A stretch of DNA of 63,231 nt, counting the filler, from Rhabdomonas costata (Eukaryota), in NCBI GenBank assembly GCA_019059605.1. It is 50 parts of 50 records of this genome, joined end to end, with 100 filler letters (N's around TTAATTAATTAA, not from the genome) between each part and the next. Parts side by side here need not be neighbours in the genome. Positions count along the whole stretch, not along the records: positions 6,348 to 7,518 come from JAHMHO010025343.1; positions 7,619 to 8,785 come from JAHMHO010025344.1; 48 more parts are not named here. One strand, given 5' to 3'. The notes beneath the pieces were generated by a model. That model was not told the DNA's origin. It searched no databases and saw nothing but the letters and a program-made list of their open reading frames with translations. Shown piece by piece: positions 1 to 63,231 of this stretch (its first letter is position 1; every line of letters starts with the position of its first letter). The translations under genes were made by a program, and so were the position numbers.

Positions 1-6
1 GGGGGT

Positions 7-149
7 TGGGAAGGCTGCCATTTGGGGTCCAGAGACTCTTGTGTGGCAGTCGTAGAGCGCAGGGAAGAGCGGGTCACAGTAAGACATTTCCACACCCATG
101 AGCTGACTCCCGCACAAGAGTCTCTGGACCCCAAATGGCAGCCTTCCCA
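7..149. repeat. Terminal fold-back inverted repeat (37-bp arms at 7-43 and 113-149), probable amplification chimera
   Basis: tgggaaggctgccatttggggtccagagactcttgtg is the exact reverse complement of 113-149 and sits at the contig start. Confidence 0.85.
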
Positions 150-1167
150 GGCAAGCCCAAGACACAAGCCAATTCCAAGAATAATGCACGCGGCACGCAG
201 AAGCCGGGGTCTGTAGGAGACAGTGGCATGGGACGCCTTCCCGATGGGCGTGGTTGGAGTGAAGGGTGACGGGCTGGTGGAGGAAGCAGAGATCCTCGAG
301 CGAAGAGAGAGCATTGTATTTGGTAAAGATAAAGGCGTGTGTGAGTGAGGACAATAAATACCTGCAAGGGACAAACAACATCTGATGAACCACCGTCTTG
401 CGAACCAGACCGTACAGTTGCCGACGTTTGTCAGTTACCTGCTGACCAATCGCTTATTTTCTGACTTGAAAGCCTCCTGTAATGACGGCGCCTCCGAAGC
501 ATCGGTCTGCGATGCTTCTGCCGTGATACACACTCGAAGCCATCCACACAGAAACAGGTGAGGTTTCTTCTGCCCCTCACAATTGAGGGGGTGCGCCTGG
601 TCCCTGAAGAGCTCATAGAAGAAATAAGTTAGTGGGCGATGCACGTGTCCGTAAGATTCCAACTAAAGGCTTTGCAGGAAGGCGATGGACATGTCGACGA
701 GTGTTTTTCCAAACGATGTCATGTATGTCAGGGGGCATTTCCACTTTGGCGAAAGGTGCTGGCACACACTTTTTGGAAGGTTTTGGAAGTCCTGTTGCTC
801 AAGAGGGTGAGCGGGTTAGGGCAAAAAAGACTGAGCCCATAACGGAAAAAAGGAATTGCCATTGACAAAACACGAGTTGCAACGAGGGATGTCGCGGTAA
901 ATGCTGATAAACCACCGTGAAGTTGTTTTGGCCGGGGTGAAAGACCAACAAGCACAGATGAAATAAAGGGGTACTCATGTACACGTTGCCCAAAAGGACC
1001 CTCCACCTGGATCATTGTCCTGAAACCTGCTGAATATGCTGCCTCAGACCAGTATAGTAACTCTGCTGAATAGTTGAATGGCGTAGGTTGGACCGTGACA
1101 CAGATCATATTTATTAGTGTCTTTTTGGCTCTCGGTGTTTTTTTCGGAGGTGGGGGACAAAACAAAC

Positions 1168-1267
1168 NNNNNNNNNNNNNNNNNNNNNNNNNNNNNNNNN
1201 NNNNNNNNNNNTTAATTAATTAANNNNNNNNNNNNNNNNNNNNNNNNNNNNNNNNNNNNNNNNNNNN
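1168..1267. other. Artificial contig spacer N44-TTAATTAATTAA-N44 (first of 49, recurring about every 1.27 kb)
   Basis: Identical N-run plus all-frame-stop linker repeats through the window and explains the ...XXXLIN ends in the ORF track. Confidence 0.99.
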
Positions 1268-1278
1268 GTTGGGGGGGG

Positions 1279-2195
1279 TGCCAAGAGAAGGGTCCGGAAT
1301 GGGCCGCGGTGAAGCTGCGGTGCGGGCACAGCCTGTGCCGACGCTGCGCCACCGCCGCGGAGGCAACCACCCGAGCTTACCTCAAGCGGTGTTTGGCGTG
1401 TGCGGTTTGTGTGTTTATGTGTGTGTGCAGTTGAAAAGTGGCCACCGAGCTATAAGCAGACTGGGCGAGCGCAGAGGGTTGGAGCTCTCTAGAACCGCGG
1501 GGTAATGCGCCATTGAGTAGTGCGGTCTAATTTGCTATCATCATGGTATCCCAAGAACCTCCGCCCTGCAGCAGAGGGGTGATTGCACCCTTGAGAAGCT
1601 GCCATGCAGCAGGGGAGCATTTGAAATCCTGCTGGAGGCAAGAGGAAAGACTTCCACAAAAACAATGCTTTGCGCACGGTTTGTGTGTGTGCAGCCTTTT
1701 CTTGATTGCTTGATTCTCTCGTTTCGACGCTCTCACCCCTCTCTTTCCTCGCGGAGGTAGTGCAATGGACGTCCCACTTACCCGCTGCAGAGACCCATGC
1801 GCAAGCAATCGCCATGTACGCAGAGTATCTTAGGCCCCGGGCCCAAGACATCATCACCACCAAATCTCCACACACACACACACACAATTGCATCGCCCTG
1901 GAATCCCCATGGAGGTTGGCGGTTTCCTTTTTGGTTTGTATGATATGCGGCTAATTTTCTTTTTTTTTTTTGGTTTCCCGTTTATTTTGTGTTTTTTGTT
2001 TCGCCCATGCAAAGGGGGCCCGTGGATGCCATTGTGGTGGGGCTCTGCCTGTGCCCGGCGTGCTCGCAGCCTTCCCTGCTCGGGCCCGACACCACAGCGG
2101 AGGGAGGGAGCGAAGGGCGGGTGGTTGCCCATGAGATGGGCCTGGCCTTCCATGTCACGGACCTGTGTGAGAACCAGCGCCGCTCTATGGTCTCG
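1279..2195 (+). CDS. RING-finger protein, partial and multi-exon
   Basis: Exon 1279-1388 encodes C..KLRCGHSLCRRC then a GT donor; a later exon (about 2014-2195) encodes LCLCPACSQP, the closing CxxC. Confidence 0.55.
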
Positions 2196-2541
2196 GTATA
2201 CGCACCCACACCCACACTCTCTTCTCGGTCACTGTGCTGTTCGATGGCATCGCCACCTGCTCTTTGGTGCAACCAAAGTCCCTTTAAAAGTATGCACGCC
2301 ACGTGGCGGAGGAGGGAGGGGGCAGCATTGTGACAATTGGCTGAGTTCCTGTTTTGTTGCTCCGGGGTTTCGGGGGATGTTTCAAACCTTGTATGGAAAT
2401 GCCATAAGTTTTGAAACATCCCCCGAAACCCCANNNNNNNNNNNNNNNNNNNNNNNNNNNNNNNNNNNNNNNNNNNNTTAATTAATTAANNNNNNNNNNN
2501 NNNNNNNNNNNNNNNNNNNNNNNNNNNNNNNNNTTGTGGTG

Positions 2542-2625
2542 GTCTAAGTTGCCCCATCCCTGCCACCCTCAACCTACGAGGGACCAGCAGAGGTTTGAGG
2601 GTGGCAGGGATGGGGCAACTTAGAC
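2542..2625. repeat. Terminal fold-back inverted repeat (arms 2542-2572 and 2595-2625)
   Basis: Perfect reverse-complement arms at the contig start. Confidence 0.85.
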
Positions 2626-4419
2626 AGCCCGGAGTCGCAGGCATTCTAAGTTTAACCTGAGAAAAATTCCGAGTTGTGTGTTGCTAACGTTTTCATCATT
2701 CCAAGGACTTTCTTCAGAAGAGCATTGAGTCCTTTCCACTCGCATCAGCCACTGGCGAAGGCGTGGAGAGATCAAAACACACATTGCGCATAGAGTGTTC
2801 CCAAGATTTGTCCAGTACCTCAAGGAAGGAGAAGATCACCGGGGACAAACATGGGAAAAGCGAGAAAGGAAAGCCCCGCAAGGTTCAAAAAACCCGCGGG
2901 GAGAACGAAGGGGTGCAGCAAAAGCACACAGCAGGAGCGTGCTCAGCCGCTAAAAAGTACGGTCTGCTCGGTTCGCAGGTAACACCATTTACACAACTTG
3001 AAGGGCATGCGCAAGAGCCGCCCTGTACCACAACAGCAACAGCCACGGCTATGGAGAACCGATGTCTCCAAAAAACACATGCACAGAAACCCACAGTGCT
3101 TCCGAAACGCAGCACAGAGTGTTCTTCCCAGACTCCCAGATTCAGAAGTGAAGGCGGGAAGAACGAACACAAAAGGGAGAGGCTCCCATGGGAAATCCCT
3201 GTTGAGCGCATAGTTATCAAGTAAACCTACAGCGCAATTGCCACGCACCCACATGAAAATGTGTGGGGGGGGATGATCGAACCGAACAGCATGTCTGGCG
3301 GGGATGGGAGTGAGGCGCAGGACGCAGTTGAGAGCAATTACATTTATCCCCCCCCCCCCCAAGATAATCAAAGGAAGTGAAATTTTACGTGGAAAACTCT
3401 CGCCAGTAAAATTCGACATCACCGTGTTATTTGTTACCTTAAGCAGATTTGTCCAGCAACGGCCCAGAAGTTCTCAACTCGCTGCGAAGCCCTGCCGCGA
3501 AGCCCTCCAAGACTTTAACACACTTGAAACGGCCATAAAATCCTGGCAGAGGTAAGAATAGATCTGAACTTGCAATGGACGATCACACCTATGTGGGTCA
3601 GAGTTCCTCTGCCGTACTTCATGTCACTCTTTCATGCTTTCTTCACATATTGCCCCCACCACCTCAAAAGTGAGCAGTGGAAAAAGTGTTACCAACCCCC
3701 NNNNNNNNNNNNNNNNNNNNNNNNNNNNNNNNNNNNNNNNNNNNTTAATTAATTAANNNNNNNNNNNNNNNNNNNNNNNNNNNNNNNNNNNNNNNNNNNN
3801 TGTTGTGGTGATCACCTCTCTCAGGCGTTCATTCTTTTCAGGGTTGGAACTAGGCAGCTCAGGCTTCCTTTCGCTCGAGCCGAACGACGCTGTACAGTCC
3901 CGCTTGGTTCTCGACCTGACCTCCTGTTCCCACTCAGTAGTCCAGGAGAAGTCGACCTGGAATTGCCCTCAGGCATGTGTTGCTGTGCAACCTTGCTGCC
4001 TGCTCCTGCGTGCTCCCTATGTCATTGTCGATGCCTTCTCTTCCCCTCTTATATCGTCGTATATCTCTGCAGGGTTGATTGTGCTCCGGAAATTCGAAAA
4101 AGTTGTGAATTGATGCTGCGCTGGTAATTGGAGACCGCAGTGTGGCTTCACGCTTCCTGAATAATATGGACGCTTGATTCCAGTTTTTTGTCCCCTCTTT
4201 AGTCTGCTAGTTGCCACTTACGGTGCAGCAGGATGAAAGACGTATTCCCACGACAGATACGTTGGGTAAAAGGTCGGCATCTCTGTGTGGTGCCATACGC
4301 TCATAATTGGGCACACTTTTTGTGCAGACGGGGCGCGTGCGTCCTCTTTTTATTTTCTGAAGTGCTTGTCTTTGCAGGGTGAAAGGTGGTGCTTCAGTTT
4401 GGTTTTGGTTTGTGCGCAG

Positions 4420-4639
4420 TGGGTATTGCCGCAGCCCATCCTGGATGGGACCACCTACCACCTGACTAGGGTGGACCTAAGCCAGCGCCCCTCTCCCCTG
4501 GCCTCATCCCCGGACGAGCCGCGACATCACTCGATCGCACCCGCCGCCACGTCCTCCCTGGAGGTGCCGTTCTACCTGCTCCCACGGGTCAGCCTCAACG
4601 TGCTCTCCAGCACACTTCTGCTGGACTCATCTTCAGCTG
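4420..4639 (+). CDS. Probable internal exon of an unknown protein
   Basis: GC3-rich open frame WVLPQPILDGTTYHLTRVDLSQ...LLLDSSSA between a CAG acceptor and a GT donor. Confidence 0.4.
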
Positions 4640-4663
4640 GTCAGTGCCTCCATGCACCAGTAC

Positions 4664-4665
<2 letters not shown>

Positions 4666-4710
<45 letters not shown>
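4666..4710. repeat. (GT)n microsatellite; similar tracts at about 7318-7348, 19955-19977, 56080-56118 and 62448-62463
   Basis: Visible dinucleotide runs, in intronic or intergenic positions. Confidence 0.95.
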
Positions 4711-4713
<3 letters not shown>

Positions 4714-5396
4714 TTTCACAATGAGCGGAAAGACGGACAGTGACACCAGATCGTTCATCTGGGCTCCAGTGTTTTATCTCAATTAATGAGTGATGGCTGT
4801 TTTATCTCAATTAATGACTGTAGCTTCATCACCTCATTATCTCTGCTCCCGCTGTGACGTTTCCTTGTGTCATTGTGTCATTAAATTTTGCAGTAGCTTC
4901 ATCACCCGTTCAAAGGAAAATGCTTCGAATTATATACTCCTGTCTTCACAGTGTGTGTTGTTCAAGTTGCCCCCAAACCCNNNNNNNNNNNNNNNNNNNN
5001 NNNNNNNNNNNNNNNNNNNNNNNNTTAATTAATTAANNNNNNNNNNNNNNNNNNNNNNNNNNNNNNNNNNNNNNNNNNNNGGTTGTTGTTATCTACCCGC
5101 CATGTCTGTTTTGTTTTTCTGGTGCCTGTGCAATTTATTGTTCTTTCTCGTATCGTATCCCGCAGCGTTTTGCTACTGTGCAGCATACGCTCATCCGTCG
5201 AACACTGACTGAGCACTCGTGTACCGGACAAAAATCAACGGCACGTGTCTCGAAGCAAAGGATGCCTTCAGAGGAACACCAAAGGCCGAGATAAAATACT
5301 CATCACATACTTTAATCTCCATTTATTTGAGTTCCACAGCCAGCAGCACCATTGCCGTGTGCTAGACGACTGTAATAGCTAAAACGGCGGAGGAAC

Positions 5397-6153
5397 CTGT
5401 GCCCCCGACCACGAGCTCCCACTCCAGGTCTGCGTCGTCCTCGTTGAATAGCTTCAGCATCATCCGGTTGGGGGTCTTGTTGGTGCCCTCCTTGATCACC
5501 ACCTTGTTCTTGAAGTCAACCACGGACTGGCTGAGCACCAGCCGGGGCTTCAGTGCTGGGGAACAGGATAGGTTGCGTGAATTCGAACAATTCTCTTGCC
5601 TTCAGGGGATTTTCCGTAACACCAGCATCTTCTGGAAGTCCCTGGACTTGCACTACTCGTCAGTAGTCGCTTTGAAATTGAAGGGCAGGAAACTCTTTCA
5701 TTGACCTTCCACAGAGGCCCGAGCCGGACAACAGAATCGTGCAGGGCAGTAATAATTTGGGATGGACTGAGAGGTTGAATCTCAAGCATTTAGAGATGAT
5801 TGCATTCCAGGATTGAAGTTATCAGAAGCTCCTCAGCCTCTCAGCCCCGCTCTGTATACCACATCTTTTTCTTGCTTCGGCTGCTTGTTGACTATGAGCG
5901 GGGGAAACGGTGAGCAGGCGCCGTGTCTGTACAAAGTTCATTTTTGGAGGAGAGAAAGGGAAAGGTTTGCGTGTGAGGGGTTCGACACCCACAGATGGAG
6001 GGACAAGCGTACCCTTGGCGACCACAGTGCGCACCAGGTTGAGGTTCCGGTCGGCCTCGTGCAGCCCTGGCATGTTGAAGCCCAGGGGGAACTCGTACTG
6101 CCCCACCGAGGTGGGGTGGAACACCAGGTACATAGACAGCGCCTTCTCCGGAG
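5397..6153 (-). CDS. CFAP47-like flagellar ASH/Ig-domain protein, two exons (6153-6013, 5555-5397)
   Basis: Splices in frame over a GTACGC...CAG intron to YLVFHPTSVGQYEFPLGFNMPG...RTVVAKALKPRLVLSQSVVDFKNKVVIKEG...LFNEDDADLEWEL, an ASH-repeat pattern recalled from CFAP47/Hydin proteins. Confidence 0.6.
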
Positions 6154-7315
6154 CTGGCTGATATTGTGGATCCAAAACCTTCGCGAGACTCCCCCTCCAG
6201 AAAAGCCAGATACGAAGTCTCGGAAGTAGACTAGACGAACAACAAACNNNNNNNNNNNNNNNNNNNNNNNNNNNNNNNNNNNNNNNNNNNNTTAATTAAT
6301 TAANNNNNNNNNNNNNNNNNNNNNNNNNNNNNNNNNNNNNNNNNNNNTGTGTTGAATGTGTTTGGTTGGGGGGGTGCTGGCATCCCGTCTGCGCCTGCAC
6401 TCCCCCCTCCCCTCCCCTTCTTCCTAGTGCTTTCTCTTTCCTACCGTGTTTGGTGGGACTGGTTTCTTACTGTCGTTGGAGCCGTACCGCCGCCTCCAGT
6501 ACCGCAGCACGTGGTGATGCGGCGGTGTAGTGTGGGAGTCGTTGGGCGGTGGGCTGCGGGACGGTTCAGCACCGCCTCTACAGCGCCGCTAGCAGCGGGA
6601 GGCGCGGAGACCCGTGCCGTGCCCGTGACGGCGGCGGTGGCTGCCGTGGAGAGGTTTGTGCGGAGGCAGGACGGTCTGCCCCTGGACCGGTGGAGCAGAT
6701 GGGTGTGCATGTGTCCCTTCCTCAAACACTTCCAATGTGTCTGTTCTCTGAGCCCTTCCTCTTCTTGAGTCACGGAAGCATAGTCTTCTGTGTATGTGTA
6801 TGTGTTTCATAATCGACCTGGATCTGAAGGTTCCGCGCAAGGCACTGGGCTGTTTGCTCTGGCTACCGCTGCCGCATTCGCGGCTGATGCAGTGTCGTAG
6901 TCTGAGGCTGCAGCTCCCAGGTTGCGCATACTCGTCGATGTTGTGACTGCCCTGTGTGGAGGGGGGTTGTTAGCAGCCCCCCTCCCCTCTTCACAGTGGT
7001 GATATATATATTTTCCCTGTAAACATTCACAACATTCACACTTTTTGTAAAGATTTATAACATCGCGAAAAAAAAAAGTGCTGCAGGGACACATGTACCA
7101 CCTCCCAACCCCCTGCGACCAAATAAACGCACCTCAGGGACTCTTTTCAAAGACTACACTGCACTAGCACCTGGGACCTTGGGCCGCTCCGCGGTAAAAT
7201 TTTCGAAATTTTTACAGCGATGCTATAAAATTTTAAAGGCGTTGCTATAAAAGGAGGGCCATTTAACAAAATTAACCGAAAAAGAACCTACAAAAAATTG
7301 TCTTGGCCAAGTGCA

Positions 7316-7350
<35 letters not shown>

Positions 7351-7620
7351 GAGGGGTTTGTGCTGCTGCTGCTGCCTCTGCTGCGGCGATTTGGCTCATG
7401 AGTATAAAATGGAGAGTTCGACTGCCCTGTCAACAGGACATGCATCAGGATCAGTCCCTCAATGCGGCGGACGAGTTTGTTTGCCGACTTCGGGTTCTCC
7501 AAAACATCCCCAAAAAACNNNNNNNNNNNNNNNNNNNNNNNNNNNNNNNNNNNNNNNNNNNNTTAATTAATTAANNNNNNNNNNNNNNNNNNNNNNNNNN
7601 NNNNNNNNNNNNNNNNNNGG

Positions 7621-8785
7621 GGTTTTTGTTATCATTATCAATTAATGAAAAATAATATTGAACCAGAAGTAAAAATATACAAATATGTAATAATAGATAA
7701 AAATAACACATCATTTGAAATTGATTTGTATAAAAATGCTGAACTTAAATATATTTCTATTAAAAAAATAGAACGTGCAATGAAAGAAGTTGCAATTGAC
7801 TGTCCTTTAAATTAAAATAAAAATATATTTAAATCCGAAATTGATAAACATAAGTCATGTATCACAATTGATAAATATAATAGAAAAGAAAGAAAAAAAT
7901 TATGTCCTGCAATATGTGATTATGTTTCATGTAATTTTACTTGTTCAGATAAGAAATTAAATTTAGAATATTATGATAAAGATAGTAATATTTATAGAAA
8001 TATATCAAAAAAAGATTTAGATTATTCGACTTTTTATGGATCATTTATTACAAATGAAATTATAAATATAAAAAATAAAATAAAAGAAATATTTTTGTTT
8101 AAATATTCATATACATTAGAAGAAATTATTGATTATGTTTCTATTATTTATAAAAATAAAAAAAATTTATTTGATAAATTTTTCGTTTTAAAAGCATTGT
8201 CTGAATTAATGCCTGTTGGTGAAAATAGTATTAATAATTTCAAAGATTATATTTATGATAAATATAATATTGCTGGTTATATTAAATTTATACATAATCA
8301 TTATGTATTTCAACCATTAACTGAACATTTAAATATTTCTATGTATTATAGAAAAGGTGAACATTTACAAGATACATTTATATCTCAATTAAATTTGAAA
8401 GATTATATAAAAATAAAATATTCATATAATGATGCAAATATAAAAGACACAGTACAACAATATTTATTCGATATAAATTATTTTTCAAATCGTGAAGAAA
8501 ATAAATATATTGGTATAATTGATAATGTTTATAACAAAAAAACAAAAGAAACAAATGATATATTTAAAATTAGAGAAAAAAGAAATACAAATATTACTAA
8601 AAAAAGAGGAATAGGTATCACGACTTTTAAAGGAACAACATGTATAACTGTACAACATAAAAAATATTTGAATGATTTAGCTACTTTTTTAAATATTAAA
8701 ATAAATAATAAATCAACAAAAGAAAGTTTATGTGATTTAATTAAAAATAAAATGATGATATTAGAAAAATATTCATCAACAAAAC
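7621..8785 (+). pseudogene. Giant-virus (Nucleocytoviricota, Mimiviridae-like) VV D6/D11-family SF2 helicase, C-terminal part, with one in-frame TAA at 7813-7815
   Basis: About 17-20% GC by line counts; intronless; one frame spans the contig: FCYH...PEVKIYKY...YKNAELKYISIKKIERAMKEVAIDCPLN*NKNIF...CPAICDYVSCNFTCSDKKLN..YYD...DYSTF...KALSELMP...NNFKDYIYDKYNIAGYI...YVFQP. Confidence 0.8.
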
Positions 8786-9772
8786 NNNNNNNNNNNNNNN
8801 NNNNNNNNNNNNNNNNNNNNNNNNNNNNNTTAATTAATTAANNNNNNNNNNNNNNNNNNNNNNNNNNNNNNNNNNNNNNNNNNNNGTCGTCGAGGCAGCC
8901 CAGCCGAAGCCTTTGATCCACCGCCAGTATGGGCGCGAAGCGCGAAGAGGAGGGAGGGAGGGGGGTCGGACTGCTGCTCCACCATACATTTTTTTGGTGT
9001 GTGCATCACACCGTTTGGGGTCCTGTGCCCCATCTCTATTGATGGGAAAGCTTCAGCTGTGTTTTTGGCCGTTTTTTTTCCTGTTCCAATTATTGTTGTC
9101 AATATGACCCGCTTTACATCAAAAGTGAGACTTTTGACATCCAGTCAAGAAGCATGTAAAGCAACAACGCACCGAAGTAAACTGGGGGAACACATGAAAG
9201 TCCGCACAGGTTGCTTTTAGTAAGCAATTCTTTTGACTGTCGATTGCCATGAGTCAGGACAAAGGGGGCCGGTGACTCGAACCAAAGACCAGCACCATAA
9301 AGCGGTTGTTTTTATCGGATGGTGAGTGGTGAGTGGTGGGTTGCAGGACGTTTGTAGTTCTGGAGGGGACGGTGGCCGGGCAAGTGGTGCGCACCCGTGA
9401 GGTACCCAAGAACCCACCCCAGGGCCGTCCCGAGTCCGCTGGGGGTGCGCTTCCTGTGGATGGAGGCATGCGCCCCCGCGGCAACGTGCCCATTTTGCAC
9501 CCTTTGCCTTTAACAATCTCGCCCATTCCATCGCCATTCCTTCAATTCCCTCGAAGACCCAGCAACGACAGAAAGCACGGTGTCTGGCGAACAAGGGGGG
9601 CTTCAGCAAGAGGATCCTGCGCTCAGGACACAATGGCAGGACCGTGATGTGACGATGGCCTTCAGGGCTTTATTTGAGCGGGCGTCACAGCCTTATCCCG
9701 GAGATGATAACGGACCTTTGTGTGAGCCCCAGAACTGGCGCCCTATATTTGCGGCTTGCGTTGCAAGGCGAG

Positions 9773-9903
9773 TAATACCCCAAAACTGAGAATTTAGTGT
9801 GACATTGTAAACAGAAGTCTTCTTAGCTTATATTTATGCCGGTGGTCCTTCGCGGCATCCTGTCATGTGTCGTGGTTAAAAACTCTTCGTTTACGGTGTA
9901 GCC
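9773..9903 (+). repeat. Interspersed repeat, copy A (second copy at 24810-24944)
   Basis: Collinear blocks taatacccc-aaa..agaa.tt, gtgacatt, ttctt.gcttat, tggtcctt.gcggcatcc and gtggttaaaaa are shared by two unrelated contigs. Confidence 0.75.
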
Positions 9904-10314
9904 AGCTATGCGAAAGTATGTGACGAACACGGAGTTTGGCTATTCTCACCAGAGGCGCGAAGCGTTTTTCGATCAGTTTACGCTGTAGCCTGCTTTTTCA
10001 CGGCTCTCTCTCTGTGTTTAGTTGAGAAAAAACAGTGAGGGCCCCCCACACCNNNNNNNNNNNNNNNNNNNNNNNNNNNNNNNNNNNNNNNNNNNNTTAA
10101 TTAATTAANNNNNNNNNNNNNNNNNNNNNNNNNNNNNNNNNNNNNNNNNNNNTAAAGCAAATCCCTACTCTACTGTGTGCAAATCCGAAGCCGGGAAGCC
10201 TCTCGGTGGAAAACCGAGCAAGACGCGCCGCCAGGGGTTCCCAGCGAAGCAGACTTCACTAAGGATCGGGATCGGAACCAACCCCGGTTGTGGTGTCTTG
10301 GGACGCCGGAGCAG

Positions 10315-10659
10315 ATGGGGAGGCCACGGAACTTCCTGAAGTGGCTGGCGTACTGGCCGTACACCACCTTCCTCGAGGACCTCGTGCTGTGCGGGATTGT
10401 CTTCGGGACCAGCGCCCTGATTTCATTGGTGCCCCCCTCCTGCCGAGATTGGGTGGCCGGCGACCCCACGCTGAACCACCCCTTTGCGGTCCATGAGGCC
10501 GTGCCCAACAACCTGCTCGTAGTTCTTTGTCTGGTGGTGCCTATGGTGACGCTGCCGGTGATACGGCTGCTGCAGTTCCGGAGCTCCGGGGTGTACATCG
10601 CCGCGATAACGCTGCTGCAGGCTCTGTCGTGGGCCGCCCTCATCACCAACGCGATCAAA
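10315..10659 (+). CDS. PAP2-family lipid phosphate phosphatase (DPP1/LPP-like), N-terminal exon
   Basis: TM segment followed by GDPTLNHPFAVHEAVP..LLVVLCLVVP...LLQALSWAALITNAIK, ending at a GT donor just before the expected K-x6-RP motif. Confidence 0.75.
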
Positions 10660-11802
10660 GTGTTTGAGGGTTTGTTCGGGGGCAGGGGCGTTCTGGAGAT
10701 TTCCACGGCGCGTTTATTTTTAAAAGAATATGGCATCCTACGGCCGCAGCGTTTTAGGGAAGGTGTACAAAAGACCTGGCCTGCTTCGGCATCCCCCTGT
10801 CAAGGTACTCCGCGACAATTAAACAATTAAAACTCGATCGGAAACACCTCTTCTTACCTCAAGCGGTATATTTTTGTTTCCAATCCCGGTTTGCCCAAGT
10901 TTGATTCAGGCTGATGTTTAGGTCTGCGGGTTTTTTCCTTCAAAAGAATATATTTGCGTTTTGGTATAAAAATCCTGCGCAAAAGAATGGTGTGGGGGGG
11001 GGGGTTGAAATGCCCGTGTCCATAGCGGTATTGCTCGTATACATCATCTCAATCATCTCACTGTTATCCGGGTTGCCACGTTGAACCCATGCCCACTCCA
11101 TGCTGTCCCATACTATTCCAAATGGCCTCCCTCTCAAATTATCGCCCATCGAAAGGCCAGTTGATGGAACAAATTAGCACAAAACGAGCTGAGAAAAGGA
11201 GAATTTTCGTGATGAAAATCGCAGGGCGGCAAGGGCAAATCCAGACACCCCCCGGTGCCGTGGATGTCCACATTTATCTATATAGAGTGTTAGATTTAGA
11301 TATATGTGGACACCCACAANNNNNNNNNNNNNNNNNNNNNNNNNNNNNNNNNNNNNNNNNNNNTTAATTAATTAANNNNNNNNNNNNNNNNNNNNNNNNN
11401 NNNNNNNNNNNNNNNNNNNGAGCGGTGGCAGGAGACGAAGTACGAAGTATTTTTGAAGGTCGTTACTTGGCCTTGTCTTGCGAGGTTTTTCGGGTTGATA
11501 TGTCTATCGCCCTCTATCTCAACAAAACTGCAGGGGGGCTCTTTGAAAGAAGGTCGTACCGTCGCCGTGTCTGCGTTGTGCGATTTTTGGTTCCAGGCTG
11601 GTGTGTGGAAACCAAGCTGCATAGAACAGAATGCATTGGCTGTGGATTCTGCCTGACGGAAGTGCTATTAAACCACCCGCCCTGTCACTCTTTTCTCATT
11701 GGCTTCTTATCCGCTAGCCGCGGAGTGCCAGGCTGGTCCCCCTTTCCCATGGTTGGTGCAAGCTTACCCAGTGGGATGTGATTTCCTCACACGTGGGGGC
11801 AG

Positions 11803-12088
11803 GCCATACCCAGAACCAGGAGTTCATCCTCTTCGCGTTCGAGCCGGCCAAGGTCACAGATGCTGACAAGACCAAGCTGCAGCGCCGCGTCGAGGAAATG
11901 GCCATTTCCTGCGGGATTTCCGTGCCCCTTGTTAATCTGCATTGGGCCAAGGAGGGTGCGGTGTTCGTCTTTGAGAGCCTTGGTCTGGCCGGGCTAGTGT
12001 TCTATCTCTCCAAGTTGGTGGTGCCCCAGCTTCAGGCACATCGTGAGGGGCTGGAGAAAGTGGTCCTGCAGCAAACGGAGGACTTTGG
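11803..12088 (+). CDS. Probable exon of an unknown protein
   Basis: GC3-rich frame HTQNQEFILFAFEPAKVTDADKTKLQRRVEEMA...QQTEDFG bounded by CAG and GTATGG. Confidence 0.45.
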
Positions 12089-12721
12089 GTATGGTGAGGG
12101 CAGCTGTCGACGTCTCAAGCTGCCTCGGCTGCGCATTGGTCCACTATCCGCATGATCCGTTGACGAAAGCATGTTAAAAGGGTCCCGGCGGATTCCGGGA
12201 TTTTGGGGGAAGGATAGGTAGTCTTCCCCGAATACGAGCATGAATCCAGATAGTCGCGAATACAAAGAGCGGTTCGCAGCAAACATTTGGGGGCCATATA
12301 CGGACAGTATAACTGATCGATAAGCCGGGTCGAAAAGCAGCTAAACATAAAACAGGGCTCTGGGGTTTTCTGTCTTGGAGTTCCTTTCCTGTGAAGCCTC
12401 TGGAAAACTTGGCAAGCAGCTTTGGCAAGAATGGGCGATCTGCTGGGTTGGCGAAATAAAGGCTTCCACGGCGAGATTTGCGGTATACATTGCAGGCATA
12501 ACTGGATGGATCACGGTACAGGACATGACCTTGAACATTTTGGTTATACTCCGGCTATCCACCCCCCCCCTCCCCGCCCACCCACANNNNNNNNNNNNNN
12601 NNNNNNNNNNNNNNNNNNNNNNNNNNNNNNTTAATTAATTAANNNNNNNNNNNNNNNNNNNNNNNNNNNNNNNNNNNNNNNNNNNNGTGTGTGTTTCGTC
12701 AAGCGGCTTCTTGCTTGTCAG

Positions 12722-13176
12722 GTGACAAAGATTGCCATAGAGACTAATCCTGGGAACAATCCCGTGGGCTGTCGAACCGGCGAAGCCATTGTTACAAGGG
12801 CGTACAACCTGCCTTGCCAGTGTGTACTGTTTTCCGCTGTTACTGAAGCGGTGGCTGGCAAATTGAAAACTCTTCATGTTGGTTCTTTTGCCGCAGAAAA
12901 GTGATCCACACGGTTGGTCCACGGTATAATGAGAAATACAAGACAGCCGCCGAGAACATGCTGCACAGCTGCTATCGGTATCGCCTGCGCCAAATTTTCC
13001 TTCCTTTCAGGCTTCGAGTGCGGAACATGTGTGGACGTTTGTCTGCTCACAACTCCCCCCCCCCAGCGCCTGCCTACAAAGTGTGGTTGAGCACCATCTT
13101 GACAGTGTGGTCTTCACCTGCATTCACTCGGAGCGCAAGAGCTATGCGGCCAAGGACGCCGTCCCAATTGCGCTGC
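12722..13176 (+). CDS. GDAP2: Macro-domain protein, GDAP2-like; exons 12722-12819, 12897-12977, 13067-13176
   Basis: Two GT-AG introns splice in frame to GCRTGEAIVTRAYNLPCQKVIHTVGPRYNEKYKTAAENMLHSCYRACLQSVVEHHLDSVVFTCIHSERKSYAAKDAVPIAL. Confidence 0.85.
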
Positions 13177-14206
13177 GTATACTTTTGGTCGTTGCTCTTG
13201 AACTACTCCTTGTTTTGGGCAAGATAGCAAAGAAATGCTGGGATTTAGGGCGAGTCTGTATGACGATGGCACTGGATGTTGCGGGCGGCACTCTATTCGG
13301 AAATTGATTCGATTTTGACCCCCCCCCATTTGGAAAGTAGTCCTGAGCCATTCGACTTTGAGGTCTTTTGAAGAGAGTGAAATGCTTCAAGCGGCACCAT
13401 TGCAATGGCGCGTTTGTTTGGAAGGGGCACCTGCTTTCATTGTGTTTCCTGGAGCTGCTTGACTTGAGTGAATGTTGATTGCTTCCTCGTGAGCTTCGTG
13501 GTCCATCTGATCTTGCGCTTCTATGGTGCGGCCGGAGGGACAATAGACCGCTTTTTGCGGGCTCCCCTTCTCTAATTCTCTTTTGTTGTAAATTCGTTCT
13601 CCCAGTTTGGACCCCACTGTCGAGACAAAATTTTCAAAAAGAAAGTTCCGAAAATCCGAATTGCAGTCCGGCCAGGGGTGAAAAGACGGCAGCAGTGGGT
13701 CCCTCTCTGCAAAGGCTGTCTGGCTTCCGCCATAGCAGCCGCAAGCACTTTGTACAGCGGAAGCTTGACTTAGAATTTGTGAAAGCAAAAAAGTTTTCGG
13801 AAAAATGTTTTATAAAAATGTTGCTAATGGGAGCATTGGGAGGGGGATAAATCCNNNNNNNNNNNNNNNNNNNNNNNNNNNNNNNNNNNNNNNNNNNNTT
13901 AATTAATTAANNNNNNNNNNNNNNNNNNNNNNNNNNNNNNNNNNNNNNNNNNNNGGGGGCATGCGGTTGTTGATTCATTGGAGCTTGTACATTATTCTTT
14001 GGATTCGTTAAGATGCTGATTGTGTGAATGCAATCCGCTGAGCGAATTGTGGCTTCCTGTGATGGCAGGGGTTCGGCTTCATGTCTGAGCTGACTTCCTC
14101 GCTCGCTTGTTGCACTTTGCGTGGTGCCACACCTGCGCCATTCTTTCCTAGCACTGTTTTGGAGAGGTGGGAGAGCCTTGTGCCCACGCCCGTTTTTCGC
14201 TTGCAG

Positions 14207-14866
14207 GGGTAATGAGCTGCCTGACCTGCCGGGCCACCCTGGAGGAGATCCGGGCCGTGCTGGACCTCACGGGGGAGATCTGGGGCAAGGAGAGGCAGGC
14301 CATGGTGGATGCCCTCTGGAGGGACGTCCGGCAGGCCCGCCTGCACGGCGGGTGGAAGCTCACCGGGGACGCCGCCACGGACGAGGCCATGGCCAACAAG
14401 AGCGCCGTGCTACCGGCCAAGGAGCTCCTCAAGGCGGATTGGTGCTCCCCCCCCTTTTAGTGTCCACACATACACATGCATCCACACTCTGCCAATCCTC
14501 TCTTTCTCTCCTACGGGAGGAGCAGCGAATCATTGATGGAGAGGGGTGGATCGCTTACCCACCTGTTTACCAGTCCACCACCGTGGTGCCCCAGCAGGCA
14601 GGGTGGAAGGTGATTTTCTTTTGAAAAGCTCTGGCCGCTGAACTCAAGGTGCTGTGAACTCAAGGGAGCACATACCATATGTACAGCAAGTCTCTTTTGT
14701 TAGGTTAATGGACGCAATTCGGACTTTCGATTATCGGTTTTGTCCTGTCCGGTTTTTCGGATTCCTTCTTCCATCTGACACGGTTTGTTTGGTTTGTTTG
14801 TGTGGGCTTGCATGAGAGTGTGGTTTCACGTGTGGTTTCAGGTCGCACCTGCGGCAGCCCCGCCAG
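14207..14866 (+). CDS. Unknown protein, three probable exons (14207-14441, about 14516-14609, 14842-14866)
   Basis: First exon is very GC3-rich (SCLTCRATLEEIRAVLDLTGEIWGKERQAMVDALW...) with clear splice sites; the second acceptor is ambiguous. Confidence 0.55.
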
Positions 14867-15221
14867 GTACGCTGTGGTTGATACTTTGGGAAGCGTGGCT
14901 TTGCGTCTCGCAATTTGCCTCGATATCGCACTGTGCTTCTGGTGTGGCTTACGGCACTTGGCGTATACGCAGATAGCCTTTTTGCGTTTTGCGCCGAAAC
15001 CAGAGACCCAACCCTCACTCCTTTCCTCTTCCTCGATTCCATTTTTCCCCTTTTCGTCGGGGTTCCACAAGCTCGGCTGGGGTCGATGCTGTTAATGAAC
15101 TCTCGAATCTACACTACCCCCNNNNNNNNNNNNNNNNNNNNNNNNNNNNNNNNNNNNNNNNNNNNTTAATTAATTAANNNNNNNNNNNNNNNNNNNNNNN
15201 NNNNNNNNNNNNNNNNNNNNN

Positions 15222-16388
15222 TTTTTTTGGAGAAGGGCATCACGCAGAGCTTGGCCCCCACTCTTCAATGAAATTACCTGGGCCCCGCATCCATGTGGTT
15301 CAGCGCCCATGCCAGCATGCTGAATCTCGGTCAGCTCCTCTACGACGTCATTGAGATTCAGCGACGCCGCGGCCAACCTCTGTGGCTAGTGAGGTTGAAT
15401 GTCGCGAAGTGCTTCCAGTCGATCCCCTGGTTGGCGCTCTCAGTGGTGACGAAAGAGGCTGGAATCCCGGCTGTGGTGATACGGGCCTTTGCGGCAGCAC
15501 TTCCGTTACGTCCAACTAGTTTTAGCAAGGAAGCAGTCTCTGCTTCGACTCCTCCACCTGAGTCTCAACAGCTACGCGGAAGCGGAAGTTCTTGGTGGTC
15601 CGCATTTGGGCGCCTGAGCTGTTAGAGACCCACGCCTTGAAGCGCTTGCTCGGCGGCTTCTCTGGCTCCAGTGTCTTGCGAACGCCAGTAGGCGGCTGCT
15701 GAACTTGCATCGTCGACTGGCATCGGAGCGCGTCTTTTGCTGGAGTTATCCCACTCCGGCGTTAGCGGGAGCTCTCTCTCGGGTCTCATTGTCGGTGCAC
15801 TTCAATCTGTTTCTGGAGGTCCACTCGGCTGCCTGTCCGATACCTGACAGTAGCGGAGTTTCGAGCGGCCAAAACTATGCCTCCTTAGGCCCCAGAAAGT
15901 TCATCGAGCACCGCGCGGGTCCCTAAGCGCCGTCTTTGAGCGCAGAATCTAGAGGCACATATCTCCCTTGGTGCCTGGATCCAGGCCCACCCATTGCTTA
16001 AGTGGAGTCTTCGGTCGCCCTGCTGCTGCTTTGTGAATGCAACCATCAGCAGCCTTACACTGCATCAAGCCGGTCCTGGGCTTTTGTCTCAACGCCTTTA
16101 CCAAGCGGTTGGTGGACACGGTAGCCGTCAACTCGGACCTGGACTGGACGGACCACAGCAATGTCCAGATGCTGCTCTCCAAGAAACTACACCACACAAC
16201 CAACACTCGCTGGGCCGTTCGGATTCGCCCGCAGGTTGGGGAGCCTTTTCTCGGCACCTGGAAGGCCCACCTCTGTGCCCTCGTACAGCAGCAGCAGCTG
16301 CGTCTGGCGCCGCCACCTCGACTGCGGGAGCCGCAGCACAGCCAGCCGCAACACCAGCTGAGTCCGCAGCACTCGCAGCACAAACCAC
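15222..16388 (+). mobile_element. Degenerate non-LTR (LINE-like) retrotransposon reverse transcriptase remnant
   Basis: QRRRGQPLWLVRLNVAKCFQSIPWLALSVVTKEAGIPAVVIRAF matches RT motif LDxxKxFDxVxW..L...GxP; intronless with broken frames downstream. Confidence 0.65.
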
Positions 16389-17772
16389 NNNNNNNNNNNN
16401 NNNNNNNNNNNNNNNNNNNNNNNNNNNNNNNNTTAATTAATTAANNNNNNNNNNNNNNNNNNNNNNNNNNNNNNNNNNNNNNNNNNNNGCGTCCACTGAC
16501 AAGCGAAGGGTACCCGAAGCTGACTCCACAAACACTGCCCGCCTCAAAGGGGTTGTGTGCACAGTGTGCGGGATTAATCTGCAGAGAGCAGCTTAAGCTG
16601 ACGGTCGGGTGGTCCTGAATGGCGGTGCATGCTTTCCTGGAAGGCGACGCAATTTCCCTTCTATTTAACACCACCTGGGGAGGTGTGTTAATCCGAGAGG
16701 CGGGCATAACTGGTGGCTGAGCCTCCCTGAAAAATTTGTTTACAAACCCACTTAACGATAACCTCGGCGTAATGCGCTTTTCTCAAGTGTGGACCGGGGA
16801 CAGAAAACGGCACTTACATTGCTGTCATGTGCAGGTTGTGTTCACTGATAATGTTTCCTTTTGTGCGCGCTTTTGTGTGCGCAGAAAGACGAATGAGCAA
16901 CCACCACAGAAAACAGTAAAATAGAATCGGTGCAAATCTGCCCGGTTAAACATCCACCCGGAAGAGATTATCCAGTTTGGCAGTTGTCATCGCTTGTCAA
17001 GTACGCAGAACCCAGGACACCATTGTGAAACGTACTGGTGGGGTACTTCTGTTGGTCGGCTGCCTCGTTCTCCAGGATGTCGGCGGCAGGCTCCTTCTCT
17101 TTCTGCTTCAACGAATGCAGCTGGGCCTCAAAGCCCGCACGCGAGCCTGTGGGGTGGGGAGGCAAGGCGTGATTTCTAAAACCAACAAACAGTCTACGAA
17201 CAGCAAGCGAAAGTGCATGAATCTGTGCATCCACGATTGATGATTCCAAGCATCAGATTCCAGTGACATCCGAATTTCGATCTGACTTGGTGGAAAGGAG
17301 GATTGACAACTTTGACAACATTGACAACTTTTTCATAGAATCCGTTAGCTAAAACTCCAGAAACACAGTAGTTCTGGGAATGGGAGGGAAACGGTAAGAT
17401 CGGCAAAGTGACCTTCCCTTCTCTTCCCTTCTCTTCTCTTGCCCCCCCCCCTTCCCTGTTCCCCTTCGATGACCCTTTCATATGTGAAGACGTAAGAGGA
17501 CATTCCATACTTTGCGTTGATTACCGTTTTCTATACTGACAGAAACCCTTTTGCATGGAGGGCCGGGACAACGAAAGAACGCGCCCGGCATCGGGTTCGA
17601 GCTGCACGGTTGGTAAGGTTGTGCACAGATTGTTGAAATTTGTGCACAACCCAACNNNNNNNNNNNNNNNNNNNNNNNNNNNNNNNNNNNNNNNNNNNNT
17701 TAATTAATTAANNNNNNNNNNNNNNNNNNNNNNNNNNNNNNNNNNNNNNNNNNNNGTGGGTGTGTAAAGGGG

Positions 17773-18191
17773 AAGGCGGTTTAGTCCCCTTCCGAGTGTT
17801 TTGGGTCGAAGCGAAGGCGGTCAAGCCCCATTTGATGTGAGGCAAGGCGCGAGAAGCAAAGCAGGCAGTCGGGTTGGCCTCGCTTTCGCCGCGGGCCGGG
17901 TAGGGTAGAGCCGGGCCAAAACCAATCCGCGCAGCTTCCCAAGCCTGTGGACTATTGGTCGAAGACTCTCGGTCGCAACCCTCCACTCCTTCACAACCAC
18001 TTGGTCGCTTCTCAAACTCCGCCCGCGTGGGCTTAACCGCCTTCGCTCGGCAACTTGTCCAAACCTTCCGACCCGGGGGAAAGAAAGTCTTCCCACCCGG
18101 GTGGTTCGAAAGCGCTGACAAACATTTCGGAAGGACCAAGGAGGGGGGCGACTCGATTGGGCTAATTGGTGCGAGCCCGCCGTGCCGCCTT
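17773..18191 (-). ncRNA. Candidate structured RNA (~420 nt), class unknown
   Basis: Nested stems 18191-18185/17779-17773, 18137-18127/17795-17783 and a 19-bp stem 18047-18029/17828-17810; hairpins 18181-18147 and 18122-18055; several mismatches resolve as G-U pairs only on the minus strand. Confidence 0.5.
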
Positions 18192-18623
18192 TGAAAATGT
18201 TTCAAATTAAACGCAGCGGCATATTTAGGGCACTTTATGTCGAGTGGAATTTCTCTTAACAAAATTTTTAAAGCCGAAACTCGGAAAATGTTCATGGTGT
18301 TCGTGCCCACGTAACATTGGTGTGAAAAGAAGGATGAATAATCACGCAAACGTAATCGACAAACAAGCGCCCCACAGGCAATACCTCGCCTTCGATATAA
18401 AAGGGACCAAGGAGCGGGCCGCAGGAAAAACCCAGACCACATCAGGGAGAGAATGGCAGACGCACTAAAGGTCAGTTTTTGGTGGAGCCTAGTATGTTTT
18501 GTTTGCACCAATTCATTCATCGAACTCGAGAACAAGGAGGGAGAAAACACTGATCAACCCCCAAAACAAGTTGCACATCGACGATTCGGTGTACAATGTG
18601 AGAGACAACATAGCTAATCACTC

Positions 18624-18914
18624 CTACACTTCAGGGACACGGGAGTGATGTTCAGAATCGAATGCCATGCGAACATCGCCTTTAAAAAGCCCCGTAATGT
18701 CCACCTCACCCACAATTCCGGCAACAACACGGTGCAAAGCCAGCAACGTGGTCACAATGTCCTCCGAAGCCTGGCGGTACACGGCAAAATAGAGCAGGCT
18801 GCTGACCTCATTTAAGCTGCGAGGCTTCTCCTGGGGACTGCCTTCACCCTCTTCTGGGGACCCCTGAACCAGGGCTTCCTGGCGAATAATGGTGTCTTCA
18901 AAGGACGCTTGCAC
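18624..18914 (-). mobile_element. Second non-LTR RT remnant
   Basis: FAVYRQASEDIVTTLL...GLFKGDVRMAFDSEHH resembles RT motifs (F/Y)R..S.ED and D..KAFDSVxH, followed by a stop. Confidence 0.5.
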
Positions 18915-19089
18915 ACCACCCCNNNNNNNNNNNNNNNNNNNNNNNNNNNNNNNNNNNNNNNNNNNNTTAATTAATTAANNNNNNNNNNNNNNNNNNNNNN
19001 NNNNNNNNNNNNNNNNNNNNNNGGTGGTGGGATGAATCAAGCGTAACTGAAGCAGCTTAATACTGAAGCAACCAAGCAACCCTCTGTTT

Positions 19090-20190
19090 TCAGTCGAAGA
19101 GCACAATATGGCCGAGGTAGGGGTTTTTGATGAGGGGCTGCAAAAACTGCACCGTGTAGCAGTACTGCGGATCTCTGCAGGTGAAGTTGAACGTCCACGT
19201 GCTCCACGAGCTGTGGGTGTTGCCGTACGTGAACACGTTCTGCGGTCCCAGCGCCTCCGTGGCGCGCTGAGTGGGGTACTCGCTGCTGAAGTCCACTACT
19301 TCAGAGGCCCACAGGGCGGTGCGGTTCATCCCTGGCACCAGGCTGGTCACGGCCACGCCGTTGTGGAACAGCGTCCCTTTGGAGGGCAGGCTGCCCAGAA
19401 GCACCGTCGCGACGTCCTATCGGGTGCCCCACAAAAGCTAATCACTAACACGGCTGCTATCATACCAAAATCGTTATCATACCAAAATCGTGTACCCATC
19501 CCCGGGCGTCGGTTATCGGGTACCACCACAGCTGGTGCGCGTTGAGATCAGAAGGTTTGGCTGGAATAGCGTTCGGTGTTCGGAAAGCCAAAGGGTTGTC
19601 GAAACTTGCTGGGTGGCGATACCGCCACATAGCGGCGGTCACATCGACGGGGAAGAGCAAGCACTGCTTTGACCGTCATTAGGAACATCACCATTTCAAA
19701 AGTGTTGCCGAGGAAGGGTACTTGCGCGCCCATGCAGGGGAAAGTGAGGAATGGGAAATAAAAGTGTGCCTTACATTCACCGTTTGGGCACATAGACGGC
19801 CCGACCGACTGGGAGCAGGCCATGCAACAGTTGCGCACTCGCATGAAAAAGCCAACCCAGAAACTGAAGAAGAGCCACTGGGCATCCACTAGGAGTGCCA
19901 GCGAAGCGAGCCCTTCATTCACTTCAGTGCCACCGCCTCGACACAGGAGCGGTGGTGTGTGTGTGTGTGTGTGTGTGTCTGCGCGCCTAAATCGTCTTTG
20001 CGGATCTCCAAAGTCCCAGCGCCTTTCTCGAAATTCAGCCCTTTCAATACACACACATACACACAAACACAAACACAGGACAACACACAGGAGCACACCC
20101 CGTCGGGATCGCTGACGTTGATCTGGAACTCCACCGCAGGGGAGTCCTCCAGGAGGGTCAGATTGGTCGCCCCCTGCAGCACAGGCAGGG
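19090..20190 (-). CDS. Extracellular protein with a cadherin-like (Big_9-type) repeat and a beta-sandwich domain; exons 20190-20099 and 19416-about 19090
   Basis: Splices to LTLLEDSPAVEFQINVSDPDG|DVATVLLGSLPSKGTL (DxDGD..LP..G.L), then WASEVVDFSSEY..ATEALGPQNVFTYGN. Confidence 0.65.
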
Positions 20191-21109
20191 NNNNNNNNNN
20201 NNNNNNNNNNNNNNNNNNNNNNNNNNNNNNNNNNTTAATTAATTAANNNNNNNNNNNNNNNNNNNNNNNNNNNNNNNNNNNNNNNNNNNNGTGGTGGGTG
20301 TGTTTGGTTGGTGGTGGGGCCAAGAAAGAAGGGGTCATTCGCCTTTCCCGTTGCGACAGGAGTATAAACCCTTTCCTACCTTGCAGTCACATACCGTTGC
20401 GACGGAAAAAAGGCACTGCGCCTCTATCTCTGCAAACTTCACCCTACAGTCACATAATAACCACCCATTCGACTTACTCCAATTCCATTGAAACGACAGC
20501 GTGGAAGGGGTCAGCCTCCGCAACAAAAGTTGAACCACCAAGAGACAACGTTGTGTCCTTGGAAACCTGACCAAGCGGAAGCCAACCCTGCCTGAGGGGG
20601 GGCGGTCCCTTTGGGTACCTGAGCACTGCGGGGCTGGGAGAGGGTGCTGAAGTTGAATACGGTTAAAATCGTCCCCAAAAAGCGTGAAAGATAAAAAGAA
20701 AAGGTGCGTCAACCTTGTGCACAGACGCGGCAAGACGCAAGTGACCACTACAAAAGAACACTTTCCAGGGTGTGAAAAAAACAACTGCCTGCAAATCTTC
20801 CTCTGGAATCCCATGTAACACGGTGCCACCCTCTGACCCCTTCTTTTGAAGTCCTCAGCCATGTATATTCATGGCACCAACATTCCTTCAACCTAATTTC
20901 ACACCCTGAGGGGAAAATTCCCGCCTTGTTGTCCCAGCAAGTGATCCCATACAGATTGCTCAGAAGGACGAGAAACGGAAGCTACCCCGTTGATACCGTG
21001 CACCCGTGTTCAGTAGACAGTGAGCACGAAGTGGAAACGCTGCGAGGCCGGGAAGCAGGACCAACAAAATCGAGCAGTGGGAGAAGAGGCCGCGCACACT
21101 GGCAGGTAC

Positions 21110-21280
21110 CGGGCACCACGGCATAGGTAAGGTAGCCCTTCGCATAGCACTTCTCGCACACGTCGTAGTTGTCCTCGCGGTTGCCGTACGCGGTGCCAAT
21201 CCTTTGGCAGACGTCACAGAAATTCGCCTTGCGCCTGCGCTCGTCCTCCTCTGGGGCCAAACCTCTCAAGGCCGCCGCCC
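21110..21280 (-). CDS. Exon with a ZZ-like zinc finger
   Basis: FCDVCQRIGTAYGNREDNYDVCEKCY between CAG and GTACCT. Confidence 0.55.
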
Positions 21281-21609
21281 CTGTGTGAGAAATGGCCCGA
21301 CAGGCTTTTCGATAAATAACACGCGTTAAGGAAAATAACATCCTGCAACATCCTGCAGAAATCGGGAGTCCAGGAGGAGAAACCAATAAGAACAGCCCAA
21401 ATTGGGACTCGACATCCTCTGCTCATCTGTGCCGCCCCGCGGAAAAACCCCACACNNNNNNNNNNNNNNNNNNNNNNNNNNNNNNNNNNNNNNNNNNNNT
21501 TAATTAATTAANNNNNNNNNNNNNNNNNNNNNNNNNNNNNNNNNNNNNNNNNNNNTTTTTTTTCCTTTCCTCTCATCAAAACTCAAACACGGGTCGGGTT
21601 TCTCCACAG

Positions 21610-22163
21610 GAAATGGCGAGACGTTCGTGTTCCGGGTTTCGGAGCAAGGGGTGAGGCACTATGGGTGGAGCCGCAAGAACTCGTTCTTCCTGTGGGCCCA
21701 ATCCGACTGCCTCGCGTTTGGCGGGGGAGGGCACTTCGCGCTGTGGCTGGAGCAGTCTCTCGTCTGCGGGTGTCGAATGTGCACACACACAAATTAGGAG
21801 TAGGTGTGTATGTTTGTGTGTTTCCCCGGGCATAGGTCGGCTTTGCCCTCAGCAATTGCGCTGGTAAAAAAAGATTGCGGGTTTTTATGCAGGACCACAG
21901 GATACTGCGAAACCTTTGGGAGCCCCCCGCTTCGAAGTGGTTCGGACTCCATGGAGAACGAGAACTTCTCCATCTATGCCGTGGAGCTGTGGCACATCCC
22001 GGGGGTGTTCGAGTCGCGGGTGCAGAGCTTGAGCCTGAAGCCTGGGCAGTCCTCGACCCCTGGGCAGCTGAAGACTCGGTGGCTTCTCTCACCGTCATCG
22101 CCTTTTCTGACGAGCCCTTCACAGCATTGCTTAGTGAACTCTGTGATAACTCTCTGTCGCTGA
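21610..22163 (+). CDS. TLDc-domain (OXR1/NCOA7-like) protein; exons 21610-21769 and 21893 onward (3' end uncertain)
   Basis: GNGETFVF...YGWSRKNSFF...LAFGGGGHFALWLEQSLVCG|TTGYCETFGSPPL...FSIYAVELW, joined by a GT-AG intron. Confidence 0.9.
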
Positions 22164-23658
22164 TCACCTTCTGGTTTGGTGCACGCTTCAATGCGAGCTG
22201 CGGGCTCCGAAAGGAATCCGAAAGGAATGCCTGCGCGTTAACAAGGACCACCTTGGTCAAAAGTTGAAACTTTAGCGCTGTGTTGTAGTTTTTAGGGCAC
22301 AACTCTTTTTTTTTTACCAGGAGGTGACCTCTGTCTGTAATAAAGCACCTGAGCGGGAGAGAATTTTCCAGGCCGGGAAAAACCTTGCCTGCATACTGTT
22401 CGTGTGCACGTTCGTGCGTCCATACACAACCGCCTGTGTTGCTGTTCCTGCCAGGCTATTCCCGGTGAAGGCTGGGGAAGATGAGAAGTCGATCCCCTCC
22501 TGGGCCCTGGTCACTGTCAGCCGCTGCAGGGCCAACGACCTCAGCGAGCTCGCGGGCGAGCTCTTCGGCTCGGGCTTCTCTTTTGATAACCTTTCCCTTC
22601 TTGAGGTGCGTCCCCCTTGTCCTTGCCCCCCGAATGGGGAAGGTGCATTAGTTTGATCTTTTCTAGTTGGATGTTCTCGCAGCCATCGTCCCATTCTGGC
22701 TCATTTCTTTCCAAAAACCACCNNNNNNNNNNNNNNNNNNNNNNNNNNNNNNNNNNNNNNNNNNNNTTAATTAATTAANNNNNNNNNNNNNNNNNNNNNN
22801 NNNNNNNNNNNNNNNNNNNNNNTGTTGGGGTGGCGGCTCCGATGAAGTTTCCGGACTGGCTTTCTTTTCGAGCCTTCGAGTGACGCAAGGTGACTGTTGC
22901 AAGTTGGCAGGGTGAGCTTTTTGGTGGAGTTCCCCTCCTTCCGATTGGTTGTGGGTGTGTGGCTGAGTCAGTTTCACGCTTGTGTTGTAAAAATGAACAA
23001 GGGTAGGGCTTCCCAGCGTCATACTCATGTAAGCACCAGCTTGATGTTCCGCAGGTTGCTATTGATGCCTCGAAGAGCTCATCTATGTCAGGTCTGCACC
23101 TGCGCGAAATCTCGAACTTGATCGCTGCCTATCCTTCCCGTTTATCGTTGGGGGTTGCCTGCCCCAAACCGTGCATTTTGTGGGGTCCCTCATTGTGGAG
23201 CCCATGGTTTTCCCTAGGAGATATAATGGGGGATTGGGCCAAGTGTTATGCAATTTTGGTAAATGTTGCATAGCATCAGTGTAGACAACAGTGGTGGCAC
23301 GCCTTGATTATGTGACAAGCGATGAGATGTGCTGACTTTGGCTTCCTGGGCCAGGTAAACTCGGCTCCTTGCTCCTGCGTAACTGATGACGCTCAATTGG
23401 GTGTTTCGTTGAATCCAAACTTTCGGTGTCACACCACACAAGTCCCACAACCTCTCAACTTCCTGATTCGCACTGCTGTTCCCCGTGTTGCCCAATCCGA
23501 CACAATCCGAACTTGAGCAATCTAGCCCCCAAGTTTAATCGAGCAAACGGCAACTGAATTCAATGTGCGGACGCGGGACACAGCACTGCTTTTCGCTGAA
23601 GTCAGGAGTTCTTTTATTTCGGCTTTTTTTTCTCATTTCAACATGTCTCCTTTTTAAA

Positions 23659-23989
23659 ATGACACATATTCACTTGATTCTCCTCCTTTCATTTGGTTTT
23701 CTGGCACTGACGCTCACGGTGGGAGCAGCGGGAACTACAGACTTGGCTGCCTTGCCGGACATGTCGCTGTTCCTTCCCCACAACAGCAGCGTTGCGTTTC
23801 TGAACCACTTCAACGGGATTCCCAACGCCACCAACTACACCGTGGAGTTCTGGGCGGCATCCGCCTTCCCTCCCCAATCCCTGGCCTTCGTGTTCCAGGT
23901 CAATTCCTATTACCCCACGAAGGGTTTCTGGGAGGATTTTGCGATCATTTTTCAAGAGCACTCGATCATGTTCCTGCTGGACGACTACG
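23659..23989 (+). CDS. Secreted or receptor protein N-terminus with signal peptide and LamG/pentraxin-like domain
   Basis: MTHIHLILLLSFGFLALTLTVGA signal-like segment, N-glycosylation sequons and NYTVEFW motif; runs off the contig. Confidence 0.55.
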
Positions 23990-24140
23990 NNNNNNNNNNN
24001 NNNNNNNNNNNNNNNNNNNNNNNNNNNNNNNNNTTAATTAATTAANNNNNNNNNNNNNNNNNNNNNNNNNNNNNNNNNNNNNNNNNNNNTGTTGAGCGTT
24101 CCTAGCGTCTCTCTGCACGACGCAAATCTCACTCCGGCAG

Positions 24141-24747
24141 CTTTCACTCCGTGGTAATAACCTTCCGATACGTTGATGGTCGATTCAGAGCGGTCGCCAA
24201 ACCCTCAGCCCGCTCCCTTGCACAGCTGCAGCGCGTGTACCACCGCTACATCGAAGTGGTCCACGAGCAGGTCACTGCCCACCGCGGGATGGTGGACAAA
24301 GTGCTTGGGGACCGTGTGCTTGCCCTGTTCAACGTCCCTCGGCGGTGCAGCCGAGCGGAGTACCGTGCGGTGAAGTGCGCGCTGGAAGTGCTGGCGCAGT
24401 GGGACAGGGCACAGCTCCTTCCTCTCAACCACTCTGCACCAGTCTCCTTGCCCAGTGGGGAGATTTTGTCGCAGCGTGGGCTGGCCTATGCTGTGGCCAC
24501 CCCTGCGATGGCCTTACCCTCGACTGCAGAGAGCTTTCCAGGCGCGGAGGAGGTCGACGTTCCTGTGCTGCTGGGGCTCCGCGTGGGCATCGCGAGCTCC
24601 CCGGTGAGCTTTGGCAACCTCGGCAGCGATGTAGTGAAGAGGTTTGTGGTTGTTGGGGAAGCTGTTGGGCAGGCGGTTGCGGTGCAGAAGGTGGCGTGCA
24701 AGGCGCTTGGGGTGCCTCTGCTGATCACGGAGGTCGTCGCGAAGCAG
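24141..24747 (+). CDS. Class III adenylate/guanylate cyclase-like domain, catalytically degenerate
   Basis: HRGMVDKVLGDRVLALFN..AVKCALE..LRVGIASSPVSFGNLGSDVVKRFVVVGEAVGQA..LLITE; exon ends AKQ|GT. Confidence 0.85.
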
Positions 24748-24809
24748 GTAGAACTGCCGCAAGCACGGCTTTCCACTTGTGTCGTGAGGTTGTAATGCCT
24801 TTAAGTTTC

Positions 24810-24944
24810 TAATACCCCGAAAGTAAGAACTTTGTACGTGACATTTCAGTTAGAGGTGTTTCTTGGCTTATTTTGATGGCATTGGTCCTTTGCGGCATCC
24901 GATGATGAGCTGTGGTTAAAAAAGGCTCAATTTCGGATGTTGCC
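24810..24944 (+). repeat. Interspersed repeat, copy B (intronic; see 9773-9903)
   Basis: Collinear similarity to 9773-9903. Confidence 0.75.
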
Positions 24945-27575
24945 TTGTGAATTGGTGGTTTCTGGCAGATTTGCCCAGAATCTTTTTTTGTAGTGGATTG
25001 GTTTTCGGGTGTTTGCTTTGTTTCTCATCAGCTTTTCTTCTTTGACAGGTCGACTGCGAGGTCCAATGCCTCCCCGCTGCGGTGCTGCGCTACGCGTCGG
25101 CAGATGTGCTGCCCGTCTACCGCCCCACCCGGGAGTTCCCGAACTCCGTAAAAGATCAGGTGTTGTTTGCCATTCACTTTCTTCGCCGACCTGCATGCCA
25201 CTGAGACCCTAGACCACTGTTCTGTGATCTCACCAAACCCCAAACACACCCACCACNNNNNNNNNNNNNNNNNNNNNNNNNNNNNNNNNNNNNNNNNNNN
25301 TTAATTAATTAANNNNNNNNNNNNNNNNNNNNNNNNNNNNNNNNNNNNNNNNNNNNGTGGGGTGGGGGCTCGGCGCTTTTGTTCCTGAGGTTGCACGGTA
25401 CGCTGAGGTTGCACGGTACGTTTGTGTGGTCTCCTTACTTCCCAAGGGTTAGTGCGGTTGCCGCGTTGCTGGTGTTACCCACACCCACACGTTTCCAAGC
25501 ATACTGCTTACGTGTTACGTAGAACCGCGGGGATGCTCGTTGGCCTCGTGGTGGAGCCCTGCAAAATGGAAGTGCAGGTTCGCGGCGTCTGCAACGACAC
25601 GCCGCGAAGCCGATCGATTATTTTCGTGAAGATTGTGGGAACCTTTTGTCTCTTCTCATAAGGATACCAGTAAAGTGTACGCTGACGAGGCGAGGGCCCG
25701 TTTACCTTCATGGATATGGATGCATGTCCTTGGGCTCCGTTTGGGGTGCAAATGCACCCCATCTTTACATCTTACGCGTGTGTCAGTGCGACTTGTTGTT
25801 GCTGTTATTTTGCTTCAGTGCATCGTCATTTGTTTTTTCATTGAGATCTGTGGTGGGGAGATTTGCCCACGTTTTCGATTGGGTTTGCGAATGGCTTTCG
25901 TCCGTGTGGAAATTGATGAGCTTGACCCCTTGGTCGTCAAAAACACCCCGGACTCGGGCCGGCGGGCCGCGGCGCTGCACAGCTTTTCCAAGAGCTTTGC
26001 GTTTCACTTCGGGCTGAGGATGAGAGGCATTCCCTGCGCCCCAGGCTTCTGCCCCATCCGAGCCACGGACACCGTTACCTCCGGCCTTCGACAGGTGAAC
26101 CTCTTTTTTACACCATCTCTTTGGTAAGCTGACGAGAATGCTGAAATAGCCGGCTTCGCATGGGGTACCTCATTTCGATTGTCGTTGTTTCGAGGTCAAG
26201 CGGCACCACGATTTTTGCGGAGAGGGTGCCGGCGTCCTATACCCCCACCTACTCTGCTTTTCGAAGTCGGTGAGACCTTTTCAAGCGCTGCATTCGAGCG
26301 GGAATATGTTGTCAGCTTCCACCAGGCTTGACATTGCATTCGTTACTGTCAGCGTCTGGTGCTTTCCTGTGTGCTCCGAAGCAGCATAAATTCGGAACAG
26401 CATTGGTTAAAAAAGACATTTGTCTCCTCCCTTTTCATCCTCGGGCCCAGGTCGCTTCGGTTTTCCCACAACTTTCGGAAATTACTTAGTGGCGAACGGG
26501 TACAAATACGTGTAACCCAACCCNNNNNNNNNNNNNNNNNNNNNNNNNNNNNNNNNNNNNNNNNNNNTTAATTAATTAANNNNNNNNNNNNNNNNNNNNN
26601 NNNNNNNNNNNNNNNNNNNNNNNTGTTTGTTGTAGTACAAGTCTTGACATTACAGGATGAAGGAAGCTTTTGGGACATGCGGCGTTTATGGTGGAGAAAG
26701 ACATAATAATATTCGGCTCTGCGCTCAGTTTTTGTGCCCCACGTGTCGCCACTTTGGGATCCTTTTTTTTAAAATGTACTGTCGGTAATTGGCTGCCCCC
26801 CTGTGAAATAGTGTGTCTTCTGTGTACGAGCGACGTATTTCTGCAGCATGCCAACCCAGTTGTCCGCACTGCCCGACCCAATCCTTTGGCCGCCGGGGAT
26901 GGCTCTGGTTCGCGCTGGGTCCTAAGGCTCCTTCATCCACAGACTTTTCTCTAAACATGTTTCCTCGTGTGGAAATGTTTAGAAGCTGATCTTCATGGTT
27001 CACGCTTTTGTGTCTGCCGCGTAACTGCTTTTATGTTCAGTCTTGCGTGCTTTTATTCTTGCGTGTTGGGAATGTTCCGTCTCCACATAGGCGGATAGCA
27101 CGTGTTGGGGGGGAACCGTTGATTGCATGCTTGTCTGTGTGCTGAGGACCTTGAGAGGCCATCTGCCTCTCAAGGCTTCAAGATTGTGAATGTCACTGTG
27201 ATCTGTTTGTGCTGTGCGAGACCAAATGGTAAATATTTTTTCTCACAACTTTTTCCGGTTGCCGAAAGGTTTGGGCGGTGGAATGTGCAGTTACTTGGAG
27301 AACACTTAAGTCGTTCGAGTGGCGGCTTCGTGTAAAGTCGAGTGTCGATGTTAATATGCCTCTTAATTGTATTTTTTTTTCGCGGAAAGCTGTCTTCCCG
27401 CATTTTTTTTCGCATCGCAGATGCGTCGCTTAAAAAGTTGCTAAAAGTGCACTGTTGTATGTACCTTGACAGCTATTAGCGCAGTGATTGCGATTCGTAA
27501 TAAGAACTCAAACTGCAATTTGAGAGCAGTTTACCCCCTGCCCCATTCTTTACGACCTCACCTTCCCAAGATCGA

Positions 27576-27790
27576 TGTTTTGTAGTGAAAGGGACATCAA
27601 ACTGCATTAGATGGAAACTATTCCCTTATGTGCTGCACTTATCTCATTTTGATGTGATGGCTGTCATTATGATAGCTAAACTGTGTTCATTGTGATGTGA
27701 AACGACTGTCAATGCGAATGGAGATAAGTGCAGCACATAAGGGAATAGTTTCCATCTAATGCAGTTTGATGTCCCTTTCACCACAAAACA
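27576..27790. repeat. Terminal fold-back inverted repeat (~70-bp arms at 27576-27645 and 27721-27790)
   Basis: Near-perfect reverse complement that ends at the contig end. Confidence 0.85.
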
Positions 27791-28845
27791 NNNNNNNNNN
27801 NNNNNNNNNNNNNNNNNNNNNNNNNNNNNNNNNNTTAATTAATTAANNNNNNNNNNNNNNNNNNNNNNNNNNNNNNNNNNNNNNNNNNNNGGTTTTGGGG
27901 GCAAAATGCCCCCCTTTCAAGGCTTTTTGCCCCCAAAATCCGTCCCCAGGGCCTCAAAAAACCCTCAAATCCGCATAATAAAAACGCGTTTTCCGAACCC
28001 CCGACCTCAGAAACGTCATGTTGGGTCGATTTCCGGAGGGTCGATTTTTTCACCCGGGACACCCATTTTCGACCCTTACCACCGAGGCAGGCCTCGAAAA
28101 GGTCCTAAGTTCGGCCAAAAATCGGCGTTTTCAGCGTCAAAATGGTCGAATCGAAATACCAAACCGTGTAATACGGCTCCAAAAATGAGGGAATAGGTCA
28201 CCTGTACCGGGCTGGACTACTTCGTTCTATAGTCCAAAAACGCGATTTTTAGCGTGTTTTGAGAAAAAAAATTCGGCAAGTCCGCGGGCCCAAAATCGAA
28301 ATTTCTCATGAGGGGGGTTAGGTTCGAAAAATTAAAATCTTCGAATTTTTGCCCCGGAATTTTTCCATCGGATAGCACACCTCCACAAACCTGGGGCATG
28401 AAGGCCCTACGGAGGCTTGAAACGCCAACTACTTCGCACAAAAAAAAAGCGCAAAAAAAACTCTACACACAGACACACACCCGGACATTTTCCCGTTTTT
28501 CTCGTATCTTAACCCAACACAACACTGCGTTTCGTCACGGGAAAAAAGTCCCCTGTTCTGCTCCCAATTAATGATAGGGTATGCCGTGGGATTGTGAATC
28601 GAGATCAGTTAGCGCTGACACTTTCAGCAGATACTTTCTTTCTGATACTTTAACCAGTTTGGTAGTTTCAGATTGTGGCATAATGATTTCCTGGTCGCAT
28701 CTTCGAGATGTTGACATTTGCCCTTTTTTCGGCGTAAGTCCCCCTCTCTATCAATACTGGTCCCGTTTACTTCTCATAAAAGCCACGCGTGCACAGACAC
28801 GCACACTATCCACCGGCCACCCACCTACTCTTCCTCCCGGCACAG

Positions 28846-28953
28846 GTCTTCACCGTGGTTGGGGAGGCCGTGGAGCAGGCCGTCGCCCTGCAGCGCGTGG
28901 GCTGCCGTGCCCACGGGGTGCCTGTGCTGGTCACGGAGGCCGTTGCGAAGCAG
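28846..28953 (+). CDS. Exon of a second degenerate class III cyclase paralog
   Basis: VFTVVGEAVEQAVALQRVGCRAHGVPVLVTEAVAKQ aligns with 24640-24747 and shares the AKQ|GT intron position. Confidence 0.8.
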
Positions 28954-29410
28954 GTCGCCCACCACACCACACTGCCGAATCCTCCCGCTGTTTTTTATTT
29001 CGTGCCTTACAATTTCGTCGGGAAAGCAATGTGGCTGGACGCATCACCCCCAACCCNNNNNNNNNNNNNNNNNNNNNNNNNNNNNNNNNNNNNNNNNNNN
29101 TTAATTAATTAANNNNNNNNNNNNNNNNNNNNNNNNNNNNNNNNNNNNNNNNNNNNCGCGGGGGGGGGGGGAGAGAAGAGTGACAAACTTACAAGCCCCG
29201 CGCTGGAGCAAATGGCCAAGCGACGGGGAAAGGAAAACAGTCGCGCCGATAGAATGGGAAAGCCGGAAAGAGTGTGGAGAAGAGATGAGGGATGAGGGAA
29301 AGGGGCATGAGGAAATAAAAGGCAAGCGGATCACTGCCAAAACACAGACCTCTGCATTCATGAAGTCCGTAATACTCTTCGGGAAGGAACAAAGAACCCT
29401 CTGCGCTCTC

Positions 29411-29593
29411 TCACTTTAGCCTGGATTGCAAAAAGCTGTCAAAGTCGTCGTCGTCGTCAGTGCCGCTGGGCTTTGCCGCGGAAGGAGCGGACAGCGGGAC
29501 AGTCTCTGAGGGCTGTGAGGTTGGCGCCGCCGCTGCAGGGACCACCGACGCCGCGGAGGTGCCACGAGCGTTTAAGAACGCCTCGAACTCATC
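29411..29593 (-). CDS. Terminal exon with DEFEAFL/DDFDSFL motifs (resembles TOM1-like adaptor tails)
   Basis: AG acceptor, then DEFEAFLNARG...DDDDDFDSFLQSRLK*. Confidence 0.4.
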   Translation of the reverse strand, partial: DEFEAFLNARGTSAASVVPAAAAPTSQPSETVPLSAPSAAKPSGTDDDDDFDSFLQSRLK

Positions 29594-30423
29594 CTTCAGA
29601 AAGAAAACAAAAAGCATACCTACCAAGGGAGACAATGTCCCGGCATCCCCAGTGCTACAAGAGGCAGCAGCAAGAGAGCAAAAACCACAGGCGGCAACAA
29701 AACAAACGGCAAAAGTTGCATTTCCAGGGGACACAAATATTACCCACACCAAAAAAATCTGCCTAATCACTCTCCGATAATCCTTTTTTTTTGGGTCTAA
29801 GGCCCTAAGATGACCTAAGAAGAAATAAGATGCAGAAACAAAACGGAATCAACTTTCGCCTTCATGGGGCGGTTGCTGTTGCACTGCTCAGGGTTCTTTC
29901 ACCTTCCGACAAGGCCATCGCTTTGTATATTTGCTGCTTGGCGGGAGATGCGAGGGAGGTGACTGACAGTTCGGCCCCTCGGCGGAGCGGTTGGGCCAGC
30001 AAGGCAACATCTCCGCCTGTTTTGGATGCTGGTTCATCGGGTTCTTTCCATGGCTGGATGTCGACTTTTCGTGGGACTCTTCACATCTAAAATCGGAGGG
30101 AATGACATGGAATGTGCGAGGCGCAGAGTATAAGAATGATGGAATGATGGTTAACACGGAAGGTTGCAATAGTCCAGCGCAAGAGTGTTCAGCGTACGCA
30201 AGAAGGATAAATCTTTTGCAACAAGTTTTTTTTTACCACAAAACAACACAAGAGGCCACTAAGTGACAGGGGGAGAGGCATGAGAAGAGAGCGTACCACC
30301 CACCCCAACCACACCCCAACACANNNNNNNNNNNNNNNNNNNNNNNNNNNNNNNNNNNNNNNNNNNNTTAATTAATTAANNNNNNNNNNNNNNNNNNNNN
30401 NNNNNNNNNNNNNNNNNNNNNNN

Positions 30424-30584
30424 TTGTGTGTGGGGTCACGGGGCTGCACAGCGGGCTGCCTGAGGTCCAAGCCAGAGCTCGGGAGGCGCTGAGGAGCCTG
30501 ATGGTGAGCGACTCCGCGGAGGAGTGGCTGCTGCGGGGTGCGGCGGAGAACCCTGGCGAGGACTTGGTGGAGAAGATCTGCTGA
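30424..30584 (+). CDS. 3' end of an unknown gene
   Basis: GC3-rich frame GLHSGLPEVQARAREALRSL...EDLVEKIC*. Confidence 0.45.
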
Positions 30585-31069
30585 GAGATTGAGAGAGAGA
30601 GACGAGAGATGGGATGGGAGTGGTTTCGTATTGTCGAAGGGTGGCCTGTATAAAAGTGAGGGAAGCTTTTTTTATGAATGTTTGCATACGCATGTTTTTT
30701 CACGTGATGTTGTTGGTTGAAGTCTTGAACCTCGTTGGCGTGCATGAACCGGGTTGTTTTCGGCATGCGATGCGGCGATTTCGGAAGCGGGAACGGCTCG
30801 GGACTGGTTTCAGGAACGGCGCTCAGGGCAAGTCTTTGAATGGCATTTTGAAAGTCTTCGGTTCCCCTTCATTGCATCGCCCTCTCGTCCAGACTCCATG
30901 AAACAAGTAATTGCCGAAATACAACTATTTTTGGCCCCTTTTGCAACACTTCTAAGGAGAGGCGCTTTTTTTGTGCCGGAATGTGGCCTTCTCGGGCACT
31001 CGCGACTCCTCACACAGAACCTGCTTTCCGCTTCTCTTGTTATGGTCCGACATTGATCAGTTCTGGGTG

Positions 31070-31131
31070 ATGGGGAAGCACAAGTCGGAAAGCCACAAAC
31101 ATAAAAAGCACAAGCACTCCAAGCGGAAGCG
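31070..31131 (+). CDS. Probable first exon of a Lys/His-rich nuclear protein
   Basis: Pyrimidine tract and CAG 9 nt before ATG, then MGKHKSESHKHKKHKHSKRK and a GTATCT donor. Confidence 0.45.
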
Positions 31132-31695
31132 GTATCTGCAAACCCCCTCTGTCCGTCTCTCCATTCATTGCGTTTTGTTCATTGTGGACTTTTATCGGAG
31201 TTGCCAGCGCTGTTCACTGCGACAATAAGGAGAATTGGTTGACGTAAATGCTCTCCTGTTCCAAAACCTTACATGAACAGACACACGTCGACAGCACGCA
31301 CAGCTGACCGAACCGGGCGCACCTGTTCGGAGGTAAGTAGTGGCAAAGACTGTGTGTTTCACAGAAGGAACAGTGTGTCGAATCAGTTGCTGTCAGACTG
31401 CGACTCTGTTTGAAATGTCTGGAAAGATCCAACCGAGGGATGGTGCCATGGGAAACAGGGAAGAAGCAATTCATTTTCGACAATTTCCCGTTGCCATTTT
31501 CGGTGAAGAGTGGACATGACGTCTGTGCTGTGATTTTTCGAGCATAAAAATGACTATGCAACTGTGTCTGTGCAGCAACCACACCCACCCNNNNNNNNNN
31601 NNNNNNNNNNNNNNNNNNNNNNNNNNNNNNNNNNTTAATTAATTAANNNNNNNNNNNNNNNNNNNNNNNNNNNNNNNNNNNNNNNNNNNNGGGGT

Positions 31696-31788
31696 GTTTT
31701 CGACTCCAGAGATTTCAGGTACCAGGCTATCTGATGCACAAATCATGCATCAGATAGCCTGGTACCTGAAATCTCTGGAGTCGAAAAC
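31696..31788. repeat. Terminal hairpin (~43-bp arms)
   Basis: gttttcgactccagagatttcaggtaccaggctatctgatgca followed by its reverse complement, at the contig start. Confidence 0.85.
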
Positions 31789-32989
31789 GTTCGCCTTCTT
31801 CAGATCTGCACTCGCGTTCCGTGTCTCAAGTTTTCCTCGTTGACTTCTTTGCCTAGTGAAGCTTCCTGTCTCCCCCATCAGTGTTTTCATCTCTTTGGAA
31901 TTGGGGTGGGCCCGACTGGATTGGACCAGACTGAGACCTGATAAGGACCTTAGAACTGGAGATAACTGCTTGGTGCTATGGTACACTCCTGTTTGACGGC
32001 TTCTCGCTTCTCGCTTGGGGTTGGAAGGGAGGTAAGGAGAAAGGTTGCGTCTTGTCTGCTGCAGCCGCTCAGCAAGCTCGGCCGGGCCGGGGAAGAAGGC
32101 GAGCAACGGTGCGCTCCGCGGTTTTCATGGGTACCGCTACCTAGCGATTCTTTGCCTTCTCCTTCCCCATCTCCCATCTCTCGCTATTCACTTCTACGTA
32201 GCAGCACTATTCATGCCGGCACCAGTGAACGCTCCTGATGAGGGGGAGGGGAAGCAATAGACCAACCGCATTCCCCCCACCCCACCACGTTTTTCATTTT
32301 CTTCTTTTGCTCCTTGTTCCAAATTCTGTTTTGTGTGTTTAGTTCTGGGGATTAGCGAGAAAGGGTATCGATCTGGACTCCGCTGCCTGCCGCTGCTCGG
32401 CTGCCTCCGATGCTTTAACCGAGGGCGAACCTTCTCCAGGAGAGCCGACCTCATCATCACGTGAGCAGGTGCGAGCGCTTGGGTTGTGTTGTTTGGTGGA
32501 GCGCTGGTGGAGCGGGAGGGAATCGGATATCTCGCTCAAAGTGGAGCTAACGACCGTTTTTCCATACAAACCTGCAGCTATATGATCGCTGAGTGCCAAG
32601 CGAAAGTCTGGCAAGTGGCGCGGTCCCGTGAACCTCAACCCATAGTCATGGTTACCCCACAACGGTAGTAGGACGATTGGTGGCCCACCAGAGAGTCAAA
32701 AGAAGAAAGGTGTGGCCGGGTGCTAGGTGGCTGCTCTGGCTGGGGACGTCGGTCGGCTTCGCGAGGAGCGGGTGGTGGTGCTTGCGCAGCTGAAGGACGC
32801 CCAGGAACGGTGTTGCCCCCCCCCCTTCCACAAAGTGCAGAGCACTAACGCTGATCNNNNNNNNNNNNNNNNNNNNNNNNNNNNNNNNNNNNNNNNNNNN
32901 TTAATTAATTAANNNNNNNNNNNNNNNNNNNNNNNNNNNNNNNNNNNNNNNNNNNNGGTTGTGTGTTACAACACGAAGTGCCGCAAGAT

Positions 32990-33350
32990 GGTATCTGCTG
33001 TCTGTGGTGGCCTTTTGGAAGGGTCTAACTTTTCTGAAAAGGAGTTTCTCATGCCTGCTTACTTGTGGGACCACGACTGCCTGCGTTGTTCGTGCTGAAA
33101 ACACTCTTGTCCACTCTTCTGCAACTGTAGCTTCATGGTCAGCACGGTTTCGTTAGTGCGTTTTGAACCAGCTGGATGCTACTGTGGATGTTTTGGGAGG
33201 CAAAGACGTGGAAGTGGAGGCCGACGATACGGAGATTGGCCGCAAGGGAAAGGGGTTAATGGTCACTAGAAGCAAGTTTTTATTGACGTTTGTGGAGTTT
33301 TTGAAAGAGGTTCTGGCCGGTTATACCTTGAAACCTTCGACAAGCTGTCT
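32990..33350 (+). mobile_element. Decayed Merlin/IS1595-family DNA transposase
   Basis: Across frameshifts: GLLEGSNFSEKEFLMPAYLW / SATVASWSARFR*C...LGGKDVEVEADDTEIGRK / VCGVFERGSGRLYLE, matching GG.G..VE.DE and GG.ER.SG motifs. Confidence 0.75.
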
Positions 33351-35939
33351 TCTGATTTTGAAGAAAGGCCACAGCAAAATGCGGGTGTCTACAGTGCACA
33401 CACGGCACTCCTGGTTAACGCTCAATCCTCCAGCGTGTCGTGGATTGCTTAGTCCACTTTTAGTTCTTGAGCCGCCTTTCAATAGTTACACAGAAGCGCC
33501 TGAATCTGGGGCTGGAACTTGTTCACGATCATGATTGCTGCTGAAGTCTTAGGCTCATGGTGCTTGCTGTACACTTGCGGGTCTCGAAACACGCAATATA
33601 GCTGGTGAACGGCTTGGTTGTTAAAAAATGTCACCTTCAGGAAGTTTCGTTTCACCCTGCAGTGGCGCTTCTCCATCAACATGTCTAATAGGGCGTTCTC
33701 GCCGCAATTAAATTGGCTCGGCGCCTCGATCTCGGACGGTGGTTTATTCGACCACCTAACTGTTGCCACTGTCACAATGGAGACGGTCAAGCCACTGCTG
33801 CACACCTTTGGCTACGGTATCTTGCGCTTCTGGTGTCAGCTTCATGCGGTACGGGCTCTGAAAGATGCAATTGCCTATGCACCCAGGCGTATACGTGATT
33901 CCTGATTCCAAAGGTAGGCCACGTTAAACCCATGGGGCCAAATGTTATTCATCCCACCAACACAGTAACGCTCCATGTGGTTACAAACAGCCGGAAATTC
34001 TCCTTGGTGGTTTCCCAGTCGTCGTAAACGTAGTACTCGTTGGTAATAAACTCCATGGCGTGTATTTGCTTGTTCTGCAAGCCTGTTGGTTTTGTTGGCT
34101 TGTCGCGTTCACACCACTCACCCNNNNNNNNNNNNNNNNNNNNNNNNNNNNNNNNNNNNNNNNNNNNTTAATTAATTAANNNNNNNNNNNNNNNNNNNNN
34201 NNNNNNNNNNNNNNNNNNNNNNNGGTTTGGAGGTTAGAGGATGCTTCCTTTTGTCCTGCGTGATGTACCGTAATATATTTGCAGGGGGGCTCATTGTCGC
34301 CTGAGACTGCAATGGAAGATTTGCAGAAAGGTTAGAGGCCAGCTCACGTGTCCTGGGGTAGTGTTTTGTTTGATTCGCACTACAGACGACGGTTGACACT
34401 TCCAACCATTGCTAGAACGACCCCCTCCCCCCAGCTAGCTTTGCATGCAGATTAATACGAGAATTCTAGGGGTGCCTCAACAACTGCGTCGCCCGTATGT
34501 GCGATGCAAAGTGCACATACGGAAGCCTTTGGTGGTGGTGTTTGCACCACCCCCGGCACCCCTCACGCCCGCAGGAAGCACAACCAGGGCGTGGTGCAGA
34601 TGCATACCGCCCTGCAAACGATGTTCCCCAGCCTTCGCGTGATGACAGAGTACAAGGAGTACGTTCTGGACCCAGGACCCTGCGACCCCATCTTTGCCAC
34701 GTGGGGCGCTCGGGTTACTGCCTTGTTTTTTGTGTTTCTTGATTGGCAAAGCTCTACTCCAAGCGTTGTTGTGCTGACTCGTGTTTGAGGAGAGGCCCTC
34801 TCTTACTTGCGCTTCCCCCACTTTTCCGATACAGGGCCCTTTCTCCTTTTGGGGCTCCACTCAACTCATCTCCAACATGACATGTTTTACCACAGAAGAT
34901 TCCGCCTCTTTTTTTTTTGCCGCGCATGCCGACGGAATCCAGGCAATGTATCCATAAATATGTCTCGGGACATACCCCCCCCTCTCTTATGACTCGATAC
35001 TGTTGTGCCGCGGCCCACGCTTTCGATGTATTTGTATGATTTGTCATGGGATGCACACCAACTGCTGGTGTGTGGTCCAGCATCACTCTTCTTGCCGATA
35101 CAGTCTATTACCGGCAAACATGCAAAGGTTCCGCGAACGTTTTTCAGTGGTAAACTTTTTTGTATTGTGTATGAAACAAGATCCGAGGACGCATAAATAT
35201 CGAGCTGTGCTGGGATCCTGAGTCACCTTTTTTGAATGGAATGAAATCCCTGTGAGGACTCGTTTTAAGGATCCAGAACAGCACGCAACGGACGGAAGGA
35301 TAAACAAATTGCCGGCCTCGGTTTCTCAAAGCGAGACAAAAGTGAACTGAAGAACACCTTCAGACCCTAGAACAATACCCAAACCCCCNNNNNNNNNNNN
35401 NNNNNNNNNNNNNNNNNNNNNNNNNNNNNNNNTTAATTAATTAANNNNNNNNNNNNNNNNNNNNNNNNNNNNNNNNNNNNNNNNNNNNGTGGTTTGCGAT
35501 TCTAGAGTCCCAAATCTCAAAAGACAAATTACATCCCACACTGTTCATTTCTTCACTCCTCCGAGTGTTTTCGGACAGAGGTAGGGGGCTTCACGGGTAT
35601 TATTCGATTCGGGGTTGCCACATCGCACCAGGCAAACCCAGACTCACCCAGACTGTGTGGCGGCCAGGTGTCCGCCTCCAGAACCAAAATAGTCCCACTC
35701 ATCCAGAGAAAAAGCAATGAAAGTTTAAAATAAAAAGCAATCAGAATTACGGAAAGCAATCGCAAGACTATGGTTCCAATATCGCAATTTACCGTTTTAC
35801 AACTTTAGTAACACAGCAAGGTTTACCCACGGTCCTCCCCACTACCACTACCACCCCAAAAAAAACCCAAAACGAAAAAAAAAAAGCACCAGAAGATAGC
35901 AGGAAAGGAAGGCGGGCAAGGATAGCCACCCCCACGCAC

Positions 35940-36654
35940 CAGTTTCTTCCCTTCCCCAAGGTGCTGGTCCAGGATGACAATGTCGTACACATTGCCGTCC
36001 TGCGGGAAAAAGGACCCCCAAAGATGTGAGAACTGCTGGTTGCAAATGGACTGCTTTGCATTGTTAACACCAGGAGTGTCCCGTTGAAACGGGTGTGGGC
36101 TTAGATAAACTGCACTGGGGCTTCCCAGCAGGAGTGCGCGAATTCCGAGGTGGAATGAATTGCAATTCACCGAACGAAAGAGTTGTCCATCATCAAATAC
36201 GCAGGTAAGCGTGTGGGGGGGGGGGACATTTTTTCGGCTGGAGAACATTATCAAAAGTCCTCAAATACCTTAACCGCTAAAAAAAATACTGCGCACCTCC
36301 TCTGCCGATGTCCCTTAGTCAAAAATAGTTTTAAGGAGCTCAGTAGCTCAGTAAAATCCTCTACGGACCATTGGGAACTGCGGAACGCTGTCACAGTAGT
36401 CCTAACCACCTAACCAGCAGTAATTTCGAGGGTACTCGCAGGTTTTTCCTGATCCTATTCAATATAAGCACAAAAAAACACCCCATAGCGAACAGGGCAG
36501 GCAAATGAATCCTTGAATACGACCCACCCGCCTCCGCTGATTACCACCAACCACGCACGCACATCCGCAAACCTCTAAGATGTTCTGCAGGGCTGTTTCC
36601 CCATCTTCAGCTTCCTGAATCCCCCATCTCAGTTCCGCGAAGGGCCCAGAGGTG
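35940..36654 (-). CDS. Response-regulator receiver domain; exons 36654-36573 and 35999-35940
   Basis: Splices to IQEAEDGETALQNILE|DGNVYDIVILDQHLG, with the phospho-acceptor Asp in DIVILD. Confidence 0.75.
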
Positions 36655-38030
36655 NNNNNNNNNNNNNNNNNNNNNNNNNNNNNNNNNNNNNNNNNNNNTT
36701 AATTAATTAANNNNNNNNNNNNNNNNNNNNNNNNNNNNNNNNNNNNNNNNNNNNTGAGGTGTGGTGTAGAGGGTGCTGGTGGTGTGAGGTGTGGCGTAGA
36801 GTGTGGGGAGTGCATGGATCTGGGGCTGGATCTGGAGCTGTATCTGGAGCTAGAGCTGGAGCTGGAAGAGGTGGTGGTCGTGACGTTGGGACGTTTGGGA
36901 CGTGGTGGTGGTGGTTTTGTGTCTTCGCAATTGGCATTCGGGTCTCAGTCTAAGGTCCTTGGTTTCTGATTCCATGATATCTGTGACGGTTACACCGGAG
37001 CGCACTCGTGTACGACCAAGCACTGAGTGGTGGTGTAGCGTACAAGCCTGAAATTGATGACAGCAGGGAAGTGGTGCGGGTAGTACCTGGCTGCAATCAA
37101 CACCTTCTCTGGGTACAGTGGTTGACATGATGGCTACGAACCACTACAACCACCGTCACAGAAGTGCTGATGTTCCTACTGCTACGGGTGGATGTCAGTA
37201 ATACCCGCTGTGGAGGGGATTCTGATGGAATGGATGCCGCTTGACCACCACAGATGGAGTTGAGAGACAACGCAGATGCTTGTACCCACCCAGTAAACTA
37301 CTGTGTATGAGTGAAGATGACACTAACCTCGAATGCATGAGCCACCATGCGCCTACAACAACCATCAGAAGCAAGAATGCCTAAATCTAACCCTAAGGTG
37401 GCATTCTTACTCCGGCTATGCCCGGTCGGAGTGAGTGAAACCGCGCTTATGTCGGTGGAACGAACAAATTGACATCTGCACTTAACCACTGAGTTGAGTG
37501 AGCGTAACCGGACAACGGTGGAGCGAACCTTAAGAGAAGAGTCGCATGCTCAGTCATTCGCATGCTTGACCTCTAACGCATTTCACAATTTTCCCCAATT
37601 CCGTAAAGCAAGGTGAGCAGGCAAAGTCTGGTTAAACACAGTCCGTCTTAAGATACACAGCTCCATAAAAAAGCACACACACACTTTAAAAACTCCTTAA
37701 CACTACAATCAAAAAGAAAAATGCAAAAATCACTTTCTTTGCACGGATGACTCTTCAATAGAATGCCTTTGCGCAATTTAAACATTCAGGGATTCTCTCT
37801 TTCCATTCCGTTCTCTCTCGCTCAAGCGCGCGCTCCATGCAACTCTTTTTACCAACAAAGCTTTCAAACTGCTACCTGACTACTTCCACAAACACACACA
37901 TCCCACCAACAACCAACAACCNNNNNNNNNNNNNNNNNNNNNNNNNNNNNNNNNNNNNNNNNNNNTTAATTAATTAANNNNNNNNNNNNNNNNNNNNNNN
38001 NNNNNNNNNNNNNNNNNNNNNGGGGTGGTG

Positions 38031-38231
38031 TGACCCCACCCCTTCCCCAGAATACAGCTTGTTTGATTCCAATCTATCAACATCCTGGTCCGCATTGTGC
38101 AGTAGTAATTTTAAATTTTAGAGACCTTTTTAGAGACATAGGTATGACCCCACCCCTTCCCCAGAATACAGCTTGTTTGATTCCAATCTATCAACATCCT
38201 GGTCCGCATTGTGCAGTAGTAATTTTAAATT
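38031..38231. repeat. Direct repeat of about 88 bp (38031-38118 and 38144-38231) at a contig start
   Basis: Identical duplication, seen as repeated TPPLPQNTACLIPIYQHPGPHCAVVILN in the ORF track; probably an amplification or assembly chimera. Confidence 0.8.
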
Positions 38232-39667
38232 ATAGAGCCCAGGGGATTCCTTTTTACAAATTACTTGGCCGATTTTTTCTTTGCGATTCCTACAATTTAT
38301 TATATTTTTCCCTTTCGAAAAGATGTAATACCTTAAATACCATTACAGAAGGCCCCTTGCCACCTCTTTCGAAGATGCCCTTGACAGAAGCGCGAGGAAA
38401 GGCTCTGCTGAGGAAGCTCCCAAACCCGAAGCACCCTCCAGTGGGTCTCCGCGCTCTTCGTGCTGCTCAGCACGTGGCCGGCCACAGGGTACAACGGGTT
38501 GTCCTCCTCCGCCCCCTCGGCCGAGGGCTCACCCTCCGGGGAACGCACGCAGGTGACGAACTCGCGGCGCTGTTTGTTTTGTTTTGTATCGCTTTATCGG
38601 ATGCAATGGCCCCTTGATAGGGTCCGTGGGTGCGAATGGCTTAAGGGCCCTATCCGCCAAATACATATGTCTCGTGTCAAGTGTGGGGGGTATGCCTCGA
38701 GTCGTAAGGGGGGAGGGGAGATAGGAGCGGTGTCCACTAAGTGAGGTTCTTGGTCTTGCTGGGGGTTTGGTAGCGATGCACCCTTCTTTGCTTATTTGAG
38801 GCTGGGTTCGGCCGCACAAATTTGCCTCTGATGAGCTCCTCTGGATAATTTCCCGCCCGCCTCCACGTCTTGCAACACCCATCCAATTCGCTCGGGAATC
38901 CGGGCACTTTATCCGCCAAATATGACTCGAGACATAACCTCATCCGACTCTGTTTCTTGAGGCAACGCTCCTGGTTTCCTTCGGAAACGTCTAGTTCCCT
39001 GCCCTCGAGCTGCAAAATGAGAACACGACAGATTCGAACACGTCAAACCTTCTCTGATCCTCAGTTCGCAGAATCTCTACTTCAAGTTGGGACTGGCGGG
39101 CGGTAAGGTTGACCACACACACGCGCGGAAAAAGCAAAAATTTGGAGAAAAGGTGAACATCCGAACCCATCATAAAATCCAAACCAACNNNNNNNNNNNN
39201 NNNNNNNNNNNNNNNNNNNNNNNNNNNNNNNNTTAATTAATTAANNNNNNNNNNNNNNNNNNNNNNNNNNNNNNNNNNNNNNNNNNNNTGAATTGGGTGA
39301 ATTTGGTTGGTTTTTAATTCGTACTAAAAAAAGTACGAATAGAAAGGCAAGCAATTAACATAAGGTTCACAAGTGACCTGCAAAACTCAGTCCGTCCGCC
39401 ATAGCACTACCAAGGGAGTGAGAGCATGGTAGATTGCGAAAAGGTGCGAAAAGGCAAAGGGCCGCATCGATGTACAGAGAGGAAAAGCCGGGGGGGGGGG
39501 CGATGTTTTCCTTGCAGCCAAGTACAGAGAAGAGGAGAGCACCCAGGCGGATTGGATGGAGAACAGGTGACCAAGTGTGCGCCTGAGTGTATGTGTGTGC
39601 GTGTGCGTGTGCGTGTGCGTGAAGAAGGCTGAAGGAGCAGAGGAGGGCAGATCGAGACGAAGGAAAC

Positions 39668-39823
39668 CTGGGCTTTCAAGTACTTTCTCTCGTTTATTCT
39701 CTGATTGTGAATCTTGGCCGTTTCGTCGTTGGCAGCTGCTTTCTTTGAGGCCCTCTCTTGGCGCCTCTGCTCAGCCAAATCGGGATCAACAAACTTCGGC
39801 GCCTTGGGTTTCGTCAACGGAAC
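39668..39823 (-). CDS. Probable exon of a basic, helical protein
   Basis: CAG|VPLTKPKAPKFVDPDLAEQRRQERASKK...YLKAQ|GT. Confidence 0.45.
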
Positions 39824-40554
39824 CTGGGAAAAGTTTTAAAATAAGAACGAGGAAGATGAGAAAAACGGAACGTGGCCTGCACAAAAGCTTTGAACCATTA
39901 GAGAACCCCCTGCCCAAAAATTCTTTGGAAATCCGTGAAAAAAATTATTCTGAAGTTCCGCACGTTCCCCTCCATTTACCCCACAGCACAAATATCTCTC
40001 TCATTCTCTGTGTTCCGGAATCCTCCCCCTTTTTTTTACCGCCCGCTGCGTCCTCTGAGTTGGATCCCCAGTGGTGGCGCAACGAGGAAGCTCCCCCCCC
40101 ACACACACACTGTGGGCCCTGGAGCTCTCTGAACAGGTGCGCCACCTTAGCGGCCACCTTAGCCAGCGGATGGAAGGCCTGAGTCTGGTTCCTCGCACCG
40201 CTCTCCCACGGGGATCTACCCAAAGAATGCCTGAGCGAACTCTAACATGACCACCAACCCGCGGAGGCCTCCACTGACAGCCCTTCCTGGTTGCCCTCGC
40301 TGCGCTCTTCTCGCCCATCTCGAACTTCTACAGCAGGTCTACGACCACGGACTGCAGGTGCGCCAGGCCTGACCCTCTGAAACTGCTCCTAACCAAGTCC
40401 TGCAGAACCGCTTAGTGATCCTCGGGGGTGGGGGTAGGGTAAATAACAAACACANNNNNNNNNNNNNNNNNNNNNNNNNNNNNNNNNNNNNNNNNNNNTT
40501 AATTAATTAANNNNNNNNNNNNNNNNNNNNNNNNNNNNNNNNNNNNNNNNNNNN

Positions 40555-41722
40555 ACCACCAACAACTCCGGTCCACCTCGTTAATCACTCTGGATGGGTC
40601 ATCAAACTCGGGTTTGGACAGGTAATGTTTCGCACTGATTAGGGGGTGCACGTCGTAGACGGCAAAGTAAACTTTATCTCCATCTGGAACTCTGTAAGCC
40701 CACGCCAACTCTCTCGGCAACCTCACTGTCCAACGGAGCTTTTTCCCGAGTCCCAATTCGCACACAGATAATTCAAAGTACTCCCTGTGTACACAGCTCC
40801 TCTGCATTTTATCCACGTAACGGCCTGATTATGTGGAACTCTGGATTCAACCACCTCACTTGAGTATTCTATGAACTCCATGTCAATCACCATAATCCTC
40901 TCTGGATTGTATAACACCGGGAATTTACAAAACCATCAACTTTGGAACTGTCTCTGGAGCCGCCTTGGGAACTGCACTCTCTGTGGAAGACGAGGGCGTG
41001 GCTCTGGACACCCCTGTCATTGTGGTTCCCGTCCCTTGCTGTGCATTACCTCCTCTGGGAGGTTCCACCAACGGTCCACTACCCATCTTCAGCTGTCGCA
41101 AAATCTCTCCCAACGTATCTGCAACTGGTGGCTGTGGAAGGGGCTTCGGGGCTCGAGGGACATACTTCACCCACTGCCTCGTCTCTGGAAGCTGGGACAA
41201 CAAGTCTCTGGAAACAAGCCTCCTCCTCAGAACCTCATTAATCAACCCCTCGATATTCTCCCGTTCTGAAATCAGAACCGATCCATCAATCTGTTCAACC
41301 ACCTCCATCACATACGTCACCATGGCATGATCCTCCAACACTGGTGGAATGGTACTCAGGGTCTGTAACTGTGGAGATCCCTTGGCAACCATCCTCCACT
41401 CGTTCAACTCCTGCATAGCCTTAGCCATCTCAACTCTTCCATGCTCCAGAATACCCACTAGATTTGTGATCTCTGCATTCTCTTTCTGAAATCCACTGCA
41501 CTGCATTCATCCACCTCGTGGTACTTTCTACCGCTCCCGAACGTCTACTATTCAGTCGCTCTGCAGTCTCTTTTAGCACCTTCTCCAAATCTGTTGAAGA
41601 CTTATCAAAGCACTGCACACAAGCCTCATACCGATTCTGTAGATTGGCCCTCACAAACGCGTTCAGACCTGCCCAGTAACGCTTCTCTGCAGGGGGCTTA
41701 GGGGTCTGGGACATCCCCACAA
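40555..41722 (-). mobile_element. Copy 1 of an intronless repeated element: coiled-coil ORF1 plus the start of a DEDD-like nuclease ORF2 (frameshifted, internal deletion)
   Basis: ORF1 ends ...TLGEILRQLKMGSGPLVEPPRGGNAQQG...PKLMVL*; ORF2 reads MVIDMEFIEY...RELAWAYRV...; collinear with 44355-45020. Confidence 0.7.
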
Positions 41723-41903
41723 NNNNNNNNNNNNNNNNNNNNNNNNNNNNNNNNNNNNNNNNNNNNTTAATTAATTAANNNNNNNNNNNNNNNNNNNNNN
41801 NNNNNNNNNNNNNNNNNNNNNNTTGTGGTTGTGAGACATCCGCAGATGTGAGCTGCCGTGGGTTTTTTGTGTCGCTCTCTTTTCTTCTCTCTCTCTCTTC
41901 CAG

Positions 41904-42670
41904 GAGTGCCAGCGGGAGGGCATCCGGTGCCCCATTCTAGAGTACCCTGACAACGCGCCCTGCGTGGAGCTCGTCGATAAGCCGGGCGGGGTGTTCACCC
42001 TGCTCGACCAGGAGTGCGCGTTCAAGTTGGGCACGGACGAGGTATTCGTACATTTTGGGATCTTCGCTTCTCTCTTCGACAAGATCCATGTTTTGTGTCA
42101 TTACTTTTGAAATCTGCCTTGTTTTTGGGGAGATGATTTAGATTAGTCTCATCAGTCGACCTAACTGCAGTTGTGACCTGAGAAAGCATGCCTTCTTCTA
42201 TCCGTGCCGTGGGCTGGCTCGGCACAGTTTTTGGGGTTGGGTGAAACGTTTCTCAGTGTAGAGGAAGGAGAAACAGAGGAACCCTTAAAGTCATCTTATA
42301 AGGGTGTTCGCTCACCACAATGCAAACCAATACCCAAATGAGCAAACGAACGTCTGCGATCGCGTTTAAACACCGGCGACTATTGACGCTGGGAGGGGGT
42401 TTTTGCATGTTTGTTGCTTCAGGTTCCCCCCCCAGCCGCAAATAAAACATGATCATTTTGAGCACAATGCTAACGAACCTTCCTCTTTGCTAAATTGTAT
42501 TTTCAAGATGACCTGCCTGGGTCTTTTGGTAAGAGGGTGGGGTGGGTTGCGCTTCAGGGCTTTGCAAAGAAGCTCTGCGAGGCCTGGGCCGACAAGAACC
42601 CGTACTTCATTGCTCCCCGGAGCACCAACTATGACTCCTTTGGCATCCGCCACTACGCGGGCGATGTGAT
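41904..42670 (+). CDS. Myosin motor domain; exons 41904-42041 and 42558-42670
   Basis: EGIRCPILEYPDNAPCVELVDKPGGVFTLLDQECAFKLGTDE|GFAKKL...YFIAPR...FGIRHYAGDV. Confidence 0.93.
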
Positions 42671-44354
42671 GTACGAATCCCACAGCCCCCTCTCCTTTCT
42701 TACTTGTCCTCGCTCATCCCCTCACCCAATTTTTTGCAACCGGAAACCGGGGTGGGGGACGTCGGGATGCGGAGCCTATCTCTCTCTCTTACGTTTCCGC
42801 CAATGGCTGAACATTCCATGCACAGCTTTATGTGGTACGTGCACGATAATTAGGGTGACTTTTTTCTCCGCTACTTGACCGACATTTGTGACTGGGTGAA
42901 CATGGACAGTCCGCTGAACAGCTTGGAGGCATCAAGAACAGATATTCATCAAGGAGTCAAGCAAAATGTCTTCCGCTCCCACCAAACCCNNNNNNNNNNN
43001 NNNNNNNNNNNNNNNNNNNNNNNNNNNNNNNNNTTAATTAATTAANNNNNNNNNNNNNNNNNNNNNNNNNNNNNNNNNNNNNNNNNNNNTGCATGGTAAC
43101 GCTTTTAATTCTGGTACAAGGTTCTCAGATGCGCTCGACGGCGATGGTCTGCGGTTTCGAACAGTGGTGTCATTGGACCCTTCGCGCGGGCACACACAAA
43201 CCCCGCGGTTCCAGAGCAAGTCCCTGCGGTTCTTTCGAATTTACTGTGTGTCCACTGGTTTTGCGTTTGGTCTTTTTAACTCTTACTTCTTGCCGGATGT
43301 GGTTGGTGCATGTGATGTACGGGCCAGGGCTGGCTTGAACTCCCATCCCACAACTTCGAGTCCATTGGCGGCAAAGCCCGCAACGTCGCCGAGAGTCGCG
43401 TCCTCATTGCCTACCAACCACGAGACTGAGACACTGGAGGCTCAGAGGGCCAGGTGTCCAGACCCCGGGCAGCCTTCCCGTCACAAGAAGAGGTGAGTGC
43501 CGAATCGGGCCTGTGAGTGCACACACACAGACACCCCGTTGCTGTGATAACACCAATTCAATATCAAAGCTATTGAAAAGAGGATTAAACCATGGAAAAA
43601 AGATATTTAGTGTGTGAAGCCAGTTACTGGTTGAAATTGAATTTGAAATTGCAGTTCCCCCTTCACACACACACACACAAATTAGCTGTTGCACACTTGG
43701 GACGCTGCTGCTGAGCCAGTTAACGTGATTTTCTCTTTCTGCCAGACCAGCAATGCGCAAAAGGTGTGAAATTCCTGAAAACAAGAACATGAAAACTCGG
43801 GTATGCTATGCAATCCGGCCGAAATTTCGGTCTCAGTACATAACCTTGCAAACGCCCCAAAAGCAGAATGGGATCAGAACACCCAAAATTGAAAATGGCC
43901 TCTAGGACGGCTGCAAAGCGCAAAAGTCAAGGGTTCGTCCGATGGTGAAGTTACCAGCTCCATTTCACCACACGCTTAACACACATTTTGTGTGGTAACG
44001 ACACCTGCTCGTGGAATAACACGGTCATCTTTTATGTTGAGCGAACAAAGGCGGCAGGTCAGCGCTCTGACACGCTAACTCCTCTCGCCTGCACTATTTG
44101 TGCGCAGAGGCGATTTCACCGAGCACGTTGAAGGGTTCGTGTTTTATCACGCATGCACCCGCGCGTTCACACCTATACCCACACACACTCTCCTTCGCTT
44201 CCAGAGAGAAGGCCTCCTTGGCTCTGGGCGAACCGCTGGTGAAATCCAAACAAANNNNNNNNNNNNNNNNNNNNNNNNNNNNNNNNNNNNNNNNNNNNTT
44301 AATTAATTAANNNNNNNNNNNNNNNNNNNNNNNNNNNNNNNNNNNNNNNNNNNN

Positions 44355-45521
44355 TTGCAGATACGTTGGGAGAGATTTTGCGACAGCTGAAGATGGGTAG
44401 GGGACCGTTTGTGGAACCTCCCAGAGGAGGTAATGCACAGCAAGGGATTGGAACCACAATAACAGGGGTTGCAAGATCCACGCCCTCGACTTCCACAGAG
44501 AGTGCAGTTACCAAGGCGGCTCCAGAGACAGTTCCAAAGTTGATGGTTTTGTAAATACACAGTGTAATACAATCCAGAGAGGATTATGGTGATTGACATG
44601 GATTTCATAGAATACTCAAGTAACGTGGTTGAATCCAGAGTTCCACATGATCAGGCAGTTACGTGGATAAAATGGAGAAGATCTGTGTACACAAGGAGTA
44701 CTTTGAAATATCTGTGTGCGAATTGGGACTCGACCCCGTTTTGGTGTGGTAAGAACCTCAGTAACCCGATGCAATGGTGGACTTTTGAGCAGTTTGTTTC
44801 TATTGAAGAGTACCATATGAGTGGGAAAAGGCACCGTTGGACAGTGAGGTTGCCGTGTGCCGTGAGAGAGTTGGCGTGGGCTTACAGAGTTACAGAGGGA
44901 GACAAAGTTTACGTTTCCGTCTACGACGTGCACCACCTGATCATTGCGAAACATTACCTGTCCAGACCCGAGTTTGATGACCCATACAGAGTGATTAACG
45001 AGGTGGACAGGAGTTGTTGGTGGTACGCAGAGAACAACGTTCAACAGTTAAGATACAGTCCTGGAGAAGCGGGTACAAAGTTTGGGAAGGCTTTGCAGAG
45101 ATTGAAGTCGGCGGTGCGGACGATGAAGTCGGATAAGTTAATGGTTAAGGGAAATCCAGAGGGGGCGGAGTTGCTGAGCAAATATTTCGAGTTTTTATGA
45201 CTTCCAGACCATCCACCGATAGTGGAGTGCCCCAGAGTAAGAGTGAAGCAGCCAGGTGCGTTGTCTCCAGAGGTCCAGAGCAAAGTGTTGCATCCATTCA
45301 AGTTTGTTATGAGGACTACAAACCCATGTCACTTGGGAAAGCATGTGGGGAATTCACGTTTCCAGACAGATGACAATGTGGACCACTGTGCCGTGGTCGA
45401 GTGCTTGTATTACTCAGTGTATGGGTTGCCAGGTTCCAGAGTGGGAAGTTTCACAAATGACCGGTACACGACGTTTATCAGACACTTTGCCATTGACGAG
45501 AGGATGTCCATCCCACAAACA
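44355..45521 (+). mobile_element. Copy 2 of the same element: ORF1 end (to 44554) and DEDD/Maelstrom-like nuclease ORF2 (44586 to contig end) with an in-frame TGA at 45198-45200
   Basis: VIDMDF...VRELAW...WWYAENNVQQLRYSPG...LMVKGNPEGAELL..FL*..ECPRV...CHLGKH...DHCAVVECLYY; ORFs 44586 and 45222 share a frame. Confidence 0.7.
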
Positions 45522-45839
45522 NNNNNNNNNNNNNNNNNNNNNNNNNNNNNNNNNNNNNNNNNNNNTTAATTAATTAANNNNNNNNNNNNNNNNNNNNNNN
45601 NNNNNNNNNNNNNNNNNNNNNATAAGGAGTCCGCGTTGGGATCGAAAACCTGCTCCGTGAGCAAAGAGCAGTGATGGTCGTAGAGGCATGTTGCGGTGTT
45701 CTCCACGACGCTCACACTCTGCAGGCAGGTGATGAAATCATAGGGGCGCGGAATAGCAGCCAGCGGAGGCTGAGACGCAGGGCCACGAGCAGCGAGAGCA
45801 GTGCCCTGCCACCCGGCCTTCAGCGCTAGCAGCAGCACC

Positions 45840-46577
45840 TCCACTGGAGACGGGGTGGTAAGAGGAGGAGCTGAAGGAGAAAGCGGGTTGGATACAGCAG
45901 GAGGTGGGGTAGATTTCCCCGGCGGAGGCTGCGTCTCGCTACTGGAGAGGATCCTAACGGACTGCCCCACGCCACATAAGGACACCCCGAAGCGAACCTG
46001 AAAAAATCCAAGTGAGGCGGGAGTGAAGCGAATGTCGGCTCAATAGAAAACCCGAGAGACCGAAAAAGATAGAGAAGGCTTCCAGCTTGTCCTAGAAACC
46101 CATGGAAGGACTCCCGAGAGTCTTTCCACACCTCTGCAACCACACACACACGCTCCGAGCTTTCCTTCAATCCCTCCCTCTCCCTGAACGCAAACCCCTG
46201 AGCGATGACGAAAAACAGAAATAGACGTCTTGGCCTCATATCTCCGAGAACTATAAAAGTCAGTGAAGCTCGGTCAGCGTGCAAGACTGCGAGATTATAG
46301 CCTGTGACGACATATGTTAAAAAGAAAAGAGATTCAAGCAACGTGGACCTTCTGCAACGGCACCTCCACGGCGGCGCCCAGCGGGACTCCGTTGAGCTCA
46401 AATTGGATTCCCCTCGCAACCACCTTCACCGCGAAGAGGTCGCCCTTCGAGAGGCCCTGGAAAAGCTGCACGTCCGTGGGGTGACCGCTGAAAAAAATGG
46501 AGGCGCGGTCGAGCCGGCAGGCGTAGCCCAGGCTGCTCGGGATATCGTCTTGCCCAATGGCGGCGTGGTTGGCAGAC
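45840..46577 (-). CDS. SPRY/B30.2-domain protein; exons 46577-46349 and 45997 onward
   Basis: IGQDDIPSSLGY...FQGLSKGDLFAVKV..IQFELNGVPLGAAV..QK|VRFGVSLCGVGQSVRI. Confidence 0.65.
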
Positions 46578-46887
46578 CTTAAAATTCACAAAGAAGGTAA
46601 TTGAAGGAACAATAGTGGGCATTGGTGGGCAATAGCGGGCAGCAGGAAGCAAACAGCAAAATGGATCACCGAAAAGCGACAAAATGACGCAATATCAAAG
46701 CGTCAAACAAAAAAAGAAACAAACAGACACCTCCCGAAAGGTGGTCGATCACGTGCCACGTCAGCAGCTAGGAGTCCACACACAAACNNNNNNNNNNNNN
46801 NNNNNNNNNNNNNNNNNNNNNNNNNNNNNNNTTAATTAATTAANNNNNNNNNNNNNNNNNNNNNNNNNNNNNNNNNNNNNNNNNNNN

Positions 46888-47952
46888 CTGCACGGAGAGC
46901 TGAGACAGAGGAGGGTTGTACCACGATTCTTGGAAGTACAGCGCCTGAATGGAAATGAAGCTGGGAAAGGGGCCCACAGTCGCCGTGTTGGGGGTAAAGA
47001 ATAGCCATACGAGCGCGTCGGTGTTGTGGTGAAACGTGACTCCAGAAAGAGGGCATGTCCACCACCCAGCGGCGAGACTACAGTTAATGGAAGCATTTTG
47101 ATCGTCAGCAATGTTCCAAGATACCCCTCCGGTCACAGCACTGGCAGAAATGTTGACTTTCTCTCCCCCGACACTCGTCCCTGTGGACCTCAGAATGAAG
47201 GAAACTCGCACGAGCTGTCCCGACAACTGCGGAGCAGGTGGGAAAACATTCACTCCAAATGAGGTGGGAAGCATGCTGGGCTGCAGCGGATTGTGCTGGA
47301 TTGCCTCCTGCTGGGGCTGAAGGCGGCCGATTGAGATGATTCCAGTCCGCACAGAGTAGCTGACGAACTGATCCGCGGTGAACGTGACGTTCATCAGGAG
47401 CGGGCCCGAGGAGCTCAGGATGGGTGTGAAAAACAGGTACACCACGGGCTTCGGAACGTTAGGCCCCAGAATTGGAACATTACTGATGTCACACACGAAG
47501 TGCAGCCCCTCCTGCGGGCACGAGATCCCCTGGCTGGCGTTGGCGGTGAGGTGCCAGCTAACAGGCCCGACAACAGCCAGCGCGGGCACATAGACCTGCT
47601 CGCCCCCCACCGTGCTGTTGCTGCTGAGGATCTCAAAACCAACCGTGGCCAAATCACCAGAGAGCAAGTAGGGCTGGTTGGAGAACCATGGGCGAGGGTC
47701 CACGTGCAAAATACCCAAAGCGCGCAGAGGGGAGGAGTGTACCAGTGAAGTGAACTTCTCCGCCTCCCAGGTAAACTTCACGATGCCCAGAGCACTATAT
47801 TCCAGCGTGAGGTTGAAACGCACAACAATTGGGGTAGAGGAAAGGTTTCCCAGAACAAGATCACAGGCATAGAACTCGTTATCAGGAAGAGCGGGGCACG
47901 TCCCGTTGGAAGTCGAAGTGTCCCAGGTGGCGTTGGGCTGCACTATGGCCAT
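46888..47952 (-). CDS. Extracellular beta-rich protein with repeated Cys-paired Ig-like (DUF11-like) modules
   Basis: Uninterrupted ORF over 350 aa with three S/C..C.....C.L modules, repeated STVGGE.V / VSW / LFFTP segments and many sequons. Confidence 0.6.
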
Positions 47953-50687
47953 TGGGATGAGGACTCGCAGCCATGCTGGTTGCGCTGGGCCGGGATTTCC
48001 CCAGCTTGCAGAAAGAGGGAGGGGGAATCCGACCCCTCGCGGTCGCGGTCCCTNNNNNNNNNNNNNNNNNNNNNNNNNNNNNNNNNNNNNNNNNNNNTTA
48101 ATTAATTAANNNNNNNNNNNNNNNNNNNNNNNNNNNNNNNNNNNNNNNNNNNNTTGCGGTGCATTTTGCTTCCCTATAAAGTAGGCTGTTCAACTTCCAC
48201 ACTGAAGGAGAAGGGACGCGCGAAGCGACACAACGCGGAACACGGTAAAAAGATTGGTGGAAAATTCCATGGGCGCAGGATGTACGTTGAGCGTGCACAA
48301 TACGTCGGGATATTCTCATGTGCTCAAACAAGATGTTTGATCCGTCTTGAGCAAGGGGGCGTCAGAGGGCGTTTATCGCGCAGGACTGCGCCGCCACGGC
48401 ATTACAGTGCACAAACGCACAGCCCTGATGCTCAAAAGAAGCTAAAGGAGACCGTCGCTTTCAATTTCACAGGTCGCCAGCTGGCACTCAGCGCAGATTT
48501 TTGGGTCGGGAGGTCGCAATGCGGTTGTGTACCCAATGTACCCAAGTCTCCCTGCTTCAAGTCGACCACTGAAACGCAGGCTGCTGGATCAAGAAGTAAA
48601 AAGCAACCGCCAAAGGCAGAATGGGCGCATATGCAATACTGACTCAACTCACCAGAAACCAGTTTATGCCAAATCTTCTCACCAAGTTCATTGGCAGGTG
48701 GAGGACTGGCCCACGCCCAGACCGGCTTTTTATATATGCCACTTCTCCAGGAAGCACGTTTGGCTGTGAAGCAAAATGTATGCTGTGATGTCACTGTCCA
48801 TCCCATTCCCGAAGACTGGCGAACAAATACCGCATTGAACAGAGATCTGTACAGCTGTACAAGGCCGAAGAGGGAAGACTTTGCCAACCCCTCAAGCCCA
48901 CGAGAACATGATCGAGTGAGGAGGGGTCTCAAGAAAGACATCAAGAGCAGCTTTCAACCGCTGGAGAAAGGAAAGATAAACCCCCAACCCACACAGCAGT
49001 CAAAAAGGGTGCGCAAGAACCCCACGGTGCATTGCCATCCCAAGCGGGGTTCCCGGCAGCGCCGCGAAATTTCTGGCAAACAGGGAAGAAACGGCAAGAA
49101 GACACATCAAGACGAGCGACAAGCCTGTGGTAAGCCACAAGGAAAACCACACACAGCTCAGCTCCCGCCGGGCCCATTGGAGCCACCGTTTCTCAACACA
49201 CCTAAAACGCTACACACCACACCGATAGCACCTCGTTGCTCGATCACAAGCGGGAGAAAACGCACCGCCTGGAGTCCTACCCCCCACCCTTTCATGCAAT
49301 CGCTCTACACACACAACCCNNNNNNNNNNNNNNNNNNNNNNNNNNNNNNNNNNNNNNNNNNNNTTAATTAATTAANNNNNNNNNNNNNNNNNNNNNNNNN
49401 NNNNNNNNNNNNNNNNNNNGGAGACAAAAGGTCTAAAAAAGGGCCGGTACCGAACGACCACGCTTCGACATAACCGACCATTTGCCTTCATTTATTAATT
49501 TGGGATGGCCCAACTTGCGCATGATTTAAACGGAGGGTTCCACAAATAGCTCTGCTTTCCGGCATCCCACGGGGTGAGTTTGCAGAGATCCTGCTTTGTC
49601 GGGGCAGCGCTTGTGACTGCTCCTTACGGTTTTCGTCGTTTTTCTAGCTGTAACCGAACAGCTAGAAATTTTTTTTGTGCGCATTTCGGACCCCATCAAA
49701 AAGGTTAATATATTTTTCATCTCTATCGTCTATGCTTTACTTTCGCGCGTTAGAACTTGGTGCGAAGCAACCCTTGGGCAACGTGCAAAGCGCCATTTCG
49801 AATTGCGCAAAATATGATCGGCCGCAAAAGTGATAAGCCAGGGGCGTATGCCTGCAACCCCAGGGAGTCAGGGTCAACCAAGTCACACCTTTGCGCCCAG
49901 CGTATCTGTCTGCCCGTTGATGTGGATCCCCACATGGCCTGTCCCTACTGTGCATTGAACTAGCAGCAATTGTTACGATGACGGTTCAATCCATATGGCA
50001 TCCAACAATCCCAATCAAAACCGATACTCCTGCGCCTTGTGATTCGCTGAGGCGCGCAGGCCTTGGCCCTCTGTACCCAGAAAAAGATACACGGGTAAGA
50101 AAAAGCTCATCACCAGGAGTCCTAGTAGCACGCTGATTCTGCCAAACATACACAGGCCTGGAAGTACTCAGCTGGGCACACACACACACAAAGCAACAGG
50201 AAAGCATTCGACCGCATCGTCCATTTCACAGTACGTTCTTGGAGAGGATAACCCAGGGCTTCAGTCCCGGCCGACACCAAGAGGCGAAAACCTCTAAGTC
50301 GGCGCGGCATCGCAAAAGTTCTGCGCCACAAACTTGCTAAACTCAACAAGATCGACGGTCTGCTGCAGGTTTAGCGTGAGGTAGAGCTGGATCGCGAAGA
50401 ACTCCCAAAAATCCACTTTGCTGCAAACGCACCCCATACCCATCCGGAAATCATCTGCTGTCCACATGCACCTAACATGAATATCTGTATGAAGCAAAAG
50501 CAAAAAGATTGTCCCCAATAAAAATGGCCATGAGTCACATTGCAGCATACCCCTTCAACTACTCTAGCAGACCCAACACAACCACNNNNNNNNNNNNNNN
50601 NNNNNNNNNNNNNNNNNNNNNNNNNNNNNTTAATTAATTAANNNNNNNNNNNNNNNNNNNNNNNNNNNNNNNNNNNNNNNNNNNNGT

Positions 50688-51032
50688 GGGTATCATCAGC
50701 TTCCAAGGTATTTCACCCTGGAAGAGGATGACAAGGAAGCGTTATGGTGGAACGCGTTCGCATGTGTGTGGAGTCCTGAAGTGTGTTTGTATGCGAACCC
50801 ACCGTGGAGCCTTATTCCACTGGTGTTGGAAAAGATTCGTATGGAAGGGTCAAGGGTTCTACTGGTGACGCCCAACTGGGTGTCAGCACCATGGTATGTG
50901 TTGTTGAAGGCAATGACTGTGCGAAGTGTGGAATGGAGGGGGAGTTTATACCTCACGGATGAGGGTCGGCTGAGGCCGAGGCCTCAGTGGACTACGTTGT
51001 TTTCGTATGTGGTTGGTGATGGTGGTTGGTGA
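50688..51032 (+). mobile_element. Retroelement-type DNA N6-adenine methyltransferase domain (DIRS-like), C-terminus of an ORF
   Basis: HQLPRYFTL...A..WNAFACVW...LYANPPWSLIPLVLEKIRMEGSRVLLVTPNWVSAPWYVLL, with the NPPW catalytic motif. Confidence 0.85.
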
Positions 51033-52118
51033 AGAAGGAACTTCGTAGAGCTTCGTATTAGATAGCAGAAGATTTCGTAGTGTTGGACGAAGAGTTGAGT
51101 TGTCTTTGTTGCTGTGTGTTGTTACCTTTCAGGTGGAGCAGCAAAGAGTACTTTCGATAATAAGCAACGCTCTTTGTTGTTGGTGTGTTCGCAGCGGGAC
51201 TTTGTGCTGTGGACAGTGCTGTTGTGGAGGTGCGGTGCCGTGTTGTTTCGCATGGTGTGAATGCTTTTCGTAAAGAGAAGGGAATGTTCGTATCGTATAA
51301 AGTTAAGCTTTCTTGTGGTAAGAATCGTTCAGTTAGAAGTGCTGAGCCGTTGGAGTGATCGGACGTCGGAGGCAGAAGTGCATCCTCCGTCCTAGCAGGG
51401 GAGGGTGTAACGGCTCAGCATACGTAGGAAGAACGTTTTGTAGTAGAAAATAGAGGAGACAGCTTGGTGAGCCAGACAAGATTTTCGTAGTAGCTTGGAA
51501 GCTTGGTTAGTCGCAGAAGTTGGTAAGGAGCAGAGGAGATCGTTTAAAGAACAGAGATCAGTTGAGGCTTTGAAGGTGTTCAAGAAATTCGTAAATCTGT
51601 GCGAGAGCAGTAGAAAAGCGAGTTAGCAGCAGGCAGTTCGTAAGGACAGCTTTTGGGAGAAGGCAGTGGTGCAGAGCAAAGGACAGTGGAGAAGCGAGTG
51701 TGGAAAGCAGGTTTCTCAAAGGAGAGGTTTCAGAAAGAGAGTTTTAGGAGCAGAGGCGGTCAAGCTGAAGCTTTGAGCAGAGTGCTGGCAGCGAAGGCGG
51801 CGGAAAACAAGAAGGAGAAGGCGCAGGAGGACGGTGCTGAGGAGAGCCGTTCNNNNNNNNNNNNNNNNNNNNNNNNNNNNNNNNNNNNNNNNNNNNTTAA
51901 TTAATTAANNNNNNNNNNNNNNNNNNNNNNNNNNNNNNNNNNNNNNNNNNNNGTTGGGTTGTTGTCTGCCCGGTTGTCCGATGCTTTGCACACAGTTGAA
52001 GTGCGGATCACATATCTGAGGCTTCACCAGTCTGAAGTTTTCGAGGACCCCAGCGTTGCGGCTATGGGCACTTGCGCGCAATTTTCCATTTTTCTTGTCC
52101 CGGGGTTGCCTACTCAGA

Positions 52119-53078
52119 TTCAGCGGGTGTGGCGAGGTATGCAGGGCCGCAAGAGGGCTGTGGCGCTGCTCACGCAGCGGTACGCCGATCTGCAAGTGCA
52201 GCTAATTGGGGCCGTGGTGAAGATCCAGAGCGTGTGGCGTGGGTTCAGCCTTCGCCGGGGTGGCCTTGACAAGCTCTGGGCCGCGCGAGCTGCCGAGGCA
52301 CGAACCCTCCCCTCATCCACCTACCCCACACCCTCGCGCTGGAACGCCCGCTCTTCGCTCTGGAGTTGCCCTTCGCCTCCTTCCAAAACTATGCTCCAGA
52401 TCGCATGGTCCTTGTCAAGTTGCGTCTGGTTGGGGACATGTGGCTTGCACTGCCCGCTCACAGCGCAAGCGGCAAGTCGAGACTTGAGGCTGCCCTCTGC
52501 TCCGCATTTCTGGTGCAGCTCAACCAAAACCATATGCAGAAATCAAATTCATCGAATAGCTAACGGATCCCAGCGTCATGACAAAATGGACATGAAAGGA
52601 ACCCCCCTCCATCCTTCCCCTCCTTTTACAACCATGATGCACACCACACGCTTCATGGTGAGTGTCGCAATTGCGGACATTTGTCTTCTCTTGCACTGCC
52701 CACCCTCAGCATCGGCGACTTAAAGACGTGACAAGACTCTTCCTGCAACTCCCAATTGCAGGAGCGGGCCAACCAAAAAATCAAATTCATCGAGCAAGAG
52801 TTGATAAACACCCAGAAGCGGGCGAGCGGATTTGACAAGTGTTGGAATGGCGTCCGGCCCACTGGTACTGAATAAAATGCAGAAGGAGGGAGCCCTAAAC
52901 ATGCGTGTTCTCTTCCACAGAAAGCAGCCCTGCGGGAATGGGCAGCGCCTGTGATTCAGCGGCTGTACCGGGGCCACCGTGCGCGGTGCGTGGCGCGGGA
53001 GTTGCGCCGGAAGCACCGCCAGACCGAGGACCGCATGCTCGGGGCTGCCGCCACTGAGATTGGCCGCCTGTGGCGCGG
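52119..53078 (+). CDS. Multi-IQ-motif calmodulin-binding protein, several exons
   Basis: IQRVWRGMQGRK, IQSVWRGFSLRR, IQRLYRGHRAR, IGRLWRG. Confidence 0.85.
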
Positions 53079-53218
53079 GTGCGGAACCCCCCTCCCCTTG
53101 TACCCACGCCACAAAACANNNNNNNNNNNNNNNNNNNNNNNNNNNNNNNNNNNNNNNNNNNNTTAATTAATTAANNNNNNNNNNNNNNNNNNNNNNNNNN
53201 NNNNNNNNNNNNNNNNNN

Positions 53219-54384
53219 GTGGTGGGTGTGTTTGGTGTGGTGTTGATGCTGACCGGCGAGTTCTTGGCGAGTGGCATGCTGATGTGGCTTGCGGCTTAGC
53301 TGCACTGGCCAGGGTATATTCTTCACTGGGCAAATTGGAAGAAGCTGAGAGATTTTTTGAGAAGGCCTTGAGAATAAAGAGGCGGTGGTTCGGCAGCGAG
53401 CATCCCGAGACAGCGGCCGCTCTGAACATTTTTGCTGATTTCCTCATGACTGGAGGGCGTGAAACAGAAGCCGAGCCTCTACTTGTGGAAGCATTGAGGA
53501 TTCGGAGACTTCCCTCAAACAGAACCAATATTAATTCCGCCATGGGCGAGGCAACGTGCTTACGAAGTCTTGCGGCTGTTTATCGAACTCATGGGAAGTA
53601 TGCAGAAGCAGAACCTTTAATACACGAGGCTATGGCCATTCAAAGTCAGCAGGTTGGTGCCGATCACCCCGAATATGCCTTTAGCTCGAACGTTCTTGGG
53701 GACATTTACGTCAAGCAGGGCAAATTTGCGGAAGCGGAGGCGGAGTTTGAGAAGGCCTTGAGGATTTGGAAGCAGAACGGTGGTGTCGATCACCCCGAGG
53801 TGGCGTTCTGTCTGAACAGGCTCGGGGTTCTTTTCAGCACGCCGGGCTACAGCCTTGGGGCTACCTTCGGTCCTCAAGGCAATCTAGCAGCAGCGGAGTG
53901 GCATTTGCAGGAGTCCTTGAGAATATACGGAAAACACCTCGGCAGTCATCCAACGGTGGCGCAATGTTTACGCGATTTAGGGTCCGTGTACCTGAAAAGG
54001 GGCAGGTTTGCGGATATGGAGTCCCTGTATGAGCAGGTTTTGGGGATGGAGCGGCAGCTCTATGGCATCGGTGACCACCCCGCTGTCGCGAGAACCCTGA
54101 ACGTAATCGCATCCATTTGCAGCAAGCAAGGGAAGTATTCCCATGCAGAGCCACGCTTTGCCGAAGCCCTGAAGATTCAGAAGCATCTGGGCAGCGAGCA
54201 CGTTGACATGGCTATAACCCTGCTGGATTACGGGTTGCACCACGGGAGGCAAGGTAAACACGCCCCCGCTCAGCAGCTAATAGCAGAGGGTTTCGGGATT
54301 CTGCGGAGCCACTTTGGCAACCACCACCCACGTTTGGCGCTATACTTGCGGGAAGTAGCGATCGAGTTGAGCAACCAAGGCAAT
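53219..54384 (+). CDS. TPR-repeat protein (kinesin-light-chain/nephrocystin-3-like ~42-aa TPRs), partial
   Basis: Contig-long ORF with about 9 repeats of G.EHP.vA..LN.La.vY..QGK..EAE.L...AL.I. Confidence 0.92.
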
Positions 54385-54601
54385 NNNNNNNNNNNNNNNN
54401 NNNNNNNNNNNNNNNNNNNNNNNNNNNNTTAATTAATTAANNNNNNNNNNNNNNNNNNNNNNNNNNNNNNNNNNNNNNNNNNNNGGGGTGTGGGTTTCAT
54501 ACAGTAAGGCGGTGGTGGGGAGATTTTGGCAATTCTAACATTCCTCATTGGATGAGCAAAGCTGAGGCTCAGAAAGCAGGAAGAAACACACCCTGAGGAA
54601 G

Positions 54602-55600
54602 CTATTCGTAGTCCGACCACGGCATCCACGGCGTCCAGGCGGTGAGCGCTAGAGAAGGCCTGCGCTGCCGCAACGAGGTCCCCAGTGGGCTGAAGCAGCG
54701 CCCGCTGCAGCACCCCGTGGAGCTGCTGAGGCGGGCACAGCTCACCTCCGAAGAGCTTCTGAAACAGAGAGAGAAAGTAGCCGGTCGCACACCACGGGCA
54801 CCGAAGCAAACAGCATCGATAACGAAACACTCCCATTTAAACGCGTGCAAGAAAGTGTTGATGAAGAGTATGACGAAGTCACTGAGACAAACGCTGGTTG
54901 CCAGACACAGGAGACGTCACAGCCTGAAGCATAGTAACGTATCTAATAAAAAGCAGTCCGCTCAAGGGTAGTTGGCGTGAACTGCAAGCAGTAGAAATAA
55001 GCACAAAGACACCCAAGAGGTCATTTCGAGCCCTACGAAAAAGGAAGCAAAGACCCTTGCTCCGAAATAGTGCACCACACCGCGATCATCGCCCGCGGGG
55101 CGAAGGCTAGCACTCCAAAGGGCTGTCTGGGAAATTCCAGCGCCGTAATCACCGTCACTCGGTCGGGAAGCACCTCAGTCCAGTTTCCAGAACGAAGCGA
55201 AAGACCCCCGGAAAGGCTGCGGAAAGCCTGTGCGACGCATGGCTTTAAACCAACGCCAAGGACGAGGAAAACAATGAAAAAAAGCGTTAGTTGGTGTAAT
55301 CTCGATACGGTGTTGAATGGTTTAGAATCCCGAAAGTCCACCAACAACGTTGAGCATACTCAATTCTCTAGCCACTGAGCGACGAGCGAACCCCCCCCCC
55401 ACCACAAGTCATCGAAAGAAACCCAACCTACCGCGTCCTCGGGAATCTGGAAGGAAGTGTCCTGAAGCTGCCACCGGAAGTACGGGCACCGGATGTACGG
55501 TCTCACCTCCGGCCAATCCACGAGAGCCACTCTTCCAGTTACATAACCCAGCATCCAAATGTTCACCACAAACTCGACTCGGTCGGCGTACCCGATTTTC
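54602..55600 (-). CDS. Multi-exon gene, possibly glycosyltransferase-like
   Basis: GT/AG-bounded exons IGYADRVEFVVNIWMLGYVTGRVALVDWP...|AFRSLSGG...|KLFGGEL; weak resemblance to the GxGD/NR...T.R...DW fucosyltransferase start. Confidence 0.35.
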
Positions 55601-56775
55601 TCTTAGAAGGACGATGGCGGGGGGGGGGAGGGGTAACAATCTTTTCTGNNNNNNNNNNNNNNNNNNNNNNNNNNNNNNNNNNNNNNNNNNNNTTAATTAA
55701 TTAANNNNNNNNNNNNNNNNNNNNNNNNNNNNNNNNNNNNNNNNNNNNGTTGTTGGGTACTCCCTGCTACCACCTGATTGGAATCCCAGGTAATGGTGTG
55801 TCCTCCGATAACCCTTCGGGTTTCATCGATTGAATCCTAGTTTGATCGCCCTGATTTTTGTCGCCTGCTGGATGAACCTTTGCTCGGAAAAACACGCGAC
55901 ACAGCGGAGGAAGGGTTTGGTGCGGAAAAAAGCCAATGGCTCGCTAAAATACCGCGGAAGACCCACGGGACGTCTGCTCGGATCAGCTCACGTCACAACG
56001 TCAGAGCTTTAGAGAGGTGTAATACACAAACACAAAGCAAGCACAGAGCAATTGCAGATGAGCTGTTCTGTTTGCAGGCGTGTGTGTGTGTGTTTTGCGT
56101 GTGTGTGTGTGTGTGTGTGACAGGGAGGGAGCATAAATTCCATCCACTTCTGCCCTGCCCTGCACAACAAGAACCACTCGGCCGTGTAGAGGCGCAACTG
56201 AGGAAAAGAGGATTGCGCGTATAGGCAGATTCTCGTTTCCAGCGCCTCTCCTATCTCTACCACTGCTTTTTGCTTTTTTTTTTCCGTTTGCTTTACGCCG
56301 AACAGCTCTCATTCCGACGCGACAATGCGGAAGAGCCACCAGTAGCCTTTTTGGTGGGCTTGCGCAAGCGCTATGGGATTTCTCGCAACATTTTCCATCT
56401 TTCTTCATGATTGCTTCATTTCGAGTGGGATGTGTCTCTGTCGTTTTGTTGTGTGATGCCAGAGCTCAGTATCCACTGGGCCCGCTGTGCTCGAAGTTAC
56501 TCTCCGACCATTAATCTGTCGGAATTGGAAGCCAGTGGGTTCATCTTTTTTCTGGATTGCGTCTGCTTTTGTGCCTTCTCTCTTTCTCTGATTGCTTGCA
56601 TTTCCGGTGACTGCTGCAGCGCCAGTTCAGCTGCTCACGTTTCCACTGCACCGACGATGTCACCGCTGATGCCCCTCTATTTTCTCCCTTTATTTTCACT
56701 GAGGTTTGCGGAGTGACCAATGAATCCTGAAGCACGAAGAATCGTGTAGGTGAGAGAGGTCGTATCCTGTCTTTC

Positions 56776-56905
56776 TTTTGTATCATGAGATGGTCCGAGC
56801 CAAACTATCACTCACAGTTCTCACTCACGTTCTCTCAGATGCTGAGATGCGTTGGAGGGAGAACTGTGAGTGATAGTTTGGCTCGGACCATCTCATGATA
56901 CAAAA
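56776..56905. repeat. Terminal fold-back inverted repeat (47-bp arms)
   Basis: 56776-56822 is the reverse complement of 56859-56905, at the contig end. Confidence 0.85.
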
Positions 56906-57014
56906 CCCCCACAANNNNNNNNNNNNNNNNNNNNNNNNNNNNNNNNNNNNNNNNNNNNTTAATTAATTAANNNNNNNNNNNNNNNNNNNNNNNNNNNNNN
57001 NNNNNNNNNNNNNN

Positions 57015-58018
57015 GTTGTTTGAGGGTCGAGGCACCTTGGGTCCCGCGGGGTACCTCCCGCTGGCATCCAACTCCTGGCCCAAGCAAATGGACCGCCTGC
57101 TGCAGTTCCACACCTCGTGCGCGCGATACCGGGCCCACCGGAAGTGGATCAAGCACAATGAGGGCAGCCCAGTGGGACAGTGGCGGAAGGTGGACTATCC
57201 CGTGGTGCGGAAGTATGTGATGCAACGACTGGGCGGGAACGCGGAGGGTCACGCTGAGGCTTTCACAGACGGCGTGATCAGCTCGCTGTGGTACCTGTGT
57301 CTCTTCGACGTGGCAGTCTTCATGGAAGAGGTGGACCAATTTTTTGTGTTGTGACTATTGGAGCAGAGAGAGGGCAAATTGAAAGATTGTATGGGCGTGT
57401 AAATCCGAAATTCCTAACCAACTCACATATGTACTTTCTGAATCTCAGCCGGGCATTTCCTTCCCCGCTCCCTCGCCACCAATGCAAGGTGTGCCAAAGA
57501 AGGGGCAGCAGCCTGGGTTTTCACTTCCCACACCCCACTTACAGGACCACCCACGGGCATACTGAACCTAAGCTCGCTGGGGATGCTCAGCACACGTTGG
57601 GGTGTAGCCCATGTGTACTTCATGCTGGCACTGTAGTGGGTCAGAATGCTTTAGTGCTAACTGCCCTAGAATTCTTTAACGGGCCTTTCACGTCATTTTG
57701 CTTTTGTTGGCACACTGACAGCACCCCCTGGTGTGGCAACAGGTGGTTTGCTTTTGGATTTGCTCTGCCGCTGCCGCACAGAACCGGTTTTGCCTGCTCT
57801 TCGATGACCCTGGAGTGCTGGAGATTATGGAGTACGGGGACGACCTGGAGAAGTACTGGAGCCACGCTTATGGCTACGGCATCAACGCGAGGATGGCCGT
57901 CGATCTGCTTTCCGACCTTCTCGTCACCCTGCGCAACGCCACCAGGGTGGGCTACTTGGGCAAGTCCTCAATGAACTTCGCTCACGCGGAAACCCTCGGG
58001 CCCCTTTTCGCCGCACTG
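57015..58018 (+). CDS. MINPP1: Multiple inositol polyphosphate phosphatase (histidine acid phosphatase); exons to 57330 and 57782-58018
   Basis: DRLLQFHTSCARY...LWYLCLFD...FCLLF...MEYGDDLEKYWSHAYGYGIN...FAHAETLGPL (HAET motif). Confidence 0.88.
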
Positions 58019-58511
58019 GTGTGGAACATTTCTTCCAGATTTTCTTTCCTTTCTGATTTTCATTCTCACGCTCCCCCCAACTCCTCACCACCCGTCGGCG
58101 GCAAAGGCTCGCAGCCACTCTACCCCCAGCGTTCTGTGGGTCATATCCCACCCCCGCCAGTTTTTGCAGTCTTACACAACNNNNNNNNNNNNNNNNNNNN
58201 NNNNNNNNNNNNNNNNNNNNNNNNTTAATTAATTAANNNNNNNNNNNNNNNNNNNNNNNNNNNNNNNNNNNNNNNNNNNNGGTTAGGTTCACATAATACA
58301 CTATAAACCAGCGATATACCAGCACTTCGGTAAAGGTAAGAATTGGGGGAAGAGGATGCTGACGGGGGGGGGGGCTGAAGTCCTGAGGGATTGTGCTCGT
58401 GCGTGTGTTTGCTAAGCTTGCTGTGCTGGGTTGTTTACATTCAACTGGGGTGGCTGCTTGGCATTTTGCACGCTCCCGTGACCCTCATCCCCTTCCCCCC
58501 TCCCGCCACAG

Positions 58512-59380
58512 GAGCATACGCAGTACGTTCCCGTGCCGATCTCCGAGATCATCGCCTGCGTGGGTAGTCCCACGGTCTATGTCCTGGGTACGCACCCCCC
58601 CTCTTTGCCTTCCTCCCTTGGACCGGGTCTTGTGGAAATGGTTTGCACGCACCAATTGTTCCTCTTTCTCCCTTCCCTCCACAGACTGTTCCAACGCCGG
58701 GGCAATTCTGTACTTCTGGTACAAGTCGCGGTACCATGAGAATCGCAAGGTGCCCAACCCCCCCCCCTTTTTCTCTTTTTCTTCTTCTGTTAAACAGGGG
58801 GGAGGCAACCATGGCTTGAGGCAATTTGCAATTCTCTGTGCTTCTGATAGGTTACACCTCCTCCCGAAGCTATATAGTATATTGGGGTATTGGGTGGACT
58901 CTCAGCAGCGCAGCCTTTTTGCTCCACAAGCATGTGATTTGTGTGCAGGGGGACATCATCATCGCGGCCTGCAAGGCTCACGAGACGCTGCCCATGAACC
59001 CCAACCTTCCGGCAGGTCATAACTTGCCCTCCTCCCTCCGTCCGTGTTCGCGGGTAAGCTCAGCGAGGTAACCCTTTGGACAGTGGAAAACCCCTTCCGT
59101 GGTGCAGTTTTATCGGGCACTCGAAACGCAGCGTCCTCCTGGTCTGGCCTTCTTCTGAACGTGGTGCAAGAATCGTTTCAGGCCACTAGGCTTTTTTCGG
59201 ACCGGTTTGTACTGCTCAGCAGCCTCAATAGGCTCAGATTTTTGGTCCCGCAGCTTGAGCAAGGGCTAGGGATTTAGCCCGGTTGAATGCGCCAGCGTAC
59301 CCACACTCTCTCACGTTTTGCTTCTTCTCAGACCTCCTGACGTCCTGTTTAACGACTCCAATTCGGATGGCCCTTGAGTG
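58512..59380 (+). CDS. RPTOR: Raptor/KOG1 N-terminal conserved domain; exons 58512-58587, 58685-58749, 58949-59015, 59332-59380
   Basis: Three GT-AG introns splice in frame to HTQYVPVPISEIIACVGSPTVYVLDCSNAG...[36 protein letters not shown]. Confidence 0.95.
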
Positions 59381-59545
59381 GTACGTATTCTCTCTCATTG
59401 CGCTTTGTCAGAAACGTCCCCACCCCACCCACACACACCCAACACNNNNNNNNNNNNNNNNNNNNNNNNNNNNNNNNNNNNNNNNNNNNTTAATTAATTA
59501 ANNNNNNNNNNNNNNNNNNNNNNNNNNNNNNNNNNNNNNNNNNNN

Positions 59546-60520
59546 TGAACCCTAGCTCTTGCAGACTCTTAAGCTGCTTTTGTAGATCCACATCTTCCGC
59601 TGGCAACATCCCATACAACCTTTGCGCTGTGATCTCGCTGTTCGGCATCAGATCAATCCCGTGATTTGTCTTCCTCGCTGGCGGCAAACCACTCCATATT
59701 CAACTCGTCAATCCCTAGTGGTGTCGGCACTAACGCACATGGGGTGCCGCACACTCTGTGTTGCACCTCCTTGATCAGCTTCTCCACCTCTTTCATTGGA
59801 TAATTCCGCAACTTTCTCTTTGTCTTCCACTTTAGCTCTTGTGCTCTTGCCACTGCTCGCTAATCTTCCGCCGTAAACACGACTTTTTCTACCTCACTTT
59901 CTGCTACTCCTTTGTTCCCAACCATCTCTTGGAGCACTGAAATATCGGCTGGTGGGCCACTACAAACACCTTCACCAGTCTCCATCCGCTTAGAGTCAAC
60001 CGCTTGATCAGACCGTGAACTCTCCTCTGCTAAAATGAGCACGGTGATATTCATCTCGTTCATGGGGGGCGCCAACTCAATCTGCATCCTCCCCCCTTAA
60101 CCATGAAATTGACTTTCCCCCTCCTCCAACTCATCTTCCAACATAACATTTGTGGGCAATGTGATACCAAAAGTGTATGCTGCTGGAAGTGCCTGGATCT
60201 CGTAGATCCTCCCCTTTCTCCAAAAACTCACCAACCTCTTCCTCCAATCAATGTGAGGCTGCAACCTTGCCAGAAACTGGTACCACAGTACCACAGGGAT
60301 CGCTGTCTTAATCACTCGTAGGTGCAACTTCACTGGCATTTGTCCCAACCTGGCCTGAACTCGAACAAAGTGCTTTACCGGAAAACCTTCCCCATTGGAT
60401 ACTCTCACTGTCAGCTTCTGCTGCAGGGGTTAAATCTGCAACCTCAACTAGCCAACGACATCTTGACTAATAAAATAGTCAGGCGCACCTGCGTCGAGCA
60501 AGGCTAGCACTTGTTTAGTA
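59546..60520 (-). mobile_element. Decayed Ty3/Gypsy LTR retrotransposon pol: aspartic protease, linker and RT N-terminus
   Basis: VLALLDAGAPDYFIS (about 60510-60466) with stops, VVLWYQFLARLQPHIDW, then PPARKTNHGIDLMP...RLYGM...LQKQLKSLQELGF. Confidence 0.85.
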
Positions 60521-60829
60521 CCAATCACAAAAAGTAGTAACAACAACGGCATCCATTAGCAATCAACTTAAAGATTGCCTGTGCTGTGACATCTCCAACT
60601 TAACATTTAGCAAATATGGAGCATCTACACGTGAATATTCCAATATCTCGTGTGAGGAAAGAGCCATCTTTTGCTACCAAGGTCTGCCTTCCAAAGCTCC
60701 GAGTCCACCTTNNNNNNNNNNNNNNNNNNNNNNNNNNNNNNNNNNNNNNNNNNNNTTAATTAATTAANNNNNNNNNNNNNNNNNNNNNNNNNNNNNNNNN
60801 NNNNNNNNNNNGGGGGTGTGGTGGCGCAC

Positions 60830-61498
60830 TCTCGCCAGGCCTCCGCCAGTCCGGTCCTCCAGCTTGTCCAGGAACCATCCCTGATTGCGGGCGGAGAAGA
60901 CGCCGGGCAGGGGCCGGTCCAGAGCCACTGTGAGTTCAGCTTCCCCTGATTTGCACATCACCTTCACCACCTCCCCCTGGCCGACCAACCAAGCTGTGGG
61001 CTCACAGCTGACTCCCACCCGCTGCTGCTCCCAAATCAGGCAGGCATCAGCAGCCTCCCCATAGGTTACGGGCTTTCTCAAAACCACACCAAGAGAGGAG
61101 GAGTCCCGTTCGGGGGCAGGCAGTAAGGAAAGCCCCGCAAGGCAGCACCCAAATTTCTCCCTTTGCATCGGGGTTTGCTCGACCAGAGATCGAATGAGGC
61201 GCTCGGTCCCGCCCCCCTCCTCCTGCTCTTCAAGCTGCAGCAGGGCGGTCCAGTGACGCAGGTAGGCCAAGGTTGGCTCCGAGGAGAGAGGGGAGGTGAG
61301 CTTCTCCCAGTGCTCGCGGGGCAGGCCACTGTTGCCCCAGTCGCCACCCTCCACGGCACGGTGCCAGGCCACACAGTTGAGCAGCTGAGGGCAGTGGCGG
61401 CAGGTTCGCCAGCATCCCGAGACCTCCATCGGGGGTGGAACCTTGGCAGCCAGGGAGCACACCAGGGAGTTGCGAAGCTGAAGCAGGTGTGCTACCTC
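60830..61498 (-). CDS. DNA2: DNA replication nuclease/helicase DNA2, internal exon
   Basis: LLQLRNSL...PPP...CRHCPQLLNCVAWHRAVEGG...SG...LT..L...YLRHWTALLQLEE...REKFGCCL (Fe-S CxxC-x5-C region). Confidence 0.8.
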
Positions 61499-62212
61499 CT
61501 GGTGGGTGGGTGGGGTGGTGGGGTGCCTGGACACAAATGAGGAAAACACGGAGACGCAGAGAATGGCCAAGTGTAAGCCCAGTTAACAGGGGTCCTATAC
61601 CAACAGCAGTCCTATCATGGGAGGCGTTGGGCGCATTGCGCACTGGCTGTTGCCTGATTGACTGTTGGTGACTACTGTGGACTGACGGGCGCACGCGATG
61701 GTGGCCACGGGCCGCGAGAGGTGCCGTTGGAGCGAACGGTGCCGTGGGAAGGCGGCTCACCGCCGAATGTTCCACATATGGTAACCTCTCTTCTGCCCCA
61801 CGGGTCCCGGGCCTGTGTCGCGCAGCAGCTGCTCTTTTCCGACGGCTACCTGCATTGCTCCATTGCTGATCGGGTCTCTGAGACTCCACACCCCTTCTTT
61901 TCTCGCGGAAACGACCCTTTGAGCTTTTCCTTCGGATGGGTGAGCGGGCAGCACCACCCCCACACNNNNNNNNNNNNNNNNNNNNNNNNNNNNNNNNNNN
62001 NNNNNNNNNTTAATTAATTAANNNNNNNNNNNNNNNNNNNNNNNNNNNNNNNNNNNNNNNNNNNNTGTTTTTGGTCTCGGATTCATCGGCAAAAACAGGA
62101 TGAAGCTCCCACTACACATTACAAAACCTCCAGGAAGGCAGCCGAACGGGCAGCCAGAAAATTTGGAATAAGGGAATACCCCCAAAACAAGCTACTAAAA
62201 ACGCAATCACAC

Positions 62213-62837
62213 CCCAGGGCTTTTCAGGTGCCCGGAATTCATCTCGTTCTTCTCGCGCAGCTGGAAGTAGCTAGTCAGGCGGTCCACGGAGACCTTGCAC
62301 TCCACAAAATAGCCGATCGCCATCGGCAATTTGAACAGCGGGTACAGCAACAACTGGAAAAACATGCCAAGTACTCCCCCCCCCGATATCTTCAATCCCA
62401 GCCACTCAGAAAAGTCATGAATCTCCAAATCATCTTGTTTCACTCGATGTGTGTGTGTGTGTGTTCATACCAACTGCGCGCGAATCTCGTGCTGTCGCGC
62501 AGGGGAGGGGGACGGGCATGTCAAAAACCGGACACTCCTGCGAGTGAACTCAACCCGCGTACAAATCTCGCCTGGGTGCATACAAAAAAAGAACCGCCAA
62601 CGCGAAGAGGTGGCGCTCTGGCTCATTGGTTCCTACACATGGAAGCTCGAAAGGGGCGAGAGGGCGAGTGCAAGAAACAGGAAGGAGAATTTACTGCAAA
62701 ACGATGCATACATCGAAGAGGAGGATGGACATCATTGCCCGGGAAAGGGTTAGCTCATTGCCCGTCAGCACAAAGGTGGTGTTGGAAACCACAGATACCG
62801 CCAGTGGGGTGGTGAACATCAGTGTTGTGTTGAGAGC
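62213..62837 (-). CDS. ABCC/MRP-type ABC transporter, end of TMD1; exons 62837-62712 and 62353-62213
   Basis: TPLAVSVV..TFVLTGNELT..AMMSILLFD|LLLYPLFKLPMAIGYFVECKVSVDRLTSYF. Confidence 0.85.
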
Positions 62838-63231
62838 CTATGGATCCGGGAGGAGGAGGTTCAAAACCAGGAAGGATGGGCTTGTCGCGCAATGCGATTG
62901 AAATCCGCGGAAACAGAAACAGTCCGAAAAATTAATCTAACCCGAAGCGAAAGAACATAATCAAACAAAAGTGAAAAAAACAAACGATTCCAACTTTCGA
63001 ACCCAAAACAGCGAGCTTCTGAGTCATGATGGAGGAGTTAGGGGAGGTGGCGAGTGTGGAAGGTAACCAGAGGAGATGGAGGGGAACGGCTCCCTTCCCA
63101 TACCAGCTTCTCCTGCACGGGAGGACCTTTCGGTTGCAACCGTAGCAATGTACGTCGGAATTAAAAGGAAAACAACTGGACCAAGGGATTCCAGTGGGAT
63201 TACAGCTCACACATCAAACCCACACCTGAAG

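Follow-up and report, generated by a model that had tools for sequence, protein, structure and literature searches.

To our knowledge, the hosts of most giant viruses of marine and fresh waters are unknown, and direct clues to a host are few, a viral marker gene amplified along with a single cell being one of them. In the Imitervirales, the SFII marker gene encodes a DEAD/SNF2-like helicase that travels under different names, such as “Early transcription factor 70 kDa subunit” in Catovirus CTV1 (P0077) and “SNF2-like helicase” in Hyperionvirus (P0069). As far as a 2021 review records, Bodo saltans virus (Mimiviridae) was at that time the sole DNA virus documented in the Euglenozoa (PMC8061765), and the genome of Euglena gracilis is reported to carry giant endogenous viral elements, assigned to the Asfuvirales, that are large, integrated and eroded (PMC12455990).

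In this paper, we consider a single short contig from the Rhabdomonas costata assembly: what is part of a giant-virus helicase gene, broken by one stop codon, doing among the contigs of an amplified protist? We argue that the fragment is a new member of a known helicase family and that its source is an unsampled, extremely AT-rich lineage of Imitervirales (mimivirus-like) giant viruses. How it came to lie where it does, and how it acquired its stop, are harder questions, and we have tried to put graded answers to them.

The window (the whole stretch of DNA that was analyzed, 63,231 nucleotides) is made up of 50 contigs of 1,154–1,180 bp each, joined via N/TTAATTAATTAA/N spacers. The contig of interest, at 7619–8785, is 1,167 bp long and has a GC content of 17.9%, the remaining 49 falling between 45.3 and 62.8% (~51%), which bears out the initial annotation in its description of a low-GC outlier. 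All 200-bp windows along the contig lie between 14 and 21.5% GC. Each of its ends carries a run of restricted composition.

Positions 7619–7630, + strand: a 12-base run of G and T only, at the contig's 5′ end, which an amplification primer probably left behind.
Positions 8777–8785, + strand: a 9-base run of A and C only, at the 3′ end of the contig, complementary to a G/T primer-like run.

A likeness to the neighboring contigs in this respect had been remarked on at the outset, and the counts agree: 29 of the 50 contigs open with at least 8 G/T, 36 close with at least 8 A/C and 19 do both, with comparable G/T runs beginning at only 1.6% of internal positions. Because primer-like ends are common to this contig and most of its neighbors, it underwent the same amplification as they did. 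The G/T run overlaps codons 1–3 of the frame described below, and residues 1–3 may be non-native; residue 1 is G at a place where R is invariant in 145 relatives.

The other 49 contigs gave up little to annotation. Pfam families were found in 3 of their 132 ORFs of at least 110 aa (TPR, IQ and Macro), a host ORF of 388 aa (P0122) had no homologue in 5.8 billion protein clusters when proteins of 213–679 aa were searched, and an Rfam search of the whole window returned nothing. Reading TGA as sense lengthens the mean longest host ORF from 180 to 259 codons; we rejected TGA as a host sense codon, for the frames opened in this way carry TGA at a random rate and the DNA is depleted in TA (trinucleotide shares in the neighboring DNA are 0.79% for TAA, 0.61% for TAG and 1.48% for TGA). 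A frame at 48154–49317, interrupted by a single TGA, was likewise rejected as a second broken gene, its translation looking non-coding.

Two features of the outlier contig concern its coding content.

Positions 7621–8784, + strand: a 388-codon frame, open at both contig ends, encoding the C-terminal third of an Imitervirales SFII / D6-like (VETF small subunit-like) helicase.
Positions 7813–7815, + strand: a single in-frame TAA (codon 65), directly 3′ of the conserved DCPLN motif and in a variable column.

That TAA, in the context ...AIDCPLN*NKNIF..., is the only stop in the frame, exactly as first described, and the frame has no frameshift. When the same bases were shuffled 2,000 times, in-frame stops numbered 44.1 on average and never fewer than 26, and the other five frames of the contig hold 23–69 stops each; the openness of this frame is far beyond chance. 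Its GC3 is 6.7%. It corresponds approximately to residues 642–1033 of a protein of ~1,120 aa, so that ~640 N-terminal and ~90 C-terminal codons of the helicase gene lie outside the contig (related genes extend 73–102 codons beyond the matched part). Full-length relatives align with the frame collinearly and with no large gap, and it is therefore intronless, as the initial annotation had it. With TAA at codon 65, the contig sequence as it stands is not an intact, translatable gene.

Read through its stop, the translation matches 588 longer proteins (best E 8e-111, 52% identity, 99% query cover), and 351 matches came out of an exhaustive HMMER search over 1.84 billion representatives, the best of them P0002 (E 2.7e-111, 54% identity), matched at its residues 644–1032. 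Homology with family members runs end to end, at 99–100% query cover and 41–54% identity. The strong matches are all SNF2/D6-like helicases of ~1,100–1,650 aa, some on contigs of up to 650–800 kb, and the relatives with names are Catovirus, Hyperionvirus, Mimivirus LCMiAC01 and an uncultured virus. The relatives that align with the fragment bear SNF2-rel_dom, ResIII, DEAD and Helicase_C domains. Compared with the PDB, a profile of the family finds the small subunit of vaccinia VETF, D6 (7amv_W), at E 1.7e-21 and NPH-I D11 (6rfl_Y) at E 2.7e-16. On the 106-kb contig of one relative, the helicase gene adjoins genes for an mRNA capping enzyme, a NUDIX protein, Erv1/Alr and topoisomerase IB. These searches establish the gene identity and viral kinship of the contig: giant-virus helicases were matched, cellular proteins did not appear as best matches or as relatives, and the viral origin and gene family proposed at the start both stand. 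The motifs claimed in the same proposal fared less well. The region is indeed the C-terminal part of a D6/D11-type helicase, but the contig starts three residues past helicase motif VI (..GRAIRxCSHY) and therefore holds no helicase or catalytic motif.

Taken alone, the fragment gave no Pfam match at E ≤ 1 and, by sequence, matched nothing in the PDB. When the C-terminal region was made into a profile of its own, the PDB yielded nothing at E below 0.1 (the best, at E 0.16, was an unrelated glycosyl hydrolase), Pfam on 42 members of the C-terminal alignment produced scattered weak families only, and a viral-contig collection scanned with P0001 and P0002 yielded no relative. In composition, related genes have a GC of 18.3–38.7% and a GC3 down to 4%, so the 17.9% and 6.7% seen here fit this virus group. 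At columns at least 98% conserved in 145 relatives, the query agrees in 44 of 46, one miss lying inside the primer run; at those at least 95% conserved, it departs in 6 of 78, where leave-one-out values for the relatives have a median of 1, a 90th percentile of 4 and a maximum of 10 of 79 columns. Its branch measures 1.0 compared with 0.73–0.81 for its sisters (~1.3×), and the higher divergence at conserved columns together with the longer branch could reflect relaxed constraint. The robust kin in trees are the sister pair P0002/P0003 only, both of them metagenome proteins (52–54% identity, support 99–100); a 22-row clade found by FastTree (support 95) was dropped, as IQ-TREE with a mixture model did not recover it. 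The lineage stands at no more than 54% identity in this region, in these searches, to any representative in a library drawn from ~15 billion proteins.

A structure model could be built for the fragment from a 78-row alignment (pLDDT 78.5), an earlier model from 22 sequences having been poor (pLDDT 57), and three regions can be told apart in it.

Positions 7801–7944, + strand: a cysteine-rich module with six invariant cysteines (C61, C80, C95, C99, C104 and C108).
Positions 8029–8325, + strand: a predicted winged-helix domain, residues 137–235 (AlphaFold2 model, pLDDT 85–95).
Positions 8506–8769, + strand: a C-terminal domain, residues 296–383, with a long beta-hairpin, a conserved KKRG..G..KG..C stretch and two helices.

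The six cysteines are invariant in alignments of 12, 22, 42, 78 and 146 sequences, all are present in the query, and five of them lie 3′ of the stop; the module (model pLDDT 69–87) probably binds metal or forms disulfides. Compared by VIA-align, the winged helix comes closest to the cullin WHB domain 8caf_E (Z 8.4, rmsd 2.6 Å, 76 of 79 residues aligned), and the winged helices of Rpa2, E2F-DP, Hel308 and Lhr match at Z 6–7. The C-terminal domain has a pLDDT of 78–94 except in the loop at 323–338 and contains the invariant residues G298, F315, R329, G338, C341 and C371; no named fold was found for it. Searched against BFVD, the model of the fragment matched 19 NCLDV D6-like helicases at E ≤ 0.001 (Hyperionvirus at 3.4e-35), and the matches include a Pithovirus “VV D6-like helicase,” Marseillevirus, Solivirus and ChoanoV1 at E 1e-4 to 5e-8. 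Foldseek gave no match to the PDB at E ≤ 0.001.

Where, then, did the stop come from? The column in which it sits is a variable one, holding R 36, L 23, Y 19, V 15, I 15, M 13, Q 10, K 6, T 3, F 2, H 1, S 1 and A 1 in 145 relatives (13 of 158 BLAST-matched proteins, which do not span query residues 15–370, were dropped), and both sister proteins, P0002 and P0003, have Y. Among 80 related loci, the codon at this site is CAA in 23, AAA in 8, TAT in 7, TTA in 6 and GAA in 3, and 47 of the 80 are one base from TAA. The single step from TAT or TAC suggested in the initial annotation is accordingly possible, but it is one of several, CAA, AAA, TTA and GAA serving as well. In the relatives TAA is an ordinary stop, terminating 69 of 78 related genes. 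Only 6.9% of the possible single substitutions in the frame yield a stop, and an in-frame stop within this region occurs in 1 of 80 related metagenome genes.

To loose virus DNA with a single-base change at 7813–7815, we give about half of our belief, and no other account gets as much. The contig would then be one amplicon from the DNA of an uncultured AT-rich Imitervirales virus, DNA that would not have been integrated and whose source would be a single virus particle or genome, or a small number of them. The virus may have been ingested, attached, co-sorted or early in infection, and it would have been amplified in one reaction with the cell. What it encodes is the non-catalytic C-terminal third of an SFII / D6-like helicase, which presumably corresponds to the small subunit of the early transcription factor in poxviruses, and by analogy with these the full helicase would be an ATP-driven DNA translocase that aids the viral RNA polymerase in opening early promoters. 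The lone TAA would be an artifact of amplification or assembly, or else a private mutation, rather than decay or a recoded codon, at a site that is one step from a stop codon in most relatives. PCR-type single-cell amplification is reported to have an error rate roughly ten times that of MDA (PMC4138190). Against this reading, the contig is bounded on both sides by primer-like runs and was not extended via overlapping amplicons, which fits the few template copies that a single-copy genomic locus would supply and makes a heavy ongoing infection less likely.

A single-copy locus is, of course, just what one would have if giant-virus DNA had recently been inserted into the nuclear genome of the amplified cell, with selection lifted and TAA as the first disabling mutation, an account that we take seriously although we consider it somewhat doubtful. 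Stops that arise by error being rare a priori, on both of the counts given above, a decaying copy is favored by a likelihood ratio that we estimate at several-fold: the nonsense codon looks genuine and interrupts a core gene, in a region that is free of stops in 79 of the 80 related metagenome genes. The amplicon has the look of a low-copy one, both of its ends being primer-like as in 19 of the 50 contigs; divergence at conserved columns is somewhat raised, on a terminal branch ~1.3 times those of its sisters; and giant-virus DNA is described as widespread in protist genomes and has been reported, as Asfuvirales, in the euglenozoan E. gracilis (PMC12455990, PMC13524828). And yet the contig is all coding and holds no host-like sequence (GC is 14–21.5% throughout), with no junction to host DNA within its 1.17 kb, and it retains 44 of 46 near-invariant columns without a frameshift. 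GC3 is still 6.7%, compared with a GC of ~51% in the neighboring contigs; the raised divergence is inside the range of the relatives (as many as 10 departures in 79 columns conserved at 95% or more); and no viral Pfam family turned up in the 132 ORFs, each 110 aa or longer, of the remaining 49 contigs. The signs of erosion come to one stop, with no frameshift and no shift in composition, and a divergence that is mildly raised within the range of the relatives. Were the insertion real, it would be a recent integration of Imitervirales DNA in a poorly sampled protist lineage and a direct link between virus and host.

One might also imagine that the TAA was never a stop, but coded for an amino acid (Gln, Tyr or Glu) or was read through, in a virus adapted to a host with a variant code. 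Metagenomic giant-virus genomes whose annotation improves when TAA is taken as Gln (“code 106”) or under code 6 have been described (PMC13524828), and the site is variable: among the 145 proteins, Y (19) and Q (10) are both common there, and 23 of the 80 loci use CAA. Against this precedent, TAA occurs once in 388 codons despite a GC3 of 6.7%. As codons ending in A and in T are used about equally (63 vs. 55 in seven amino-acid families), a Tyr reading would have about half of the Tyr codons as TAA, where 1 TAA is seen against 32 TAT; as Leu TTR outnumbers CTN by 25 to 1 and Arg AGA outnumbers CGT by 7 to 2, a Gln reading would have TAA exceed CAA, where 1 is seen against 7; and E is missing from the column in all 145 proteins. 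TAA terminates most related genes, as noted, the 1,032 codons of three plausible host ORFs include none of the three stops, and the longer host ORFs obtained with TGA as sense are accounted for by TA depletion. We regard recoding as very improbable. A naturally split gene, in which a helicase-core protein ends at ...DCPLN and the C-terminal part is made separately, seems to us extremely unlikely. C-terminal-only relatives of 413–521 aa do exist on contigs of 45–800 kb (P0130, P0134, P0138 and P0145), but these short forms begin 60–100 residues upstream of the stop, in or just after the helicase C domain, and none begins at it; the first in-frame ATG lies ~130 codons downstream of the stop, past five invariant cysteines. 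Least credible of all, to the point that we hardly entertain it, is an origin in the AT-rich genome of a bacterium, organelle or other eukaryote with a related helicase. One relative, P0073, is labeled by its source as coming from a Thermoplasmata archaeon bin, but the protein, encoded on a 454-kb contig, falls among giant-virus relatives and was probably assigned to the wrong bin, and all other named relatives are giant viruses. Giant-virus hallmark genes adjoin the helicase gene in a relative, and SNF2 proteins from cells are matched by the profile in its helicase core alone (E 4e-4 or weaker), not in the region that the fragment covers.

What is such a fragment good for? Should a real tie to the cell exist, whether through infection or integration, the fragment would add a virus–host pair, although a single 1.17-kb amplicon does not suffice for a claim of that kind. 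Its practical value is as a flag for screening the rest of the assembly for low-GC contigs.

Set beside the systems with which we began, the contig differs from the E. gracilis elements, which are Asfuvirales, large and demonstrably integrated, in being Imitervirales and a single 1.17-kb contig without a junction; its source, like Bodo saltans virus, is a mimivirus-like giant virus. Among PDB chains, the family profile ranks vaccinia NPH-I D11 (6rfl chain Y) second, more weakly than D6, with the match running through the helicase C domain; nothing in the contig fragment itself matches D11. To vaccinia D6 (7amv chain W), the profile is matched in the helicase core, which lies outside the contig, and the model of the fragment matches VETF-s only weakly in fold (BFVD E 0.037, probability 0.82; 7amv_W E 0.95); D6 has 637 aa compared with the ~1,100–1,650 aa of the mimivirus-like proteins, and a function in common with it is what we would infer. 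Unlike the full SFII helicases of the Imitervirales, the contig has the C-terminal third only, with an in-frame TAA. Over all of its 388 residues, it is nonetheless collinear with P0077 and P0069, at 44–47% identity, and it keeps the six invariant cysteines and most of the invariant residues of that helicase family.

The contig at 7619-8785 (1,167 bp) stands apart in composition, at 17.9% GC against 45.3-62.8% in the other 49 contigs, and it stays at 14-21.5% throughout when read in 200-bp windows. The initial annotation had described a low-GC contig holding a frame of some 388 codons broken only by a TAA at 7813-7815, and that description holds. Frame 7621-8784 has 388 codons (GC3 6.7%) and that single stop, in the context AIDCPLN*NKNIF; in 2,000 shufflings of the contig's bases, in-frame stops averaged 44.1 and never fell below 26, and the remaining five frames carry 23-69. 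The 50 contigs (1,154-1,180 bp) are an artificial chain, with N runs around TTAATTAATTAA between them, and not one molecule, so that adjacency in the window says nothing about linkage; the linker has stops in all frames (as in the spacers 7519-7618 and 8786-8885).

What gene is this? Translated through the stop, which is entered as X, the frame gives a protein (P0001) that matches no Pfam family and, over 99-100% of its length, aligns with the C-terminal portion of larger proteins, about 1,100-1,650 aa long. Among these longer proteins it has 588 matches, the best being the metagenome protein P0002 (E 8e-111, 52% identity), and an exhaustive HMMER search of 1.84 billion representatives gave 351 matches, with P0002 again closest at 54% identity. 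Full-coverage matches to proteins of near its own length reach at most 46% identity; one partial match has 54% across 36% of the query. The relatives that bear names are Catovirus CTV1 (UniRef name "Early transcription factor 70 kDa subunit"), Hyperionvirus, Mimivirus LCMiAC01 and an uncultured virus (650-kb contig). Full-length relatives carry SNF2-related, ResIII, DEAD and Helicase_C domains, and a profile of 12 family members matches the vaccinia VETF small subunit D6 (7amv_W, E 1.7e-21) and NPH-I D11 (6rfl_Y, E 2.7e-16); its matches to cellular SNF2 remodellers are at best E 4e-4. On L003, a related metagenome contig of 106 kb and 19% GC, the helicase gene adjoins genes for an mRNA capping enzyme, NUDIX, Erv1/Alr, FYVE-PI3/4-kinase and topoisomerase IB, a neighborhood typical of giant viruses. 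The viral origin proposed at the outset is thus upheld: cellular best matches, the outcome named as refuting it, were not obtained, and the named relatives are giant viruses.

The query is sister to P0002 and P0003, another metagenome protein, with support of 100 in FastTree (146 sequences) and 99 in IQ-TREE under LG+C20 (42 sequences); from the common node, its branch is 1.0 versus 0.73-0.81 for the sisters. A wider FastTree clade of 22 rows around the query was not recovered by IQ-TREE, so that only the sister placement is robust. Several features of the relatives deserve a record of their own. By a count made by eye, 61 of 120 listed full-length relatives (among them P0004, P0029, P0038, P0069 and P0077; alignment A1 columns 130-595) carry an intein (PF14890, often with LAGLIDADG) directly after the Walker A GxGKT. 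Four others (P0130, P0134, P0138 and P0145, on contigs of 45-800 kb) encode the C-terminal 413-521 aa alone, in an ORF of its own that begins inside or just past the helicase C domain; these genes may be split naturally, may reflect an intron or intein, or may have been broken in the assemblies. The 1,143-aa family member P0073 lies on a 454-kb contig labeled as a Thermoplasmata archaeon bin, probably a misbinned giant-virus contig.

The initial annotation had matched motifs of the contig to the C-terminal region of D6/D11-type helicases. The family and the region were right, since the fragment matches the C-terminal region end to end; it starts three residues past helicase motif VI (..GRAIRxCSHY) and therefore holds no catalytic motif. 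A profile of this C-terminal region alone matched neither a PDB chain (its best hit, at E 0.16, was unrelated) nor a Pfam family. An AlphaFold2 model built on a 78-sequence alignment (mean pLDDT 78.5; an earlier 22-sequence model was poor) accompanies two features of the fragment.

Features of the fragment (residues of P0001)
Residues 61-108: cysteine module, six Cys, invariant in alignments up to 146 sequences
Residues 137-235: winged helix, predicted fold, AlphaFold2 model

The modeled winged helix best matches 8caf_E (Z 8.4, rmsd 2.6 A, 76/79 residues aligned), with the winged-helix domains of Rpa2, E2F-DP, Hel308 and Lhr at Z 6-7; scores around Z 8 exceed background only moderately. Foldseek of the model against the PDB gave nothing at E <= 0.001 (7amv_W at E 0.95). 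Against predicted viral structures, 19 proteins reached E <= 0.001, and they are all D6-like or SNF2-like helicases of giant viruses—including those of Hyperionvirus (3.4e-35), several Pithovirus, Marseillevirus LCMAC102, Solivirus, ChoanoV1 and Pyramimonas orientalis virus—with weaker matches to ASFV D1133L (6.6e-3) and vaccinia VETF-s (0.037). Because of these matches, the predicted C-terminal architecture is common to giant-virus D6-like helicases.

How did viral DNA come to be among these contigs? A host-like G/T start and A/C end had been claimed for the contig, and we find 12 G/T-only bases at its start and 9 A/C-only bases at its end; runs of 8 or more G/T bases open 29 of the 50 contigs, runs of 8 or more A/C bases close 36, and 19 contigs have both, while just 1.6% of internal positions begin a G/T run of at least 8. 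Such ends fit whole-genome amplification with G/T-rich degenerate primers, and the viral contig and its neighbors thus underwent amplification of one kind. It is probably a single amplicon, not extended by any overlapping one, which suggests few template copies. Its opening 12 bases are probably not wholly native; residue 1 of the fragment departs from an Arg invariant in relatives. Across most contigs, the end runs are typically about 10 bases and at longest 29 (examples are 20291-20319, the 3' end of 24090-25256 and 53219-53245); they look like primer-derived sequence left in the assembly, and so, the outermost 10 or so bases of each contig may not be native.

The stop is real in the assembly. 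At its site, 145 region-spanning relatives (13 of 158 matched proteins, of partial coverage, were left out) have R36 L23 Y19 V15 I15 M13 Q10 K6 T3 F2 H1 S1 A1, a variable column, and the sisters P0002 and P0003 have Y.

Site codons and terminators in the best 80 of 210 related metagenome loci
CAA at the stop site: 23
AAA at the stop site: 8
TAT at the stop site: 7
TTA at the stop site: 6
GAA at the stop site: 3
Site codon one base from TAA (sum of these five): 47/80
In-frame stop in the homologous region: 1/80 (locus L050, TAG)
Terminator TAA: 69/78
Terminator TGA: 5/78
Terminator TAG: 4/78
Terminators were readable in 78, as two genes run off the locus.

The L050 stop lies at codon 157 of the match (L050:1208-2419). 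A one-base origin from TAT or TAC had been suggested; given these site codons, the TAT route is plausible, but CAA to TAA (C-to-T) is equally open. Single substitutions yielding a stop make up 6.9% of all those in the frame.

Could TAA instead be read as a sense codon here? The idea is neither absurd nor new, since published work (PMC13524828) describes metagenomic giant-virus genomes whose annotation improves with TAA = Gln or code 6. It is unlikely for this contig. Tyr is written TAT 32 times, TAC once and TAA once, although A- and T-ending codons are about equal (63 vs. 55 in seven amino-acid families); Gln is CAA 7 times and TAA once, although the synonymous first position favors T/A (Leu TTR 25 vs. 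CTN 1; Arg AGA 7 vs. CGT 2). Related genes terminate with TAA, and three plausible host ORFs have zero stops of any kind in 1,032 codons. The contig does not support TAA as a sense codon.

The host contigs (about 51% GC) are strongly TA-depleted and mostly without recognizable genes. Their trinucleotides are 0.79% TAA and 0.61% TAG versus 1.48% TGA, which yields many long TAA-/TAG-free frames and mimics a code with TGA as sense; we rejected such a code, as TA depletion explains the apparent ORF lengthening, and TGA occurs in those frames as often as expected by chance. Pfam families occur in 3 of 132 host ORFs of at least 110 aa (TPR, IQ and Macro), and an Rfam scan of the window found nothing. 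It is plausible that the neighboring contigs are eukaryotic.

Other features of the window
46888-48051, - strand: 388-codon ORF (P0122) filling its contig, two similar halves of about 190 aa
53221-54384, + strand: 388-codon ORF, all TPR_12/TPR_10 repeats, kinesin-light-chain or nephrocystin-3 type
7319-7351: (GT)n microsatellite, about 16 units, in the high-GC contig beside 7619-8785 in the window

The TPR ORF is the only strongly recognizable host gene in the window. P0122 matches no Pfam family, and a search of proteins of 213-679 aa gave no homologue; it is probably a lineage-specific surface-type host protein.

Does the fragment, then, come from a loose virus or from the host genome? Particles or infection are the more frequent source of viral DNA in single-cell assemblies, which sets the prior against an endogenous copy. 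The 1.17 kb holds no host-like sequence and no visible junction, and we found neither a frameshift nor drift towards host composition. At columns conserved in at least 98% of the 145 relatives, the query agrees at 44 of 46 (of the two exceptions, one falls in the primer run), departing at 6 of 78 conserved at 95% or more and 15 of 111 at 90% or more; leave-one-out departures of the relatives at these three levels have medians of 0, 1 and 3, 90th percentiles of 1, 4 and 10 and maxima of 2, 10 and 19. By this comparison, the query falls within the normal range but towards its divergent end; possible reasons are a slight relaxation of constraint, extreme AT pressure and a long branch that is unsampled.

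A young, decaying endogenous copy gains from the stop itself, because an amplification error giving one is rare a priori and, among the best 80 of 210 metagenome relatives, just one gene is interrupted by a stop in the region; together, we estimate, these shift the odds several-fold its way. PCR-type single-cell kits have an error rate about 10 times that of MDA, itself 1.9e-5 per base at about 3,000 gain, by the figures quoted in PMC4138190. As background, a 2021 review (PMC8061765) names Bodo saltans virus as the sole documented DNA virus of Euglenozoa, and endogenous giant-virus elements of Asfuvirales are described in Euglena gracilis (PMC12455990). On balance, we give an even chance to a nonintegrated virus with a trivial single-base change and hold a young endogenous copy to be possible but somewhat doubtful; everything else taken together is very improbable.

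That this is a fragment of a giant-virus core gene, co-amplified with the other contigs, is real and well supported, and it represents a virus lineage without a close sampled relative, carrying a gene of a kind already known. The fragment is most useful as a pointer for screening the full assembly and reads. Its link to poxvirus D6 is weak at the C-terminal end of the protein. Early-promoter opening is established for poxvirus VETF, and by that analogy, the giant-virus helicase would be an ATP-driven translocase packaged with the viral polymerase, opening early promoters.

Follow-up and report, generated by a model that had tools for sequence, protein, structure and literature searches.

Does the 419-nt region at positions 17773-18191 contain the gene of a new structured RNA, or is its fold a property of the DNA itself? 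The preliminary description presented it as an unclassified RNA of the minus strand, with several helices and a possible long-range pairing. That observation is partly confirmed. The region belongs to no described RNA family, and ordinary palindromic DNA is more likely than a new RNA gene. The best explanation, which we put forward tentatively, is that the region would be a decayed palindromic DNA element in non-coding GC-rich sequence; an orphan open reading frame stops 432 nt upstream of it.

The region and its neighbourhood

The window, by which we mean the whole stretch of DNA that was analysed (63,231 nt, positions 1-63231), was put together artificially from 50 contigs, each 1154-1180 nt long and placed in order of size. 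They are joined by 49 identical linkers of 100 nt with the structure N44-TTAATTAATTAA-N44, of a kind which a search of papers shows to be commonly employed, and any feature which crosses a linker is meaningless. This is the case for an apparent "ORF" at 17708-18520, which is an artefact. The proposed 3' end of the candidate region lies 17 nt short of the edge of its contig, and its usable surroundings amount to the 1167 nt of that contig. Within the region we number the nucleotides on the minus strand, as nt = 18192 minus the coordinate. The contig is defined by the following features:

17756-18922, no strand assigned: contig holding the candidate region, 1167 nt, with artificial 100-nt linkers on both sides
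17773-18191, minus strand: candidate region (nt 1-419), 60.6% GC, non-coding by composition
18228-18221, minus strand: AT-rich CTAAATAT, at -37 to -30 relative to the proposed 5' end, as read from the sequence
18624-18920, minus strand: upstream open frame of 98 codons, which enters from the contig edge and ends with TAG at 18626-18624

There is a step in composition at the proposed 5' end: the GC fraction is 0.38 in 18196-18355 and 0.57-0.64 in 17756-18195. The TATA-like stretch which had been reported upstream is present as CTAAATAT, a putative promoter element. The observed/expected ratio of CpG is 0.99 in the region and 0.77 in the window. The GC step, the position of CTAAATAT and the CpG ratio are features which favour a discrete unit. 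A CpG island, on the other hand, was considered and rejected, since 0.99 versus 0.77 is no strong contrast.

The upstream frame is found on the same strand and stops 432 nt before the candidate region. It is an orphan which looks coding; its GC at the three codon positions is 0.68/0.39/0.57, versus 0.61/0.43/0.58 in the TPR gene of the window. Neither a Pfam family nor relatives of near or greater length were detected for it, and a HMMER comparison with 1.84 billion representatives gave no match. The only lead is a weak one in the Atlas, to BRE4/ALMT clusters. We found no sign of a transposase or a reverse transcriptase in this frame.

The region could itself be read as a protein-coding exon. 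A frame of 266 codons (18553-17756, minus strand) is open across it, and only four stop-free frames in the 50 contigs are longer. However the GC of the codon positions is flat over the region (0.57/0.63/0.61), the frame has neither a Pfam family nor relatives, and another frame (17824-18201) is open too, which is no surprise at 60% GC. We consider an exon very improbable.

The window as a whole is gene-poor. A Pfam search of 105 stop-free frames detected a TPR gene fragment, an IQ motif and two exon-sized pieces, a myosin head (43 residues) and a macro domain (33 residues). The TPR frame extends over a whole contig (53221-54384, plus strand); it has TPR_12/TPR_10 repeats (E 4.6e-62), is similar to kinesin light chain or nephrocystin-3 and represents the sole clear gene fragment in the window. 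A comparison of this frame with the Atlas gave nothing informative. A tRNA scan of the whole window gave none. Two spliced-leader motifs are absent from the 63 kb, an absence of little weight. A peculiarity of another contig, 7619-8785, is that it is very AT-rich: its 419-nt windows have 16-17% GC, versus about 52% for the window. It carries an open frame of 323 codons (7816-8784, plus strand) with many Asn, Lys and Ile residues, for which no Pfam family was detected and viral contigs gave no relative. This contig may be organellar, viral or a contaminant.

Fold of the region and its elements

All the helices and strings of the preliminary description are found where it had placed them, as judged by reading of the sequence, the helix list and a repeat search. 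From the 5' to the 3' end the elements are as follows:

18191-18185 with 17779-17773, minus strand: closing stem, 7 bp
18181-18147, minus strand: 5' hairpin, present as described
GGUCCUUCCGA with UCGGAAGGGGACU, minus strand: stem, present as described
18120-18139, minus strand: left arm of the outer inverted repeat (nt 53-72), whose partner is 17781-17801
18050-18119, minus strand: hairpin of 70 nt (nt 73-142), flanked by the left arms of the outer and the core repeat
18029-18049, minus strand: left arm of the core inverted repeat (nt 143-163), contains GAAGGCGGUUAAGCCC, pair probability 1.0
GAGAAGCGA with UUGCUUCUC, minus strand: helix, present as described
17871-17993, minus strand: inner multiloop (nt 199-321), holds AAUAGUCCACA, CUACCCUACCC and a TTTT at 17921-17918
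17807-17828, minus strand: right arm of the core inverted repeat (nt 364-385), contains GGGGCUUGACCGCCUUC, from the repeat search and the helix list
17781-17801, minus strand: right arm of the outer inverted repeat (nt 391-411), from the helix list and the arm alignment

The fold was compared with dinucleotide shuffles on both strands, and on both it is better than the shuffles. On the minus strand the minimum free energy (MFE) is -185.3 kcal/mol, versus -163.1 +/- 6.6 kcal/mol in 100 shuffles, none of which was as good (z -3.38). On the plus strand it is -176.1 kcal/mol, with z -1.79 and 4 of 100 shuffles as good. The minus strand is thus 9 kcal/mol better and has the lower z. When the whole contig of 1167 nt is folded, a domain of nt 59-401 is retained; in place of the closing stem and the 5' hairpin there is pairing with upstream sequence, and of the bases of the region 46 are paired outside it and 244 inside. 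The proposed ends are not robust, because both terminal elements are lost in this fold.

The pairing of 46 nt with upstream sequence speaks for a reading in which the region would be the structured part of a longer transcript, namely the 3' UTR of the gene with the upstream frame or one of its introns, either cis-acting or inactive. Its location on the same strand, 432 nt downstream of a frame which looks coding, points in the same direction. However that frame has no relatives and no family, so that the gene itself is unproven, and we find such a transcript distinctly doubtful.

The signal of the fold comes from three collinear inverted-repeat segments: the outer pair, the core and the 70-nt hairpin. 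The outer arms match at 17 of 19 aligned positions; their duplex has -18.1 kcal/mol and pair probabilities of 0.70-0.96. These arms are strand-symmetric, because the duplex of nt 53-72 with 391-411 has z -3.0 on the minus strand (2/500 shuffles) and -4.4 on the plus strand (1/500). The core contains a 19-nt inverted repeat which is 95% complementary (I1, 18047-18029 with 17828-17810), and its pairing, over 19-21 nt, is possible on both strands. The core domain as a whole (nt 143-385) has z -3.22 on the minus strand (0/100 shuffles) and -2.52 on the plus strand (2/100). For the 70-nt hairpin, stability is confined to the minus strand: there it has -34.3 kcal/mol and z -3.78 (0/300 shuffles), versus -22.6 kcal/mol and z -0.80 (68/300) on the plus strand. 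In sliding windows of 120 nt along the contig, local structure is found only over this hairpin, where 17996-18115 has the lowest z of the 27 windows (-2.24).

The remaining elements are at chance level. In the inner multiloop 187/300 shuffles are as good on the minus strand (z +0.30) and 203/300 on the plus strand (z +0.48); for the 5' hairpin the values are 65/300 (z -0.81) and 205/300 (z +0.53). The extension of the helix past the 19-bp core (nt 164-200 with 320-363) has z -1.70 on the minus strand (34/500) and -0.96 on the plus strand (74/500). The same is true of the 10-nt long-range pairing. The complement between 18092-18083 and 17970-17961 (I14) does exist, but it is no more than chance would give: at least one duplex of equal quality was present in 30 of 60 dinucleotide shuffles, with a mean of 0.65. 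In the ensemble this duplex has a pair probability of 0.0, and GAAGACUUUC is mostly paired already within its own hairpin.

It had also been noted that imperfect pairs tend to be G-U on the minus strand and A-C on the other one. In a strand-neutral alignment of the helix arms there are 21 transition mismatches, which give G-U on the minus strand in 15 cases and on the plus strand in 6; transversions are 5. G-U pairs account for 21 of the 143 pairs in the MFE fold of the minus strand and for 13 of the 140 in that of the plus strand. The asymmetry is real. It is also weak: the one-sided binomial p for 15 versus 6 is 0.039, with helices that had been chosen on the minus strand.

These strand differences are among the reasons to consider a lineage-specific structured non-coding RNA, which would be transcribed from the minus strand and is modelled as a rod, some 360-420 nt long, from which a hairpin branches off to the side. 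The lower z of the whole fold and of the hairpin on that strand and the excess of G-U pairs speak for it, as do the GC step at the 5' end and the TATA-like stretch upstream. Features of a type-3 Pol III gene are mixed: CTAAATAT is found at -37 to -30, but there is an internal TTTT (17921-17918), and the 17 nt between the 3' stem and the contig edge contain a TTT and no longer T-run. Most of the interior is at chance level, and the closing stem is lost in the whole-contig fold. We consider an RNA of this kind unlikely, although with an appreciable share of the probability.

How exceptional is such a fold in this assembly? We searched the 50 contigs for inverted repeats with at most one mismatch and a spacer of up to 400 nt. 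The longest repeats per contig have arms of 70, 51, 43, 40, 33 and 27 nt, then 19 nt in the candidate, followed by 18, 17 and 17 nt: ten of the 50 contigs have a repeat of at least 17 nt, and the candidate ranks seventh. The six contigs ahead of it have long near-perfect inverted repeats with short spacers (27576-27790, 56776-56855, 31696-31746, 7-110, 2542-2593 and 2364-2406), and they dominate the list of the most stable folds. They are probably fold-back chimeras of assembly or amplification, or else true palindromes.

Among 604 windows of 419 nt, 6 have a GC-adjusted MFE below that of the minus strand of the candidate and 22 below that of its plus strand; the minus-strand residual is -32.6 kcal/mol (-2.3 SD). 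When those six contigs are left out, together with the one that contains the candidate, a lower GC-adjusted MFE is found in 1 of 520 windows. In the same reduced set, 3 of the 142 windows with 55-66% GC have a lower raw MFE (-192.3, -190.4 and -189.9 kcal/mol). In these comparisons the background windows are in arbitrary register, whereas the ends of the candidate were selected for pairing. As for the hairpin, 23 of 11,004 windows of 70 nt have a lower GC-adjusted energy, which means a more stable fold. They correspond to eight other loci, of which four are strand-specific: 6938-7027, 27114-27213 and 27891-27960 on the plus strand and 54685-54754 on the minus strand.

The fold of the candidate is therefore in the tail of the background and not outside the range of this 63 kb, which counts against a structured RNA. 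It could even be a chance fold of GC-rich DNA, with repeats that have no common origin. For such a chance fold we have the position of the candidate in the extreme tail, and not beyond it, of about 500 background windows, coordinates which were picked for maximal pairing and the many elements at chance level. Nevertheless, four copies of one motif in 419 nt (see below) together with two collinear significant inverted repeats are unlikely without duplication, and we regard pure chance as rather doubtful.

Comparison with known RNA families

No Rfam family matches the whole window at gathering score. With E up to 10, in segments of 801 and 460 nt, only look-alikes below threshold appear, with 14-19 bits versus gathering scores of 42-100. 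The description of the region as unclassified thus holds. Inside the region the look-alikes are:

HIV_GSL3: 17.3 bits, gathering score 42
sR53, plus strand: 16.5 bits, gathering score 49
mir-874: 16.2 bits, gathering score 74
mir-4660: 15.1 bits, gathering score 87
mir-1896: 14.4 bits, gathering score 100

The weak matches to mir-874 and mir-4660 fall on the 70-nt hairpin. With its imperfect extended duplex the region resembles long hairpin (inverted-repeat) RNA loci and miRNA-like precursors. It differs from the latter in scores far under 74 and 87 and in the presence of equal hairpins at eight other loci of the window. A miRNA precursor was rejected, as mir-874, mir-4660 and mir-1896 are all far under their gathering scores. 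A small perfect hairpin, GTTGTGCACA ... TGTGCACAAC, is found in the neighbouring contig beside the linker (17617-17650); it is a weak look-alike of mir-242_2, with 18.9 bits versus a gathering score of 56.

SRP (7SL) RNA was also rejected: none of the Rfam SRP models, with their Alu and S domains, matches at gathering score or at E up to 10. A box C/D snoRNA was rejected as well. The C box RUGAUGA and the D box CUGA are both absent from the minus strand of 18260-17756, and the sole look-alike, sR53, lies on the plus strand.

RNase P and MRP RNAs have a P4 pseudoknot formed by CR-I and CR-V, and their elements follow the order P1-P2-P3-CR-I ... CR-V-P1'. The region is similar to their consensus in its length, its paired ends, the long hairpin after the second stem and strings like CR-I and CR-V. 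The strings AAUAGUCCACA, AAAUGGGGCUU and CUACCCUACCC are indeed present in the region; for the echoes of MRP which had been noted, support beyond short strings did not appear. If the region were such an RNA, AAUAGUCC and GGGGCUU/GGGGACU would be CR-I and CR-V and form P4. A P4-like pairing of 6 bp is available between UAGUCC (nt 238-243) and GGACUA (nt 405-410), GGACUA directly precedes the 3' closing strand, and a long hairpin follows a P2-like stem. However the order and spacing of the elements do not seem to fit: the string like CR-I is located about 95 nt past the P3-like hairpin and does not adjoin it, and the CR-V-like GGGGCUUGACC is buried in the 19-bp helix, with pair probability 1.0. 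The covariance models of P and MRP give no match to the region, also when E is allowed to reach 10 on 460 nt. According to two papers, P/MRP RNAs and their protein subunits had not been found in Euglenozoa by 2006-2007 (PMC1636426, PMC1796607). That none had been found lowers the prior further, if the host is euglenozoan. A true MRP RNA in Euglenozoa would be notable; the evidence speaks against it, and we consider this assignment extremely improbable.

A template-like loop had also been reported. In a telomerase RNA the template is complementary to about 1.5 copies of the telomere repeat of the host. The string CUACCCUACCC occurs once (17908-17898, minus strand), it is unpaired in the MFE fold, and as the template of a telomerase RNA it would specify (TAGGG)n. 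Beyond this short string the echo of telomerase found no support. No Rfam telomerase RNA model matches at gathering score or at E up to 10, the window offers no TAGGG, TTAGGG, TTTAGGG or TTGGGG arrays for comparison, and the multiloop around the string folds at chance level. A telomerase RNA is hardly credible here.

Nor were relatives of the region detected, a further point against a structured RNA. A 24-mer has no match in viral contigs and in contigs of prokaryote genomes, a two-part pattern and a 22-mer have none in metagenome contigs, and the whole contig has none by blastn in plasmids and phages. Six substrings gave no match in the full texts of papers. Within the window, whose 63 kb are a very small part of the assembly, the region occurs only once. 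The absence of relatives means little, because none of the collections searched was of eukaryote genomes.

A repeated motif and the origin of the region

The heptamer AAGGCGG is found at 17 sites in the 63 kb, versus 8.93 +/- 2.75 expected. Four of them are in the 419 nt of the region, two on each strand. A degenerate motif of 18 nt, GAAGGCGGTYWARKCCCC, has three matches in the window, all of them within the region, with 0.45 expected. The four copies are:

17772-17789, plus strand: copy 1 (GAAGGCGGTTTAGTCCCC), no mismatch to the degenerate motif, takes part in D2 and I2; on the minus strand it is the 3' half of the closing stem
17813-17830, plus strand: copy 2, in direct orientation, starts 41 nt from copy 1
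18027-18044, minus strand: copy 3, inverted with respect to copies 1 and 2
18185-18191, minus strand: copy 4, the 7-mer AAGGCGG only, 5' half of the closing stem

Copies 1 and 2 are joined at the 3' end by a direct repeat (D2) with a period of 41 nt, which extends over 31 nt with 71% identity. Copy 3 can pair with either of them, with copy 2 in I1 (19 nt, 95%) or with copy 1 in I2 (16 nt, 88%). The closing stem and the 19-bp core helix thus have the same sequence, because both are built from copies of the AAGGCGG motif. In a structured RNA unrelated helices normally share no sequence, while in duplicated DNA they do. The use of one motif in two different helices therefore speaks for duplicated DNA over an RNA gene.

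The alternative pairings I1 and I2 can also be taken in favour of an RNA, since the motif at nt 148-165 fits either downstream copy. It could pair with nt 363-380 or with nt 402-419. Such a core would be bistable, and its two mutually exclusive folds might represent a structural switch or a processing substrate. The model would then be a new lineage-specific RNA of the minus strand: a rod with two nested closing helices, a strand-specific side hairpin and possibly a bistable core. In this specific form we find the proposal doubtful. If a discrete transcript were real, it would be an unclassified mid-size structured RNA in a poorly sampled eukaryote.

A decayed palindromic DNA element would account for the linear layout of the region, which is a long imperfect inverted repeat. 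Its left arm (nt 53-72 and 143-163) is split by the 70-nt hairpin, its right arm (nt 364-411) contains the duplication of the 18-nt motif with a period of 41 nt, and about 200 nt lie between the arms. The arrangement may have arisen by local inverted and tandem duplication, or it may be the relic of an inverted-repeat mobile element; the sequence would have drifted since then, mostly by transitions. If it is transcribed, for example with the transcript of the upstream ORF, it would be predicted to form the rod with its side hairpin. In favour of palindromic DNA, our preferred though tentative reading, we count the reuse of the motif, the strand-symmetric arms, the interior at chance level, the background of the assembly, the absence of an RNA family and the non-coding composition. 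Against it we count the advantage of the minus strand in folding, the hairpin found on that strand only, the G-U bias, the GC step and CTAAATAT.

Mobile elements of the miniature inverted-repeat (MITE) or foldback type are recognized by terminal inverted repeats, by target-site duplications at their flanks and by multiple copies dispersed in the genome; of these traits, terminal inverted repeats are present here (17/19 matches in the outer arms, 19 nt with 95% complementarity in the core). The region is also similar to them, and to decayed palindromes, in having nested arms of about 20 nt, short motifs in both orientations near the ends, an overall length of about 240-360 nt, no coding sequence and main arms which pair on both strands. 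It differs from them in several respects. Its arms are asymmetric, with the 70-nt hairpin inserted on one side, and it has no second copy within the 63 kb. By reading, no matching short direct repeat was found beside either pair of arms or beside the closing stem, which would have been a target-site duplication. The absence of such a duplication and of a second copy in the window counts against a palindromic element.

In this highly fragmented assembly the region is one of several stretches whose inverted repeats form hairpins, and on present evidence its importance is small. There is a lesson in it: a fold with z near -3.4 on hand-picked coordinates is insufficient to call an RNA gene. Elsewhere in the window a unit of 114 nt is repeated 1.9 times at 38027-38237 with 97% identity, and several (GT)n microsatellites are found at 4666, 7318 and 56080.
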